A stretch of 64,000 nt of DNA from the NCBI GenBank assembly GCA_963700145.1, contig OY969474.1, positions 3,712,001-3,776,000 of the forward strand, read 5' to 3'. Below, in pieces: positions 1 through 64,000 of the stretch (position 1 is the first letter of the stretch; each line of letters starts with the position of its first letter). The position numbers and the translations under genes are program-made. This DNA is from an uncultured Acidobacteriota bacterium. GTDB taxonomy: Bacteria > Acidobacteriota > Thermoanaerobaculia > Multivoradales > UBA5704. The notes beneath the pieces are model-generated. The model was not told the DNA's origin and did not search any database. It saw only the letters and a program-made list of their open reading frames with translations.

Positions 1-474
1 GAGACCGAGGCGCCCGCGGCCCAGAGCCAGGAGACGGTGATGCTGCGCACCCCGGTGACCGAGCCGGTCCCCTCGCCCTACGGCGGGCCGGCCGCCGCGC
101 CGCCGCCGCCGAGCCCGGCCCAGACCGTCCGCATCGCGGCCTTCGGCGGCGAGGTGCAGCCGCCGCAGGACGTCCAGGGCCCGGGTTGGGCGTTCGCCAC
201 CGCCCGGATCCCGACGGCCGGGGTGGACGAGCACGAGGAGGCGCGGCGGCTGGCACGGCTGCTGGTCTCGGAGATCAAGCTCTACAACGAGGAGCAGGTC
301 GAGGAGGGGCGGCGCAACCGCGACCTCTACGAGCGGCTCAAGGACGACATCGACCGCTCGCGCCAGCTCTACGAGGAGCGGGTGGACCAGAGGATCCTCA
401 ACTCGACCGATTACTTCTACCAGGAGCTGGTGCGCATCCTGGCCGCGGGCGACTCGCGGGCGCTGGGGATCTGA
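1..474 (+). CDS. Partial (5'-truncated) conserved hypothetical protein with a helical C-terminal domain
   Basis: Frame is open from base 1. A Pro/Ala-rich linker is followed by ARRLARLLVSEIKLYNE...DIDRSRQLYEERV. Codon usage is strongly GC3-biased. Confidence 0.75.
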   Translation, partial: ETEAPAAQSQETVMLRTPVTEPVPSPYGGPAAAPPPPSPAQTVRIAAFGGEVQPPQDVQGPGWAFATARIPTAGVDEHEEARRLARLLVSEIKLYNEEQVEEGRRNRDLYERLKDDIDRSRQLYEERVDQRILNSTDYFYQELVRILAAGDSRALGI

Positions 475-525
475 CCACGGTCGGAATTCGGGAATCGACG
501 TCTGCAGCAAGGAGTTGATGTTGCC

Positions 526-2745
526 GTGAGCCGTGTCGTCGTACGCCGGAAGCTCCTCCCCCTCGCCATCCCGATCCTCGTTCCCCTGCTGCTGGGCGCG
601 GCCAGCCGCCCGCCTGAGCCGGCGGCGCCCGCCGGCGCCTTGCGCGCCGACCCGGCCGCCGGCCGCTACGCGCAGGCCGCCGCGGCGCTGCGCGCCCGGG
701 AGTGCGCCAAGGCCCACGAGCTGCTCGCGCCGCTCGCCCAGGGCAAGGACGCCGACGCCGCCTTCGCGCGGCTGGTGACCGGCCTCCAGGCCCACGCCTG
801 CGAGGACGTGGCCGCCGCCGAGGAGCGCCTCTACGCCGCCGTCCACCCGGGCAGCCCGCTCGAGGACTGGCGGCTCTACATCCTGGCCGACAGCGCCGGC
901 GCCCGCGGCCACGTGCTGGTGGCGCAGGCCGCCCTCGCCAAGCTCCTCTCCGACTACCCGGCGTCGCCGCTGCGCGCGCCGGCGCGGGTCAAGGCCGCCG
1001 AGCTGGCCTGGGAGCGCGGCGACTCGCGGCGCGCCCTCGACCTGGTCGAGAGCGGCCGCCGCGAGGCGACGGCCGGCGACTCCGCCACCCGGCTCGAGGC
1101 CCTGGCCTGGACGATCGGCGGCGCGCTCGCCGACCGCGAGGTGCAGGAGAGGGCGGCGCGGCGCCTGCTGTCCGAAGCGCCGGAGAAGGCGGCGGAGCTG
1201 CGGGTGGTGGAGCTCTTCCGGCAGCCCGACGGCACCCTCGCCTGGGAGCGGTTCCTGTCCCCCGAGGAGCTGCAGCGGCGTGCCGCCTCGCTCCTCGCCC
1301 TGGGTCTCGCCGACAGCGCGCTCGCGACCCTCGACGCCGCCGCGGCGCGCGACCGCGACCTCGCCTGGGCCCTGGCCCGCGCCGAGGTGCTGATCGCCGC
1401 CCGGCGCGGCGCCGAGGCGGTGGACCTCCTCGCCCTCTGGCGCCCGGCGGGCTCGCTCGAGCGGGTGGAGCTCGAATGGGCGCGCGCCCGCGCCGGTCTC
1501 GACGCCGCCACCGCCCGCCGCGGCCGCGCCAACCTGCCGCCGGACGAGCGGGCGCTGCTGCGCCGGCAGGCCCGCGGCCAGCTCGAGCGCGTCGTGCAGC
1601 TCGGGGTCAACCGCGAACGGTCGGTCGCGGCGCTGCGCACCCTCTACGACGACCTGACGGCCGACGAAGGGATCGAGCCGGCGCTCGACGCCCTGCGCCG
1701 GCTGCGCCTGCTCGACCCCACCGACACGACCGGCGCGAGCGACCTCTGGGAGCTCGGCTGGCGCGAGTACCGCCGCGACAACTACACCGGCGCCATCGGC
1801 ACCTGGACCGAGCTCGCCGTCCTCTACCCGGAGAATTCGGCGGCGCGCCGCGGCCGCTACTGGGCGGCCCGCGCCTTCGAGGCGCTCGGCGAAGGGGAGC
1901 GGGCGACGCAGATCTACGCCGAGCTGGCGGCGGCCGACACCACCGACTTCTACCGCAAGAACGCCCTGGCGCGGGTGCGCCGCGCCATCCCGGTGCGCGC
2001 CGCGCTGGCGGCGGCCGCCGTCGAGCCCTGGCCCGAGGAGCCGCTGCTGCGCCGCGCCCGCTTGCTCACCGACCTCGGGTTCGACGACCTGGCGCTCACC
2101 GAGCTCAACCTCGTGCGCGAGCGGGCGCAGCCGCGCGCCGTCCTCGCCACCGAGGCGCTGGTGCTCGCCAACAAGGGGCAGCGGCGGAGCAGCATCCAGG
2201 TGATCTCGAAGGCCTTCCCGGCCCTCGGCGGCGCGCACCAGGCCGCGCTGCCGGACGCCGCCCGCCGCCTCTACTACCCGCTCGACTACCAGGAGGCGGT
2301 GCGGAGCTGGGCGCGCGCCAACGACCTGTCGGTGCCGCTGGTCTACGGCATCGTCCGCCAGGAGAGCGCCTTCGACCGCACCGCCGTCTCGCGCGCCGGC
2401 GCCCGCGGCCTGATGCAGCTCATGCCGGCTACCGCCCGCGAGCTGGCCGGCCGCCTCGGCCTCGGCTACTCGTACGAGCGGCTCGGCGAGCCGGCCTACA
2501 ACGTCCAGCTCGGCACCACCTACTTCCGCCAGGTGCTGTCGATGTTCGACGGCAACGTCGAGCTGGCGCTGGCCGGCTACAACGGCGGCCCCTACCGCAT
2601 CAAGCGGCTCTGGCGCGAGTCGGGCGAGCGCGAGCTCGACCACTTCCTCGAAGCGCTCGACCTCGAGGAGTCGAAGACCTACGTCAAGCGCATCCTGGTG
2701 CTCTCCGACAGCTACCGGCAGCTCTATCCGGAGGCTTCTGGTTAG
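526..2745 (+). CDS. Soluble lytic transglycosylase (Slt70-like, TPR/helical region + SLT domain)
   Basis: Signal peptide; SLT motifs IVRQESAF, GARGLMQLMP, NVQLGT, ALAGYNGGP, ESKTYV. Confidence 0.92.
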   Translation: MSRVVVRRKLLPLAIPILVPLLLGAASRPPEPAAPAGALRADPAAGRYAQAAAALRARECAKAHELLAPLAQGKDADAAFARLVTGLQAHACEDVAAAEERLYAAVHPGSPLEDWRLYILADSAGARGHVLVAQAALAKLLSDYPASPLRAPARVKAAELAWERGDSRRALDLVESGRREATAGDSATRLEALAWTIGGALADREVQERAARRLLSEAPEKAAELRVVELFRQPDGTLAWERFLSPEELQRRAASLLALGLADSALATLDAAAARDRDLAWALARAEVLIAARRGAEAVDLLALWRPAGSLERVELEWARARAGLDAATARRGRANLPPDERALLRRQARGQLERVVQLGVNRERSVAALRTLYDDLTADEGIEPALDALRRLRLLDPTDTTGASDLWELGWREYRRDNYTGAIGTWTELAVLYPENSAARRGRYWAARAFEALGEGERATQIYAELAAADTTDFYRKNALARVRRAIPVRAALAAAAVEPWPEEPLLRRARLLTDLGFDDLALTELNLVRERAQPRAVLATEALVLANKGQRRSSIQVISKAFPALGGAHQAALPDAARRLYYPLDYQEAVRSWARANDLSVPLVYGIVRQESAFDRTAVSRAGARGLMQLMPATARELAGRLGLGYSYERLGEPAYNVQLGTTYFRQVLSMFDGNVELALAGYNGGPYRIKRLWRESGERELDHFLEALDLEESKTYVKRILVLSDSYRQLYPEASG

Positions 2746-4198
2746 GAGCGCTTTCCTTCCCACGCTGCTCGCGGCGGCCCTCGCGGCCGCCGCCGGCTGC
2801 GCCCCCCGCCCCGAGCCGCCGCCGGTCCACGACGGCCCCATCGTCCTCGTCACCTTCGACGCCCTGCGCGCCGACGTCGTGGGCGCGCTCGGCGGTCCGC
2901 CGGGGCTCACCCCGCACCTCGACGCCCTGGCGCGGCGCAGCGACTGGGTGGGCCGGGGGGTCGCGCCGTCGAGCTGGGGGGTGCCGGCGCACGCCTCGCT
3001 CGCCACCGGCCTCCAGCCCTGGCAGCACGGCGCCCTCCACGTCGGCAGCGCCGTCCTCTCCCCCGAGCTGACGACCCTGGCCGAGGCGCTGCGGCGGGCC
3101 GGCTGGCGCACGCTGGCCTACCGCGACGGGCACTGGCTGTCGCCGCGCTTCGGCTACGAGCAGGGGTTCGACCGCTTCCACGAGCTGGCGGGCGGGCGCA
3201 AGGCGGAGGCGCGGCTGGAGCGCCTCGCCGGACGGGAGCTCGTCTGGCTGCACGTCCGCGAGCCGGAGGCCCCCTACCTGCGGCGCGACGATCTGTTGGG
3301 TCGCGTGCCCGACGCCCCGCCCGGGCTGCCGCCGCGGGTGGGGGAGATGCGCATCGAGCGGTGGTTCGATCCGGCGCGGCCGCTGCCGGCGGCGGAGCGG
3401 CGCCTCCTCTGGGCGATGTACCGGCTCAACGTCGCCGCGGCGGACGAGCGGCTGGGGCGCCTCCTCGCCGCGCTCGAGCGCAGCGGGCAGTGGGACCGGA
3501 CGCTCCTCGCCGTCACCGCCGGCCACGGCGAGGCCTTCGGCGAGCACGGGCAGGCCGGCCACGGCGGCAACCTGGGCCGGGAGCAGATCGAGGTGCCGCT
3601 CCTGGTGAAGCTGCCGCGCGGCTTCGGCCGCCGGCTGGCGCCGCCCCGGGCGCAGCGGGTGGGGACGGTGCGGCTCTGGGCGACGCTGGTCGAAGCGGCG
3701 GGGGGGCGGGCGCTGCCGGCGACGGCGCCGAGCCTCTTCCGGCCGGCGGCGCCGGCGGTCCTCTCCGAGCTCTACCTGGCGAACGGGACGAACGAGGTCT
3801 CGCTCGTCGAGGGGGACCTGCAGCTCCGCTGGCGCTCGCGCTTCGCGCCGGCCGAGCCGGGCTACTACCCGACCCGTCTCGCCAGCCTCGCCGGGCGCGG
3901 CAACGGACGGCAGGCGCGCCGGCTGTTCCAGCGGCTGCGCACCGCCTTCGACGCCACCCCGCCGCTCGCCGGCGCCGGCGAGCCTGAGCTCGTCCTGGAG
4001 CGCTGGAAGGGAGTGCGCGGCACCCGCCCGGTGGACGATCCGGCGCGGCGCGCCGCCCTGGCCGCCGCGCTGGCGCGGGCCTTCCGCCGCGCCGCCCCCG
4101 AGGAGCTGACGCCGGCGGAGGAGGTTCGATATACTGCCAGGTCCCGCGTGGGGGCGCCCCGGGTCCATAGCTCAGCGGTGAGAGCGTCCGGCTCATAA
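2726..4198 (+). CDS. Sulfatase-fold lipoprotein (start uncertain, probably non-canonical near 2726-2738)
   Basis: The frame upstream of GTG 2879 encodes a lipoprotein-like signal (LAAAAGC) and IVLVTFDALRAD. Downstream motifs PAHASLATG and TAGHGEAFGEHG match the alkaline-phosphatase/sulfatase superfamily. Confidence 0.75.
   Translation: MRRLLVRSAFLPTLLAAALAAAAGCAPRPEPPPVHDGPIVLVTFDALRADVVGALGGPPGLTPHLDALARRSDWVGRGVAPSSWGVPAHASLATGLQPWQHGALHVGSAVLSPELTTLAEALRRAGWRTLAYRDGHWLSPRFGYEQGFDRFHELAGGRKAEARLERLAGRELVWLHVREPEAPYLRRDDLLGRVPDAPPGLPPRVGEMRIERWFDPARPLPAAERRLLWAMYRLNVAAADERLGRLLAALERSGQWDRTLLAVTAGHGEAFGEHGQAGHGGNLGREQIEVPLLVKLPRGFGRRLAPPRAQRVGTVRLWATLVEAAGGRALPATAPSLFRPAAPAVLSELYLANGTNEVSLVEGDLQLRWRSRFAPAEPGYYPTRLASLAGRGNGRQARRLFQRLRTAFDATPPLAGAGEPELVLERWKGVRGTRPVDDPARRAALAAALARAFRRAAPEELTPAEEVRYTARSRVGAPRVHSSAVRASGS
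4106..4135 (+). promoter_or_regulatory. Putative sigma70 promoter for the tRNA
   Basis: CTGACG (4106-4111), 18-nt spacer, TATACT (4130-4135), ending 25 nt upstream of the tRNA 5' end. Confidence 0.55.
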
Positions 4199-4233
4199 CC
4201 GGCAGGTCCCTGGTTCGAATCCAGGTGGACCCA
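4161..4233 (+). tRNA. tRNA with CAT anticodon (likely tRNA-Ile2/lysidine; elongator Met not excluded); CCA not encoded
   Basis: Acceptor stem GGGTCCA/TGGACCC, D arm TAGCTCAG..AGAGC, anticodon loop CT-CAT-AA, T loop GGTTCGAATCC. Confidence 0.93.
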
Positions 4234-4272
4234 CTAGCAGTCGCGTGGCGTGGAGGGTTCTCGATCCTTTCG

Positions 4273-5016
4273 ATGGCGCACGTACTAGAGACCGTCGTGG
4301 AGCTGCAACGGGCCGTCGAGCGGCTGCGGGAGGCCGACCACCGGCTCCACGGCATCCCGGACTGGATGCGCGAGCTGCACGACCAGCACGCCGCCGCCCA
4401 GGCCGAGATCGCGGCGCTCGACGCCGTGGCGGCGGCGGCGGCGCACGACCGGCGGACCGCCGAGGGGGCGGTGGCCGACGCCCAGATCAAGCTCAAGCGC
4501 TACCAGCAGCAGATCAACGCCGTCACCACCCAGCGCGAGTACGGCGCTCTCCTGCAGGAGATCGACACCGTCAAGGCGCAGATCGCGCAGCACGAGGAGC
4601 AGGGCCTCGCCGCCCTCGACCGGCACGAGAAGGCGCAGGCCGACCTCGCCGCCCGCCGCGAATCCTTCGCCGATCTCGAGGGCCGCTACCGCGAGGAGCT
4701 GGCGCGCTGGGAGGCCGAGAAGCCGGGCGTGGCGAGCCAGGTGGCCGAGCTGAGCGCGCAGATCGACGACCTGCGCGGGCGGCTGCCGCGGTCGGTCGTG
4801 GGGCAGTTCGACCGCATCCGCGAGCGCCACGGCGGCGGCGCGCTCGCCCCGGTGCGCCGGATCCAGCGCGGCCCGCGCGGCCCGCAGGAGTGGCACTGCG
4901 GCGCCTGCAACTACCACGTGCGGCCGCAGATCGTCGTCGAGATCCGCAACAGCGGCACCCTCATCCAGTGCGACGCCTGCAAGCGGATCCTCTACCTCGA
5001 GGCCGCCGAAGGCTGA
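4273..5016 (+). CDS. Coiled-coil protein with C4-type zinc ribbon (DUF164/CT398-like)
   Basis: Long coiled coil, REYGAL..EID, C-terminal CGAC...CDACKRIL. Confidence 0.88.
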   Translation: MAHVLETVVELQRAVERLREADHRLHGIPDWMRELHDQHAAAQAEIAALDAVAAAAAHDRRTAEGAVADAQIKLKRYQQQINAVTTQREYGALLQEIDTVKAQIAQHEEQGLAALDRHEKAQADLAARRESFADLEGRYREELARWEAEKPGVASQVAELSAQIDDLRGRLPRSVVGQFDRIRERHGGGALAPVRRIQRGPRGPQEWHCGACNYHVRPQIVVEIRNSGTLIQCDACKRILYLEAAEG

Positions 5017-5022
5017 CCCAAA

Positions 5023-5727
5023 ATGAGCGACGAGAGCGTCGGCGACCGCCTGCGGCGGATCGAGCGGCGCATCGCCGAGGCCTGCGCGCGCGCCGGTCGG
5101 CGCCCGGAGGAAGTGCGCCTCCTCGGCGCCAGCAAGGGCCAGCCGGTCGCGGCGCTGCGTGAGGCCTGGGAGGCGGGGCTGCGCCTCTTCGGCGAGAACC
5201 GGGTGCAGGAGGCGGCGGCGAAGGCGCCGGAGCTGCCGGCGGAGATCGAATGGCACCTGATCGGCCCCCTCCAGACCAACAAGGTGCGGCGCGCGCTCGA
5301 CCTCTTCGCCGCCGTCCACTCGGTGGACCGGCCGAAGATCGCGGAGGCGCTGGCGCGCGAGGCGGCGGCGCGAGGCGTCGATCTGCCGGTCTTCCTGGAA
5401 GTGAACCTCGCCGGCGAGGCGAGCAAGCACGGCTTCCTGGCGGATGGTCTCGCCGCCGCGGCGGCGCCGCTCACCGCGCTCCCGCGCCTGCGCGTTGTGG
5501 GTCTCATGGCCGTGCCGCCGCTCGGCGGCGATCCCGAGGCGTCCCGCCCCTGGTTCCGCCGGCTGCGCGCCCTCCGCGACGAGCTCGCCGCCCGCCCCGA
5601 GTGGCGCGGCTGGCCGGGGTGGCTGTCGATGGGGATGAGCGACGACTTCGAGGTCGCGGTCGAGGAGGGGGCGACGCACGTGCGCGTCGGCACCGCGCTC
5701 TTCGGGCCGCGGCGGATATACTCCTAG
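5023..5727 (+). CDS. yggS: PLP homeostasis protein YggS/PLPBP
   Basis: GASK, FGENRVQE, WHLIGPLQTNK, SMGMSDDF, VRVGTALFG. Confidence 0.96.
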   Translation: MSDESVGDRLRRIERRIAEACARAGRRPEEVRLLGASKGQPVAALREAWEAGLRLFGENRVQEAAAKAPELPAEIEWHLIGPLQTNKVRRALDLFAAVHSVDRPKIAEALAREAAARGVDLPVFLEVNLAGEASKHGFLADGLAAAAAPLTALPRLRVVGLMAVPPLGGDPEASRPWFRRLRALRDELAARPEWRGWPGWLSMGMSDDFEVAVEEGATHVRVGTALFGPRRIYS

Positions 5728-5750
5728 CAAGCAAGCACTGGAGCGATTCG

Positions 5751-6956
5751 ATGGAGCTGCCTTCCGCCGGCCCGCCTGGGCCGACGCTGTCATGGCATCT
5801 GGACCCGGGGAATCGCCCCAAGCGGATCCTGGCGCTCGACGGCGGCGGCGTGCGCGGCACCCTGTCTCTCCAGTACCTCGAGCGCATCGAGGGCATCCTG
5901 CGCCAGCGGCTGGGCCGTCCAGGCCTCGTGCTGTCCGATTACTTCGACCTGATCGGCGGCACCTCGACCGGCGCGATCATCGCGGCCGGCCTGGCGTTGG
6001 GCCTCGACGTCGCAAGGCTCAAGAAGGAGTACGACGAGCTGGCGGCCCGCATCTTCAAGAAGCCGTTCTTCCGCCTCGGCGCCATCGTGCCCAAGTTCGG
6101 TCACGAGACCCTCAAGGTGGCCCTGAAGGGGGTATTCGGCGAAGGGACGAAGCTGGGCTCCCCGGACCTCAAGACCGGCCTGATGATCATGACCAAGCGG
6201 ATGGACACCGGGAAGCCGTGGCCGCTCACGAACCACCCGAAGGATCCGTATTTCGCTCCCCAGCTCGGGAAGCGCCGGATCGGCAACGCCAACATGCTCC
6301 TCTGGCAGCTCGTCCGCGCGAGCACCGCGGCGCCGCACTACTTCCGCCCGGAGGACCTCGTCGTCGGCTCCGCCCTCGACCCGGCGAGCGGGCAGCCGAC
6401 CGTCGACCACGGCCAGTTCGTGGACGGCGGCGTCTCGACCGCCAACAACCCGTCCTTGCAGCTCCTGAAAGTCGCTCTTCTCCGAGGCTTCGCCTTCAAC
6501 TGGAGCGCGGGCGAGGACGAGCTGCTGCTCGTCTCCGTCGGCACCGGGCTGCCGCGGCGGGGTCGGGGTCGGGCGCGGGGGTTCGCCGCCACGGCGGGCA
6601 GGTTCGCGTTCTCGTCGCTGCTTTCGCTCATGGCCGACTGCAACGACGAGGTCGAGACGCTGATGCAGTGGCTGTCCGACGGTCCCACGGCGCGACGCAT
6701 CGACGGCCAGATCGGCGACCTCGGGAACGAAGCGCTGGGCGGACGCCGCCTCCTCACCTACAGGCGCTACAACGTCAGGCTCGAGAGCGCCTGGCTGAAG
6801 AGCGAGCTGGGCCTCGACCGCTCCCAGGAGGAGCTGGACCTGCTGTCCCGGATGGACCGCCCGGCCGGGATGTCCGCGCTGGCGGCCATGGGAGCGCAGG
6901 CCGCCGCCCGACAGGTCGAGCCGGGACACTTGCCGTCGGCGTTCGATCCCCGGTAG
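5751..6956 (+). CDS. Patatin-like phospholipase
   Basis: ILALDGGGVRG, GTSTG (catalytic Ser), RASTAAP, FVDGG (catalytic Asp). Confidence 0.93.
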   Translation: MELPSAGPPGPTLSWHLDPGNRPKRILALDGGGVRGTLSLQYLERIEGILRQRLGRPGLVLSDYFDLIGGTSTGAIIAAGLALGLDVARLKKEYDELAARIFKKPFFRLGAIVPKFGHETLKVALKGVFGEGTKLGSPDLKTGLMIMTKRMDTGKPWPLTNHPKDPYFAPQLGKRRIGNANMLLWQLVRASTAAPHYFRPEDLVVGSALDPASGQPTVDHGQFVDGGVSTANNPSLQLLKVALLRGFAFNWSAGEDELLLVSVGTGLPRRGRGRARGFAATAGRFAFSSLLSLMADCNDEVETLMQWLSDGPTARRIDGQIGDLGNEALGGRRLLTYRRYNVRLESAWLKSELGLDRSQEELDLLSRMDRPAGMSALAAMGAQAAARQVEPGHLPSAFDPR

Positions 6957-6987
6957 GCGCCGGCGAACTGCGAGCGAGGACCAGGTC

Positions 6988-8313
6988 ATGACCCCTTCGA
7001 TCTTCATCAGCCTCACGCACCGGGACACCAGCATCGCGGAAGCGCTCGATCGGGCCCTCAAAGCGCTGCTCGGCGAGGACGCGGCGGTTTACTTCTCGAC
7101 CAGCAAGGAGCTGCGCGGGGGCATCGGGCACGGCGAGAACTGGTTCCAGTGGATCGTCGACAAGGTCAAGGAGTGCGACTTCTCCCTGGTCCTCATCACC
7201 CCCGCCTCGGTCCAGAAACCCTGGATCCCGTGGGAGGCGGGCGCGGTGTACGGCGCGGCCGTCGCCTCTGGGCAAGAGGGCCTGCGCAAGGTGCGGCCGC
7301 TCCTCTACCGCGTGCGGACCGACGACCTGCCGTCGCCGATCCGCGACTCTCAGATCCAGCTCCGGCGCGGCGACGACCCCGGCGACGTCATGACCTTCTT
7401 CAAAGGGATCCTCGCCCAGTACAAGGACAGCCTGGGAGCAGACAAATTCATCACGGCGTCGATGCGGCTAGAGCAGACCGTCGCCAAACACATTCAGGAG
7501 GTCGAGACGAGCCTGAAGCTCGCCCCGATGCTGGCGGACACCAACGTCGTCGAGGAGTGGCGCCATCGCCTCGACGACCTGCTGCAACAGAACAGAGCTT
7601 CAGAGGTGGAGCACCTCCACCAGTGGCTCGACATCGCCTTCGGCCGCGACCAGGCGGATCGGCCGCAGCCGCTGGACCTCCGCCTCCACTCCAAGCTGGC
7701 CAGCCTCTACCTCAAGGCCAAGAAGTACCCGGAGGCGGTCCAGCAACTCGAGCTGGCGCGGCGGCTCGCCCCCCGCGACATCTACGTCCTCCGCACCCTC
7801 GGCAAGGCGTATCTGGAGAACAAGCAGCGCGACGAGGCAAGGGCCGTACTCGAAGCCATCGCGGAGCTCGACCCGAAGGCTTTCGTCCACAACGTCGAGT
7901 GCGCGGCCCTGCAGGGCCGCTGGTACCGCGAAGGCAAGAACCCGCAGAAGGCGGTGGAGATCTTCGCGGCGGCGCTCGACGAGAACCCGGATTCCCACTA
8001 CCTGGCCAACCTCCTGGGCGAGGCCCGCCTCGAGGCCCGCGACCAACCGGGAGCGAAGGCCGCCTTCGAGCGCGTGGTTCAGATCATCGAGGAGCTCGGC
8101 GAGGAGAACGTCTGGACCCACGCTTCGCTCGCCAACGCCGCCTTCGTTTGCGGCGACGACGCGGCGGCGGTCGCTCATCTCCGGGCGATCTGCGACGGAA
8201 AGCCTCACGCCGATACTCTCTCGACGATCACCGAGGGCCTCACCCGTCTCGCCGCGAACGTTGAAGGCGGCCGGGAGCGGCTGCCGGCGCTGCTGCAGAC
8301 CTTCAGACGATGA
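6988..8313 (+). CDS. TIR domain + TPR-repeat protein
   Basis: N-terminal IFIS..H.D, G..W...I, LVLITPAS..KPWIPWEAG (TIR_2-like, with the Glu that is catalytic in NADase TIRs). The C-terminal half has TPR-like repeats. Confidence 0.85.
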   Translation: MTPSIFISLTHRDTSIAEALDRALKALLGEDAAVYFSTSKELRGGIGHGENWFQWIVDKVKECDFSLVLITPASVQKPWIPWEAGAVYGAAVASGQEGLRKVRPLLYRVRTDDLPSPIRDSQIQLRRGDDPGDVMTFFKGILAQYKDSLGADKFITASMRLEQTVAKHIQEVETSLKLAPMLADTNVVEEWRHRLDDLLQQNRASEVEHLHQWLDIAFGRDQADRPQPLDLRLHSKLASLYLKAKKYPEAVQQLELARRLAPRDIYVLRTLGKAYLENKQRDEARAVLEAIAELDPKAFVHNVECAALQGRWYREGKNPQKAVEIFAAALDENPDSHYLANLLGEARLEARDQPGAKAAFERVVQIIEELGEENVWTHASLANAAFVCGDDAAAVAHLRAICDGKPHADTLSTITEGLTRLAANVEGGRERLPALLQTFRR

Positions 8314-9188
8314 CCGATTCCGCGGTCCGCTCGGCCTGGAGGCAGCAAGCCGTCTGGTCGGCCCTGGCCAATCGCCTCAAGCGCGGGCTGGCGCGCTCGC
8401 GCCGCTGGACGTTGGGCCTGATGATCGCCGGCGCGCTCCTCGAGACGGCGGCCGCGCAGGCGAGCTCGATCGGCGGTGCGCCCGCCGGCGCCGCGACGAT
8501 CCTGAGCGCGGCCGGCGCCGCGGCGCTTGCCGCCGCCGCCTTCATTCGCGTGCGCAAGCTCGGCGTGGACCGCGTTCGCGACTGGGTCCGGGCGCGGTCG
8601 GCGTCGGAAGGGCTGAAGGAGGCCGTCTTCCTGCACGTGATGGGGGCGGCCGCCGAGCCGCTCGGACAGGTCGTCGACCGGATCCTCGGCAAGGTCAAGG
8701 ACCTCGAGCCCCAGGCGGCCCTGATCGGCGTGCCCGAGAGAGAGCCTCCCGGACCGATGGACGTCGAGCGGTACATCGAGGTCCGCGTGAGCGGCCAGAT
8801 CGACGGCTTCTATCGGCCGCGCGCGGCGGCGCTGGCTCGCCGCCTCGCCTGGACGCGCCGCGCCGAGTTCGCGGTCCTCCTCACCGGCGCCGCGATCGGG
8901 GCCCTCTCCCCGGTCGTCGGTGCGGCGCGGACTGCGGCCTGGGTCGCGGTGCTGACGACGGTGGCCGGCGCGCTGGTCGCGGAAGCCGAGGCCGCGCGCT
9001 ACACCCACCTCATCATCAGCTACCGCACGACCGCCCGCCGGCTGGAAGCGCTGCGCGACGCCTGGCGCGAGCGGGCGCAAGCGGGCCCCGTGCCACCGGA
9101 CGAGGTGGCTCGCCTCGTCCGCAGCTGCGAGGAGGCCATCTCGATCGAGAACCAGGGGTGGATGGCCGAGTGGATCCGCGAGGGCTGA
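8310..9188 (+). CDS. Tandem SLATT (DUF4231-like) membrane protein
   Basis: Two 2-TM units, each followed by a SLATT-like helix (WVRARSASEGLK; YRTTARRLEALR...CEEAISIENQGW). ATGA overlap with the TIR gene. Confidence 0.8.
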   Translation: MTDSAVRSAWRQQAVWSALANRLKRGLARSRRWTLGLMIAGALLETAAAQASSIGGAPAGAATILSAAGAAALAAAAFIRVRKLGVDRVRDWVRARSASEGLKEAVFLHVMGAAAEPLGQVVDRILGKVKDLEPQAALIGVPEREPPGPMDVERYIEVRVSGQIDGFYRPRAAALARRLAWTRRAEFAVLLTGAAIGALSPVVGAARTAAWVAVLTTVAGALVAEAEAARYTHLIISYRTTARRLEALRDAWRERAQAGPVPPDEVARLVRSCEEAISIENQGWMAEWIREG

Positions 9189-9272
9189 CGCGCCAACGCT
9201 CCGCCAAGGCTCGCGGCCGACGGATGCTAAGATGAGCATTCTTCTTTCGGTCGCAGTGCAGGAGAGGTGCCG

Positions 9273-9773
9273 ATGTCGCTGACGCCGCTCGACGTCCAGA
9301 AGGCCCGCTTTCCGCAGAAGGTGCGAGGCTACGACCCGCGCGAGGTCGAGGACTTCCTCGCCCTAGTGGCCGAGGAGCTTGCCACCCGGCTCTCGCAGGT
9401 GGACCGGCTGGAGCGGGAGAACCGCTACTTCCGCCAGCGCCTCGACGACGCCGACGAGCGCGAGCACCAGCTGCAGCAGACCCTGCTGCGGGCGCAGAAG
9501 GTCTCCGAGGAGATCACCGCCGCCGCCCGCCGCGAGGCCGAGCTGCTGGTCAAGGAGGCCGAGCTGACCGCCGACAAGGTGGTGCAGCAGGCGGTCGAGC
9601 AGACCACCCGCTTCGAGGGCAAGATCCAGGAGCTGCGCACCATGCGGCGCGAGCTGCAGCTCAAGTTCAAGAACAGCCTCGACCTCTTCCAGAGCATCCT
9701 CGACGACGAGATGGAGGACGAGCGTTCGACCGCCATCGTCCGCACGATGCCGCGGCGCAAGAAGGAGGCGTGA
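9273..9773 (+). CDS. divIVA: DivIVA domain protein
   Basis: MSLTPLDV..ARF..KVRGYDPREVEDFL followed by a coiled coil. Extended -10 TGCTAAGAT near 9225. Confidence 0.92.
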   Translation: MSLTPLDVQKARFPQKVRGYDPREVEDFLALVAEELATRLSQVDRLERENRYFRQRLDDADEREHQLQQTLLRAQKVSEEITAAARREAELLVKEAELTADKVVQQAVEQTTRFEGKIQELRTMRRELQLKFKNSLDLFQSILDDEMEDERSTAIVRTMPRRKKEA

Positions 9774-10057
9774 GCCCGCGCCCGCTGCCGGCCGGCGCCC
9801 GCCGGCTGTTCCCCCACTACGACGAAGCAGACCTGACGCCGGAGCGCGCGCCGGCGCTGCTCGTCGCCCGGCTGCTGGAAGACGGCGACACCGCCGATCT
9901 CGCCTGGTTGACGGCGGTCTTTCCGGAAGAGCGGCTTGCCGCCTGGGTCGCCGAGCGGGGTGGACGGCAGCTCTCGGCGCGCAGCCGGGCGTTCTGGGAA
10001 GTCGTGCTGGGTAAGGAAGCGTCCGCGCCGGTAGCATGCGACTTGTGGCCGCTCTGA
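9770..10057 (+). CDS. Small partner protein of an AbiEii-like nucleotidyltransferase (DUF6922-like)
   Basis: LF..YD....., RLLEDGD, LSARSRAFW pattern; overlaps the next gene. Confidence 0.65.
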   Translation: MSPRPLPAGARRLFPHYDEADLTPERAPALLVARLLEDGDTADLAWLTAVFPEERLAAWVAERGGRQLSARSRAFWEVVLGKEASAPVACDLWPL

Positions 10058-10719
10058 GCCCCTGCTATCTCGAATCGCTCGATCCAGCCGCCCGCGAGCT
10101 CCTGGCGCGCCTTGGCGGCCGGCCATGGACCGAGGACTTCTACCTCGCCGGCTCGGCGGCGCTGGCTCTCTACACCGGCCATCGCGCCGTCCGCGACCTC
10201 GACCTGATGAGCAACGCCAACCGCCTCACCCCACCCGAGCGCCGCGACCTGCTCGCCGACCTGCTCGAGATGGCGCCGGCGACCGAGGTCGAGACGGCGC
10301 GCGACGGCTACCTCTTCGCGCGCCTTGCCGAAACCGGGCTGCGATTCTTCTACTACCCGTACCCGCTCGTCGACCCATTCGCGGACCTGGACGGCGTGGC
10401 CGTCGTCTCCGCCGTAGACCTCGGCCTGATGAAGCTCGCCGCGATCATCAGCCGCGGCACCCGCCGCGACTTCGTCGACCTCTACCTCCTCTGCCGCACG
10501 CTCCCCTTGGCCGACCTCCTCGCCCGCGCCGAAGACAAGTTCGGCCACGTCCGCGACTTCCCCCTCCAGGCCCTCAAAGGCCTCGCCGACCTCTCCCAAG
10601 TCCAAGGCGAGCCCATGCCCACCCTCGTCGCCCCGCTCGCCTGGGAAGAGGTCGAAGCCTGGGCCCGGACCGAAGCCCGCACCCTCGGCCGCGCCCGCGC
10701 CGGGCTGCCCGTCGCATGA
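10036..10719 (+). CDS. Nucleotidyltransferase, AbiEii/type IV TA toxin family
   Basis: FYLAGSAALALYTGHR..RDLD and MKLAAIISRGTRRDFVDLY. Confidence 0.85.
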   Translation: MRLVAALSPCYLESLDPAARELLARLGGRPWTEDFYLAGSAALALYTGHRAVRDLDLMSNANRLTPPERRDLLADLLEMAPATEVETARDGYLFARLAETGLRFFYYPYPLVDPFADLDGVAVVSAVDLGLMKLAAIISRGTRRDFVDLYLLCRTLPLADLLARAEDKFGHVRDFPLQALKGLADLSQVQGEPMPTLVAPLAWEEVEAWARTEARTLGRARAGLPVA

Positions 10720-12020
10720 GCGCCGACCTCCTGATCGAGAACCTCGCCGAGGTGGCGACGCCGGAGGGGGCGGGGCCGCGGCGGGGGGTGGAGCAGGGGA
10801 GGGTGCGGCGGCTCCGAGGGGCGGAGGTGCTCTGCCGCGACGGGTGGATCGCCTTCCTCGGGGCGCGCGAGGAGCGCGAGCGGGTCTACGGGCCGCTGCC
10901 CGAGGCCGAGCGGCTGGACGGCCGCGGCGGCACGCTCGTCCCGGGCTTCGTCGATCCCCACACCCACCTCCCCTGGGCCGGCAGCCGCGAGGAGGAGTTC
11001 GCGCAGCGGCTGGCCGGCAAGACCTACCAGGAGATCGCCGCCGCCGGCGGCGGCATCCTCTCGACTGTCGCCGCCACCCGCCGGGCGAGCGAGGAGGAGC
11101 TTGCGGCCGGCGCCCGGCGCCGCCTCGACCGCATGCTCGTCCACGGCACCACGACCGCCGAGGCGAAGAGCGGCTACGGCCTGTCGCGCGAGGACGAGCT
11201 CAAGCAGCTCCGCGCCCTGCGCCGCGCCGCCGCGGCGCACCCGGTGGAGGTCCTGCCCACCCTCCTCGCCGCGCACGAGGTGCCGCCCGAGCACCGCAAC
11301 CCTGGCGGCCGCGCCCGCTACCTCGACCTCATCTGCGAGGAGATCGTGCCCGCCGCGGCGGCCGAAGGCCTCGCCCGCTTCTGCGACGTCTTCTGCGAGC
11401 GCGGCATCTTCTCGCCGCAAGAGTCGCGGCGGGTGCTCGAGGCCGGCGTCCGCCACGGGCTCGCGCCCCGCCTCCACGCCGACGAGTTCGAGGACTCCGG
11501 CGGCGCCCTGCTCGCCGCCGAGCTCAAGGCCCTCTCGGCCGACCACTTGATCGCCGTCTCGCCGCGCGGTGTTGAGGCCCTGGCCGCCGCCGGCGTCACC
11601 GCCGTGCTCCTGCCGGGCACCAGCTTCTTCCTCATGAAGCACCGCTGGGCGCCGGCGCGGCGCCTGCTCGAGGCCGGAGTCCCGGTCGCCCTCGCCACCG
11701 ACTGCAACCCCGGCTCCTCGCACACCGAGTCGATGCCGATGGTCGTGACCCTCGCCGTCTTCGAGCTGGGGCTCAGCGTCGAGGAGGCGCTCACCGCGGC
11801 GACCTTGAACGCCGCCTGCGCGCTCGGCCTGGGCGCCGAGATCGGCTCGATCGAGCCGGGCAAACGCGCCGACCTTCTCCTGCTCGACGCCCCCAACCTC
11901 CTCCACCTCGCCTACCACTTCGGGGTCAACCCGGTGGCGGCCGTCGTCAAGGGGGGGCGGGTGGTGCACCTAGGCGCGAAGGCTTTCGCGCCGGGCTCCA
12001 ATCAAGAGCCAGGAGCGTAG
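10716..12020 (+). CDS. hutI: Imidazolonepropionase
   Basis: [43 protein letters not shown]. Confidence 0.96.
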
Positions 12021-12106
12021 TCCGGCGCGCGCCCAGCGCGGCGGGCTCCTGGCGTAGAATCCCGCCCCTCACCGCCCCACGCGACCTCCGCGGAGAAGGA
12101 GCCGCC

Positions 12107-12586
12107 ATGATCCGCCAGACCGCCTGCGCGTTCGCCTGCGCTCTCCTGTTGGCAGCCGCCGGCAACGCCCAGGGCACGACCGGGAAGGAGGAGAAGCCCG
12201 TGCCGACGCAAGAGCAGGCCAAGGAGCCGCCGAAAGAGGTGACCCTCCCCTCGGGGCTGCGCTACACCGACCTCGCGCCGGGAGAGGGAGAGGCGGCGAA
12301 GGCCGGGGACGTCGTCGAGGTCCACTACACCGGCTGGCTCACCGACGGCAAGAAGTTCGACTCCAGCCGCGACCGCAACGAGCCGTTCCGCTTCCGCCTC
12401 GGCGCGGGGATGGTGATCAAGGGGTGGGACGAGGGGGTGGCGGGGATGAAGCGCGGCGGCAAGCGGCGCCTCAACATCCCCTCGGCGCTCGGCTACGGCA
12501 AGCGCGGCGCCGGCGACGTCATCCCGCCCGACGCCGACCTGGTCTTCGAGGTCGAGCTGCTGGGGATCGGCGGCGCGCAGAGGTAA
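12107..12586 (+). CDS. Secreted FKBP-type peptidyl-prolyl isomerase
   Basis: Signal peptide; [36 protein letters not shown]. Confidence 0.96.
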
Positions 12587-12619
12587 GCGGGCAAGAACGC
12601 CCGGCACCTCGGCCGGGCG

Positions 12620-15600
12620 CTACTCCAGCACCAGCTCCGCGGTCTGCCCCGGGACGAGGGTCACCGTCCCGCTCCAGACGCGTCCGTCCGGCGCCCGCGC
12701 CTCGATCGTCCACGCCCCGGCCGGCAGCCCGTCCAACCGCGACCGCCCCGCCGCCATGTTCCAGTCGCTCTGCACCGCTCCGCCCCAGCCGGGCTGGCGG
12801 AAGGGCGCGCCGTCGGCGCCGCGCGCGGTGACCTTCGCCATCACCGGCTCGCCGGCCAGCGCCGGCACCCGCAGGTCGAGCGCGGCCCCGGGCGCCAGCG
12901 CCAGCCGCACCGGCGGCCCCGGCACCACCGCGGCGGCGCGGCCGACCGCCAGCCCTTCGGCCGACACCAGCACCTCGAAGCTGCCGGCGGGCACCGTGGG
13001 AAGGCGCACCCGCCCCTCGGCGCCGGTCTCGTGCCAGCCGCTGGCGACCGTACGGCCGGCGCCGTCGACGACCGCGAGCATGACGTCCGACGGCGCGCCG
13101 CCGGTCTGACGCACGACCTCGAGGACGAGGCCGGCGGTCGGCTCGAGCGCCACCTCCACCTCCTCGACGTCCACCCCCTCGCGCACCGTCAGCTCGCGGT
13201 TGCCCGCGGCGTAGCCTTCGCGCTCGACGCGCAGCCGCCAACGCCCGGCCGCGACCTCGTGGAGGCGGAAGCGGCCCTGCGCGTCGGTCGTCACGCCGCT
13301 GAGCTCCAGCCCCCAGATCCGCTCTTCCCCCTCCGGCGGCTCCAGCCGCACCGCCGCGCCGGCGATCGGCGCGCGGTCGGAGGAGTCCACCACCCGCCCC
13401 GCGACCGCGGCCACCGCCAGCTCGAGCACCACCTCGCGGTCGGCCTCGAGCGCCAGCTTCTCGCGCAGGATGGCGCTGCCGGACTGGACCGAGACGTCGT
13501 AGCTGCCGGCGTCGAGACCGCCGATGCGGAAGAGACCGTCGCGGTCGGTCTCCGCCGAGCCGCGATCGGCGACGTCCGACCCTTGCGCCGAGACGTAGGC
13601 GCCGGAGACCGGCGCGCCGCCGCGCAACACCCGTCCCGAGAGGGTCAAGCCGGTGGCGAAGTCGAGGTCCAGGGTCGCCTCGGAGGCGCCGGGGGTCAGC
13701 GTCACGCGCCCCTCGGCGCGGCGGCCGGTGCCCGGGACCTCCGCCCACACGCGCCATTCCCCCGGCGCGACGGCCGCGATGCGATACCGCCCCTCGTAGT
13801 CGACGCGGGTCGACTTGTAGTCCATCGCCTGCGCCCGGTGGGCGCCGACCTCGACGCGCGCCAGCGCGTCGGGCTCCAGGCCGAGCACGCGGCCGACGAT
13901 CGCGCCGCCCGCCTGGAGGCGCACCTCGAGCCCACCGACGGGCGCGCCGGCGACGCGCAGCGGCTCCGACTCGGCCGTGGCGTGGCCCTGCTTGCTCGCC
14001 CGCACGCGGTACTCCCCGTCCTCCACCCCCTCGAAACGGAAGCTGCCGTCGCCGGCGGTCGTCGCCTGGCGGCGGGTCCAGCCGCGGTCGCCGGCGAGGA
14101 GCATCACCTCCGCCCCGGCGACCGGCGCTCCTTCGGCGTCGACCACCCGCCCCGCCACCTCCGCCCCGCCGGTCAGCCGGATGTCGAGGCGGTTCTCCCC
14201 GGCACGGACGTCGAGCTCGCCGACGCCGCGGCGCCCCTGGTCGTCCTCGGCGGAGATCGAGCGCGGGCCGGTGGGGAGGCCGTCGAGCACGTACCAGCCG
14301 TCGCCGTCGGCCGTGGCATTGGCGGAGATGCGGAAGCTACGCACGCTGCGCTCCTCGACCGGCTCCACGAACGCGCCGGCGACCGGGCGGCCCTCGCCGT
14401 CCACGACCCGCCCTTCGACCGCCGCCCCCGGCGCCAGCACCAGCTCCAAGTCGGCGACGTCTTTGCCCGCCACCGCCTGCACGCCCGTGAGCTCCGCCGC
14501 CTGGCGTCCCACGGCACGGGCGGAGACGCGCAGCGTCCCGGGATCGACGTCGGTGAAGAGGAAGCGCCCCTCGTCGTCGCTCGTGGCGCGGCCGGCGAAG
14601 CTCGAGCCGGAGTAGCCGCCGCGCTGCCGCTCGGCCATAAGGAAGACCTCGGCGCCGGCGACCGGCTTGGCGTCGGGATCGACCACCCGGCCGGAGACGC
14701 GCACCGCGTGCTGCAGCGTCACCGTGACCGGCTCGGCCGGCGGTACCACGCCGGGGACCTCCGCGCCGCCGTAGCCGCGGCGCACGACCTGGAGGTCCAC
14801 CGCCTGGCCCGGCGCCAGGTCGGCCACCCGGAACCAGCCGTCGAGGCTGCTGCGCGCTGCGGGCTCTTCTTCCCGGCGGAAGAGGCCTCGAAAAGGGCTC
14901 CTCGCGCCGGCGGCCGTCACCCACACCTCCGCCTCGGCGATCGGCTGGCCGCGCGCGTCGATCACCCGCCCCTCGAGCGCCGTGCCCGGGCGCAGGATGA
15001 CCGTTCCCAGAGCCTGCTCCCCTTCGCCGCCGGCGACCTCGATCCCGGGCACCTCGCGCGGCGCGAAGCCGGCGGCCTCGGCGGTCAGGTCGTAGCGGCC
15101 GGCCGGGAGCCCGGGGACCTCGAAGCGGCCGCGCGCATCGGTCGCGGCTGTGAAGCGCGGCGGCTCGGGGTCTCCCGGGAAGCGCATCCGGCGCTCGCCG
15201 CGCGCCGGCGCCGACTCCAGGGTGACGGCGGCGCCAGCGACCGGGCGCTCGCTCTGGTCCACCACCAGCCCGGCGCCGCGGCGGCCGCGGTCGAGGGCCA
15301 GCTCGAGCGGCGGCGGCACGGCGCCCGCCTCGACCGGCGCTGCCTCGGCGGTCTTCGGCGCGTAGCCGCTGCGGGTGAGGTGGAGCTCGTAGCCGGTGCC
15401 CGCGGCGAGGCCGCGCAGCGTGAAACGGCCGTCGGCGCCGGTGCGCGCCACCGCGCTCGGGGGGTCGGACCAGCGCATCGTGAACGTCCCTTCGGGCGAG
15501 GGCGCGGCGTGCACCTCGACCCCGGCGAGCGGCGTCTTCGCGGCGGCGTCCACCACGCGCCCGCGCAGGCGCACCGCGGGCCGCAGCGCGAAGGTCGGCC

Positions 15601-16759
15601 CGCGCTCCTCGCCAGCGCCGCTCGGCGCCTCTTCCCAGGCCGGCAAGTAGCTCGGGGCGGCGGCGCCCAGCCCGCGCCAGGTGCTCGCGGTCGCCACCAC
15701 GCGGTAGCTGCCGGTGCGGTCGGTGCGCGCGGCGCCGTCGGGGTCCTCTCCGATCCAGACCAGCGCTCCGGCCAGCGGCTCGCGCCGGTCGGCGTCCAGC
15801 ACGCGGCCGGAGCGGGGGCCGGCGTCGGCGAGAGTGAGGAGCGCGGCCGGACGCCCGGCGGCCGCGGCGGCGGACGCCGTCCGGTCAACCGCCTCAGGCG
15901 GGCGGAGGCGCGCCGAGGCTTGGCGCCCGCCGGCGGCCAGGGCGTGCACCTCCTCGCCCGCGGCGCCGGGCGGCGCGACGACAAGCTTGCCGTTGCCGCC
16001 GGTCGTGCCGAGCGGCCAGCGCCCCTTGCCGCCGACCACGAGCGCGCCCCCGACCGGCCGGCCGGCGGCGTCGCGCACCTCGATGGGCACCGGCGGTCCC
16101 GCGGCGGCGAGGGCGAGGGTGGCGCTCTTGCGCGCCGCGGCAACCTCCAGCTCGGCCTCGTGGAAGCCGGGCGCGAACGCGCGCACGGTGAGGCGCTCCG
16201 CCGCGCCGCGCGGCACCGCGACCGGCCCCGGCGCGGTCTGGCGGAGGAGCCGCAGCGGCGGCCGCCAGGCCTCGTCGCCGCGGTAGCGCGGGAAGTTGCT
16301 CGGTTGCACCGCCACCCAGGCCCCGGCGACCGGCTTGCCGTCGGGTCCGACCACCGCGACCGCGAGCGGCCGCTCGCGCGCCAGCTCCACCGCCTCGAGC
16401 TCGCGCTCCTCGACCAGCGGCAAGAGGTCCAGCTCCTGCGCCAGGTGCCCGGCGGCCTCGGCGCGCAGCGTCCAGAAGCCGGCCTCGCGCGCGGCGAGCG
16501 TGAAGGTGCCGTCGGCGGCGGTCGCCGTGGAGACGAGCGCCTTCGGATCGGCCTCGGCGGCCGCGGCCAGCAGCCGCTCGCCCCGCGCGCGCTCCCCCTC
16601 GTAGGGGAAGAGCGCCACCTTGGCGCCGGCGAGCGGCGCACCGCCCGAGCCGAGCACCCGCCCGTGCACCGCCAGGCCGGACGCGGGCTCCGCGGCGGGC
16701 GCGGCCGCGGCGATCAGGAAGAGACCGGCAAAGAGCGGAGCGAGGCGGCGACGACGCAC
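12620..16759 (-). CDS. Large secreted protein with tandem carboxypeptidase-regulatory-like beta-sandwich repeats
   Basis: Signal peptide; about 12 repeats of GRV(V/L)D..G.P(V/L)AGA.V...T..DG.F. Confidence 0.88.
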   Translation of the reverse strand: MRRRRLAPLFAGLFLIAAAAPAAEPASGLAVHGRVLGSGGAPLAGAKVALFPYEGERARGERLLAAAAEADPKALVSTATAADGTFTLAAREAGFWTLRAEAAGHLAQELDLLPLVEERELEAVELARERPLAVAVVGPDGKPVAGAWVAVQPSNFPRYRGDEAWRPPLRLLRQTAPGPVAVPRGAAERLTVRAFAPGFHEAELEVAAARKSATLALAAAGPPVPIEVRDAAGRPVGGALVVGGKGRWPLGTTGGNGKLVVAPPGAAGEEVHALAAGGRQASARLRPPEAVDRTASAAAAAGRPAALLTLADAGPRSGRVLDADRREPLAGALVWIGEDPDGAARTDRTGSYRVVATASTWRGLGAAAPSYLPAWEEAPSGAGEERGPTFALRPAVRLRGRVVDAAAKTPLAGVEVHAAPSPEGTFTMRWSDPPSAVARTGADGRFTLRGLAAGTGYELHLTRSGYAPKTAEAAPVEAGAVPPPLELALDRGRRGAGLVVDQSERPVAGAAVTLESAPARGERRMRFPGDPEPPRFTAATDARGRFEVPGLPAGRYDLTAEAAGFAPREVPGIEVAGGEGEQALGTVILRPGTALEGRVIDARGQPIAEAEVWVTAAGARSPFRGLFRREEEPAARSSLDGWFRVADLAPGQAVDLQVVRRGYGGAEVPGVVPPAEPVTVTLQHAVRVSGRVVDPDAKPVAGAEVFLMAERQRGGYSGSSFAGRATSDDEGRFLFTDVDPGTLRVSARAVGRQAAELTGVQAVAGKDVADLELVLAPGAAVEGRVVDGEGRPVAGAFVEPVEERSVRSFRISANATADGDGWYVLDGLPTGPRSISAEDDQGRRGVGELDVRAGENRLDIRLTGGAEVAGRVVDAEGAPVAGAEVMLLAGDRGWTRRQATTAGDGSFRFEGVEDGEYRVRASKQGHATAESEPLRVAGAPVGGLEVRLQAGGAIVGRVLGLEPDALARVEVGAHRAQAMDYKSTRVDYEGRYRIAAVAPGEWRVWAEVPGTGRRAEGRVTLTPGASEATLDLDFATGLTLSGRVLRGGAPVSGAYVSAQGSDVADRGSAETDRDGLFRIGGLDAGSYDVSVQSGSAILREKLALEADREVVLELAVAAVAGRVVDSSDRAPIAGAAVRLEPPEGEERIWGLELSGVTTDAQGRFRLHEVAAGRWRLRVEREGYAAGNRELTVREGVDVEEVEVALEPTAGLVLEVVRQTGGAPSDVMLAVVDGAGRTVASGWHETGAEGRVRLPTVPAGSFEVLVSAEGLAVGRAAAVVPGPPVRLALAPGAALDLRVPALAGEPVMAKVTARGADGAPFRQPGWGGAVQSDWNMAAGRSRLDGLPAGAWTIEARAPDGRVWSGTVTLVPGQTAELVLE

Positions 16760-16793
16760 GACAGTAAGTCCTCCGACTGCGGATCGTGGGCGC

Positions 16794-18512
16794 TTATCGC
16801 GCGGCGCCCGCCGCCTCCGCGTAGGCGTAGACCGGCCGCACGTCGACCGGCACGTCGCCGAGTCGGCCGATCGCCGCCAGCAGCTCCGGCGTCGCCTTGC
16901 CGTAGCGCTCGAGGAAGCGCTGCGAGCCGGCGTAGTCGCCGGTCGCCTGGAGCAGCAGCATGTCGCGCAGCAGGTCGCGCACCGCCGCCGGGAACTTCTC
17001 CGAGACGGCGCGGTAGCGCCCCTGGCCGTCCACCGTCAGCGCGCCCTTCTCCTGCAGGTAGTTGAACTGCGCCGTCACCCCCTGGCCGTGCGCCTCGCCG
17101 ACGCCGAAGCGGGCGGAGCGGAAGAGGCCGGCGACGTAGGTGGGCTCGAGCGCGCGGCGGAGGGCGGCGGGCATCTCGCCCTCCTCGATCAGGGCGAGGA
17201 TGTTGTAGACGCCCATGACGTCGGCCTTCGCCTCCTCGAGGGTGTCGTAGAGGTCCTTGAGCTCGTGCCGCACCTCGGTCCTGCGGCCGCCGACGGTGAT
17301 CGTCCCCGGCCCCAGGCCGTGCGACAGCTCGTGGTGGAGGACCTCGTTGAAGTAGGCGTCCCAGGTGACGTCGCCGACCTGCTCGGGGGCGAGCACGCGC
17401 TCGGCGATGGGTAGCAGGATGCGGTCGTACTTGGCGCGCATGATGTTGCGCAGCAGCACCTTCTTCGAGCCCTTGGCCTCGCGCACCCGCTCGTCGTTGG
17501 GCAGGTTGAAGGCGATCGTCTGCACGCCGGCGCGGGTGTCGCCGGCGGTGAAGACCTCGTCGACGACGCGGATCGGGCTCTCGCTGCCGCGCGTCCGGTT
17601 CTTGTGCTCCTCCGGGAGCGGCAGGTTCCCTTCGAGCCAGGGGAGACGCTCCTTGTAGCGGGTCAGCGCCGCCGACTCGGCCGGCAGCGCCACCGTCACG
17701 AACGACTCGTAGGCCGCCTTGTAGCCGAAGAGCGAGTCCTCGTAGGTCTCGTACGGGCCGATCGTCACCTCGACCGGGGCGTCGAGGTCCATCCAGGCCA
17801 TGTCGGAGGCGTAGTAGTCGTCGCTCGCGAAGGCGTCGGCGCGCAGGGTGAGGAAGCGCTTCAGCGAAGCGTTGTCGGTCGCCTCGGCGGCCTGGCGGAG
17901 GAGCCGGGCGGCCGGCTCCAGCCAGGCGGCGTACTCGCGCGCGTAGGGGACGGCCACCAGCCGGTCCCCCTCGCGACGGATCACCGTGGTCGTCGAGATG
18001 AACGCCTCCCGATCGTCGGGGTGCTGCGCCACCCAGCGCTCGAATTCCTCTTTCGTCATGTCTACGGGGTAGTAGCCCGCACCGTCGGGGTGGGGCGTGC
18101 TGCCGATGAAGGGCTCCATCTCCGCCAGCCGGTCCCAGGGGCCGAAGTTGATGGCAAAGTACTGCCGCGCCGCCTGGATGCGCGGCCCCCGGGCGGCCTC
18201 GAGCCGCTGCCGCAGCTCGGGGTTCCCGGCCCAGACCTGGCGCAGGAAGATCTCGTCCATCGCGCGCGACGCCTCGACCAGCAGGTCGAGCACCCGGCGG
18301 TCCGCCGGCGAGAGGGCGGAGAGGTCGGCCTCCAGGCGCACCGTGGTGAGCTTGGCGAGGCGCTGCTCGACGTCGGGGGCGATCTCCATGCCGGGGGTCT
18401 CCTGCTCCGTGGTCGCGGCCGCCGCCGGCTCCTCGACCGTCTCGCCGCCCGGGCGGCAGGCCGCGGCCGTCGCCGCGAGGATCACCGCCAGGGCCAGGGT
18501 CTTCGTGCGCAT
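16794..18512 (-). CDS. Peptidase M49 (dipeptidyl-peptidase III-like) lipoprotein
   Basis: Lipobox AAAC; IGPYETYED, AFNLPND, HELSHGLG, EEAKAD. Confidence 0.9.
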   Translation of the reverse strand: MRTKTLALAVILAATAAACRPGGETVEEPAAAATTEQETPGMEIAPDVEQRLAKLTTVRLEADLSALSPADRRVLDLLVEASRAMDEIFLRQVWAGNPELRQRLEAARGPRIQAARQYFAINFGPWDRLAEMEPFIGSTPHPDGAGYYPVDMTKEEFERWVAQHPDDREAFISTTTVIRREGDRLVAVPYAREYAAWLEPAARLLRQAAEATDNASLKRFLTLRADAFASDDYYASDMAWMDLDAPVEVTIGPYETYEDSLFGYKAAYESFVTVALPAESAALTRYKERLPWLEGNLPLPEEHKNRTRGSESPIRVVDEVFTAGDTRAGVQTIAFNLPNDERVREAKGSKKVLLRNIMRAKYDRILLPIAERVLAPEQVGDVTWDAYFNEVLHHELSHGLGPGTITVGGRRTEVRHELKDLYDTLEEAKADVMGVYNILALIEEGEMPAALRRALEPTYVAGLFRSARFGVGEAHGQGVTAQFNYLQEKGALTVDGQGRYRAVSEKFPAAVRDLLRDMLLLQATGDYAGSQRFLERYGKATPELLAAIGRLGDVPVDVRPVYAYAEAAGAAR

Positions 18513-18545
18513 CCGTGCCTCCGCGTGTAGGGCGCCGCTGCGGCG

Positions 18546-19202
18546 CTACGGCATGCTATCCCGCAGCGTGGCGCGGGCGGCCAGCTCGAGGTAGCGCTCG
18601 CCGGCCACCATGTAGGCCCGTTTCGGCTCGACGACGAAGACGACCTTGACCTCCGGCTCGTCGTCGATCAGGCCGGCGAGCGCCGGCGCCAGCTCCGGCC
18701 GCGGGTAGACCCAGCTCTCGACGACGATCCGCCGGGTGTCGCGCACCGGCCGGTCCCCCTCGCGGCCGCGCTCCCAGGCCGGCACCTCCTGCTGCTCGTA
18801 GCGCAGCACCGGCGGCGGCCCGAGCAGGATGAGGGCGCGGCCGCGGTCGGTCATGCAGCCGCGCGTCCCGGCCTCGGGGTAGAGGTGGTCGGCGGCCTCC
18901 ACCCGCTCCTGGAACTGCTCGGCGAAGGGATTGGCGCGGTCGTCGGGGGTGGGGTCGCGGCGCTTCCAGAACTCCTCGAGGAAGGAGATGGCCTCGCGCC
19001 CGCTGCGCAGCTTGCGCAGCCGCCGCGCCTCGTCGGGGGTCAAGAGCCAGCGCACCGGGCCGTCCATCCAGCTCGCCACCCCGGCGTTCTCCGGCCGCCG
19101 CTCCGGCGGCTGCACGCTCCCCGCCGGCGCCGCCCACAGCGCGGCCAGCAGCGGCAGCGCCAGCCTCGAGTTGCAACGGCGCGCGTGGGGCGAGAGGGTC
19201 AC
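18546..19202 (-). CDS. GWxTD domain protein
   Basis: FWKRRDPTP...N.F, R...AD, G(C)MTDRGR..ILLGPP, ESWVY. Confidence 0.82.
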   Translation of the reverse strand: MTLSPHARRCNSRLALPLLAALWAAPAGSVQPPERRPENAGVASWMDGPVRWLLTPDEARRLRKLRSGREAISFLEEFWKRRDPTPDDRANPFAEQFQERVEAADHLYPEAGTRGCMTDRGRALILLGPPPVLRYEQQEVPAWERGREGDRPVRDTRRIVVESWVYPRPELAPALAGLIDDEPEVKVVFVVEPKRAYMVAGERYLELAARATLRDSMP

Positions 19203-19214
19203 GGCCGGCCGGCT

Positions 19215-19499
19215 CTAGTGCACGTTCCCGTCTCCGGCCGGCTCCGGCGCCTCGGGGATCTCCCCGAAGGCCTCCTCGTAGCGCTCGAGGTTGACCGCCA
19301 GCGCGCGCAGGATGCGCTTGAGGTGCCCCGGGCTGGTGACGATGCGCGCGGTGACGATCCCCTGCGGCGGCACCAGGTTGATGAAGTCGAGGATGAACTC
19401 CTCGCGCGTGTGGGTGATGCGCAGCAGGTTCGAGTAGCGGCCCTTCAGGTCCTCGTCGGCGATCTTGACGTTGAGCCCGACCTCCGGTCCTTCGGCCAT
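19215..19499 (-). CDS. DUF3467 family protein
   Basis: GRYSN..I.HTREEFILDF, ARIVTSPGHLKR, YE..FGEI. Confidence 0.88.
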   Translation of the reverse strand: MAEGPEVGLNVKIADEDLKGRYSNLLRITHTREEFILDFINLVPPQGIVTARIVTSPGHLKRILRALAVNLERYEEAFGEIPEAPEPAGDGNVH

Positions 19500-19557
19500 C
19501 CTTGGACCTCCTTCCGCCTTGTCTGCCGGGAAGGAGGATCGTACCAGGAGGGGGGAT

Positions 19558-19645
19558 TGGCGGAGGGGGTGGGATTCGAACCCACGGACCCTTGCGGGCC
19601 GGCGGTTTTCAAGACCGCTGCTTTCGACCGCTCAGCCACCCCTCC
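19558..19645 (-). tRNA. tRNA-Ser(TGA)
   Basis: Reverse complement GGAGGGGTGGCTGAGCGGTCGAAAGC...CT-TGA-AA..., long variable arm, GGTTCGAATCC, ends GCCA. Confidence 0.97.
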
Positions 19646-19660
19646 GGGGACGGGAACAGC

Positions 19661-20944
19661 CTAGCGTGAGGCGGTAATCCGCTCCAGGCCGCCGACGAAG
19701 GGGCGCAGGGCGGCGGGCAGCTCGACCGAGCCGTCCTCCTGCTGGCCGTTCTCGAGGATGGCGACCAGCGTCCGCCCCACCGCCAGCCCGGAGCCGTTCA
19801 GCGTGTGCAGCAGGCGCGGCTTGCCGCCGCCGGGCGGGCGGTAGCGCAGGTCGGCGCGGCGGGCCTGGAAGTCCTCGCAGTTGCTGCACGAGGAGATCTC
19901 GCGGTAGGCCCCCTGGCCCGGCAGCCAGACCTCCAAGTCGTAGGTCTTTGCGGCCGCGAACCCCAGATCGCCGGTCGAGAGCGTCACCACGCGGTAGGGG
20001 AGCTCCAGGATCTGCAGCACGCGCTCGGCGTGGCCGGTCAGCTCCTCCAGCGCTTGGTAGCTCGTCTCCGGCGCCGTCAGCTGCACCAGCTCGACCTTGT
20101 TGAACTGGTGCTGGCGGATCAGGCCGCGCACGTCCTTGCCGTAGGAGCCGGCCTCGCTGCGGAAGCAGGGCGTGTAGGCGGTGTAGCGGACCGGCAGCCG
20201 CTCCCCCTCCAGGACCTCGCCGCGGTGGAGGTTGGTGAGCGGCACCTCGGCGGTCGGCACCAGGTAGTAGTCGGTGCCCTCCAGCCGGAAGAGGTCCTTC
20301 TCGAACTTCGGCAGCTGTCCGGTGCCGCGCAGCGCGTCAGCGTTGACGATGAAGGGCGGCAGCACCTCGGTGTAGCCGTGCTCGCGGGTGTGGAGGTCGA
20401 GCATGAAGGCGATGAGCCCGCGCTCGAGCGCGGCGCCGGCGCCGAAGTAGGCGGCGAAACGCGCGCCGGCGACCTTGGCGGCGCGCTCGAAGTCGAGGAT
20501 GCCGAGAGCCGGCCCCAGCTCCCAGTGCGGCTTGGGCGCGAAGGGAAACTCCGGCGGCTCGCCCACCGTGCGCTCGCAGCGGTTGGCGGTCTCGTCGGCG
20601 CCGGCCGGGACGCTGGCGTGCGGCAGGTTGGGGAGGGCGAGCTCGATCTCGGCGAGGTCGCGCTCGATCTCGGCGAGACGCGCCTCCAGCTCCTCGATGC
20701 GCGCCTTGCCGTGCGCCACCTCGGCCATCTCGGCGGCGGCGTCCCCGCCCTGCTGCTTGGCGCGCCCGACGGCGCGCGACAGCTCGTTGCGCCGCCGCTT
20801 CAGCTCCTCGACCTCGACCAGCGCCGCGCGCCGCTCGCCGTCGAGGCGCAGCCAGGCGTCGAGCACGCGCGGATCGAGATTGCGGCTCGCCAGCCCGGCG
20901 CGCACGCGCTCGGGGTCCTCGCGCAGCAGCTCCCGCGACAGCAT
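19661..20944 (-). CDS. serS: Serine--tRNA ligase
   Basis: [52 protein letters not shown]. Confidence 0.98.
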
Positions 20945-21017
20945 GGCGCGGCAGTGTAGCCGATGAGCAGCGGGGAGGTGGGCGAAGGCAAAGGGGTTAT
21001 GGGGATGTCCTCGGCGC

Positions 21018-22253
21018 GTGTTTCGTACACTCTTGCTAGTGATCGCCGCCCTCGCGCGCCTTGCGCCGCCGCTCGCCGCGTTTCTCGCGATGGTGAGCTA
21101 CTCCGCGCAGGAGGTCTCGACCGCATCGGCCGCCGAGACCTCCGCTCTCGCTTTTTACGCCACGGTCGTGCTGCTGGCGGTGGCGGCGCTGGCCCGGCCC
21201 GGCGCGGCGGAGGCGCTGCTCGGGAGCGTCCTGGCAGTGGCCGCCGTCTGGGTGCTGCCGCACGGGCCGCTGCGCGAGGGGACGGTGGCGGCGCTCCTCG
21301 TCGCGCTCTTGGCGATCGCGGCGGCGCGGCGGCTGGCGGCCGAGCGCGGCCGCGACACCCTGCGGCTCGACGTGGCGCTGCCGCTGGCGCTTGGCGCCCA
21401 GGCGCTGCTGCGCAGCGTCGTGCTCCTGCCGCCGCAGCTCGGCGACCTCGGCTGGCGGACGCCGGTGATCCTGCTGGTGCTGCCGGTGGCGGCGGCGGCG
21501 GCCATGACCGTGATCGCGCGGCGGCTGGGGACGGCGCCGGCGTTGCTGGCCGGCGGCGTCGCTGCCCTCGCCGGGCCTGGGTGGAACGTCAAGACGACGC
21601 TCGCGCTGCTCGCCGTCGCGGCGGCGGCGCTGCTGCTGCCGCGCCGCTGGCTGCCGCCGGCGCGCTTCCCGGCGGGGCGCCGGCCCGCGCTGCGGGCGCT
21701 CGGCGCCGCCGTCGCCGCGCTCCTCGTCATCGCGGCCCTGCTCGCCGCGCCGCCCTGGCTGCGCGCCGAGCCGGCCGCGGCGCTCCTCCGCGTCCCCGCC
21801 CCGCCGCGCGCTTCCGTCGCGCCGCTGCCGGGCGACGTGACGCTCGGCGCCGCGAGCCCGGTCTGGGAGGCGGCGCTGCCGCCCGCAACGTTCCGCGCCC
21901 GCACCGTCGTCCTCGACTCGACCCTCGCCAACTCGGCGCCCCTGCCGCGCGGCGCGCGCGTCGCCACCGTCACGCTGCGCGACCTCGCGGGCTCCCTGCA
22001 CGGCTTTCCGGTGCGCGCCGGCATCGACACCGGCGAGTGGGCCGCCGGCCGCGCCGACGTCGCGGCGGGACTCCGCGCCGGCGCGCCGGAGCCGTGGCTC
22101 TCCTGGGTCGTCGGCGACTACATGGCCCGGCGCTACCGCGCGCGATGGACGTTCCCGGTCGCGGTCGCTCCGACCTCCCTACGGATCGAGCGCGACCCCG
22201 CCCTGCCGCCGGAGGTGCTCCTGTCGATCCATCACTTGGAGCTGCGCCCCTGA
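21018..22253 (+). CDS. Hypothetical polytopic membrane protein with C-terminal extracellular beta domain
   Basis: Many hydrophobic helices followed by a soluble domain; overlaps the next gene. Confidence 0.65.
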
Positions 22254-24391
22254 GCTCCCTCCTGTCGCTCCCGCCCGGCGATCCCTTCCGCGGCACCCTC
22301 GTCCTCCTCCCGTTCCTCCTCGCCGGCTTCTACTGGCTGCAGCGCGCGGTGCGGGTGCGCGGCGGGCGCCGGCTCGCGCCCGCGGGGACGATCGGTGAGC
22401 TCGCCGCCCTCGCGCTCCTGGTCGTCGCCGTCCTGGCGCGCCCGCACCTCGGCCTTGCCGCCGCCGAGCCGGTCCTCGCCGCCGGCCTCGCGCTCGTCCT
22501 CGCCCACCGCGTCGCCCGCCAGCTCCTGGCGGCCCGGCCGCTCCTCGGCCGCGGTGGCTCGCCGCGCCGTCCGTCGCCCGTCTTCTTTGTCCTGCCGCTC
22601 CTCGCCTACCTTGCGCTCGTCCCCTGGTCGGCCGCGCGCCGCCAGCCGGACGGCGACGAGCCGTTCTACCTTCTCATCACCCACAGCTTGGTCCACGACC
22701 GCGACGCCGACCTCGCGAACGACTACGCCGGCGCGAGCTGGCGGGCGTTCATGGACCGGCCGCTCGAGCCGCAGCCGGGCGATCCGGTCGGCCCGCGCGG
22801 CCAGCGCTACTCGCGCCACAACGAGCTGCTGCCGATGGCGCTCGCTCCGGCCTACGCGGTCGGGGGGAAGCTCGGCGCGCTGGCGACGATGGCGGCCTTC
22901 GCCGCCGCCCTCGCCTGGACGACGCTGCGTCTCGCCCGGCACTACCTGCCGGCCCGGCCGGGGGCGGCCCTCGCCGCCTACGCACTCGTCGCCTTCACCC
23001 CGCCGCTGCTGCTCTACGCACACCAGGTCTGGGTCGAGGTGCCGGCGGCGCTGCTGGCGATGCTGGCGCTCGACCGCATCCGCAGCGCCGGCGGCCGCCC
23101 CTGGCGCCGCCGCGACTGGCTCGGCATTGGCCTGCCGATCCTCCTGCTGCCGCTGCTCAAGATCCGCTTCATGCTCGTGGCCCTGCCGCTCCTCCTCCTC
23201 GCCGGGTGGCGCTCGGGGCGGCCGCGCGGGCCCGTGCTCGCGCTCGGCGCCCTCCTCGCCGCGGTCGGCGGCGGCATCCTGGTCTACAACCACATCCATT
23301 TCGGCAACCCGCTCAAGATCCACACCCTGGACGAGCTCGAGCCGACGCGCTACGGCGCGCTCGACTACCTGCTCGGCGGGCTCGGCCTCTTCTTCGACGC
23401 CGGCTTCGGCCTCTTCGCCGCGGCGCCGCTCTGGCTCCTGCTACTGCCGGCGGCTCTCCTGCTCGCCGGCCGCGGCCGGTCGCTCCTCGCCGACCTCGTG
23501 GTGCTCGTCCTGCCCTACCTCCTCCTGGTGCTGCCGCGGCCGGAGTGGTACGGCGGGTGGTCGCCGCCTTTCCGCTACGCGCTGGTGACGCTGCCGCTCC
23601 TGGGGATCGCCGCTGCGTCGCTCTTCGAGCAGCGCCGGCGCGCCGGCGCCCGCTTCCTCCTCGCCGGCCTCGGCGCGCTGACCCTGGTGCTGGCGCTCCT
23701 CTGGATCGCCGTTCCCGGCTGGACCTACAACTTCGCGCACGGCCGCACCTACCTGCTCGACCACCTCGGCGAGCGGCTCGGCGCCGACGTGGCGCGCCTC
23801 TTCCCCAGCTCGGTGCGGCCGCGCCTGGCCACCTGGCTCTGGCCGCTCGCCGCGGCGGTCGCGGTGCCGGCGCTCTGGGCCTGGCGCGGCCGCCGGCGGA
23901 CGGCGAAGCTCGCCGGCGCCGCCGCCGGCGTCACCGCGTTGCTTCTCGCGGCCGCCGCCCTGCCGTTCCTCGCCGCGCGCCTGCCGACGCGCACGGTGGA
24001 GATCGAGGACCCGCAGGTGGAGAAGAGCGGCGGCCACCTCTACCCCGAGCTCTGGGTGGTCGAGCGCACCCGCTACCGCGGCGGCTGGGTGCTGCGCGTC
24101 GGCGAGCGGCTGGCGGCGCCGGTCGTGCCCGGCGGCCGCCGCGCGCGCGTCACCCTCGACGCCGAGTTCATCCGCAACCAGCCGGTCCCCTTCGCCCTCG
24201 ACGTCCGCGCCGGGAGCACGCACCTCGCCACCTGGCGGCCGGCGCGCGCCCGCGTACGCGAGCGGCTGGAGCTCGGCCCCTTCGACTGGCCGGCGGGGGA
24301 GCCGCTGGTGCTCGAAGCCTTCGGGCCGCACCCGCCGGGGCCGCTCAACGGCGTGCTGCTCGACCGGGTGGAGCTCGACTGGGTTGATTAG
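22250..24391 (+). CDS. Polytopic membrane protein, probable GT-C-type glycosyltransferase (CTG start inferred)
   Basis: GGAG then CTG overlapping the upstream TGA. DGDEPFY acidic loop after the early TM helices, about 13 TM segments, W.GGWSPPFRY. Confidence 0.7.
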   Translation: MSSLLSLPPGDPFRGTLVLLPFLLAGFYWLQRAVRVRGGRRLAPAGTIGELAALALLVVAVLARPHLGLAAAEPVLAAGLALVLAHRVARQLLAARPLLGRGGSPRRPSPVFFVLPLLAYLALVPWSAARRQPDGDEPFYLLITHSLVHDRDADLANDYAGASWRAFMDRPLEPQPGDPVGPRGQRYSRHNELLPMALAPAYAVGGKLGALATMAAFAAALAWTTLRLARHYLPARPGAALAAYALVAFTPPLLLYAHQVWVEVPAALLAMLALDRIRSAGGRPWRRRDWLGIGLPILLLPLLKIRFMLVALPLLLLAGWRSGRPRGPVLALGALLAAVGGGILVYNHIHFGNPLKIHTLDELEPTRYGALDYLLGGLGLFFDAGFGLFAAAPLWLLLLPAALLLAGRGRSLLADLVVLVLPYLLLVLPRPEWYGGWSPPFRYALVTLPLLGIAAASLFEQRRRAGARFLLAGLGALTLVLALLWIAVPGWTYNFAHGRTYLLDHLGERLGADVARLFPSSVRPRLATWLWPLAAAVAVPALWAWRGRRRTAKLAGAAAGVTALLLAAAALPFLAARLPTRTVEIEDPQVEKSGGHLYPELWVVERTRYRGGWVLRVGERLAAPVVPGGRRARVTLDAEFIRNQPVPFALDVRAGSTHLATWRPARARVRERLELGPFDWPAGEPLVLEAFGPHPPGPLNGVLLDRVELDWVD

Positions 24392-24398
24392 CCCTGCC

Positions 24399-24505
24399 CC
24401 CAGATCCTTCGCTTCGCTCAGGATGACGGAGTTGGGGATGGCGGAGTTGGGGTCGTGCGCGAGATGACCCTTCCTCGTCATCCTGAGCGAAGCGAAGGAT
24501 CTGGG
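24399..24505. repeat. Pair of inverted REP-like palindromic elements
   Basis: CCCAGATCCTTCGCTTCGCTCAGGATGAC (24399-24427) and its exact reverse complement (24477-24505). Confidence 0.9.
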
Positions 24506-25459
24506 CGGGGGAAACTCGTTGCGGTCGTCCCGACGCTCGGCGCGAGCCCCTTCCTCGTCGAATGCCTTTCTGCCCTGCGCTCCCAGGAGGAGGTAGCGGT
24601 CGAGGTGATCCTCGTCGATCAGAGCCCGGCCGGCGTCGAGGTGCCTGCCGGCGCCGATCGCATCCTCCGCCCCGGCCGCAACCTCGGCTTCGCCGCCGGC
24701 ACCAACCTCGGCCTGCAAGCGGCGGACGCCGCCGCGGAATGGCTCGCCACCGTCAACGACGACGCCGTCATCGAGCCCGGCTGGGCCGCCTCCCTGATCG
24801 CCGCCCTCACTCAGCAACCCAACTCTGCGGCGGCGCAGGGCGTGAACCTGCGCCTCGACGACCCCGCCGTCGCGGACGGCTGGGGGCTCACCTGGAACCG
24901 CCGCTGGCAGGCCGTGCAGCTCGGTCACGGCAAGCCGCCCCCACCCGCCACCGACCCCCCACGTGAAGTCTTCGGCGTCTCCGCCACCGCCACCGTCTAC
25001 CGCCGCGCCGCCCTCGCCGCCGTCGCCCTTCCGAACGGCGATCTGTTCGACTCCCGCCTCGGCTCCTGGTACGAAGACGCCGACCTCGCCTCCCGACTGC
25101 GCGCCGCCGGCTGGAGCGCGCTGTCGGTGCCGGCGGCGCGGGCGCGCCACGCGGGCTCGGCGACCGGCGCGCGCGGCGCCGCCTCGGCCCGCCGCCGCTG
25201 GGCGGCGGTCTACGGCAACCGCCACCTGGTGCTCGCGCGCCTCCTCGGCGGCGGCTACTGGCCGCGCCTGCCCGCGCTCCTCGCCCGCGACCTCCTCGAC
25301 CTCTTGCGCGCCGCTTTCGCGGTTGACCCGTCGCGCCTCGCCGGCATCCCGGCCGGCTGGCTGCGCGCCGCGCGGCGCCTTCCCGCCTTCGCCCGCCGCG
25401 GCCGTCCGGCGCCGCCGCTCGCCGAGGTCGAGCGGCTGCGGGTACGCTCTCGGGAGTGA
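24464..25459 (+). CDS. Glycosyltransferase family 2
   Basis: VILVDQ, NLGFAAGTN, TVNDD, EDADL..RLR. Confidence 0.88.
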   Translation: MTLPRHPERSEGSGRGKLVAVVPTLGASPFLVECLSALRSQEEVAVEVILVDQSPAGVEVPAGADRILRPGRNLGFAAGTNLGLQAADAAAEWLATVNDDAVIEPGWAASLIAALTQQPNSAAAQGVNLRLDDPAVADGWGLTWNRRWQAVQLGHGKPPPPATDPPREVFGVSATATVYRRAALAAVALPNGDLFDSRLGSWYEDADLASRLRAAGWSALSVPAARARHAGSATGARGAASARRRWAAVYGNRHLVLARLLGGGYWPRLPALLARDLLDLLRAAFAVDPSRLAGIPAGWLRAARRLPAFARRGRPAPPLAEVERLRVRSRE

Positions 25460-27486
25460 CGGAGCCCCTCCTCAGCGGCGTCGTCGTCCACTGGCGCAAC
25501 GAAGAGCACCTCGCCGAGCTGCTGGCCGCTTGGCCGCGCGACCCGCGCTTCGAGCTGATCGTCGTGGACAACGGCTCGGAGCCGCCGCTCGCGGCGGCGC
25601 CGCCGGCGCGCCTCCTCGCCCCCGGCCGCAACCTCGGCTTTGCCGGCGGCGCCAACGCCGGGATCGCCGCCGCCCGCGCGCCGCTGGTGCTGCTGCTCAA
25701 CCCGGACGCGGTGCCCGAGCCAGGGGCGCTGGAGGCATTGCTCGACGGCTTCGCCGTCCACCCGGAGGCCGCCGGCCTCGTGCCGCGCCTCGCCGGCCCG
25801 GACGGCACGCCGCAGCACGCCTGGCAGCTCCGCCGCCTTCCCGTCGCCCGCGAGGTCTTACTCCAGGCCTTCCTCGTGCCGCCGCCGACCGGCGAGCGCC
25901 GCGAGCCGCTCGCCGGCACCGCGGTCGAGCAGCCGGCGGCGGCGGCCCTGGCGCTGCGGCGCGAGGCGCTCGCCGCGGCCGGCGGGCTCGACCCGGGCTT
26001 CCACCCCGCCTGGTTCGAGGACGTGGACCTCGCCCGCCGCCTTCGCGCCGCCGGCCTCTCCGTCCTCTACTGGCCGGCCGCGCGCTTCCGCCACCACCTC
26101 GGCGGCACCGTCCCGCGCCTGGGCTACGGCCCCTTCCTCTGGATCTACAACCGGAACCTCGTGCGCTACCTCGGCAAGCACCACGGCCGCGCCTGGGCGG
26201 CGGCGGCGCTCGCCGCGCTGCCGCTCGGCATGGCGCTACGGATCGCCCTGCTGCCGCTGCGCAAACCGCGGCGCGCGGCGACTCGAACGGAAGCGGCACG
26301 CGGGCTTCTCGGCGTCGCCGCCGGCGCGCTGACAGGCTGGCGCCGGCCACGGGCGTTGGCAGTGGAGTGGTCTTGTCATCCCGAGCGTGAGCGAGGGATC
26401 TGGGCGGGGGGCGGTGCGCCAGACGGTGTGGATGCCGGAGGCTTTCGCGCCACCCTTCCCCCAGATCCCTCGCTCTCGCTCGGGATAACTGGGCATGCCG
26501 TCGCCGTCTGCATCGTCACCTACGACTCCGCGGACGACCTCCCCGCCTGCCTCGCGGCCGTCGGCGGGCTCGACCACCGGCCGCTGGAGCTGGTGATCGT
26601 CGATTGCGCCAGCCGCGACGGCAGCCTCGAGCGGGCGCGCGAAGCCGCTCCCGCCGGCATCCCGCTCGCCGCCGTCCAGCTCGCCGACAACCGCGGCTTC
26701 GCCGGCGGCATGAACGAGGGCCTGGCGCGCACGGCGGCTCCCTTCGTCCTCACCCTCAACGCCGACGCCCGTCCGCACCCATCGTTTGTGACTCGCCTCC
26801 TGGCGCGCCTCGAAGCGCCGCTCCCGGGCGGCGCCCGCGCCGGCGCTGTCGCCGGCCGCCTCCTCCGCCCCGGGGATGGGGGACCGCCGCGCCTCGACGC
26901 CTGCGGCATGCGCCTCTCCCCGGCCTGGCGCCACTTCGACCGCGGCTCTGGCGAGCCGGACCGCGGCCAGTACGCCGCGCCCGAGCGAGTGTTCGGCGCC
27001 ACCGGCGCCGCGTCCCTCTTCCGCCGCGAGGCGCTCCTCGATGCCGCGGTGGACGGCGAGGTCTTCGACCCGCGCTTCCACTCCTTCCGCGAGGACGCCG
27101 AGCTCTGCTTCCGCCTGCGCGAGCGCGGCTGGGAGGTGCTCTACGAGCCGGCGGCCCTGGCCGAGCACCGCCGGCGCGTCCTCCCCGAGCGGCGCGCCGC
27201 GCTGCCGCCGGCCGTCAACTACCACTCGCTCAAGAACCGCTACCTCCTGCGCCTCTACCACCAGACCGCCGGCAACTTCCTCTGGACCCTGCCGTTCACG
27301 CTGGCGCGCGACCTCCTCGCCCTTGGCTACGTCCTCCTCCGCGAGCGCTCCTCGCTGCCGGCGTACGCCTGGCTGTGGCGCCACCGGCGGGAACTCTGGG
27401 AGAGGCGGCGCGCCATCCAGTCCCGGCGCCGGCTTCCGTCGCGGGCGATCGACCGCTGGTTCCTCTGCTCGGGGGAGCCGCTGTGA
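25456..27486 (+). CDS. Tandem (two-domain) glycosyltransferase family 2
   Basis: Two complete GT2 domains (IVVDNGS/NLGFAGG/LNPD/EDVDL and IVDCAS/NRGFAGG/LNAD/EDAEL) joined by a repeat-encoded linker. Confidence 0.85.
   Translation: MTEPLLSGVVVHWRNEEHLAELLAAWPRDPRFELIVVDNGSEPPLAAAPPARLLAPGRNLGFAGGANAGIAAARAPLVLLLNPDAVPEPGALEALLDGFAVHPEAAGLVPRLAGPDGTPQHAWQLRRLPVAREVLLQAFLVPPPTGERREPLAGTAVEQPAAAALALRREALAAAGGLDPGFHPAWFEDVDLARRLRAAGLSVLYWPAARFRHHLGGTVPRLGYGPFLWIYNRNLVRYLGKHHGRAWAAAALAALPLGMALRIALLPLRKPRRAATRTEAARGLLGVAAGALTGWRRPRALAVEWSCHPERERGIWAGGGAPDGVDAGGFRATLPPDPSLSLGITGHAVAVCIVTYDSADDLPACLAAVGGLDHRPLELVIVDCASRDGSLERAREAAPAGIPLAAVQLADNRGFAGGMNEGLARTAAPFVLTLNADARPHPSFVTRLLARLEAPLPGGARAGAVAGRLLRPGDGGPPRLDACGMRLSPAWRHFDRGSGEPDRGQYAAPERVFGATGAASLFRREALLDAAVDGEVFDPRFHSFREDAELCFRLRERGWEVLYEPAALAEHRRRVLPERRAALPPAVNYHSLKNRYLLRLYHQTAGNFLWTLPFTLARDLLALGYVLLRERSSLPAYAWLWRHRRELWERRRAIQSRRRLPSRAIDRWFLCSGEPL
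26375..26489. repeat. Inverted REP-like pair inside a CDS
   Basis: GTCATCCCGAGCGTGAGCGAGGGATCTGGG (26375-26404) and CCCAGATCCCTCGCTCTCGCTCGGGATAAC (26460-26489). Confidence 0.88.
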
Positions 27487-28622
27487 CCGCCGAGCGTCCC
27501 CTCCGCGTCGCCCTCCTCGGCAGCCGCGGCATCCCCGCCCGCTACGGCGGCTACGAGACGCTGATGGAGGAACTCGCCGCCCGCCTCGTCGCGCGCGGCT
27601 TCGAGGTCACCGTCTACTGCCGCTCGCACACCACGCCGCCCGGCCTTACCCACTACCGCGGCGCCGCGCTCGTCGTGCTGCCGACCGTGCGCACCAAGCA
27701 CCTCGACACGCCCGTCCACACCTTCCTCTCCTGTCTCCACGCCGCCGGCCGCGGCTACGACGCGGCCCTCCTCGTCAACTCCGCCAACGCCCTCTTCGTG
27801 CCGCTCCTGCGCCTCGGCGGCGTCTCCGTCGCTCTCCACGTCGACGGCATCGAGAAGCGGCGCGCCAAGTGGGGCCCGCTCGGCCGTTTCGTCTACGCCG
27901 CCTCCGAGCGCCTCGCCTGCGTCCTGCCCGACGCCCTGGTCACCGACGCCGAGGTCATCCGCCGCCACTACCTCGACCGCTACGGCGCCGACTCCGTCCC
28001 CATCGCCTACGGCGTCGACCCGCGGCCCCCGGCCGAAAAAGGCGTCCTCGCCCGCCTCGGCCTCCGCCCCCGCGGCTACTTCCTCTACGTCAGCCGCTTC
28101 GAGCCCGAGAACAACCCCGACAGAGTCGCCGAGGCCTACCGCGCCGCCGGCGGCGACCTCCCCCTAATCATGGTCGGCACCGCCCCCTACGCCGCCCCCT
28201 TCATCCGCTCCTTCACCGAAGGCGCCGACCCCCGCATCCAGTTCCCCGGCCCCCTCTACGGCGACGGCTACCGCGAGCTCCTAGCCAACGCCCTTGCCTA
28301 CATCCACGCCACCGAAGTAGGCGGCACCCACCCCGCTTTAGTGGAAGCCATGGGCTACGGCAACTGCGTCGTGGTCAACGACACCCCTGAGAACCGAGAA
28401 GTCGCTGGCGAAGCCGCGATCTACTTCCAAGCCCACGATCCCGCCAGCCTGACCGCCGCCCTCGACCGCATCCGCACCGACCCACCCCTAGCCCGCACCC
28501 TAGGCGCCCAAGCCGCAGCCCGAGCCGCCGCTCTGTACAACTGGGACTTAGTCACCGACCAGTACGTCGAGTTGTTCCGCAGCCTGGCCCCCCGCCCAGA
28601 TCCTTCGCTGCGCTCAGGATGA
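27483..28622 (+). CDS. Glycosyltransferase family 4 (DUF1972-type)
   Basis: LGSRGIPARYGGYET, DGIEKRRAKWG, VSRFEPENN, EVGGTHPALVEAMG. Confidence 0.92.
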   Translation: MTAERPLRVALLGSRGIPARYGGYETLMEELAARLVARGFEVTVYCRSHTTPPGLTHYRGAALVVLPTVRTKHLDTPVHTFLSCLHAAGRGYDAALLVNSANALFVPLLRLGGVSVALHVDGIEKRRAKWGPLGRFVYAASERLACVLPDALVTDAEVIRRHYLDRYGADSVPIAYGVDPRPPAEKGVLARLGLRPRGYFLYVSRFEPENNPDRVAEAYRAAGGDLPLIMVGTAPYAAPFIRSFTEGADPRIQFPGPLYGDGYRELLANALAYIHATEVGGTHPALVEAMGYGNCVVVNDTPENREVAGEAAIYFQAHDPASLTAALDRIRTDPPLARTLGAQAAARAAALYNWDLVTDQYVELFRSLAPRPDPSLRSG

Positions 28623-28623
28623 C
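28595..28623. repeat. Single REP-like element supplying the GT4 stop codon
   Basis: CCCAGATCCTTCGCTGCGCTCAGGATGAC, same family as 24399-24427. Confidence 0.88.
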
Positions 28624-28661
28624 AGGGTCTGGGTCTTCCCTTCGATTCAGGCAAAACGGTA

Positions 28662-28827
28662 GCGGGCAGGTGGGGGGTGCTCGCCCGGGGAGCTCTTCGC
28701 AAGCGCCGGCAACTCCTCCAGCAGGCCGCTGCCGAACCCGCGCGCAGCGAAGCGCAGGCGCGCGCCAACCTCCCGAAGTCCAAGAAGCGCGCGCCGGTCC
28801 CCGGGCGAGCACCCCCCGCCTGCCCGC
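28662..28827. repeat. 166-bp element with 30-bp terminal inverted repeats (MITE/REPIN-like)
   Basis: GCGGGCAGGTGGGGGGTGCTCGCCCGGGGA vs TCCCCGGGCGAGCACCCCCCGCCTGCCCGC; 29 of 30 positions complementary. Confidence 0.8.
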
Positions 28828-28925
28828 GGCGATTCACGCCCGCCCACCCCCAAACGCCCAGACCGACAAATACGTTAGAATCAATACAGTGGGAGTGGCT
28901 GCAGTAGGCCCCTGATTTAACTTTC

Positions 28926-30377
28926 ATGCTGAAAGAGCGAGCCCGGATCCTGACGGTCGGCATCTTCCTGCTCGACCTATCCCTAGTCGCCGCCGCCTTC
29001 CTCCTCTCCTGGCTCCTCCGCAACGGCCCCCTCCCCTCCTGGGCCCCCGGCACCTTCCCCAGCCGCCTCTACCCCCTCTCCGAGTACCTGACCCTCCTCC
29101 CCCTGGCCTTGGCCATCTGGGGCGTCCTCCTCCTCTCCTCGGGCCGCTACCGCTCGCACCGCACCGTCCCCCTCCTCGACGAGGCCCTCGCCGTCATCCG
29201 CGTCTGCGTCCTCGGCGCCGCCCTCTTCACCCTGAGCCTCTACGTCGGCCGCTTCGACGAGAGGCTCCTCGGCGACCGCATCAGCCGCTTCTGGGTCCTC
29301 CTCTTCGCCGTCTTCTCCTGCCTCTTCCTGCTCACCGAGAAGCTGGCGATCCGCCTCACCTCGCGCTACGTCCGCTTCCGCGGCCTCAACTACCGCACCG
29401 TCTTGATCGTCGGCACCAACGAGACCGCGCTCGAGATCGCCGAGTCCATCCAGTCCCACCGCTTCTGGGGCTTCCGCGTCCTCGGCTTCGTCGGCAACGG
29501 CCCGCCGCCGGGGGACTCCTGGCGCGGCCGCTTCGCCGTCCTGGGCGACCTCGACGACATCCCGCGCATCGTCGAGCAGCACGTCGTCGACGACGTCATC
29601 TTCGCGGTCAACCGCCGCGACCTCGACCTCCTCGAGGACCTCTTCCTCTCGCTCCAGGAGCAGGGCATCCGCACCCGCTTCGCGATGAACCTCTTCCCCA
29701 ACGCGCGGGCGAAGATGGAGCTCGAGGAGCTGGACGGCATGCCGCTCCTCTCCTTCTCGACCACCCCGACCGGTGTCCTCCAGCTCATGGGCAAGCGCGT
29801 CCTCGACGTGGCGGTCTCGGCGCTCATCCTGGCCCTCGCCGCGCCGGTCGTGCTGACGATCGCCCTGGTCATCAAGCTGACGTCAGGGGGCAACGTCCTC
29901 TTCCGCCAGACCCGCTGCGGCCTCAACGGCCGCTCCTTCACCCTCTACAAGTTCCGCACGATGGTGGAGGGCGCCGAGGAGCGGCGGCGCGAGCTGCTGC
30001 ACTTGAACGAGATGAACGGCCCGGTCTTCAAGCTGCGCAGCGACCCCCGCGTCACGGCCTTCGGCCGCTTCCTACGCAAGTTCAGCCTCGACGAGCTGCC
30101 GCAGCTCTGGAACGTGCTGCGCGGCGACATGAGCCTGGTCGGGCCGCGGCCGCCGATCCCCGAGGAGGTGGCGCGCTACCAGCGCTGGCAGCGGCGGCGG
30201 CTGGCGATGAAGCCGGGTCTCACCTGCCTCTGGCAGATCAGCGGCCGGAACAACCTCGACTTCGACCGCTGGATCGAGCTCGACCTGCAGTACATCGACT
30301 CCTGGACGCCGCTCCTCGACCTCAAGATCCTGCTCAAGACGATCCCGGTCGTCCTTTCCGGGAAGGGCGCTTCTTAG
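28926..30377 (+). CDS. Polyprenyl-phosphate glycosylphosphotransferase (WcaJ/WbaP-like priming sugar transferase)
   Basis: N-terminal TM helices, KRVLD, KFRTM, DPRVT..GRFLRKFSLDELPQLWNV.RGDMSLVGPRP. Confidence 0.95.
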   Translation: MLKERARILTVGIFLLDLSLVAAAFLLSWLLRNGPLPSWAPGTFPSRLYPLSEYLTLLPLALAIWGVLLLSSGRYRSHRTVPLLDEALAVIRVCVLGAALFTLSLYVGRFDERLLGDRISRFWVLLFAVFSCLFLLTEKLAIRLTSRYVRFRGLNYRTVLIVGTNETALEIAESIQSHRFWGFRVLGFVGNGPPPGDSWRGRFAVLGDLDDIPRIVEQHVVDDVIFAVNRRDLDLLEDLFLSLQEQGIRTRFAMNLFPNARAKMELEELDGMPLLSFSTTPTGVLQLMGKRVLDVAVSALILALAAPVVLTIALVIKLTSGGNVLFRQTRCGLNGRSFTLYKFRTMVEGAEERRRELLHLNEMNGPVFKLRSDPRVTAFGRFLRKFSLDELPQLWNVLRGDMSLVGPRPPIPEEVARYQRWQRRRLAMKPGLTCLWQISGRNNLDFDRWIELDLQYIDSWTPLLDLKILLKTIPVVLSGKGAS

Positions 30378-32142
30378 CCAGCTTCAGGGGGGTCTCCGGG
30401 TCCGGCGTCACGCCGGCCTGCTGGAGCATCTGCAGCGTGATCGAGTCCTGCGGCACCCGCAGGTCGATCAGCGACAGGCCTTGCCGCGTCTTCGCCTCGT
30501 CGAGCGCCGCCTCCAGCTCCGTCATCGTCTCGACCGTCGCGCCCCAGCCGCCGCCGAAGACCTCGGTCAGCTTGGCGTAGCTCCAGGGGTGGAGGAGGTC
30601 GAACGGCTCGGGCGGGTGCCGCTGGCCGTGCTGGTCGGGGACGAAGTAGTAGGGGTCGACGAACGCCTGCTCGATGCCGTAGAGCGCGTTGTTGAAGACG
30701 AAGACCGTCGCGTCGTGCCCCGAGCGCACGATGTCGGAGGCGGCCTGCGCGATCTCCTGGAAGCCGCCGTCGCCGCAGAAGACCACCGCGCGCTTGTCCG
30801 GCGCCGCGTAGCCCACGCCGACGGCGCCGCCCGGGGTGTAGCCGATCGAGTTCCAGGCCGCCTGCGCGATGAAGCCGTCGCGCCGCCGCACCGGCAGCTC
30901 TGCGGCCGAGTAGAGGGCGATGCTGGTGTCGGCGAGGAGCACCATCGAATCGTCCACCCAGCTCTGCATCCGCGCGAAGAAGCGGTTGTAGGTGACGCGG
31001 TCGTCCGCCGGCGCCGCCGCGGCCGGGGCGAGCGCGGCCAGGCGGACGCGGGCGCTGGCGGCCGGCGTCGGCACCCGGCCGAGCACCGCCGCGGCGCCGG
31101 CCGGAGCCCGGTAGCTGCGCTGCTCCAGCCGCTCGACCAGCCGCTCCATGAAGGCGGCGAGCGGCACCTCGTCGTAGGTTTTCTTCCCGACGCGCACCGT
31201 GTTGTTGTAGGCCAGGATGAGGTTGTCGTAGTGCCCCTGCACCCAGTCCGCGAAGTCGTCTGTCACCACGTTGCCCAGGCCCAGCACCCAGTTCGAGGCG
31301 TTGAACAGGTCCATCACGTTCTTGACCGCCGAGGCGCCGTCGAAGACCCCCTTGAACCCCGGGTGGTCCTCGGAGAGGACCGACTTGCCCAGGAGGTCGG
31401 TGGTCCAGGGCAGCTTGGTGGCGCGGATCACCTCCTCGAGCCGCGCCTGCAGCCCGAAGCGCTGGACCTCGACGCCGGCCCAGAGGACCGGCACTGTGGC
31501 CCCCTGCAGCCGCTCGAGGGTGCGGTCGACGGCGCGCTCGAGGGCGCGCTTCGAGAGCGGCAGCGCGCCGGGCGCCAGCCGGCCGGCGGGCGGGCGGCAG
31601 GCCTCGCCCCAGGCGTTCTGGTAGACCTCGATGTAGACCGGCCGCCGCCAGGTGAGCGCCGCCTCGAGCGCGCGGTCGATCTGCGCCGGCGCGCGCCGCC
31701 CCGAACGCACCACCTCGCGGGCGACCACGACGTTCTTGACCGACTGGGCGTCGGCGGTGAGCGTGCCGGTCGAGTGGTGGTAGAGGACCCCCTCGTGCCG
31801 CTCGACGTGCCGGTTCTTGAACGAGGGGCTGCCGACGACAAGCGCCACCGGCAGCTCCTCGACGTACGAGCCGGCCAGCGCGTTGAGGACGCCGAAGGTG
31901 CCGACGCCGTAGGTCAGGCAGACGGCGCCGGTGCCGCGCAGGCGGGCGTAGGCGTCGGCCGCATAGCCGGCCACCCACTCGTTGGTGACGCCGACGCGGG
32001 TGATCCGCTTGGCCGGGTCCTTGTCGACGGCGCTCAGGAAGGGCCCGGAGTAGTCCCCCGGGACGGCGAAGAGGTGCGCGGCGCCGAACTCGGCGAGGCG
32101 CGCGATCAGGTAGTCCTTGACGGTCGTCGTCGGCTCCGCCAT
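30334..32142 (-). CDS. TPP-dependent alpha-keto acid decarboxylase (pyruvate/indolepyruvate decarboxylase family)
   Basis: FAVPGDY, NE..AGYAADAYAR, YHHS, SIGYT, GDGGFQ...NN. The 3' end overlaps the convergent sugar transferase by 44 nt. Confidence 0.9.
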   Translation of the reverse strand: MAEPTTTVKDYLIARLAEFGAAHLFAVPGDYSGPFLSAVDKDPAKRITRVGVTNEWVAGYAADAYARLRGTGAVCLTYGVGTFGVLNALAGSYVEELPVALVVGSPSFKNRHVERHEGVLYHHSTGTLTADAQSVKNVVVAREVVRSGRRAPAQIDRALEAALTWRRPVYIEVYQNAWGEACRPPAGRLAPGALPLSKRALERAVDRTLERLQGATVPVLWAGVEVQRFGLQARLEEVIRATKLPWTTDLLGKSVLSEDHPGFKGVFDGASAVKNVMDLFNASNWVLGLGNVVTDDFADWVQGHYDNLILAYNNTVRVGKKTYDEVPLAAFMERLVERLEQRSYRAPAGAAAVLGRVPTPAASARVRLAALAPAAAAPADDRVTYNRFFARMQSWVDDSMVLLADTSIALYSAAELPVRRRDGFIAQAAWNSIGYTPGGAVGVGYAAPDKRAVVFCGDGGFQEIAQAASDIVRSGHDATVFVFNNALYGIEQAFVDPYYFVPDQHGQRHPPEPFDLLHPWSYAKLTEVFGGGWGATVETMTELEAALDEAKTRQGLSLIDLRVPQDSITLQMLQQAGVTPDPETPLKLAKKRPSRKGRPGSS

Positions 32143-32143
32143 C

Positions 32144-33805
32144 TCAGTACCCCAGCGAGTAGTCGGACGGGAGCCACGACGGGCGCTTCAGCCCGAAGTG
32201 CTCCTCGAGCATCAGCTCGGCGGTCTGCAGGGCGCCTTCGACCCAACCCTGGTTGATCGAGTAGGCCTCGCCGCAGATGAAGACCTGCTCGTCCGGCAGC
32301 GGCTGCCGGACCTTCGGCATGATCTCCCAGAAACGCGTCCCCGCCTTCCAGGCGTGCCAGCCGCCGCCGTAGGGGTCGTCCGACCAGTCGTGGTAGGCGG
32401 CGGTGTAGGGCTCGGGGACGAACTCGAGGCCGTGGACCACCCGTACCAGGTCCTGCGCCGCCGCGACCATCTGCTCGGTGATGGCGAACGGCGTGTCCGG
32501 CACCGGGCTGCCGGAGACGAACGGGTTGGGGCGGCCGCGGAAGGCGTGCTCCTCCCCCAGCGTCTGCACCTCCAGCGCCTTCCAGAACGGCACGCTCCCC
32601 AGGTCGTTGTAGCTGACCATCATCAGCGAGTTGTCGTTGGCGGGGTCGCCCCCCTTCTCCTCCCCTTCGGTCTGGAAGTAGAAGGTCTGGCGCAGCGGCA
32701 TGTCGGTGATCGAGCGGCCGGCGCGCAGGCCGAGCACCCGCCACCAGGGGTAGGGGTAGCCGAGGAAGATCTTGAACGCCGCCTGGCTGATGACCGCGTT
32801 GATCATCTCGCGCACCGACTGGTCCTGGATCAGCGGGTCCCAGCGCACCAGCTCGAGCGAGCGGCGCGGCATCGCCAGCACCACCTTCTGCGCCGACACC
32901 TTGAGCGTCTCCTTGGGCCCGGGGATGGTGCGCGCGTTGGTGCGCCCGGAGGCGTCGGTCGCGGTGCGCACGAAGAGCAGTGAGTAGCCGTCGCCGTGCC
33001 GGGCCAGGGTGTCGAGGCGGCAGTTGGAGTGGAAGTCGCCCTCGATGTCGATGAACGCCTGCCCCACCGCCCGCGGCAGCGCCTCGTAGCCGGCCACCAG
33101 CGTCCGGTACTTGACCTTCGGGCCGAACTCGAAGACCGGCAGCGAGAGCACGGAGTTGGAGTTGGCGACGTTGGTGTAGTAGCCCCCCGCGTCGTCCATG
33201 AACTGGTAGGCCTCGCTGGTCAGGACGCGGTAGAGCAGGTTCCAGAACCCGGTCTTGTAGAGCTTCTCGCCGTTGAAGACCTCCACCTCGTTCCACTGGT
33301 CGGCGGTGAGCTTGTCGGCGTGCGGCACCAGCGAGTCCATGACGTAGCGCTGGAGCTGGTCCGGGTTCATCCCCTGCTCGGTCGGGTTCATCAGGTACGG
33401 CACGAGGGCGGGGTCGGTCAGGTCGCGCGCCCGCATCAGGCGCCGCCGCAGGTAGACCAGGTTGTTCTCGCCGCCGGGGTCGTCGGGGGCGCCCATCGGG
33501 AACTCGCGCGTCGGCAGCCCCTGGTTCTCGATCAGCTCGCGGACGAAGGTCTGCGTGTCGGGGATGTAGCGCATGCCGCCCAGCTCGGCGTTGACGTGCG
33601 GCATCCCCGGCAGCGGCAGCGAGTAGAGCCGGCCGCCGATCCGGTTGCTGTACTCGAAGAGGGCGATGCGCTGCTTGGGGTACTTCTGCTTCAGGCGCCA
33701 CGCCGCGTAGACCCCGGCGCAGCCGGCGCCGACGACGGCGACGTCGACCTCGAAGTCCGCTTCGTCCGAGGGCTCGAACGCTTCGTGCACCAGCGGTCTG
33801 GCCAT
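32144..33805 (-). CDS. Flavin-dependent amine/L-amino acid oxidase
   Basis: VVGAGCAG, RIGGR, ELGGMR, GEAYS..QGWVEGAL. Confidence 0.9.
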   Translation of the reverse strand: MARPLVHEAFEPSDEADFEVDVAVVGAGCAGVYAAWRLKQKYPKQRIALFEYSNRIGGRLYSLPLPGMPHVNAELGGMRYIPDTQTFVRELIENQGLPTREFPMGAPDDPGGENNLVYLRRRLMRARDLTDPALVPYLMNPTEQGMNPDQLQRYVMDSLVPHADKLTADQWNEVEVFNGEKLYKTGFWNLLYRVLTSEAYQFMDDAGGYYTNVANSNSVLSLPVFEFGPKVKYRTLVAGYEALPRAVGQAFIDIEGDFHSNCRLDTLARHGDGYSLLFVRTATDASGRTNARTIPGPKETLKVSAQKVVLAMPRRSLELVRWDPLIQDQSVREMINAVISQAAFKIFLGYPYPWWRVLGLRAGRSITDMPLRQTFYFQTEGEEKGGDPANDNSLMMVSYNDLGSVPFWKALEVQTLGEEHAFRGRPNPFVSGSPVPDTPFAITEQMVAAAQDLVRVVHGLEFVPEPYTAAYHDWSDDPYGGGWHAWKAGTRFWEIMPKVRQPLPDEQVFICGEAYSINQGWVEGALQTAELMLEEHFGLKRPSWLPSDYSLGY

Positions 33806-33838
33806 GATCTCTCCTGTCGGTCGGTGCGGCGGAGCATC

Positions 33839-35630
<1,792 letters not shown>

Positions 35631-35911
35631 GGCGGGCTCCTGAGGAAGGTTCGCGGGCATTCTAGCCCGCGGCCGAGAGCGAGGCGGCCGCCGCCCGGTC
35701 GGCCGGGATGAAGCGCGCCGGGTATGGCTCGGGTCGCCTTCCGGCACCCTTGTAGCGGGACAACCGCCGCCTTCGCCGCGCCCGCCACGAAGAGAGGTAT
35801 AGAGAAAGGGACCGGGCCTGATTAACGGCTCGCGGCTCAAGGTAAGCAGCCAGCTGCTCTTCAGCCCCGATGGTCCGTGATCGTTCGCGACTCGAATTGG
35901 CTAAAGCGACA

Positions 35912-37330
35912 TCACACTAGGGCGGCAGTGCTCGACGGGTTAGTAGCAACTAGCCCTTTCCCACTCTCGACCGCCCCGCCCCCCGTGAGCGCCCGCCCGA
36001 ACCTTTCGTAGCTATCTTCAAGGTTTTGAATGCCCGGCAATATCTCGCCACCCAGCATCTTTATCAAGGCTCCGCCCGCCAAGCTCAAGTAATCAATTTC
36101 TGTTTCGCGAATTGCGAATTCTCTGAGCATAGCAGTCGTATCACCGCCACCCATCACAACGTATATTCTGTCCTTAACCTGCGGGCTTATTACAAACTCC
36201 AGAAGCTTACGTGAACCGGTATTAAAGTCTATCGATAGATCGTAGGCGCCCATCGGTCCCTTAATGTAGACCATCAGTTGCTGATCAGCATCCAGACCTT
36301 CAACTTCTCGCTGAATCACATTCTCGTAAAGGCGAACCGTTCCATCGCCGATATCGTACGCGCCGAATTCTCGCGGCACTTCTGAAACTTTGTGGACTGA
36401 ACGTGCAGAGCCGTTACTAGTGCCCGCTACATCGATCGGCAGGACAAAGGTCTTTTCATGACCTCGTAAGAGAGCCTCTACCTTTGGCAAGTAATCCAAA
36501 AGGCTCTTCCCTTTCGAATCTCGTCTCTCAAGAAGACGCCGAGTCTCGCTCCCAAGATCGTATCCCTTTGCAACAAGGCAGAGATTTGCCAGTAAACCGC
36601 CGGTCAAGATGTGTCTAACCAAGCCCTCTCGCAGCGCTCGCTCAATCAGACTGAAGTAGTCCTGAATCTTTGTACCACCGAGCATGAAAATGCTGCTAGG
36701 ATTCTCAGCCTTGAGAAAACGTGTCTTCAAAGTGTCAACCGTAGAGAGTTCTTCGTGAAGGTTGGGGCCAGCTATGTTGGGAATGTCCTGGAACCCAACC
36801 ACTGAGCGATGTGAGCGGTGAGCTATCGAGAAAGCGTCCAACACGAAGAATTCGACACCGCATTTCTCTATAAGGTCGCGTATGAAGCGAGATTTGGCGT
36901 GCTCTGAAGGAGGGAGGCTCTGTGATTCGCCGGGCAGGAATCTGAGATTCTCCAAGAGCAGCGCGGTCCCTCCCTTCATTCTGCTGATCGCCTTTATTGT
37001 ATCCTCGTTAAGGGTGTCATCGATGAATGTGTTGCCAATATAGTCGATGTCTCCTGTGATGTTCGGCCGAAGGCTTCTTTGAATGAATCCAGTTCCAATA
37101 TAACTGAGGTCGCCTGGCCGACCGTTATGAGTGCCCACGATGACTCTCGCGCCTTTCTCAAGTGCCAAGCGCCTGATCGTGCGCGCGGAACGAATGATTC
37201 GGGCGTTGGCCTGGATATCTCCATGCGCCACGGTAGTGTTTGTGTCAACGCGAAGGAAAACCACTTTATTTCGAAATACTTCGCTGCCATACAAATCTTC
37301 GATGAGGTCGATGGTCAGGTAGCGAAGCAT
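35912..37330 (-). CDS. pgk: Divergent phosphoglycerate kinase (lower GC, archaeal-like motifs)
   Basis: RVDTN, HNGRP, LLENLRF, DAFSIAHRSH, GGTK, DIG, GPMG, GGGDT, SLAGGA. AGGAGG RBS before ATG 37330. Confidence 0.85.
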   Translation of the reverse strand: MLRYLTIDLIEDLYGSEVFRNKVVFLRVDTNTTVAHGDIQANARIIRSARTIRRLALEKGARVIVGTHNGRPGDLSYIGTGFIQRSLRPNITGDIDYIGNTFIDDTLNEDTIKAISRMKGGTALLLENLRFLPGESQSLPPSEHAKSRFIRDLIEKCGVEFFVLDAFSIAHRSHRSVVGFQDIPNIAGPNLHEELSTVDTLKTRFLKAENPSSIFMLGGTKIQDYFSLIERALREGLVRHILTGGLLANLCLVAKGYDLGSETRRLLERRDSKGKSLLDYLPKVEALLRGHEKTFVLPIDVAGTSNGSARSVHKVSEVPREFGAYDIGDGTVRLYENVIQREVEGLDADQQLMVYIKGPMGAYDLSIDFNTGSRKLLEFVISPQVKDRIYVVMGGGDTTAMLREFAIRETEIDYLSLAGGALIKMLGGEILPGIQNLEDSYERFGRALTGGGAVESGKGLVATNPSSTAALV

Positions 37331-37343
37331 AGAACCTCCTTGG

Positions 37344-37625
37344 TCAGGAGATTGCATTGCCCTTGGATGACAGTTGCCATGAGAGAATGTACTCGGTGGA
37401 GTCGTACCTGTGGACGGTGGATGACACCTCGAGATAGCCGTCGATCTCGAGTTCGTGTAAGAGGTGGAGAAACTCGATCTCGGTCACGGAGAACCCATGG
37501 GGTACACCGTGCTGCAGAAACTCGCGATCCGTGTCGCATCCTTCTACTAGCCGTGACTCGAATACACCAGCGACCTGGATCAACTCCAGAAGACGCAGCT
37601 TGTCGGGATCGACGAGCGTGGACAT
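37344..37625 (-). CDS. Small hypothetical protein, possible winged helix
   Basis: GGAGGA RBS; helix-turn-helix followed by a beta hairpin (LHELEIDGYLEV...WQLSSKG); directly upstream of pgk. Confidence 0.6.
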   Translation of the reverse strand: MSTLVDPDKLRLLELIQVAGVFESRLVEGCDTDREFLQHGVPHGFSVTEIEFLHLLHELEIDGYLEVSSTVHRYDSTEYILSWQLSSKGNAIS

Positions 37626-37998
37626 CGTTAGATCCTCCTGCGGGCTACGTCGGAGCGGGGAAGGCGCACACTCAGCATTTTGGGCATCTGTGGCGGGCGG
37701 CTTGGCGTACGCGCCTCCTCGCCCTGCGCGACTCCCGAGGCACTACTCCCTAGGACCGACATGCTGCCGATGGCCTCTTCATGGGACCACACGGAGAACT
37801 CAGGTTGGCGGCAGCGCCGCGGTAGTCCTCGGCGAGGCGCACGGGATGCCCATACGCTGTCATTACCGCGCTCAACCTACCAGATGCCTCACCGCGTCGC
37901 AACCCCCTGGGCCTACGGAGGTTGCGATTCTTGATCTTCGCTTGCACGGTCGCGCACGCGCTCGGTGAAGGTCTTGACTCGGGTGTGACGGATCGGGC

Positions 37999-38763
37999 TC
38001 AGGATGCAAGATACGATGCCGCGCGGTCGGCGATCCATAGGAGCTCGCCGTCCTCGGGGCGGATGAGCCGCGCCGGGGTGCGGCTCGGGTCGCCGTCCGG
38101 CGCCCGCGCGGCGCGCAGGGCCGCGGCCTTCGCCGCGCCCGCCACCAGGAAGAGGAAGCAGCGCGCGCGGTTGAAGGCCGGGACCGTCAGCGTCAGCCGC
38201 CAGGCGGCGAGCTTCTCGACCCAGACCGCCGCCGCCAGCCGCTGCCGCTCGGCGAGCACCGCGCTGCCGGGGAAGAGCGACGCGGTGTGGCCGTCCTCGC
38301 CCAGCCCCATGAGCACCAGGTCGAAGCGCGGCGGCTCGCCGGCCGCGAGGCCGAAAACCGCGCGCAACGTCGCCTCGTAGGCCGCCGCTGCCTCCTCGGG
38401 GGGCAGCTCGGTGCGCCAGCGGTGGAGGTTCCCGGGCGGCGCCGGCACCCGCGAGAGCATCGCCTCCCAGCTCATCCCGAAGTTGCTCTCGGGGTGAGCG
38501 GGCGGCACGTAGCGCTCGTCCCCCCAGAAGAATCGCGCCCGCTCCCAGGGGAAGGCGCCGCGCAGCGCGGGCTCCTCGGCCAGCAGCTCGTACAGGCGCC
38601 GCGGCGTGCTGCCGCCCGAGAGCACCCAGGAGAAGGTGCCCCGCGCCGCGACCGCCGCCGCGGCGCGCGCGACGATCTCCCCGGCCGCCGCCCGCGCCGC
38701 CTCCTCGGCGTCGGCGGCGACCCGCAGCGCGCCCGCTACGCCTTCGGCTCCCACATCCGCCAC
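37999..38763 (-). CDS. pgl: 6-phosphogluconolactonase
   Basis: [35 protein letters not shown]; start approximate. Confidence 0.93.
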
Positions 38764-40244
38764 TTCCGGCCGTCGCGGGCCATCAGCTCGTCCGCCTCCG
38801 GCGGCCCCCAGGAGCCGGCGGGGTAGTCGGGGAAGTCGCGCGGCGGCAGCGCCTCCCAGACGTCGAGCACCGGCGTCAGGATGCTCCAGGCCACCTCCAC
38901 CATGTCGGCGCGCTGGAAGAGCGTGCGGTCGCCGGTCATGCAGTCGTAGAGCAGCGTCTCGTAGCCGGTGGCGGGCTCGGTGCCGAAGTAATCCGAGTAG
39001 CAGAACTCCATCTCGACGTTGCCGAGCCGCACCTCGGGGCCGGGGACCTTGGCGCCGAAGCGCAGCGCGATCCCCTCGTCGGGCTGGATGCGGACGACCA
39101 GGAGGTTGGCGCGCAGCCGCTCGACCGAGGTGCCGCGGAAGAGCTCGAAGGGCGCGCGCTTGAACTCGATGGCGATCTCGGTGACGCGGCGGGGGAGGCG
39201 CTTGCCGGTGCGCAGGTAGAAGGGCACGCCGGCCCACCGCCAGTTGTCGATGCCGAGCTTGAGCGCGACGAAGGTCGGTGTCGGCGAGCCCGGCGCCACG
39301 TCCGGCTCCTGCCGGTAGCCGGGCACGGGCTTGCCGTCGATTTCGCCCGGCCCGTACTGGCCGCGCACCGCGCAGTGCAGCACCTCCTGCGGCGCCAGCG
39401 GCGGGATGGCCTTCAGGATCTTCACCTTCTCGTCGCTCACCGCGTCGGCCTCGAAGGAGATCGGCGGCTCCATGGCGGTGATCGAGAGGAGCTGGAAGAG
39501 GTGGTTGGGCACCATGTCGCGCAGCGCCCCGGCCTCCTCGTAGTAGCGGCCGCGCCGCTCGACCCCCAGCTCCTCGGCCACGGTGATCTGCACGTGATCG
39601 ACGTAGCGGCGGTTCCAGATCGGCTCGAAGATGCCGTTGGCGAAGCGGAAGACGAGGAGGTTCTGGACGGTCTCTTTGCCCAGGTAGTGGTCGATGCGGT
39701 AGACCTGCGTCTCGGCCAGCACCTCGCGGATGGCGGCGTTGAGCGCCACGGCGCTGGGGTAGTCGCGGCCGAAGGGCTTCTCGATCACGACTCGCCGCCA
39801 GCCGTCGCGCTCGGCGAGGAGGCCCACCTTGCCCAGCCGCTTGAGGGTGGGGACGAAGAGGCTCGGCGGCACGGCGAGGTAGAAGAGCGCGTTGCCGCCG
39901 GTCTCGTGGGCCGCGTCGAGCTCGCGCAGGCGCTCGGCGACGGCGCGGTAGGTGGCTGCGTCCTCGAGGTCGCCCCGGAGGTGGTGGAGGCGGGCGAGGA
40001 GCCCCTTCCAAGCGTCCTCCTCGACCGGCCCGGCCGCGTGCTCGCGTACCGCGCGGTCCATCTCGGCGCGGTAGGCCTCGTCGGAGAGCTCCTGGCTGCT
40101 TACCGCGAGGACCGCGAAGCGCTCGGCGAGGAGGCGCGCCTCGGCGAGGTTGAGGAGGGCGGGCAGGAGCTTGCGGCGAGTGAGGTCGCCGGTGCCGCCG
40201 AAGATGACCAGGACGCAGGGGTCGGCGGGGCGGGGGGCGTCCAC
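38736..40244 (-). CDS. zwf: Glucose-6-phosphate 1-dehydrogenase
   Basis: [46 protein letters not shown]. Confidence 0.97.
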
Positions 40245-40249
40245 GCGGT

Positions 40250-41257
<1,008 letters not shown>

Positions 41258-41316
41258 CGCGTTGCCAATCTCCTTTGCCATTGCCATTGTAGAATGGCAG
41301 CAAGCGGGAGGCCAAG

Positions 41317-41571
41317 GTGGAGACGACACTAGACAAGTTCGGACGAGTCGTTCTGCCAAAGCAGGTGCGGGACAGCCTCGGGCTCGAGGCTGGCTCAGTC
41401 CTGCGCATCGAGCAGGCTCCCGGGGAGATCCGCCTCACCCCCGTCGAGGAGAAGCCCTCCTTAGTCTGGCGGGATGGTCTACTCGTGTTCGTCGGCGAGA
41501 TCGAGGGGGACCTCGATGACGCGGTTCGGCGGCAGCGCGAAGAGCGCCTGAAAAAGCTCGTCCGGGGCTGA
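41317..41571 (+). CDS. AbrB/MazE-fold antitoxin (VapB-like)
   Basis: [20 protein letters not shown]. Confidence 0.88.
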
Positions 41572-41577
41572 GACGCC

Positions 41578-42012
41578 TTGAAGGTGCTCTTCGACACCTC
41601 GGTGATCGTGGCCGCCCTGGTCGCCGGGCACGTCCACCACGCGCGGGCCTCCGCCTGGCTGCGCCGGGCTCACTCACCCGAGCTGCAGCTCGTCGTGGCG
41701 ACCCACACTCTCGCCGAGCTCTACTCCGTTCTCACCGCACTACCTTCGCGGCCGCGCATCTCGCCGCGAGAAGCCTTCTCTTTGATTCAGGAGAACGTCG
41801 AGCGGCACGCGCGCCTGGTGTCGCTCTCCGAGGCCGACTACACAGCCACCTTGCGTGATCTCGCCGCGCGCTCCTTGGCGGGTGGAGTGGTCTTCGACGC
41901 CCTACTGGTGCGCGCGGCGCGCAACGCGGAAGTGGACCAGCTGCTGACGCTGAACCTGAGCGACTTCCGCAGGATCTGGCCCGAAGGGGAAGGAATCCTG
42001 ATCGAGCCCTGA
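41578..42012 (+). CDS. PIN-domain toxin (VapC-like)
   Basis: [24 protein letters not shown]. Confidence 0.9.
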
Positions 42013-42038
42013 AGTCGGGTCCTAGGCTTCAGAGATAG

Positions 42039-42640
42039 CTAGACCAGGATTGCGTCCAGGACGAGTATCACCAACGTCACGACCAAGCAAACAACACCAT
42101 TCCGGATGCATCGGTAGCACCGCCTAGAGTATGTTGCGAACACCAAATTGTACGCTTGGTTGAGTTGAATGGCGTTTAGTATGACGTCCTTCAAAGAGTC
42201 GTTCACCATCACTGCATCACATGGCATTCTCGGCTGGAGGTACAAATCGTACAGCTCCTCCGGCTTGACTATTCGCAGAGCGAACCAAACGGCGCCGAGT
42301 AGATATGGCAAAGGCGCTAGGATTGCCACCCCAAGTATCCACACGGGGATCACGTGGGCGCCGCGACCGAAGAGGCCCGTTGCACCAAGTGTGAACGCAC
42401 TCATAACCGCTACCGAACCAAGAAAGGCTTGGCCTCGCCGATGCATTAGCTCCCTACGATACAGCTCCGACCGTAGCGTTCCTTTAAAGCGTCCTCCGTT
42501 AGTTGGCGGTATTTGGTCCATGAGCTGTCGAGGGGGTCTCCTTGCTCCCACTTTCTCTGTTGCGCGCTGATGCGCGCGCGGACCTGCCGGACAATAGACC
42601 GGTCGACGAAAAAGGGAAGCAACTCGTCAGCGAGCTTCAG
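42039..42640 (-). pseudogene. Frameshifted 3-TM membrane protein of the ATP-grasp islet
   Basis: A frame from CTG 42640 reads LKLADELLPFFVDRSIV...LTEDALKERY and continues as RSELYRRELMHRRGQAFLG in another frame if one base is restored near 42473. Confidence 0.6.
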
Positions 42641-43562
42641 ACGGTTCTCCCAGAAGCTCGTCTACTATGGCTTCGGAAATGCGCCCCTCGAAAACTACGT
42701 CAAGCCAACCCCATTCTCCGGTAGGATTTACCTCAAGGAACAGGTAGTCATTCCGTACGCGCGCCAAATCAATCGCACCATAGCGAAGGCCTAGGCGCCG
42801 CAACAGCGCTAAGCAGCTAGCTTTCAACGCCGGGGTGCCGTTGAACGGACGGAATGCAACCTGTTCCTTTCGTAGTCTCCAATCGCCAATGACCGGCTCA
42901 GCAGTCTCAGCAAAGAAGCACCGCTCTCCGACGACGGTGACTCGAATGTCTGTCTTGGGTTCGACGTTCTGCTGCAGAATGAGCGGCATTTCTCGACAGA
43001 AGGCTTCTGTCAACTGATCTGGTGGAAGTGCCGTGGTGTAGAAGAAGAGATCCTCTCCACCGAGGCGCAGCAAGAATGAGTCCAATGCCTTAACCGCGAT
43101 TCGCTCCGCATTCGCAAGAGAGGTAGGCAGATAGTTCGCGACAGCGGTACGTGGAACCTGGAATCCGAGAGAGTTTGCGACTGCCAGCTGGAAAGGCTTG
43201 CTCTCCGCGGCATAGGTGCTCGTAGGGTGGTTCACCCATCGCGCACGCCGAAAGACAATAAGCGACCGCGCAAAGGCGGCCCATTGGTGCCTACTGAGTA
43301 GCTCCTCTGGAGAGTATCGATGGCCGCTGCTCTCTCTTAGATGGGTTGGAGCGCGGTAGAGAATAGCTCGCGGATCGCGAACTTCGCGCGGCTCCCCGTT
43401 TGCAATTACATGCCTGAGCAGTGGCTGAAGCGGGTCAAGGAGGATTTGGTCTAATGCAAGGAGATCGAGGTCAAGGCGCCAATAAGCAACGTTACGGGAC
43501 CTGAGAACTTCGACCACCGAATCGGTGGCCAAGTCGCGCGAGTTCGTGACCAGTAAGATCAA
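42627..43562 (-). CDS. RimK/MvdC-like ATP-grasp ligase (graspetide synthetase candidate)
   Basis: ILLVTN..D...D, WVNHP....AESKPFQL, VPRT, LQQNV.PK.DIRVTVVG, DWR, YGAIDL, FLEVNPTGEWGW. Confidence 0.92.
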   Translation of the reverse strand: MILLVTNSRDLATDSVVEVLRSRNVAYWRLDLDLLALDQILLDPLQPLLRHVIANGEPREVRDPRAILYRAPTHLRESSGHRYSPEELLSRHQWAAFARSLIVFRRARWVNHPTSTYAAESKPFQLAVANSLGFQVPRTAVANYLPTSLANAERIAVKALDSFLLRLGGEDLFFYTTALPPDQLTEAFCREMPLILQQNVEPKTDIRVTVVGERCFFAETAEPVIGDWRLRKEQVAFRPFNGTPALKASCLALLRRLGLRYGAIDLARVRNDYLFLEVNPTGEWGWLDVVFEGRISEAIVDELLGEPSEAR

Positions 43563-43571
43563 TGGAGTGAA

Positions 43572-43772
43572 TCACGGCCCTTTCATGTCTTCTCCTGTCT
43601 CGTGATCGCACTTCTTGGACGCGGGCGGCCGTCGTAGCAGGCCTTGCCCTTCTGCCATAGTGCCAGGCTCCGGCTGCCAAGCACCGATACGCCTGCAATA
43701 GCGCCAGCCTTCCGGCTCAGGATCAGTAGCGTTAGGAAATCTGGCGCTCAGTTCGATTAACAAGTGGCTCAT
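43572..43772 (-). CDS. Putative graspetide precursor peptide
   Basis: 66 aa, 9 nt upstream of the ATP-grasp gene, GGAG RBS. C-terminal core SKKCDHETGEDMKGP is rich in Ser/Thr/Lys donors and Asp/Glu acceptors. Confidence 0.75.
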   Translation of the reverse strand: MSHLLIELSARFPNATDPEPEGWRYCRRIGAWQPEPGTMAEGQGLLRRPPASKKCDHETGEDMKGP

Positions 43773-43784
43773 GGCTGACCGCTC

Positions 43785-43901
43785 CTATTTCCCGAGACTT
43801 CGGTACAGGATCTTAGGACGGGCAAGCATTGTGACGATGCACTCAACTCCGCGCGAGCTCAGTAACTCGATGAACTCTCTCAAGTCTTTCTGCAGACTCA
43901 C
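43785..43901 (-). pseudogene. Truncated nucleotidyltransferase N-terminus
   Basis: GTG 43901 gives MSLQKDLREFIELLSSRGVECIV and then unrelated sequence, just before the expected VGG.AV motif. Confidence 0.6.
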
Positions 43902-44037
43902 CGAGCGACTCCCGGTACCTGGCGATCAGCTCCAGCAGAAGATCGAGGCGCTGCTGGGGCGTGAGGCTCGCGTAGTACTCCGCGTCGGCGCGGTCGGCCT
44001 CGTCGAAGCCGCGGAAGACCTGTAGAGCTCGCTCCAT
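43843..44037 (-). CDS. Small protein typically paired with a nucleotidyltransferase (TA-like)
   Basis: F..FDEADRADAEYYASLTPQQRL pattern; overlaps the truncated partner. Confidence 0.7.
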   Translation of the reverse strand: MERALQVFRGFDEADRADAEYYASLTPQQRLDLLLELIARYRESLGESAERLERVHRVTELARS

Positions 44038-44055
44038 CGACTGAACTATACGCCG

Positions 44056-45447
44056 TCACTCCCCCTCCGCCCGGATCGGGAACAGCTCCGCCTGCCGCTG
44101 GTCTTGGGGGGAGATGGGGACGCGGTAGTCGCCGGTCCAGCAGGCGGTGCAGTAGCTGTCCTTGGGGCCGGAGACGGCAGCGAGCATGCCGTCGAGCGAC
44201 AAATACCCCAGGCTGTCGGCCTCGATGAACTCGCGGATCCCTTCGACGTCGTGGCTGGCGGCGATCAGCTCGGCGCGGGTGGGGGTGTCGATGCCGTAGC
44301 GGCAGGGCCACTGCGTCGGCGGCGCCGAGATCCGGACGTGCACCTCGGCGGCGCCGGCCTCGCGCACCATGTGCACGATCTTTTTGGACGTCGTGCCGCG
44401 CACGATCGAGTCGTCCACCAGCACCACGCGTTTGCCTGCGATCAGCTCGCGCACCGGGTTGAGCTTGATCTTCACCCCGAAGTTCCGGATCGACTGCTTG
44501 GGCTCGATGAACGTCCGCCCGACGTAGTGGTTGCGGATCAGCCCGAACTCCAGCGGCAGCCCCGACTCGCGGCTGTAGCCGAGGGCGGCGAAGAGGCCGC
44601 TGTCCGGCACCGGCACGACGACGTCCGCCGCCGCCGGTGCCTCGCGCGCCAGCTGCGCCCCCATCTTGAGGCGCGCCTGCGACACCGAGTCGCCGAAGAC
44701 CGTGCTGTCCGGGCGCGCGAAGTAGACGTGCTCGAATATGCAGCGGCTCGCCTCGACCGCCTGGGGCAGGCGGAAGCTCGCCGTCTCCGCGCCGCGCGCC
44801 ACCACCACTTCCCCCGGTTCCAGCTCGCGCACCGGCCGTGCTTCCAGCAGATCGAAGGCGCAGCTCTCCGAGGCGAAGCAGGGCGCGCCGCCGAGGTCGC
44901 CCAGGACCAGCGGCCGGAAGCCGTGCGGGTCGCGCGCCGCGATCAGCCCCTCCTGGGTCGCCAGGAGCAGCGAGTAGGCACCCTGCACCTCGGAGAGCGC
45001 GGTCATGAACGACTCCACGATCTCGAGCCGCGGGCTGCGCGCCATCAGGTGGAGGATCACCTCGGTGTCGCTCGTCGTCTGGAAGATCGAGCCCTCGCGC
45101 TCCAGCCGCCGGCGGATCTCGACCGCGTTCGTCAGGTTGCCGTTGTGGACGATGCCGATCGGCCCCATCGAGGTCTTGACCACGATCGGCTGCGCGTTGG
45201 CGAGGACGCTGGTGCCGGCGGTGGAGTAGCGGGTGTGGCCGATCGCCCGCCGCCCGGGGAGGCGCGCGATGACCTTCTCGCGGAAGATGTCGGCGACGTG
45301 CCCCATGCCGCGCTCGACGTGGAGCTGCGCGCCGTCCCAGGAGACGATGCCCGCGCTCTCCTGGCCGCGGTGCTGGAGCGCGTAGAGGCCCAGGTAGGCG
45401 AGGTTCGCCGCGTCGTCGCTGCCTTCGATGCCGAAGATGCCGCACAT
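44056..45447 (-). CDS. purF: Amidophosphoribosyltransferase
   Basis: MCGIFG, LQHRGQESAG, GHTRYST, HNGNL, VDDSIVRGTT. Confidence 0.98.
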   Translation of the reverse strand: MCGIFGIEGSDDAANLAYLGLYALQHRGQESAGIVSWDGAQLHVERGMGHVADIFREKVIARLPGRRAIGHTRYSTAGTSVLANAQPIVVKTSMGPIGIVHNGNLTNAVEIRRRLEREGSIFQTTSDTEVILHLMARSPRLEIVESFMTALSEVQGAYSLLLATQEGLIAARDPHGFRPLVLGDLGGAPCFASESCAFDLLEARPVRELEPGEVVVARGAETASFRLPQAVEASRCIFEHVYFARPDSTVFGDSVSQARLKMGAQLAREAPAAADVVVPVPDSGLFAALGYSRESGLPLEFGLIRNHYVGRTFIEPKQSIRNFGVKIKLNPVRELIAGKRVVLVDDSIVRGTTSKKIVHMVREAGAAEVHVRISAPPTQWPCRYGIDTPTRAELIAASHDVEGIREFIEADSLGYLSLDGMLAAVSGPKDSYCTACWTGDYRVPISPQDQRQAELFPIRAEGE

Positions 45448-45544
45448 GGCGAGCTCACCAACCCTTCGAAACGGATGATACCCTTCGCGTCATCCCGGCT
45501 CGGCCGTTTGTCGTGTCCAACTCGCGCTCCGAAGGAGGTACCCG

Positions 45545-46183
45545 ATGACTGTCGCTCGCCCCGGCCTCTGGCGTCCGTGCTTCCTGCTCGCCGGTGTCTT
45601 CATCCTGATCGGCGGGCCGCTGCATCCCGGCGGCAGCATGGAGCAGATGATCGGCCACCCCAACTGGGTTCCCTCGCACCTCCTCCAGCTCGCCGGCTTC
45701 CTGGCGCTCGGCGCTGGGCTCGTCCTCCATCGCCGCGCCGTTCCCCTGTCCGAGCGGTCAACCCGCTGGTCGCGCTGGGCCCTGTACGGCACCGCCCTCC
45801 AGGCGTTCGAGATGGTCCTCCACACCGCCTCCTCGGTGGACCACGGCAGGCTGATGGCCGGAGAGGCCACGCCGGTGCTCAGCGCGCACTTGGCGCTCGC
45901 GGTCGTCGCGTACCCGCTCTTCGCGGCGTCGATCGTGGGGTGGATCCTGGCGACCGCCCGCGACCGCGCCTTGGCCTCCCCCTGGGTGGCCTGGCTCGGC
46001 ATCATCGGGGCGGTGGCGCACGGCTTGGCGGCGCCGCTCGTGGTGGCCTTCGGCCTGATGCAGTTCCGCATCCTCTTCCCGATGGTGATGCTGCTGGCGC
46101 TCTGGCTCGTCCTCGCGGCGCTCTGGCCGCGGCGCGCCGTGGCCGGCGCCGGGATCGCGGCGGCGGCGATCGCCGGCACCTAG
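45545..46183 (+). CDS. Hypothetical membrane protein (about 5-6 TM)
   Basis: GAAGGAGG RBS, hydrophobic helices with His residues; opposite strand, between purL and purF. Confidence 0.75.
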
Positions 46184-48390
46184 AGCCCGAGCGCCAGCGG
46201 CAGCGCCGTCGTCCAGATCCGGTGGAGGTCGGCGACCGGGGCCGCAAGCCGGTCGCCGCCGGTCTGGAGGTCGAGCGTCTCGCCGCCGACCTCGCCGATC
46301 TCCTCGGCGGGGACGCCGCCCTCCTCGGCCGCCCGCAGCACGCGCTCGAGCGACGCCGGCTTGCAGGCCACGATCGCCCGCGCCTGGGTCTCGGAGAAGA
46401 GGTCCGCGCCTTCTAGCCCCACCCGCAGGACGGCCCCGAAGCCGCCGCCCATCACCGCCTCGGCGAGCGCCACGGCGAGGCCGCCTTCCGACAGGTCGTG
46501 CGCGGTGGTGAGGCAGCCGTCGGCGATGAGCTTGCGTAGCAGCCTCGCCAGCCGCGCCTCGGCGTCGAGGTCCACCTCCGGCGACCGCCCCTGCTCGATG
46601 CCGTAGAGGAGGCGCAGGTAGGCCGAGCCGCCGTGCTCGCTGCGGTCGCGCCCCAGGAGCACCACCCGGTCGCCGGGGCGCCGGAACCAGGACGCCGGGA
46701 CGTTGCCGAGCTTCTCGATCGTCCCCACCGCCGCGACCGTCGGCGTCGGGTGGATCGAGCGCCCCTCGGTCTCGTTGTAGAGCGAGACGTTGCCCGAGAC
46801 GACCGGCACGCCGAGCGCGCGGCAGGCCTCGGCCATGCCGCGCACCGCCTCGCGGAGCTGCCAGGAGACCTCGGGGTTCTCGGGGTTGCCGAAGTTGAGG
46901 CAGTCGGTGAGCCCCACGGGCTCGGCGCCGGCGCAGGCCAGGTTGCGCACCGCCTCGGCCACCGCCTGGGCGCCGCCGCGGCGCGGGTCGAGGGCGCAGT
47001 AGACCGGGTTGACGTCGGAGGTGAGCGCGAGGCCCGCCGGCGTGCCCTTGAGCAGCAGGACCGCCGCGTCGCCGCCCGGGCCGGCGACGGTGTTGGTGCG
47101 CACCGAGGTGTCGTACTGCCGCCAGATCCACTCCTTGCTCGCCAGCTCGGGGGTCGCGAGGAGGCGCTCCAGCGCCGCGCGCGGGTCGCCCGGCGGCGGC
47201 ACCTCGGGCGGGCGCTGGCGGGCGGCGAGAGCGGCCGGCTCGGCGGCCGGGCGGCGGTAGACCGGCGCCTCCTCGGTCAGCGGCCCGACCGGCATGTCGG
47301 CCACCGTCTCGCCGCGCCAGGTGAGGACGGCGCGGCCGTCGCCGGTGACCTCGCCGATCTTCGCCACCTCGAGGCCCCAGCGCTCGAAGATGCGCACCAG
47401 CGCCTCCTCGCGCCCGCGCTGCGCCACGACGACCATCCGCTCCTGCGACTCCGAGAGCATCATCTCGTAGGGGGTCAGCCCCGGCTCGCGCAGCGGCACG
47501 CGGTCGAGGTCGAGGCGGATGCCGGTGCCGCCGCGGCCGGCCATCTCGAAGGCCGAGCTGGTGAGCCCCGCCGCCCCCATGTCCTGGATCGCCACGATGG
47601 CGCCGGTGCGCATCGCTTCGAGACAGGCTTCGAGGAGGACCTTCTCGGTGAACGGGTCGCCGACCTGCACCGTCGGCCGCTTCTGCTCGCTCTCGGCGTC
47701 GAAGGCCTCGGAGGCCATCGTCGCGCCGTGGATGCCGTCGCGGCCGGTGCGGCTGCCGGTGTAGAGGATCGGGTTGCCGGGGCCGGTGGCGCGGGCGCGG
47801 AAGACGCGGTCGCGCCGCGCCACGCCGAGGGCGAAGGCGTTGACCAGGATGTTGCCGTTGTAGGAGCGGTGGAAGCCGGTCTCGCCGCCCACGGTCGGCA
47901 CGCCGAAGCAGTTGCCGTAGTCGCCGATGCCGCGCACCACGCCATCGACGAGCGAGCGCATGCGCGGCGCGTCGAGCTCGCCGAAGCGGAGCGAGTCGAG
48001 GCAGGCGATCGGCCGCGCGCCCATGGTGAAGACGTCGCGCAGGATGCCGCCGACGCCGGTCGCCGCCCCCTGGTAGGGCTCGATGTAGCTCGGGTGGTTG
48101 TGCGATTCCATCTTGAAGACCGCCACCCAGCCGTGGCCGATGTCGACGACGCCGGCGTTCTCCCCCGGCCCCTGGAGGACGCGCGGGCCCTGCGTCGGGA
48201 GCTCCTTGAGATAGACCTTCGACGACTTGTATGAGCAGTGCTCCGACCAGAGGGCGGCGGCGATCCCCAGTTCGGTGTAGTTGGGGTCGCGCCCGAGGAG
48301 GCCGCGCAGGCGGTCGTACTCCTCGTCGGAGAGGCCGTGGGAGCGCGCCAGCTCCGGCGTCACCTCCGGCTCGGCGAGAGTGATGGGCAT
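46180..48390 (-). CDS. purL: FGAM synthase subunit PurL
   Basis: [54 protein letters not shown]. Confidence 0.97.
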
Positions 48391-49097
48391 CAGCGCGAAG
48401 CTCCGACGGCCACCGCGCTCTCGACGACGCCGGCCAGGAGCTCCAGCCCGTCGGCGTTGCCGAGCACCATCTCGGCGCAGCGCTCGGGGTGGGGCATCAT
48501 GCCGAGGACGTTGCCGCGCGCGTTGACGATGCCGGCGATCGCCCGCGCCGAGCCGTTCGGGTTCCACTCCTCGCTGCGCGTGCCGTCCGGCGCCACGTAG
48601 CGGAAGACCACCTGCCCGGCCGCCTCGAGCTGGTCGAGCGCCGCCGGGCCGTCCTCGTAGTTGCCTTCGCCGTGCGCGATCGGCATGCGCAAGACCTGGC
48701 CCTTCTTGAGCCGGCGGGTGAAGGGGAGGTCGTCGCGCTCGACCTTCAAGTAGACGTCGCGGCAGAGGAAGCGGAGGTCCTTGTTGCGGCGCATGGCGCC
48801 GGGGAGGAGGCCGGCTTCGAGGAGCACCTGGAAGCCGTTGCAGATCCCGAGCACCAGCCCGCCCGCCTCGGCGTGCTTCTTGACCGCGGCCATGACCGGC
48901 GAGAGCGCGGCGAGCGCCCCGGCGCGCAGGTAGTCGCCGTAGGCGAAGCCGCCGGGCAGGACCACCAGCTCGCACCCCTTGACCGTCTCCTCCTGGTGCC
49001 AGAGGAAGACCGCCTCCTGCCCGAGCACGTGCTTGAGCACGTGGTAGACGTCGTGGTCGCAGTTGCTGCCGGGGAAGACGACGACGCCGGTCTTCAT
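48390..49097 (-). CDS. purQ: FGAM synthase glutaminase subunit PurQ
   Basis: [32 protein letters not shown]. Confidence 0.97.
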
Positions 49098-49375
49098 GGG
49101 AACGGGTCTCCGACCGCCGCGGACGCGGGGGCGGCGGGCGTCAGCTCGACCGCGTACTCCTCGACGACGGTGTTGGCGAGGAGCTTCTCGCACATGGCGC
49201 GCAGCAGGCGCTCGGCCTCGGCCGGGTCGTCGGTCGCCAGGCGGATGTCGAAGGACTTGCCGGCGCGCACGTCCTCGACGCCGTCAATCCCAATACGGGA
49301 GAGAGCGCTGCAGATCGCCTTGCCTTGCGGGTCCAGGATCTCGCGGCGCGGGTAGACCGTGACTCGTGCCTTCAA
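49094..49375 (-). CDS. purS: FGAM synthase subunit PurS
   Basis: [19 protein letters not shown]; GGAGGT RBS before TTG. Confidence 0.95.
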
Positions 49376-50156
49376 AGCTCACCTCCATCCAGGGGGTGGG
49401 ACGGGCCTGACAGGTGATCTCCACCCGGGCGCGGGAGCCGGCGCGCGCCAGCGCCTCCGAGACCACCGCCGCCGCCAGCGCCGGCAGGTTGTTGGTGCGC
49501 GACAGGTGGTAGGGCGCGACCCAGCGCAGGCGGTCGCAGAGCAGCTCCGGCAGGCCGTCCGCGGCGTCGCCGTTCGACAGGTGCCCGTGGCGGCCGGCGA
49601 CGCGCTGCTTGAGCGGCCAGGGGTAGGGGCCGTTGCGCAGCATGTCGAGGTCGTGGTTGGTCTCGAGGAGCAGGACGTCGAGGTCGCGCAGCCTCCCCCA
49701 GGCGAGCTGGCTGCGGGTGCCGAGGTCGGCGACCAGGCCGACGCGGCAGCCGTCGCCGTCCTCGACGACGATGCCGATCGGCTCGCGCGCGTCGTGCGGC
49801 ACGGCGAAGGCCTCCAGCCGGAAGCCGGCGGCCTCGCACGGCTCGCCGGAGCGGATGACGACGACCGGCAGCTCCGGGTCGTCGTCGGGGAGCGGGGCGC
49901 CCTGGAGAGTGCCGGCGGTGGCGTAGACCGGCAGGCCGTGGCGCGCCGCGAAGCGCTCGGCGCCGCGGGCGTGATCGACGTGCTCGTGGGTCAAGACCAG
50001 GGCGTGGAGGTCGGAGCCGGCGAGGCCGACCAGCTCGAGCCGCCGCTCCAGCTCGCGGCAGGAGAAGCCGGCGTCGATCAGGATGCGCCGCCCGCCGCTC
50101 CCTTCGACCACCACGGCGTTGCCGCCGCTCCCCGACCCGAGCACCGCTACACGCAT
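49284..50156 (-). CDS. MBL-fold metallo-hydrolase (YycJ/WalJ-like)
   Basis: LGSGSGGN, IDAG, THEHVDH, VPHDA, ETNHD..ML..GPYP, GHLSN, HLSRTNN. Confidence 0.92.
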   Translation of the reverse strand: MRVAVLGSGSGGNAVVVEGSGGRRILIDAGFSCRELERRLELVGLAGSDLHALVLTHEHVDHARGAERFAARHGLPVYATAGTLQGAPLPDDDPELPVVVIRSGEPCEAAGFRLEAFAVPHDAREPIGIVVEDGDGCRVGLVADLGTRSQLAWGRLRDLDVLLLETNHDLDMLRNGPYPWPLKQRVAGRHGHLSNGDAADGLPELLCDRLRWVAPYHLSRTNNLPALAAAVVSEALARAGSRARVEITCQARPTPWMEVSFEGTSHGLPAPRDPGPARQGDLQRSLPYWD

Positions 50157-50262
50157 GGCGGGGACGGCAGGTGCCTGGGACGGTGGCGCGTCATGAGAGG
50201 TGGCGCGGGGGGCCTCGCTTCGGAGACGCCAAGGGTAGCACCGGCGGGGCGGGATGTCACTG

Positions 50263-50309
50263 CACCCCTTGTGGGCGGGGCGGGGCCTGGCCACAAGGGG
50301 TGGTAGACT
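50263..50309 (+). promoter_or_regulatory. 12-bp inverted repeat abutting a -10 element upstream of the HTH gene
   Basis: CACCCCTTGTGG (50263-50274), 16 nt, CCACAAGGGGTG (50291-50302), then TG-G-TAGACT. Confidence 0.65.
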
Positions 50310-50320
50310 TCGGTCCGATC

Positions 50321-50740
50321 ATGAGCGCCAAGGACCTCCAGAACTTCCGCTACCTGCTGGGGCAGATCGTCCGCGCCGAGCGCTGGCCGCGGCGGCAGCT
50401 CGAGCGCCGCCTCGGCCTCGGCCACAAGAACCTCGAGAAGCTCCTCGACGGCACGATGGAGACGCGCCTGCGCCACATCCTGGCGGTCGCCGAGTGGCTC
50501 GGCGTCCGCCCGGGCGAGCTCGTCGACCTCGGCTGCCCCGAGACCGCCGCGGCGGCCCGCCGTTCGGTCGCCGACGTGCTGGCGCCGAGCCGCGAGGCCG
50601 TCGAGGCCGGTGTCGCCAAGAAGGGGGCGGCGGCAGCGGGCGGCGACCTGGAGGCGATGATCGCGAAGATCGTGCGCCAGGTCATCGAGCAGCAGGGCCC
50701 GGGGCGAGGCGAGGAACCCCCGGGCGGCGAGCCCGAGTAA
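50321..50740 (+). CDS. XRE-like helix-turn-helix protein
   Basis: RRQLERRLGLGHKNLEKLLDGTMETRLRHILAVAEWLGVRPGEL. Confidence 0.8.
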   Translation: MSAKDLQNFRYLLGQIVRAERWPRRQLERRLGLGHKNLEKLLDGTMETRLRHILAVAEWLGVRPGELVDLGCPETAAAARRSVADVLAPSREAVEAGVAKKGAAAAGGDLEAMIAKIVRQVIEQQGPGRGEEPPGGEPE

Positions 50741-50762
50741 CCTCCCCGCGTCCGCGGGAGAG

Positions 50763-51325
50763 CGGTCCGGTCCGAAAATACTCTGCCCCGGTCCGAAGGG
50801 AACACACCCCGCAGGCTTCCCCAAGGGGGACGGTCCGAAGTTGTGCCGGGGAAGCGGCCGGGGCGGTGGTTTCGGTCCGAAAATCTTCCGATTTGGTCCG
50901 ATTTTGTGCCGCCCACGGCCCACGGGCGGCTTCTCTCGCGTCCGAAACCCTTGCCCCGGCGCCAAGATCGCTGTCGGCGGTCCTGAGTTGGGACGGCACA
51001 GTCCGATTCCCTGAAGATTCGGTCCGAAGATAGGACATTTTGGTCCAATTCTCTATCGCTTAGGGTACTCGGACTCCCTCGGCTGTCTCGTTTTGGTGCT
51101 TTCTGGTCCGAAGTTGTTCCCAGCGAGGACCAGGGGTGCCTTAGACGCCGCCACGAGCGAGTGGCGTGGTCCGAAAGTGGGCCTACTCTGTCCGAAGACA
51201 GGGCAAAGCGGTCCGAAGATCGGGCAGTCAACCGTCGGGGATCTGAAATTCGGTCCGAAAACTCTCCACCCTACCGCTCGGCGAGCTTCAACCGGTCCTA
51301 AGTGAGTCCTATCCGGTCTCGTGAG
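50763..51325 (+). repeat. Array of (C/T)GGTCCGAA motifs on a 21-bp lattice with non-repeating spacers
   Basis: GTCCGA at 50770, 50791, 50833, 50875, 50896, 51001, 51022, 51106, 51169, 51190, 51211, 51253 (all 50770+21n). In-phase variants at 50980, 51043, 51085, 51295, 51316. Confidence 0.9.
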
Positions 51326-51376
51326 AAACCGCACAGCCGGTCCGTCTATGCTTGAGAAAGACACTAGGGAGACACC

Positions 51377-52867
51377 ATGCCCAATGACGACACCGTGCGG
51401 TTCGCCGGTTTTCCGACGGCCTTCGTACACGAGACACCGAAGGGAAAGAAGATCCAGCAGCTCCTCTGGGGTGACTTCCTCCGGCTCCTGGGCGGCAAGG
51501 AGGGCGAGTGGGTCGAGGTGCGGGCGCGGGGGCAGAATGGCTGGATGCGGGAGGAGGATCTCCAAGAGGAGCGACTCCTCGAAGTGAACTTCGTGGACAT
51601 CGGCCAGGGGGACGGCTGCTTCATTGTCACGCCCGACGATCGTTTCCTGGTGATCGACGCAGGCGAGTCGGACAACATGTACCGGTTCCTCCGCTGGCGG
51701 TTCAACCTGCGCGCCCATCCCGACCAGGAGGTCGCCTGCGACACGGCCATCGTCACCCACCCCGATGCGGACCATTACAAGGGGTTCCAGCAGCTCTTCG
51801 ACTCGCCCCTCCTCCGCTTCGACGCCGTGTACCACAACGGCCTCGTCGAGCGGGTCGGCGACGACGTCCTAGGCGCCAAGAAGAAGGAGGGAAAGCTCTC
51901 ATACATGACGGAGCTGGTACCTGACCAAACTGCCCTCGACGCCATCATCGGCGACCCGGCCCTGGTGGGAAAGAAGCTCTATCCGCGTCTCTTGCGGACG
52001 GCCGCGACGAGCGGGCGGGTCGGACCCATCCGCTCCCTTTCGGTCGGCGACGAGTTTCTGCCGGGTTACGACGGCAGCGACGGAAGTGGACTGTCTTTTC
52101 GCGTTCTCGCTCCTGTCCCGGAAGTCGTGGACGGCAAGCCCGCGCTCCGCTGGTTGGGGGACGTGGGCAAGACGAAGAACGGCCATTCGGTCGTTCTCCT
52201 GCTGCGCTACCGCGACGTGCGGATTCTCCTCGGCGGCGATCTCAATATTCCGGCGGAGAACTACCTGCTGGCGCACTACACGGGACTGGATCCCGAGACA
52301 GACGACCCTGTCGAGCGCGAGGAGCTGGTTGCGAAGGCGCGGGAGGTTTTCGAAGCCGACGTCGCCAAGGCCTGCCACCACGGCAGTGCCGACTTCAACT
52401 CGCTCTACCTACGGGCGGTCAACCCGCTGGCTACTGTGATCTCGAGTGGCGACGGCGAGCCGCACTGCCATCCGCGGCCCGACGCCCTAGGCACTTTCGG
52501 CAAGCACGGCCGGGGCGACCGGCCCCTGATCTTCTCGACGGAGCTGGCACGTTCGAGCAAGGAGACCATCAAGGAACCCAACCGGGTGCGTGCCGAGATT
52601 CGCGCCCTCATGGAGAAGCGGGACCTGGAGGAGGACATCGACAAGCGCGCCGCGCTCCAGGAGAAGATCAACGAGAAGCTCGGCGTCCTCGAGCGCAGCG
52701 TCGCCGTCTACGGCATGATCAACGTGCGCACCGACGGCCGCGAGGTCCTGCTGGCCCAGAGGCTCGAGGAGCCGCGCTCCGGCACCGGTGAACGTTGGGA
52801 CGTACACGCCCTCACGCGCGACCCGCAGACCGGCGAGCTGCGCTATCGCTCCAAGCACGAGGGCTGA
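51377..52867 (+). CDS. ComEC/Rec2-like MBL-fold hydrolase with N-terminal SH3-like domain
   Basis: LLWGD...WVEVRARGQNGWM (SH3-like); FVDIGQGD, IDAG, THPDADH, NGHSVV, LGGD, KACHHGS. Confidence 0.85.
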   Translation: MPNDDTVRFAGFPTAFVHETPKGKKIQQLLWGDFLRLLGGKEGEWVEVRARGQNGWMREEDLQEERLLEVNFVDIGQGDGCFIVTPDDRFLVIDAGESDNMYRFLRWRFNLRAHPDQEVACDTAIVTHPDADHYKGFQQLFDSPLLRFDAVYHNGLVERVGDDVLGAKKKEGKLSYMTELVPDQTALDAIIGDPALVGKKLYPRLLRTAATSGRVGPIRSLSVGDEFLPGYDGSDGSGLSFRVLAPVPEVVDGKPALRWLGDVGKTKNGHSVVLLLRYRDVRILLGGDLNIPAENYLLAHYTGLDPETDDPVEREELVAKAREVFEADVAKACHHGSADFNSLYLRAVNPLATVISSGDGEPHCHPRPDALGTFGKHGRGDRPLIFSTELARSSKETIKEPNRVRAEIRALMEKRDLEEDIDKRAALQEKINEKLGVLERSVAVYGMINVRTDGREVLLAQRLEEPRSGTGERWDVHALTRDPQTGELRYRSKHEG

Positions 52868-52911
52868 GATGGCCGACTCCGGGCTCGCGAAGGCGTGCCG
52901 CCGAGAGCTAG

Positions 52912-54181
52912 CAGGCCGCTGAGAAACGGCCTTCAACGGCGGGTGCGAGGCTGACAGCGATCTGGGAGCGGGCGATGTCGCGTGCGCGGGTGGAAGGGGA
53001 GGGCAACAGGCGCCTTGTGGGCGCGTTTGAGCGCCGCTGGTTTTGCTGGGCAGGACCTTTTTGGGCTATGCCGGCACGAGCAGGCGACTTAATCGGAGCA
53101 GGTTGTACGCTGCGGCGGCGAGGCGGGCGGCCAGCTGCGTCCTCGCCACGCCTCGGACCCTGGTCCGGTGCAGCCCTGCGCAGGTCTTGAGCCAGCCGAA
53201 GATCGTCTCGATTCGCCGCCGTACGACCTGACTGATCCGGTAGCCGGGACGGCGCGTTGTTCGCCGGTCGATTGCCGAGCGCCTGCGCCGGTGGGCATTC
53301 TGGGTGACGTGGGGGGTGACGCCGAGCTCTCGGCAGGCAGCCACGAAGCCCTTGGTGTCGTAGCTCTTATCGGCGCCCACCGTCTTGCGCCGCGAGCCTT
53401 CGAGCCGCGCGAGCAGACCCAGAGCTTCGCGACGCTCGGCGAACCCATCGGCCTGGGCCACCACGAAGTCCACCAACAATCCGTTGCGGTTCTCCATCAG
53501 AGCGTGGCCGGAAAACGAGAGCTTCGCCTCGTGCCCATCCCCCTTGCGGGCCAGGCGCGCTTCCGGGTCGGTCGTCGAGGCGTGCGTCTCGTTGCTCCGC
53601 TTCGTCCCCGTGAAATCGCTCCAGCCGTTGGCGTCTCCGCCCGGTGGCCCGTCCTTGGGCCGGAAGCTCTTCATCGACGCCCAGGCCTCGATCAGCGTCC
53701 CATCCACCGAGAAGTGCTCGCTCGACAGCAGCCGCTGCACGCTCGCCTCAGCCACGATCGCCGCCAAAAACCGCTCGGCCACCTCGTGCCGGATCAGCCG
53801 CTCCCGGTTGCGTGAAAACGTGCTCGCGTCAAACGACGGCTCGTCGAGCTCCAGATCCAAAAACCAGCGAAACAGCAGGTTGTACTCGAGCTGCTCGCAA
53901 AACTGCCGGTCGCTCCGCACCGAAAACAGCGCGATCAGCAGCTGCGCCTTGAGCAGCCGCTCCGGCGGCACCGACGGCCGCCCCGTCTCGGCGTACATCA
54001 CCGCAAACACCTCACTCAACTGCCCGAGAGCCCGGTCGGCCAGCCCCTTGATCCGCCGGATCGGATGCGCCGCCGGAATCCGCTCCTCCAACGACCCCAC
54101 CATCAACAACGTCCTCTGCTCGCGCGCTTTCCCTCGCATGGCCTGCAAGGGTAGCGCGAACCGGGGTTTTTCAGCAGCCTG
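52912..54181 (-). mobile_element. IS5-family-like insertion sequence, 1270 bp
   Basis: Terminal IRs CAGGCCGCTGAGAAAC / GTTTTTCAGCAGCCTG, flanked by CTAG at 52908-52911 and 54182-54185. Confidence 0.92.
53066..54139 (-). CDS. DDE transposase (IS5 family)
   Basis: GRPSVPPERLL, YNLLFRWF, FSVDGTLIEAWAS, STTDPEARL, GADKSYD, RRRIETIFGWLK. Confidence 0.95.
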   Translation of the reverse strand: MRGKAREQRTLLMVGSLEERIPAAHPIRRIKGLADRALGQLSEVFAVMYAETGRPSVPPERLLKAQLLIALFSVRSDRQFCEQLEYNLLFRWFLDLELDEPSFDASTFSRNRERLIRHEVAERFLAAIVAEASVQRLLSSEHFSVDGTLIEAWASMKSFRPKDGPPGGDANGWSDFTGTKRSNETHASTTDPEARLARKGDGHEAKLSFSGHALMENRNGLLVDFVVAQADGFAERREALGLLARLEGSRRKTVGADKSYDTKGFVAACRELGVTPHVTQNAHRRRRSAIDRRTTRRPGYRISQVVRRRIETIFGWLKTCAGLHRTRVRGVARTQLAARLAAAAYNLLRLSRLLVPA

Positions 54182-54314
54182 CTAGAGCTCGGTCCGTTTT
54201 CAAGGCTCCCAACTTTGCCCGCAACTTCCGGATAGCTCGCTGAATGGTCGCCACGTAATCTTCCGAGCGTGTGGCGCGCTGGTCAACGGACATGCCGCAC
54301 CCGAGGAGGACCGC

Positions 54315-54791
54315 ATGACTTCGTTCCGTGTCGTCGCCATCGATACTTCCATCGCCGAGTCGGTCCGCAGCACGCTGCGGTCGCCGCGGTACGGGCACCC
54401 GGCTCATACCGAGATCGCGACGGGGTACGGGCCCTGCCGGCACTGCCTGCGCACCTTCCGTGTCGGCGCCGAGGCGCGCATCCTGTTCACGTACGACCCT
54501 TTCGAGGGCGTGGAAAAGCTGCCGCTGCCGGGACCGGTCTTCGTGCACGCCGAGGCGTGCGAGCGCTACCCCGAGGACAGCGGCTTCCCCGGCGATCTGC
54601 GGCCGCACGCGCTGACGCTCAACGCCTACGCCCGCGGCCGCCGGCTACGGGCGCAGGAGTACGTGGCGGACGGCGAGGTGGATGCCGCTCTCGAGCGGCT
54701 CCTCGCCCGGCCCGAGATCGACTACGTCCACGTCCGCGACACCGCGGCGGGCTGCTACGACCTGCGCGTGCAGCGCGCGAGCGCGAGCTAA
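54315..54791 (+). CDS. DUF1203 family protein
   Basis: PCRHCL, GPVFVHAEAC, YVHVRD...GCY; GAGGAGG RBS. Confidence 0.85.
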   Translation: MTSFRVVAIDTSIAESVRSTLRSPRYGHPAHTEIATGYGPCRHCLRTFRVGAEARILFTYDPFEGVEKLPLPGPVFVHAEACERYPEDSGFPGDLRPHALTLNAYARGRRLRAQEYVADGEVDAALERLLARPEIDYVHVRDTAAGCYDLRVQRASAS

Positions 54792-54799
54792 GTCCTCCC

Positions 54800-55144
54800 C
54801 TAGAGGGGCAGGAAGAGCAGCGAATCGACGAAGTCCTCCGGCTCTCCTGCGTTCGCTACCAGCTCCAGTCCCTCCACGCAGCGGCCGATCGGCAGCTTCT
54901 GTGAGGCGTAAATCACCCCGGTAAAGCGCACGCCGACGCGCTGTCGTCGCCGGGCTTCGATGACCAGATCTCTGTCGGTCGAGAACAGGACTCGGCCCAG
55001 CGACGTTGCCCTGTCGAGCAGCTCAGAGTCGCTCAACCGGTGCGCCCGGTCCTCGAAAGCGGTGAGTAGATCGACCCCGCGGAGCCGGAGGCCCTGGGTC
55101 ACGGCGCGGTTGACGTTGTGATTGAAGTAGAGGCTGACCGGCAA
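54800..55144 (-). CDS. DUF5615 PIN-like toxin (VapC45-like)
   Basis: YFNHNV, LR.RGVD, SDSELL..A...GRVLFSTDRD. Confidence 0.82.
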   Translation of the reverse strand: MPVSLYFNHNVNRAVTQGLRLRGVDLLTAFEDRAHRLSDSELLDRATSLGRVLFSTDRDLVIEARRRQRVGVRFTGVIYASQKLPIGRCVEGLELVANAGEPEDFVDSLLFLPL

Positions 55145-55146
55145 GG

Positions 55147-55464
55147 TCAGATCTGCCCCTGCGCTCGCAGCTTGCCGATGAGAGGGTGTTCTCCGACTTC
55201 GCGCCGGATCTCTTCGACCTGTGCCTCACGCCGCTCGAGGTTCGCCTCGATCTCTTCCTGGTGGTCCCAGTAGTACGCGAGCGCCGAATGCACCTGCCCT
55301 AGCGTCAGGTGCGGATGCTGGTACGCCAGCTCCTCGGGGCTCCAGCCGTGCACCTGGACCTCCTCGACGAGCTCGAACACCTTGGTGTTGGCGCCCTCGA
55401 TCCAGGCAACCCCCTCTTCGTCCAAGACGATGTGCTCGTACGTTGTGCGCGTGGCGGCGATCAT
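55147..55464 (-). CDS. DUF433 antitoxin (VapB45-like)
   Basis: I.G..TKV, GWSPEEL..QHPHLTLGQVHSALAYY. Confidence 0.88.
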   Translation of the reverse strand: MIAATRTTYEHIVLDEEGVAWIEGANTKVFELVEEVQVHGWSPEELAYQHPHLTLGQVHSALAYYWDHQEEIEANLERREAQVEEIRREVGEHPLIGKLRAQGQI

Positions 55465-55484
55465 GACGCGATCTCAACCGGATC

Positions 55485-56030
55485 TTACCTCTCCAGCCGG
55501 TACGCCCCCCCGTCCTTGGCGACGTCGAAGTCCCCCGAGCGCCCGCGCGGGATCGACAGCGACCGCCAGCCCGCGCCCGCGAAGTGCTTGGCCAAAAAGA
55601 CGATCTGGCCGACGTGGTAGGCGTAGTGGGAGAGCTGGCGCTGGATGGCTTCGACGACGGTGTGGGGCTCGCCGCGGATGGTGACGGAGCGGTCCAGATC
55701 CTCGGGGGCGAGCGCGGCGATGGCGTCGAGGGTGACCGTCCAGCCTTCGTCCCAGCGCCGGCCGACGCTCGCGCGCGTCTCGTCGGGCTCGTCCTCGAAC
55801 TCCAGGTCGCGCCCGCGCCAGGGCTTTTCGCCGTCGCTGGTCAGGAAGTCGGTCCAGCGCGAGCGCATGTTGCCGGCCATGTGCTTGACGACCAGCGCGA
55901 TGCTGTTGGCCTCCGGGTCGAGGCGGCGGAAGAGCGCCGCGTCGTCCACCTGCGCCATCGCCGCCTCGCCCAGCCCCTTGAGCTTGCGGAGCTGGCGCAG
56001 GACGTCGTCGAGGTAGTGCTTACCGTCCAT
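55485..56030 (-). CDS. DUF1572/DinB-superfamily protein
   Basis: NSIA..VKHMAGNMRSRWTDFLTSDGEKPWR.RD.EF, HYAYHVGQIV. Confidence 0.92.
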   Translation of the reverse strand: MDGKHYLDDVLRQLRKLKGLGEAAMAQVDDAALFRRLDPEANSIALVVKHMAGNMRSRWTDFLTSDGEKPWRGRDLEFEDEPDETRASVGRRWDEGWTVTLDAIAALAPEDLDRSVTIRGEPHTVVEAIQRQLSHYAYHVGQIVFLAKHFAGAGWRSLSIPRGRSGDFDVAKDGGAYRLER

Positions 56031-56096
56031 CGTCGGGTCCTCCCGGGCGGAGGATAGCGAAGCCGGGCCGCGCCGCACCCGCTAAGCTTCGCGGCC

Positions 56097-57035
56097 ATGA
56101 GCGTCATCGAGGTCGAGGAGCTGGCGAAGGTCTATCGGGCGGGGAAGGGCGACCCGGTGCGGGCGCTCGACGGCGTCTCCTTCGCGGTGCCCGCGGGGCA
56201 GATCTTCGGCCTCCTGGGCCCGAACGGCGCCGGCAAGTCGACGCTCATCAAGTGCCTGACGACGATCACCGCGCCCACCTCGGGGCGCGCGGCGGTGGGC
56301 GGCTTCGACGTCGTCCGCCGCCCGCTCGACGTGCGCCGCCAGATCGCCGTGGTGCTGCAGCAGGCGGCGGTCGAGACCATGCTCAACGTCGAGGACAACC
56401 TCCTCGTCTACGCCTACCTGCACGGCATCGGCCGCCGCGAGGCGCGCGCTCGCCTGCGCGCCATCGTCGAGGAGTTCGATCTGGGCGACATCCTCGCCGA
56501 GACCGTCCAGGACCTGAGCATCGGCACCAAGCGGCGCGTCCAGGTGGCGAAGATCTTCATGGTCGACGCGCCGGTCGTCTTCCTCGACGAGGCGACGACC
56601 GGCATGGACCCGCTGATGAAGCGGCGGGTCATGGAGCGCATCCGCGCCGAGGCGCGCGCCGGCCGCACGGTTCTCATCACGACGCAGATCCTGAGCGAGG
56701 CCGAGCAGCTCTGCGACACGATCATGATCATCGACCACGGCAGGAAGCTCGCGGCCGGGACGCTGCCGGAGCTGCGGCGGCTCGCCGAGCAGCTCTTCCG
56801 CGTCAGCCTCACCTTCGCCGAGATGAACGACGAGTTGGCGGCCCGCCTCGCCGGCCTCGAGGCGGTGGAGATGACGATCGACGGCCGGCAGGTCGAGCTG
56901 GTCTTCCGCGGCGAGGAGGCGGCGCTTCTGGAGCGCCTCGCCGACATCGCGCGCGTCGTCCCGATCACCGGCTTCGAGGTCCGCGGCGCCGATCTCGAGC
57001 AGGTCTTCGTGGCGCTCGTCGAGGAGAAGCGGTGA
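56097..57035 (+). CDS. ABC transporter ATP-binding protein
   Basis: GPNGAGKST, degenerate signature LSIGTK, FLDEATTGMD. Confidence 0.93.
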   Translation: MSVIEVEELAKVYRAGKGDPVRALDGVSFAVPAGQIFGLLGPNGAGKSTLIKCLTTITAPTSGRAAVGGFDVVRRPLDVRRQIAVVLQQAAVETMLNVEDNLLVYAYLHGIGRREARARLRAIVEEFDLGDILAETVQDLSIGTKRRVQVAKIFMVDAPVVFLDEATTGMDPLMKRRVMERIRAEARAGRTVLITTQILSEAEQLCDTIMIIDHGRKLAAGTLPELRRLAEQLFRVSLTFAEMNDELAARLAGLEAVEMTIDGRQVELVFRGEEAALLERLADIARVVPITGFEVRGADLEQVFVALVEEKR

Positions 57036-57793
57036 ACGCCGTCGCCGCGGTCTTCTACCGCGACTTCCGGCAGCGCATCACCAACGTCGCGTGGCTGTTC
57101 TGGGACCTCTTCGTCCCGGTCGCCTACCTGGTGCTCTTCGGCACCGGGTTCGAGCGCGCCTTCGCCGGCAGCTTCGTCGTCGGCGGCGAGAGCGTGGGCT
57201 ACGTCGCGTTCCTACTCCCCGGGGTGATCGCGATGACCAGCTTCGGCGTGGCGATGAACACTTCGTGGGGCTTCTTCATGGACAAGGACTCCGGGATCTT
57301 CTACGAGCTCCTGACCTACCCGATCACCCGCGAGCAGCTGCTGATCGGCAAGATCTGCTTCAACGTGCTGCTCGCCGCGAGCGGGACGCTGCTGGTCATC
57401 GCGGTCGGCGTCCTGGCGCTGGGGGTCGAGGTGCGCTGGGGCGCGCTGCCCCTCACCTTCCTCGCCCTCGCGGTGACCACCGCCGGCTGGTTCTTCCTGT
57501 TCAGCATCGTCGCGGTGCGGATGCGCCGGCTGGACACTTTCAACACGGTCACCAGCGCCGCCTACATCGTCCTGATGTTCATCAGCACGATGTTCTACCC
57601 CTTGGAGCAGCAGCCATCCTGGTTCCGCGGCGCGGCACGGTTCAACCCGATGACCTGGCAGGTGGACGTCCTGCGCCACACCCTGCTCGGCGTCGGCGCC
57701 GCCGCCACGGTGCTCCTCGAAGCCCTGGCGTTCGGCGCCTTCACCGTCCTCTGCCTCTACTTCGCCGTGCGCGCCCTTAACCGAGCGGCGTGA
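57032..57793 (+). CDS. ABC-2 type permease
   Basis: Six TM helices, FLLPGVIAM, FISTMFYP, NPMTW; GTGA overlap with the ATPase gene. Confidence 0.9.
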   Translation: MNAVAAVFYRDFRQRITNVAWLFWDLFVPVAYLVLFGTGFERAFAGSFVVGGESVGYVAFLLPGVIAMTSFGVAMNTSWGFFMDKDSGIFYELLTYPITREQLLIGKICFNVLLAASGTLLVIAVGVLALGVEVRWGALPLTFLALAVTTAGWFFLFSIVAVRMRRLDTFNTVTSAAYIVLMFISTMFYPLEQQPSWFRGAARFNPMTWQVDVLRHTLLGVGAAATVLLEALAFGAFTVLCLYFAVRALNRAA

Positions 57794-57799
57794 GCCGCC

Positions 57800-58606
57800 C
57801 TATGAAGACGCCGGCGTGAAGTGCGCCGCCATCCAGTCTCTCCACGCCGGCTGCTCGCGGGCGGCGACCTCCTGCGCTCCATCGCCGTAGAGGTAGGCGT
57901 GGAAGTAGGTCATCACCCCGGGGCAGGCGAAGACGCTGACCAGGGCGATGCCGGGCGCCGGCGTGTCGGTGCGCAGCACGAGCTTGTGCTCGTCCGCCTG
58001 CTCGACGACGCCGGCGAGCGGCGGGACGTCCGCGGCGGTCGCCGCGAACCGCTCGCCCGGGGCCGCGCCGGCCAGACCGAGCGCGCCGCGCAGCGCCGTC
58101 CAGGCCTCGTCGAGGGGCAGGGAGCTGCCGCCGGAGACCGAGATCGAGGCGCAGCGCTGGCCGGGGAAGTGGGTCAGGTAGAGCTTCAGGATCTGCAGGT
58201 AGGACGCCCAGCCGGTCTTCATGCTGTCGAGCTGGTCGTCCCAGTCGGACCGGTCGGTGAAGAGGCTGGTGACCAGCCGCACGACGCAGATGCCGCCGCC
58301 GCGGGCCTCGACGAGGTGCTCGGTGGCGAGCGGCGGCGCGCCCGGCATCCAGTTCTCCGCTTCGAAGACGACCCGGCGGGGCGGGTCCCACACCTTGACG
58401 GTCCCCTTGGCGTCCATCTCCGGCCCCTCGCCGAAGTGGGAGACGGACTCGCCCCCCTCGCGCTCCTCGACCTCGGTGGGCACGAACCAGGCGGTGATGC
58501 CGGGGCCGGTGGCGATCGCCTGCCAGACCTCCTCGGGGGTGCCGGGGACCTCGACCTCGACGGCGACGGAGCGCATCGCGGGCGCTGCTTCCTTGACGGT
58601 GGTCAT
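57800..58606 (-). CDS. SRPBCC/AHA1 domain protein
   Basis: VPGTPEEVWQAIATGPGITAWF, WDPPRR. Confidence 0.88.
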   Translation of the reverse strand: MTTVKEAAPAMRSVAVEVEVPGTPEEVWQAIATGPGITAWFVPTEVEEREGGESVSHFGEGPEMDAKGTVKVWDPPRRVVFEAENWMPGAPPLATEHLVEARGGGICVVRLVTSLFTDRSDWDDQLDSMKTGWASYLQILKLYLTHFPGQRCASISVSGGSSLPLDEAWTALRGALGLAGAAPGERFAATAADVPPLAGVVEQADEHKLVLRTDTPAPGIALVSVFACPGVMTYFHAYLYGDGAQEVAAREQPAWRDWMAAHFTPASS

Positions 58607-59205
58607 GACGTCTCCTTCGGTTCGGACGGGTTGGGTAAAGGGTGAGCGGCCACCATGAGGCGGTGCCGGCGCCCGCCGGGCGCCGCGGCGTCGTGGTAGC
58701 GCGCGACGAGCTTGGTGACGGCCGCCGCCAGCTCCTCGGTGAAGGCGGCGCGGTCGGCCGCCGAGCGGAAGCGGACCTCGGCGTCGAGCGCCAGGGTCGG
58801 CAGGCGCTTGCCCGCCGCGTCGGCCCGGCGCACCAGGGCCCCGACCTCGCGCACGATGCGGGCGGCCAGGGCGACGAGGTAGCGGGCCGAGAGGCGGTCG
58901 GCGATCCGGCCGGGGTCGGTGGCCGAGTCGCCGAGCGCGGCGGGGGAGACGACGTAGGAGGCGGCGGTGGCGACCAGGACCCGCTCGGTCAGCCCGCCCC
59001 AGCGGCGCTCCTCGGCGACGTGGACGAGGCCGTGGGCCTCGAGCGCGTGCAGGTGGTAGTTGACCTTCTGGCGCGCCAGCCCCACCCGCGCGGCGAGGGT
59101 GGACGCCGACCCCGGCTCGGCCAGCGCGGCGAGCAGCCGGGACCGCACGGGGTCCAAAGCCACCACCGCGGCGGCCGGATCCTCGATGACTTCGACGGCG
59201 AGCAT
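58603..59205 (-). CDS. ArsR-type winged HTH regulator
   Basis: LDPVRSRLL..L.EPGSASTLAARVGLARQKVNYHL..LE. Confidence 0.9.
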   Translation of the reverse strand: MLAVEVIEDPAAAVVALDPVRSRLLAALAEPGSASTLAARVGLARQKVNYHLHALEAHGLVHVAEERRWGGLTERVLVATAASYVVSPAALGDSATDPGRIADRLSARYLVALAARIVREVGALVRRADAAGKRLPTLALDAEVRFRSAADRAAFTEELAAAVTKLVARYHDAAAPGGRRHRLMVAAHPLPNPSEPKETS

Positions 59206-59220
59206 GCGGGGATTCCACCA

Positions 59221-59240
59221 TTGACAAACATTCTTGTCAA
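59221..59240. promoter_or_regulatory. Palindromic operator upstream of the ArsR gene
   Basis: TTGACAA-acattc-TTGTCAA, 15 nt upstream of the ATG; contains a consensus -35 hexamer. Confidence 0.75.
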
Positions 59241-59265
59241 GGGGGGACGATCCCCTAGGAGGGGC

Positions 59266-60027
59266 CTAGATCTCGTACGTCTTGCCCTGCTCCAGGTAGT
59301 CGAGGTCCGGGTTCTTCAGGGCCCGGACCTCCTCGCGGATGTGGTCGATGCAGGCAGGCTTGAGGTGGTGGAGGAGGACCGGGACCTTGCGCTCGAGCTT
59401 GCGCAGCTCGGCGGCCATGGTCTGGGGGGTGAGGTGGAAGGAGACGTCGGCCACCTCCTGGAGGGCGTTGTCGAAGCTAGTGTCGAGGCAGAGGGCCTTC
59501 AGGTTCTCGGTGCGGTTGGCGATCTCCCAGAGGCGGCTGGTGGGGCCGGTGTCGGAGGACCAGAGGAGGGCGGTGTCCCCCTCCTCGATGAGGAAGCCGT
59601 AGGTCGGCACCAGATGGTCGACGTTGAAGGGGGTGAAGGTCACGCCTTCGACGACCAGCGGCACCTCCTCGGCCATCTCGTGGAAGCGCACCACCGGCAG
59701 CAGGTGGTTGGGCAGGCGGGTGAAGTCGGGCCAGGTGGCGTTGTTGAAGAGGTACTTCCTGATGGCGTAGATCGTCGCCGGCGAGGCGTGGATGTCGGCC
59801 GCCTGCTCGCGTCGGCCGTAGACGTTCTCGATGAAGAACGGGAGCGAGTTGATGTGGTCCATGTGGGAGTGCGACAGGAGGATCGTGCGCACTCCCACCT
59901 GCTGCTCGATGGGCAGGGCCGAGGAGAGAGAGCCCGCGTCAAGGGCGATCGTGCCGTTGACGAGCAGGCACGTCATCCGGCAGTCGGCGCTCTCCCCCCC
60001 GTAGCTCCCCAGCACCTGGAGGTGCAT
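59266..60027 (-). CDS. MBL-fold 3',5'-cyclic nucleotide phosphodiesterase (class II-like)
   Basis: LDAGS, SHSHMDH, FNN..WPDF, SSDTGPT, HLTP, HLKP. Confidence 0.85.
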   Translation of the reverse strand: MHLQVLGSYGGESADCRMTCLLVNGTIALDAGSLSSALPIEQQVGVRTILLSHSHMDHINSLPFFIENVYGRREQAADIHASPATIYAIRKYLFNNATWPDFTRLPNHLLPVVRFHEMAEEVPLVVEGVTFTPFNVDHLVPTYGFLIEEGDTALLWSSDTGPTSRLWEIANRTENLKALCLDTSFDNALQEVADVSFHLTPQTMAAELRKLERKVPVLLHHLKPACIDHIREEVRALKNPDLDYLEQGKTYEI

Positions 60028-60048
60028 AGATAGAACACATTCTATCCC

Positions 60049-62970
60049 TTAGAACCGGCTGCCGATCCAGAAGCTGGTGGCGAAGCCGTCGGCGGACTCC
60101 GCGAAGTCCCAGCGTTTGGCGAAGTCCCAGTTGAGGTCGAGCCCGAAGAGCCGCGCCGTCACCCCGAAGCCGTAGGAGGAGACGCCGTCCTGCAGGCGCG
60201 TCTCCTCGTCGGCGAGGAGGTGGAAGGACTGGAAGTCGCGGAACCAGGCGCCGCCGACGTCGAGGAAGAGCACGCCGCGGATCTGCTGGAAGTCGATGAG
60301 CGGCGTCGCCAGAATGTCGACGAGAGGGAAGCGGTACTCGACGTTGGCGAAGAAGCCCGTGTCGCCCACCAGGCCGCGGAAGGGGACGCCGCGCACCGTG
60401 TCGAGGCCCCCGAAGTAGACCACGTTGGGGTTGTTGCCGTCGCTCGCGCCGACGAAGCCGCGCAGCGCGATGTTGCTGCGCTGGGTCACCGCGAAGTACT
60501 GGCGGATGTCGAGGTCGGCGCTGGTGGCGAGGGTGCCGCTCTCCTCGATGTCGGGGGCGTAGAAGAGGTCGAGCCGCCAGCGCCGCCCGCCGATCGGTCC
60601 CCAGGGCGCGAAGAGGGCGGAGTCGCCGACCAGCGCCCCGGTCAGCAGCGGGGCCTGGTCGTCGACCTCCACCACGTCGACGAAGAACTCGCCGGTCTCC
60701 GGGTCGATGGTCACCGCCGGCCGCAGGAACTCGCGCATCAGGTAGCCGGTGCCGAGCTCGGCGCGGGTGTAGAAGGTGAAGGGGTAGAGGACCGAGGCGA
60801 TGAGGCCGGTCTGCTTGAAGATGGTGCGGCCGCGGAAGCTCTGGCCGATCGGGTCCTCGATGAAGAAGAAGGTGCGGTCGTCGAAGAGGTGCACCTGCCA
60901 CTGCCAGCGGCGCGACAGGTCCATGTAGACGAGGTCGAAGTTGGAGAAGCTGTCGATCGAGTCGAAGGCGGCGAGGATGCGGCGGTCGCCCAAGTAGTCG
61001 GAGAAGGTCAGCAGCACCCGCCCGACGACCGTCTGGTCGTCCTCGACGCCGACGTAGCTCTCGGCGTCCTCGAGGAAGAACTTGAACCCCTTGTAGTCGC
61101 CCTTGTTGGCGTCGTCGATCGCCACCTGGATGTCGGGCTCGAAGACCGGCAGGTCCTGGGCGATGACCGGCTCGACCGCCATCTCGACGGTCGTCGGGTC
61201 CTCGACCGGCTGGTCGGTGTCGCGGACGTAGAGGTCGAAGCGCCCCTTGTAGTAGCCGGTGTAGACCAGCCCCTCCTCGCCTTCGGTGCGGGCGAGGACG
61301 GTGGGCATGAAGGCGCCGGTGACGACGTCGGTCCACTGCTTGAGCTCGCCGCTCTGGAGGTCGAGGCTGAAGATGTTGTCGGCGCCGCGCTGGTCGGAGG
61401 TGAAGTAGACCCGCCGCCCGTCCGGGGAGTAGACCGGGTCGTTCTCGTTCGAGTCGCCGGTGGTGAGCTGGAAGCGGCGGGTGGGGTCGGCCAGGTCGAC
61501 GCGGAAGAGCTTCGCATAGCCGTTGCCGACGACCGAGACGAAGACCAGCGAGCGGCCGTCGGGCGAGTAGTCGGGGGCGCCGTCGAAGACGTCGTCGTTG
61601 GTGACCTGGGACAGCTGGCCGCTCTCGAGGTCGAGCTGGAAGAGGTCGAACTGTCCGCCCTTCCAGCCGCCGAAGGCGACCTTCTTGCCGTCCGGGCTCC
61701 AGGTCGGCGCGGTCTGCTGCTCGATGCCCTCGATCGGGAAGGAGCGGGCGATGCCGCCGCGCAGCACGTCGATGAGCAGCAGGTCGCGCCCCTTCTCGCG
61801 CTTGGCGAAGACGGCGATGGTGTTGCCGTCGGGGGCGAAGTCGAGGTCGCGCCCCATCTTGCGCCCGAGCTCCAGCTCCTGCGCCACCAGGTACTGGTAG
61901 TCGTTGCTGAAGCCGGTGGTCAGGTTGCGCAGCAGGCGCCGCTTGCGGGCATCGAAGAGGACGACGTCGACGTCGCCCTTGTAGGAGCTGAAGGCGGCGA
62001 CCAGGTCGCCCGACGGCGAGGCGGTCGGCGAGATCTCCTGGCTCGCCACCTCCTGCTCGAGGCGGAAGAGGCGGCCGAAGTCGGCGGGCTCGCCGGTCTC
62101 GACGAGCAGCGGCAGGTACTCCTTGCGCAGCCAGCGGCGGAACTCGGCGTCGAACTCCTCGGCGTCCATCTTGAAGGCGCGCTCGACGGCGCGGTCGACG
62201 CGCGAGCCGATGGTGTTGCGCAGCTCGTAGATGAAGTCCTGGAACCCCTCCTTGCCCCAGCGCTCCTCCATGAAGTCGAAGACGGAGTGGCCGAAGCGGT
62301 AGGCGAAGAAGCCGCCGAAGTTCTGGGTCACCGACGGGATGCGGTCGTTGACCACGGCGTCGCGCAGGAACATCTTGTCGCGCTGCTGCTCGTCCTTGGC
62401 CATGTAGCTCGCCATCCCCTCCATCGCCCAGATCGGCGGCGCGGTGGCGACGGCCTTGGTGAGGTTGCCCTGGAAGAGCATGTGGTACTGGAAGATGTGG
62501 GTCAGCTCGTGGAGCACCAGCTCCATCAGCTCGGCGTCGGGCAGGTCGACGGGCAGCACCATGCGGAAGCGCGCCGGCGTCGCGAAGGCGCCGATCCCCT
62601 CGGGGATGAAGTTGAGGATGATGTTGTTCTGCTCGAACTGCGAGTGGGTGGCGTAGAAGATGAGCGGCACCGGGTCCTGGATCTGGTGGTCGAACTCGCG
62701 CGACAGCAGGTCGTAGGCGCTCTCGGCGAAGGAGACCACCTTCTGCAGCAACGGCTCGGTCTGCTCGTAGTAGTGGACGTTGAAGTGCGGCGAATGGTAG
62801 ATCCGCCAGTCGAACTCCCGGTACTGGATCTTGTTCTTGCCGAAGCCGGTGCCGCGGTACTGCGGCCCGAAGCTGGAGAACTGCGCCGCGGCGGGCGCGG
62901 CGAGGAGAAGTGGCAGGACGAGAAGCGCCGCGAGGCTTGGGAAAACGGGTCTGCCGAATCTACCGGACAA
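60049..62970 (-). CDS. Outer-membrane protein: zincin-like domain + TolB-like PD40 propeller + Omp85/BamA-type barrel
   Basis: Signal peptide, FGKNKIQY, HELTH...EGMA, repeated (W/Y)SPDG, VEYRFP, C-terminal aromatic beta strand ending in F. Confidence 0.85.
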   Translation of the reverse strand: MSGRFGRPVFPSLAALLVLPLLLAAPAAAQFSSFGPQYRGTGFGKNKIQYREFDWRIYHSPHFNVHYYEQTEPLLQKVVSFAESAYDLLSREFDHQIQDPVPLIFYATHSQFEQNNIILNFIPEGIGAFATPARFRMVLPVDLPDAELMELVLHELTHIFQYHMLFQGNLTKAVATAPPIWAMEGMASYMAKDEQQRDKMFLRDAVVNDRIPSVTQNFGGFFAYRFGHSVFDFMEERWGKEGFQDFIYELRNTIGSRVDRAVERAFKMDAEEFDAEFRRWLRKEYLPLLVETGEPADFGRLFRLEQEVASQEISPTASPSGDLVAAFSSYKGDVDVVLFDARKRRLLRNLTTGFSNDYQYLVAQELELGRKMGRDLDFAPDGNTIAVFAKREKGRDLLLIDVLRGGIARSFPIEGIEQQTAPTWSPDGKKVAFGGWKGGQFDLFQLDLESGQLSQVTNDDVFDGAPDYSPDGRSLVFVSVVGNGYAKLFRVDLADPTRRFQLTTGDSNENDPVYSPDGRRVYFTSDQRGADNIFSLDLQSGELKQWTDVVTGAFMPTVLARTEGEEGLVYTGYYKGRFDLYVRDTDQPVEDPTTVEMAVEPVIAQDLPVFEPDIQVAIDDANKGDYKGFKFFLEDAESYVGVEDDQTVVGRVLLTFSDYLGDRRILAAFDSIDSFSNFDLVYMDLSRRWQWQVHLFDDRTFFFIEDPIGQSFRGRTIFKQTGLIASVLYPFTFYTRAELGTGYLMREFLRPAVTIDPETGEFFVDVVEVDDQAPLLTGALVGDSALFAPWGPIGGRRWRLDLFYAPDIEESGTLATSADLDIRQYFAVTQRSNIALRGFVGASDGNNPNVVYFGGLDTVRGVPFRGLVGDTGFFANVEYRFPLVDILATPLIDFQQIRGVLFLDVGGAWFRDFQSFHLLADEETRLQDGVSSYGFGVTARLFGLDLNWDFAKRWDFAESADGFATSFWIGSRF

Positions 62971-62990
62971 CGAAGTCCTCCTTTCCGGCG

Positions 62991-63698
62991 CTACTGCGTG
63001 AACAAGGTGCGGCTGGCCTCCACCTCTTTCTGCGTGAAGACCCCGAGGATGCGGTCCTCCAGCGAGAAGAGGTTCTCGAACATGCCGAGCAGGGGATCGG
63101 CCCTCTCCCCCTCGAAGCTCTGGAAGTCCTTGAAGTTGTCCTGGTAGACGAGCTCGCCGGTCCGGCCGTCGTAGACGTGCATCAGGATGTCGTACTCGAA
63201 GCCGGTCTGCTCGACGAGCACCTGGCGGTAGTAGGTGCGGCCGTTGAAGGGCGAGACGTACTCCTCGGTGCGGTAGCCGGTGCGGTCCTGGATGTCGAAG
63301 TCGAGGCCGCCGGCGAGGATCAGGTCGGCCTGGGCCTTCTCGCCGAGGGCGCGCCAGAAGTCCTTCTGCTTGCCGAGCTGCTCGAAGTCGAGAGTGGGGT
63401 AGTCGACCGGGCCGGGCTCGACGACCTCGAGCTCGGTCTCCCGCCGCAGCACCTTGAGCAGGTAGCGCTCGAACTCCTTCTGCACGTCGATGTTCCGCCC
63501 CTGCAGGCGCTCCTCCCCCTCCCCCTCCTGGGTGATGACGACGAACGGCGCGACGGCGATCGTGCGCACCCCCTGGAGGTCGAGGCGGGCGCGCTGCGGG
63601 AGCTTGAGCTTCACCTCGACCGAGGCGGCGCGCGCGGGGAGCGCACCGGCGGCGGCGAGGAGGAGGGCGGAGAGTGCGATGACGGCTTGGCGATGCAT
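62991..63698 (-). CDS. Secreted hypothetical protein
   Basis: Signal peptide, IAVAPF, AQADLILAG, YDGRTGE (CsgG/TolB-N-like alpha/beta pattern, uncertain). Confidence 0.75.
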   Translation of the reverse strand: MHRQAVIALSALLLAAAGALPARAASVEVKLKLPQRARLDLQGVRTIAVAPFVVITQEGEGEERLQGRNIDVQKEFERYLLKVLRRETELEVVEPGPVDYPTLDFEQLGKQKDFWRALGEKAQADLILAGGLDFDIQDRTGYRTEEYVSPFNGRTYYRQVLVEQTGFEYDILMHVYDGRTGELVYQDNFKDFQSFEGERADPLLGMFENLFSLEDRILGVFTQKEVEASRTLFTQ

Positions 63699-63733
63699 CG
63701 AAGGGGACCTCCTGGAGGACGGTAGCGTCCTCT

Positions 63734-64000
63734 CTAGGCGTTGCGCGGTGCGGGCGGCGGGGCCGGCGGCTCGTCCTCGGGCTCCTGCGGCCGGGCCTCG
63801 GGAGTGGCCGCCGGGATGTGGGGCGGCGCCGCCGGGGGCGCGCTGGGGACCGGGTCCAGCGATTCCGGCGGCGGCGCCTCCGCGGGGGCGGCCGGCGCCG
63901 GCGCCGTCCCCTCGGGCGCGCCCGGCTTCGGCTTGAAGGCCTGGTAGAACTCGACGAAGCGGGCGTAGTTGCCGCGCGCCTCGCGGCTGTCCGGGGCGGC
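63734..64000 (-). CDS. Partial (5'-truncated) TPR-like protein with Pro-rich tail
   Basis: The minus frame reads ...APDSREARGNYARFVEFYQAFKPKPG..., ending at TAG 63736-63734. Confidence 0.65.
   Translation of the reverse strand, partial: AAPDSREARGNYARFVEFYQAFKPKPGAPEGTAPAPAAPAEAPPPESLDPVPSAPPAAPPHIPAATPEARPQEPEDEPPAPPPAPRNA

Follow-up and report, generated by a model that had tools for sequence, protein, structure and literature searches.

A phased array of short motifs, situated at positions 50763 to 51325 on the plus strand of the window (the whole 64-kb stretch of DNA analysed) from an uncultured Acidobacteriota bacterium, looks, together with the gene to which it is linked, like an undescribed kind of chromosomal protein landing strip. 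Judged from sequence, it is proposed with moderate confidence that the array serves a predicted-dimeric protein of the XRE family as a phased docking platform. The first-pass annotation had offered three readings, a phased protein-binding platform, a mini repeat-spacer RNA and a cluster of GGWCC modification sites. The first of these is now favoured, in view of the constrained cores, the non-coding nature of the array and its linkage to a helix-turn-helix (HTH) gene, and the RNA and GGWCC options lost ground. A search of the full-text literature (subscription journals and supplementary files lay outside it) did not reveal an account of phased arrays linked to HTH genes in Acidobacteria or Thermoanaerobaculia, nor, in the same literature, a paper on Xre operator arrays of tandem repeats at two helical turns.

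Architecture and evolution of the array

The array comprises 27 slots of 21 bp with the consensus CGGTCCGAA. Exact GTCCGA cores are found at 12 of the lattice positions 50770 + 21n (n = 0, 1, 3, 5, 6, 11, 12, 16, 19, 20, 21 and 23), against 0.009 exact cores expected in 27 slots from the local base composition, and for 11 or more of the 12 further cores to fall in phase with the first the probability is 3e-14. Diverged cores on the lattice have one mismatch (GTCCAA at 51043, GTCCTA at 51295), two mismatches (GTCCTG at 50980, GGCCCA at 50917) or three (GTCTCG at both 51085 and 51316). The counts of the first-pass annotation, 12 exact and 5 near-match cores over 27 slots (GGCCCA at 50917 is not one of these five), were reproduced, as were a 13th exact GTCCGA at 50940, 2 nt off the lattice, and three full interrupted palindromes, TTCGGTCCGAA, at 50871, 51018 and 51249. 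The core CGG-T-CCG is a short palindrome by itself, the palindrome measuring 7 to 11 bp. All 13 exact cores lie on the plus strand and the reverse complement TCGGAC has a single copy in the region (51069); the plus strand of the window holds 23 copies of GTCCGA, of which 13 are located within 50770-51253. The GC content of the array is 61 % versus 71.5 % for the genome. Two GC-rich inverted repeats on the plus strand occupy core-less slots, GCCGCCC..GGGCGGC at 50908-50930 and a second one at 51145-51167. The left arm of the first is lost in the sister species G004, which leaves a conserved hairpin unsupported, and at the aligned place of the second G004 has another inverted repeat, as read by eye.

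An orthologous array exists in G004, and short contigs of a public soil run, which may be the source sample, match positions 50678-50944, 50991-51183 and 51225-51500 without differences. The array is therefore no assembly artefact, a possibility that had been raised earlier. It is non-coding. Stops are present in all six reading frames (that of the GPK frame near 51012), and the orthologous arrays of the genome under study (G000) and G004 differ by indels of 1, 1 and 25 bp, so that an open frame, as required for a heptad-repeat protein, is not kept between orthologues.

Alignment of orthologues had been suggested as a check on whether cores persist while spacers turn over, and this is what was found. 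In G004, 12 of the 13 cores are retained and the spacers have decayed. Columns identical between G000 and G004 amount to 94 of 104 in the cores versus 299 of 485 in the remainder (Fisher p = 2e-9), a contrast that is somewhat inflated because the aligner anchors on the repeated cores; in the right third of the array the corresponding numbers are 24 of 32 and 77 of 178. In a third lineage (run X3), the five listed differences over 50799-50943 are all located in spacers and none in the covered cores. Comparison of these sequences indicates that the cores are under constraint and that the spacers are decaying. Tandem Repeats Finder reported no repeat in the array, hence the spacers of this copy are non-repeating. 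The sister arrays, however, are simple tandem repeats that show a higher order of 105 bp, and their spacers are decayed copies of one 21-mer. The earlier statement that this is not an ordinary tandem repeat has thus to be corrected, since these relatives reveal the present array to be a decayed 21-bp tandem repeat. The array originated as such a repeat, probably organised in 105-bp blocks of three filled and two empty slots, and has since decayed everywhere except in the 8-9-bp core.

The XRE gene and its linkage to arrays

The gene just upstream of the array (positions 50321 to 50740, plus strand) encodes an XRE or Cro/C1-type HTH protein of 139 amino acids, the candidate array binder. Its membership of the Cro/C1 HTH proteins follows from a match to Pfam HTH_26 above the cut-off (26.9 bits, cut-off 22) and from its best fold matches in the PDB, which are the XRE proteins HigA, C.AhdI, SinR and 434 repressor, none of them at E <= 0.001. 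Searches against NCBIfam and PADLOC yielded no match. The HTH is located at approximately residues 24-43, a G-C-P-E..AAA.R motif is conserved and the C-terminal helix is amphipathic; the mean pLDDT of its AF2 model is 73.5. The predicted homodimer scored 0.70, compared to 0.00 for the best control, passing a mark that was attained by 20 out of 30 proteins whose structures were solved as pairs and by 1 out of 23 solved as single chains, although this pass may partly stem from resemblance to solved XRE dimers. The dimer runs share at least 52 % of contacts, with a partner pLDDT of at least 64, and the predicted interface (residues 1-9 and 47-84) is symmetric and leaves the HTH free.

The promoter-proximal region of the gene (50304-50319, plus strand) shows a -10-like TAGACT followed by TTCGGTCCGAT (50309), a near copy of the fullest array unit ending 2 nt before the ATG at 50321. 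TAGACT may be a -10 box and TTCGGTCCGAT an operator. The genome counts 18 copies of TTCGGTCCGA, of which 11 lie outside arrays. A scan of 50000-51600 for promoters and terminators gave zero promoter-like sites and a single terminator-like site, which is situated on the minus strand within the XRE gene. The motif copy between -10 box and ATG, pointed out in the first-pass annotation, is indeed present but it is not conserved, since G004 and contigs of two other soil runs read TTCGG-CCGATC, with a 1-nt deletion. A conserved copy would have been an argument for autoregulation.

The module lies at the edge of a variable island. On its conserved flank, divergent from the XRE gene, is a gene for an MBL-fold hydrolase (49287-50156, minus strand; Pfam Lactamase_B_2, 1.9e-20) that is syntenic in G004 with 91-94 % identity. 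The first gene of the island (51377-52867, plus strand) encodes an SH3-like and MBL-fold protein of 496 amino acids (Pfam Lactamase_B, 1.1e-10) that weakly, below the curated cut-offs, matches the MBL domain of ComEC as well as LmuA, Avs1a and 6A-MBL, proteins associated with defence; it is missing at the corresponding place in G004 and in another species, G002. Within the island an IS5-type DDE transposase is encoded at 53066-54148 on the minus strand (Pfam DUF772, 2.1e-23; DDE_Tnp_1, 1.7e-13). Synteny between G000 and G004 ends near 51112 and restarts near 54199, and the gene downstream of the array differs between species.

Arrays were found behind most of the homologues of the XRE gene that were examined. 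The six closest paralogues in G000 (E <= 1e-11 among 13 tblastn matches) each have an array of 21- or 42-bp period with its own motif, beginning at the stop codon. Within the genus an array is located behind all four further homologues, and in other genera behind 7 of the 10 examined. A profile search, of which the best 30 loci were taken as a family-wide sample, revealed an array-like repeat downstream in 25 (called where the strongest repeat distance was 20, 21 or doubled and at least 0.10 above background). The protein family was found in all 92 genomes of the bacterial family, with 1 to 18 profile matches each. In genus g7, a 33 %-identical homologue is followed by 20 consecutive 21-bp slots, every one with a GTCCGA core. 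Arrays of the GTCCGA type occur behind proteins with GHKNLEK, SHGRMED and GHGNLER helices; judged by these sequences the correspondence of motif to recognition helix is not simple.

Arrays of GGTCCGAA are present in G001, yet an XRE orthologue was not found in this genome, which is 81 % complete and in which the syntenic contig ends early. Clustering of neighbour genes over 38 modules gave only orthologous groups and no conserved partner gene. A metagenome scan with the XRE protein returned one locus, ending inside the gene, and no additional orthologous arrays. Scanning the genomes of 185,579 species for three GTCCGAA cores 21 bp apart gave at least 120 stretches in many phyla; among the listed matches 80 were examined, of which 75 were plain 7-bp/21-bp tandem repeats (at least 8 of 14 spacer bases identical) and five had diverged spacers and few cores, and the scan is thus uninformative on the distribution of the phased-array architecture. 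Gene and array, the latter beginning approximately 25 bp past the stop codon, form one inherited module; as the two are passed on together, their linkage alone is insufficient as proof of binding.

Other arrays in the genome and alternative explanations

The array is not the isolated oddity that it appeared to be from the window. A genome-wide scan of G000 gave approximately 95 arrays of 21-bp period, with many unrelated motifs and one common period; at least six of them carry GGTCCGAA. Grouping the arrays by shared 8-mers chained nearly all into one group, and 10-mers gave usable though imperfect families. One orphan array, in the jag-rsmG gap, adjoins parS-like sites and is situated upstream of rsmG-parA-parB. 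It stays at this position throughout the genus but its motif depends on the species, and in two species this motif equals that behind an XRE-family gene of the same genome. In G000, G004 and G001 it is GGTCCGAA, as in the XRE-linked array, and in G002 it is AGGTCCTGG with a 20-bp period. The latter pattern was matched 24 times, on six contigs of G002, and was absent from the other four genomes of this genus. One of these arrays (locus G002:C171) begins at most approximately 220 bp behind a co-oriented XRE-family gene, a call made by profile match and sequence reading, as single-sequence tblastn gave only spurious matches. GGTCCTK at 21-bp spacing was no commoner in the genus than in controls, because this period is wrong for G002.

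The platform might be occupied by another binder, such as a nucleoid-associated protein, a recombinase or transposase targeting the arrays, or a partition- or condensin-related factor. Only about 6 of the ~95 arrays of G000 sit behind a gene of this XRE subfamily and the other ~89 are found elsewhere. A low-GC flank (<64 % GC) accompanies 31 % of the arrays versus 9 % of randomly chosen positions (Mann-Whitney p = 4e-11). The right edge of the array coincides exactly with the point where synteny to two sister species is lost, and both the array abutting the parS-like sites and the unconserved promoter copy fit a binder of this kind. Such a binder would however leave unexplained that all six paralogues and 25 of the 30 homologues have arrays at their stop codons, each with its own motif, and neighbour clustering did not find a recombinase gene conserved beside the modules. 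This explanation is considered unlikely.

It was also considered that the array acts as RNA, forming either a 3' tail on the XRE mRNA or part of a transcript running from the XRE gene into the island, in which GGUCCGAA would bind an RNA-binding protein or a small RNA, or set mRNA stability. In this module as in the others observed, all cores indeed share the coding strand of the gene upstream, and the stretch from the XRE stop codon to the array has no terminator-like site. In other bacteria, short-motif arrays preceding start codons have been put forward as post-transcriptional sites (PMC4679880). Folding of the RNA of the two strands was, however, no better than that of shuffled sequences (z = -1.18 and -0.71), and Rfam gave no relevant match (the window at gathering thresholds, 50100-51500 at E <= 10). 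The orphan GGTCCGAA arrays have neighbour genes of either orientation, convergent ones among them. Strict spacing at two turns (20 or 21 bp) characterises double-stranded DNA rather than single-stranded RNA, and the product of the linked gene has a DNA-binding fold. The proposed mini repeat-spacer RNA gained no support from the same folding results, nor from the spacers of the sister arrays, which were not acquired. An action as RNA is improbable.

Slightly less credible still is a neutral or selfish minisatellite, in which arrays of 21-bp units spread and expand by slippage and unequal exchange, biased conversion keeps the cores, and XRE genes co-travel on mobile segments. It would agree with the single period of so many unrelated motifs, with the plain tandem repeats of the sister arrays and with the association of arrays with low-GC variable DNA and IS elements. 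Conversion would, however, homogenise whole units, whereas between orthologues the cores are fixed and the spacers of the same units near-random. Moreover, the array position is held across the genus while the motif is replaced. A Y1 (RAYT-type) transposase gene was not found in G000 (PF01797, 0 matches, versus 6 of 14 control genomes positive in the same search).

Finally, a coding heptad-repeat protein (the minus-strand 50350-51231 'SDR' or the plus-strand 'GPK' frame) or a GGWCC modification cluster can practically be dismissed: 21 bp equal seven codons, the minus-strand frame is open over 293 codons and GGTCC lies within the core, but, besides the stops and the two 1-bp indels, sister arrays jump phase by 1, 4 or 5 bp, the minus-strand frame is mostly antisense to the XRE gene in a genome where at 71.5 % GC spurious long frames are common, and conservation reaches past GGWCC into CGAA, other arrays of the module carrying motifs that lack GGWCC.

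Relation to known systems and possible role

The array resembles iterons, of which those of incA of plasmid P1 are used for titration and handcuffing. In Vibrio cholerae, the sites of RctB include the iterons of ori2-inc, 39-mers and a 29-mer (PMC6090056). As in these systems, direct repeats in helical phase, here on a 21-bp lattice within the ~17-22 bp typical of iterons and with 12 exact cores, lie beside the gene of the (candidate) binder. Extra copies beyond the functional site titrate the protein in iteron systems, and a promoter copy allows autoregulation. The present neighbour is however a Cro/C1-type HTH protein and not Rep, RctB or another initiator, the arrays are chromosomal, at many loci and with up to 20-34 slots, and the promoter copy is unconserved. 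A replicon iteron array was rejected as no initiator gene (Rep, RepA, pi or RctB type) adjoins, the neighbours being the HTH_26 and MBL-fold genes and the IS5 transposase.

Tandem-repeat plasmid centromeres are known from ParR-parC (R1; pSK41 with 20-bp repeats), TubR-tubC, the omega heptads and StbA-stbS (R388). Their motif is system-specific and spaced by one or two helical turns, and a small dimer encoded adjacently coats it cooperatively. The array shares with them the short motif at fixed helical spacing, private to each system; the HTH protein encoded alongside is a predicted dimer (0.70 versus 0.00) and a putative binder. In contrast, the module has no gene for an NTPase of the ParM, ParA or TubZ type, its genes number 1 to 18 per chromosome in all genomes of one family, and its spacers are free to vary. 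The lack of such a partner motor in the module, and of any conserved one across the 38 modules, led to rejection of a plasmid-type centromere.

REP/BIME and REPIN-RAYT elements likewise form families within one genome, with numerous extragenic arrays whose short units have palindromic cores. Here the palindrome is only 7-11 bp, the repeats are direct and the period of 20-21 bp is strict; in the absence of hairpin-forming palindromic units of 20-40 bp and of a RAYT gene these elements were rejected. A CRISPR array was rejected as well: the 8-bp core and 13-bp spacers contrast with repeats of at least ~23 bp and spacers of ~26-72 bp, the sister-array spacers derive from a common 21-mer, and no cas gene is among the neighbours examined. 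Type III toxin-antitoxin (ToxI-type) repeats, near-identical RNA units placed immediately before an endoribonuclease toxin gene, were likewise rejected: here the units vary beyond the core, the gene that follows is species-variable and no structured RNA was found. The 8-bp repeats of Streptomyces TraB-clt were considered as well; no FtsK-like gene lies near the array. TAACTGA heptamer repeats are reportedly short and without long variable spacers. They are described as intergenic direct repeats of Beggiatoaceae, Cyanobacteria and Bacteroidetes, mostly just 5' of start codons, with a proposed translational role (PMC4679880). Like the present motif they occur in many intergenic regions, but here 8-bp cores alternate with 13 variable bases on a two-turn lattice.

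The best explanation would be that the array, non-coding and in helical phase, offers a row of docking sites to a protein that binds DNA sequence-specifically, most likely the dimeric XRE protein. That this protein binds the array we infer from the evidence above, and the purposes suggested for the binding are likewise inferences. Since 21 bp make two turns of B-DNA, bound proteins would be aligned on one face of the helix; they may then touch one another and coat approximately 0.5 kb as a nucleoprotein filament. The half-sites of a classical XRE dimer are about one turn apart, for which an 11-bp palindrome is short, a point against this reading. As at least five orphan arrays elsewhere in the genome are filled with the same core, one of them beside parS-like sites, a single protein may serve the whole set. 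Next to parS and where variable islands of low GC have their edges, the arrays may act as a boundary, a roadblock or a silencer; alternatively, they may be a titration store buffering the free regulator. Occupied repressor rows on synthetic lacO and tetO arrays are a barrier to machines moving along DNA, which is a functional analogy for the boundary or roadblock idea; those arrays are, however, man-made and the roadblock role is here putative.

More broadly, it can be speculated, as a distinctly unlikely possibility, that paralogous HTH proteins, each with arrays of 20- or 21-bp period and a private motif, constitute a chromosome-wide system in this bacterial family. In each motif family, one master array linked to the gene of its binder and several orphans at the borders of acquired islands and next to the chromosomal parS sites would, when coated, act as programmable boundaries or roadblocks to ParB sliding, loop extrusion, read-through transcription or silencing, with protein and motif turning over together. 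If true, this would be a bacterial counterpart of insulators. If XRE proteins coat the arrays, they would represent a natural, modular route to long protein filaments at chosen places on the chromosome, built from a small regulator gene and the private row of sites that travels along with it. The many naturally diverged, orthogonal pairs of protein and motif would be useful for studying how specificity and target change together. Through their places next to parS and along variable-island borders, the arrays may then provide a handle on chromosome organisation in this scarcely studied soil lineage.

The phased array of the window

The first-pass annotation had proposed a 21-bp-phased array of GTCCGA cores at window 50763-51325 (+), and counting confirmed it. 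On the plus strand, 13 copies of GTCCGA lie within window 50770-51253, compared to 10 in the other 63 kb of the window. Twelve of these fall on positions 50770+21n of a lattice of 27 slots, the one at 50940 deviates from this lattice by 2 nt, and degenerate cores occupy five more slots (GTCCTG, GTCCAA, GTCCTA and twice GTCTCG). Local base composition predicts 0.009 exact cores in 27 slots, and the chance probability of the shared core phase is ~3e-14. Occupied units share the consensus CGGTCCGAA with an A/T-rich patch after it, and the full palindrome TTCGGTCCGAA occurs in three copies. Tandem Repeats Finder detected no repeat in the array, and its GC content is 61 % compared to 71.5 % for the whole genome (G000).

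The array is non-coding and is not an assembly artefact. No open reading frame runs through it, stops being present in all six frames. In the sister species G004 the left flank of the orthologous locus is 94 % identical over 3 kb, and the array can be aligned over its whole length with indels of 1, 1 and 25 bp. With these indels no reading frame can be conserved, and this applies also to the minus-strand frame of 293 codons which had been put forward as an alternative. The presence of an orthologous array in G004 also speaks against an artefact, as do contigs of a public soil run, possibly the source sample, which cover three pieces of the array with zero differences.

It had further been asked whether spacers turn over while cores persist, and the alignment with G004 bears this out. 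At the aligned columns 12 of 13 cores are GTCCGA, and identity between both species is 94/104 in core columns compared to 299/485 in all other array columns (Fisher p = 2e-9), a contrast somewhat inflated because the aligner anchors on the repeated cores. For the right third of the array these values are 24/32 and 77/178. The number of bases between cores is kept as well. A third lineage, represented in public soil run X3, shows five listed differences over 50799-50943, every one in spacers. These comparisons show that the core is constrained and the spacers are not.

A family of arrays with a common period

Scanning the genome and its relatives for similar arrays, as had been suggested, revealed a large family. 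A two-core pattern gave 38 matches in G000 and a control pattern none. These matches form six main arrays of 7-19 cores (among which one at 5398631-5399282), each mostly on its own 21-bp lattice, with phase shifts of 1, 4 or 5 bp within some of them. Three are simple tandem repeats whose 105-bp higher-order unit consists of three units with and two units without the core. Occupied slots of the window array are grouped roughly every five slots, and it appears to be an older, decayed copy of the same 105-bp design. Among 61 related genomes, counting G000, the two-core pattern occurs in nine, and all nine belong to the same family (8/36 same-family genomes compared to 0/24 in other families of the order).

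A whole-genome autocorrelation scan of G000 at 21 bp yielded 89 strongly periodic regions outside the window (examples are L009:6151-6261 and L014:6051-6231 in extracted loci). Unit motifs vary widely among them (e.g. GGAAGCTTCC, GATAC..GTATC, AGAT..ATCTC, TTCCG..CGGAA and CGGGAAAGCTTTCCCG), and short palindromes are present in most. The window array is too decayed for the autocorrelation filter; with six arrays added by hand, the total amounts to ~95. Nearly all are intergenic, as judged with a crude gene finder, and 31 % have flanks below 64 % GC compared to 9 % of random places. The 21-bp period is a genome-wide constant in G000, and the motif is array-specific.

A second type of module was also observed (in L009, with gene A at 6290-6661 and the array at 6151-6261), in which a small pterin-4a-carbinolamine-dehydratase-like gene (PF01329, 1.7e-16) is followed by a 21-bp array and then, with its ATG 1-83 bp past the array, by the gene for a helical protein of 123-141 aa that matches no known family. 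It occurs at 10 loci in G000 (L009 and nine further). Each of the 10 paralogues of the helical protein has an array with its own motif, and 5 of the 10 have a distant XRE-like gene at 0.1-4 kb. When arrays were clustered by 10-mers, six of the eight largest motif families held exactly one module of this type.

The XRE-family gene as candidate binder

The gene upstream of the array, at window 50321-50740 (+), encodes a 139-aa Cro/C1-type HTH protein with an HTH_26 match above cut-off. A tblastn search with this protein gave 13 matches in G000, and the six closest (the gene itself and five paralogues) each have an array with a 21- or 42-bp period, starting from the stop codon and with its own motif. 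Arrays also lie behind 7 of 10 homologues examined in other genera and behind 4 of 4 further homologues in the same genus. A single-sequence query detected this protein family in 7 genomes, one of them G000, out of 301 sampled across the class; 5 of the other 6 are in the same bacterial family. A profile of 15 members matched 92 of 92 genomes of that bacterial family with 1-18 matches each. At 25 of the 30 best profile loci, the 340 nt past the stop codon repeat most strongly at a distance of 20, 21 or double of these, with a signal that exceeds the median over every distance tried by 0.10 or more; four loci showed no repeat signal there. Since no more than two genes can end at any of the ~95 arrays, and genome size implies ~4,500-5,000 genes, the baseline for such linkage does not exceed a few per cent. 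A homologue of 33 % identity in genus g7 is followed by 20 consecutive 21-bp slots, all with GTCCGA, and at its ortholog in a second species the cores are kept and the spacers differ. Clustering of neighbour genes revealed no other conserved gene beside the modules. Two loci of G000 (L046 and L048, on contig C1 near 33 kb and 1.365 Mb) are near-identical in their order of tRNA, XRE paralogue, 42-bp-period array and Ku gene, with the array unit CGGTCCTC....TACGCRRTT.

Putative binding of the array by the XRE protein is the best-supported mechanism. Linkage alone could result from co-inheritance; arrays unlinked to the gene are more telling. A GGTCCGAA array lies between jag (R3H) and rsmG-parA-parB (L011:6020-6335), directly behind a site at about L011:5990-6010 which we take to be parS-like from the parS consensus. 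GGTCCGAA is present in this gap in G000, G004 and a further genome of the genus, G001. The same gap holds parS-like sites and a AGGTCCTGG array of 20-bp period, forward then inverted, in G002, and a short run of 21-bp units with GTGTATT in G003 (both by eye). The position is kept in the genus, and the motif differs. In G002, AGGTCCTGG arrays gave 24 matches spread over six contigs; the other four genomes of the genus gave no match. One of these G002 arrays has an XRE-family gene within ~220 bp upstream, on the same strand. In two species the array at the fixed place thus carries the motif of an array behind an XRE-family gene in that genome, as a trans-acting, paralogue-specific binder would predict.

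G004 has GGTCCGAA arrays and an ortholog of our gene (at least 86 % identity). The positional ortholog in G002 is 53 % identical instead; it has GHGNL where our helix reads GHKNL and is followed by a GTCC..TTACGCC array, and G002 gave no match to the pattern GTCCGAA-N14-GTCCGAA. Neither an ortholog nor this pattern was found in G003. G001, 81 % complete and with a syntenic contig that ends early, has GGTCCGAA arrays and no detected ortholog. Three GGTCCGAA arrays (L012:5655-6020 and matching places in L010 and L013) are situated just past the 3' ends of genes for paralogous toxins of SymE type (PF08845, 4.2e-12), one of which appears frameshifted by eye; a flank of ~150 bp common to the three suggests duplication of the SymE and array segment.

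Array period is associated with protein clade, as read from the recognition helix: GHGR or SHGR occurs with 20 bp (L053, L054, L056, L065-L067, L071 and L076), and GHGN, GHGS and GHKN mostly with 21 bp (comparison set L049-L064; exceptions L073 and L078). This association may be mere common descent. In an AF2 model of the XRE protein (mean pLDDT 73.5) the N-terminal helical domain is confident, and residues 73-101 form a long helix. Among solved structures, those closest to the model are HigA antitoxins, the controller protein C.AhdI, SinR and the 434 repressor, none of which reaches E <= 0.001. Homodimer prediction scored 0.70 (best control 0.00), a mark that 20 of 30 proteins solved as pairs attained, compared to 1 of 23 solved as single chains. 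Runs agreed in at least 52 % of contacts, with a partner pLDDT of at least 64, and the predicted interface (residues 1-9 and 47-84) leaves the HTH free. As many XRE dimers have been solved, this result may partly reflect likeness to those structures.

Several observations weaken the case for XRE binding. The first-pass annotation had noted a motif copy between the -10 box and the ATG of the HTH gene. This promoter copy, TTCGGTCCGAT, is present and statistically unexpected in G000, where TTCGGTCCGA occurs 11 times outside arrays in 5.46 Mb, but G004 and contigs from two other soil runs read TTCGG-CCGATC at this site, which makes autoregulation through it doubtful. For a classical XRE dimer a palindrome of 11 bp is short, and recognition helix sequences show no simple mapping to array motifs. 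Furthermore, most of the ~95 arrays of G000 are not next to genes of this XRE subfamily.

Genomic setting and possible roles

Synteny between G000 and G004 extends as far as window ~51112 and is restored at ~54199. The intervening 3.1 kb of G000 contain an SH3/MBL-fold gene, showing weak likeness to defence-associated MBL proteins, and an IS5-type transposase. In the same place G004 carries 13.9 kb of other genes, including a UvrA-like open frame of 1424 aa (by eye), and G002 yet other genes, including one for a 1111-aa protein. With synteny breaking at the array and different genes in each species, the array marks a fixed border, with a variable island at its right edge.

Iteron titration arrays and plasmid centromeres are the closest known systems. 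The module was searched for the initiator gene that defines the former and the motor gene that defines the latter, and neither was found. Full-text searches of the open literature gave no account of an HTH-linked phased array module. The array is real, constrained, non-coding and helically phased, and is part of a conserved module with an XRE-family HTH gene. It may serve as a boundary, a roadblock, a silencer or a titration store.
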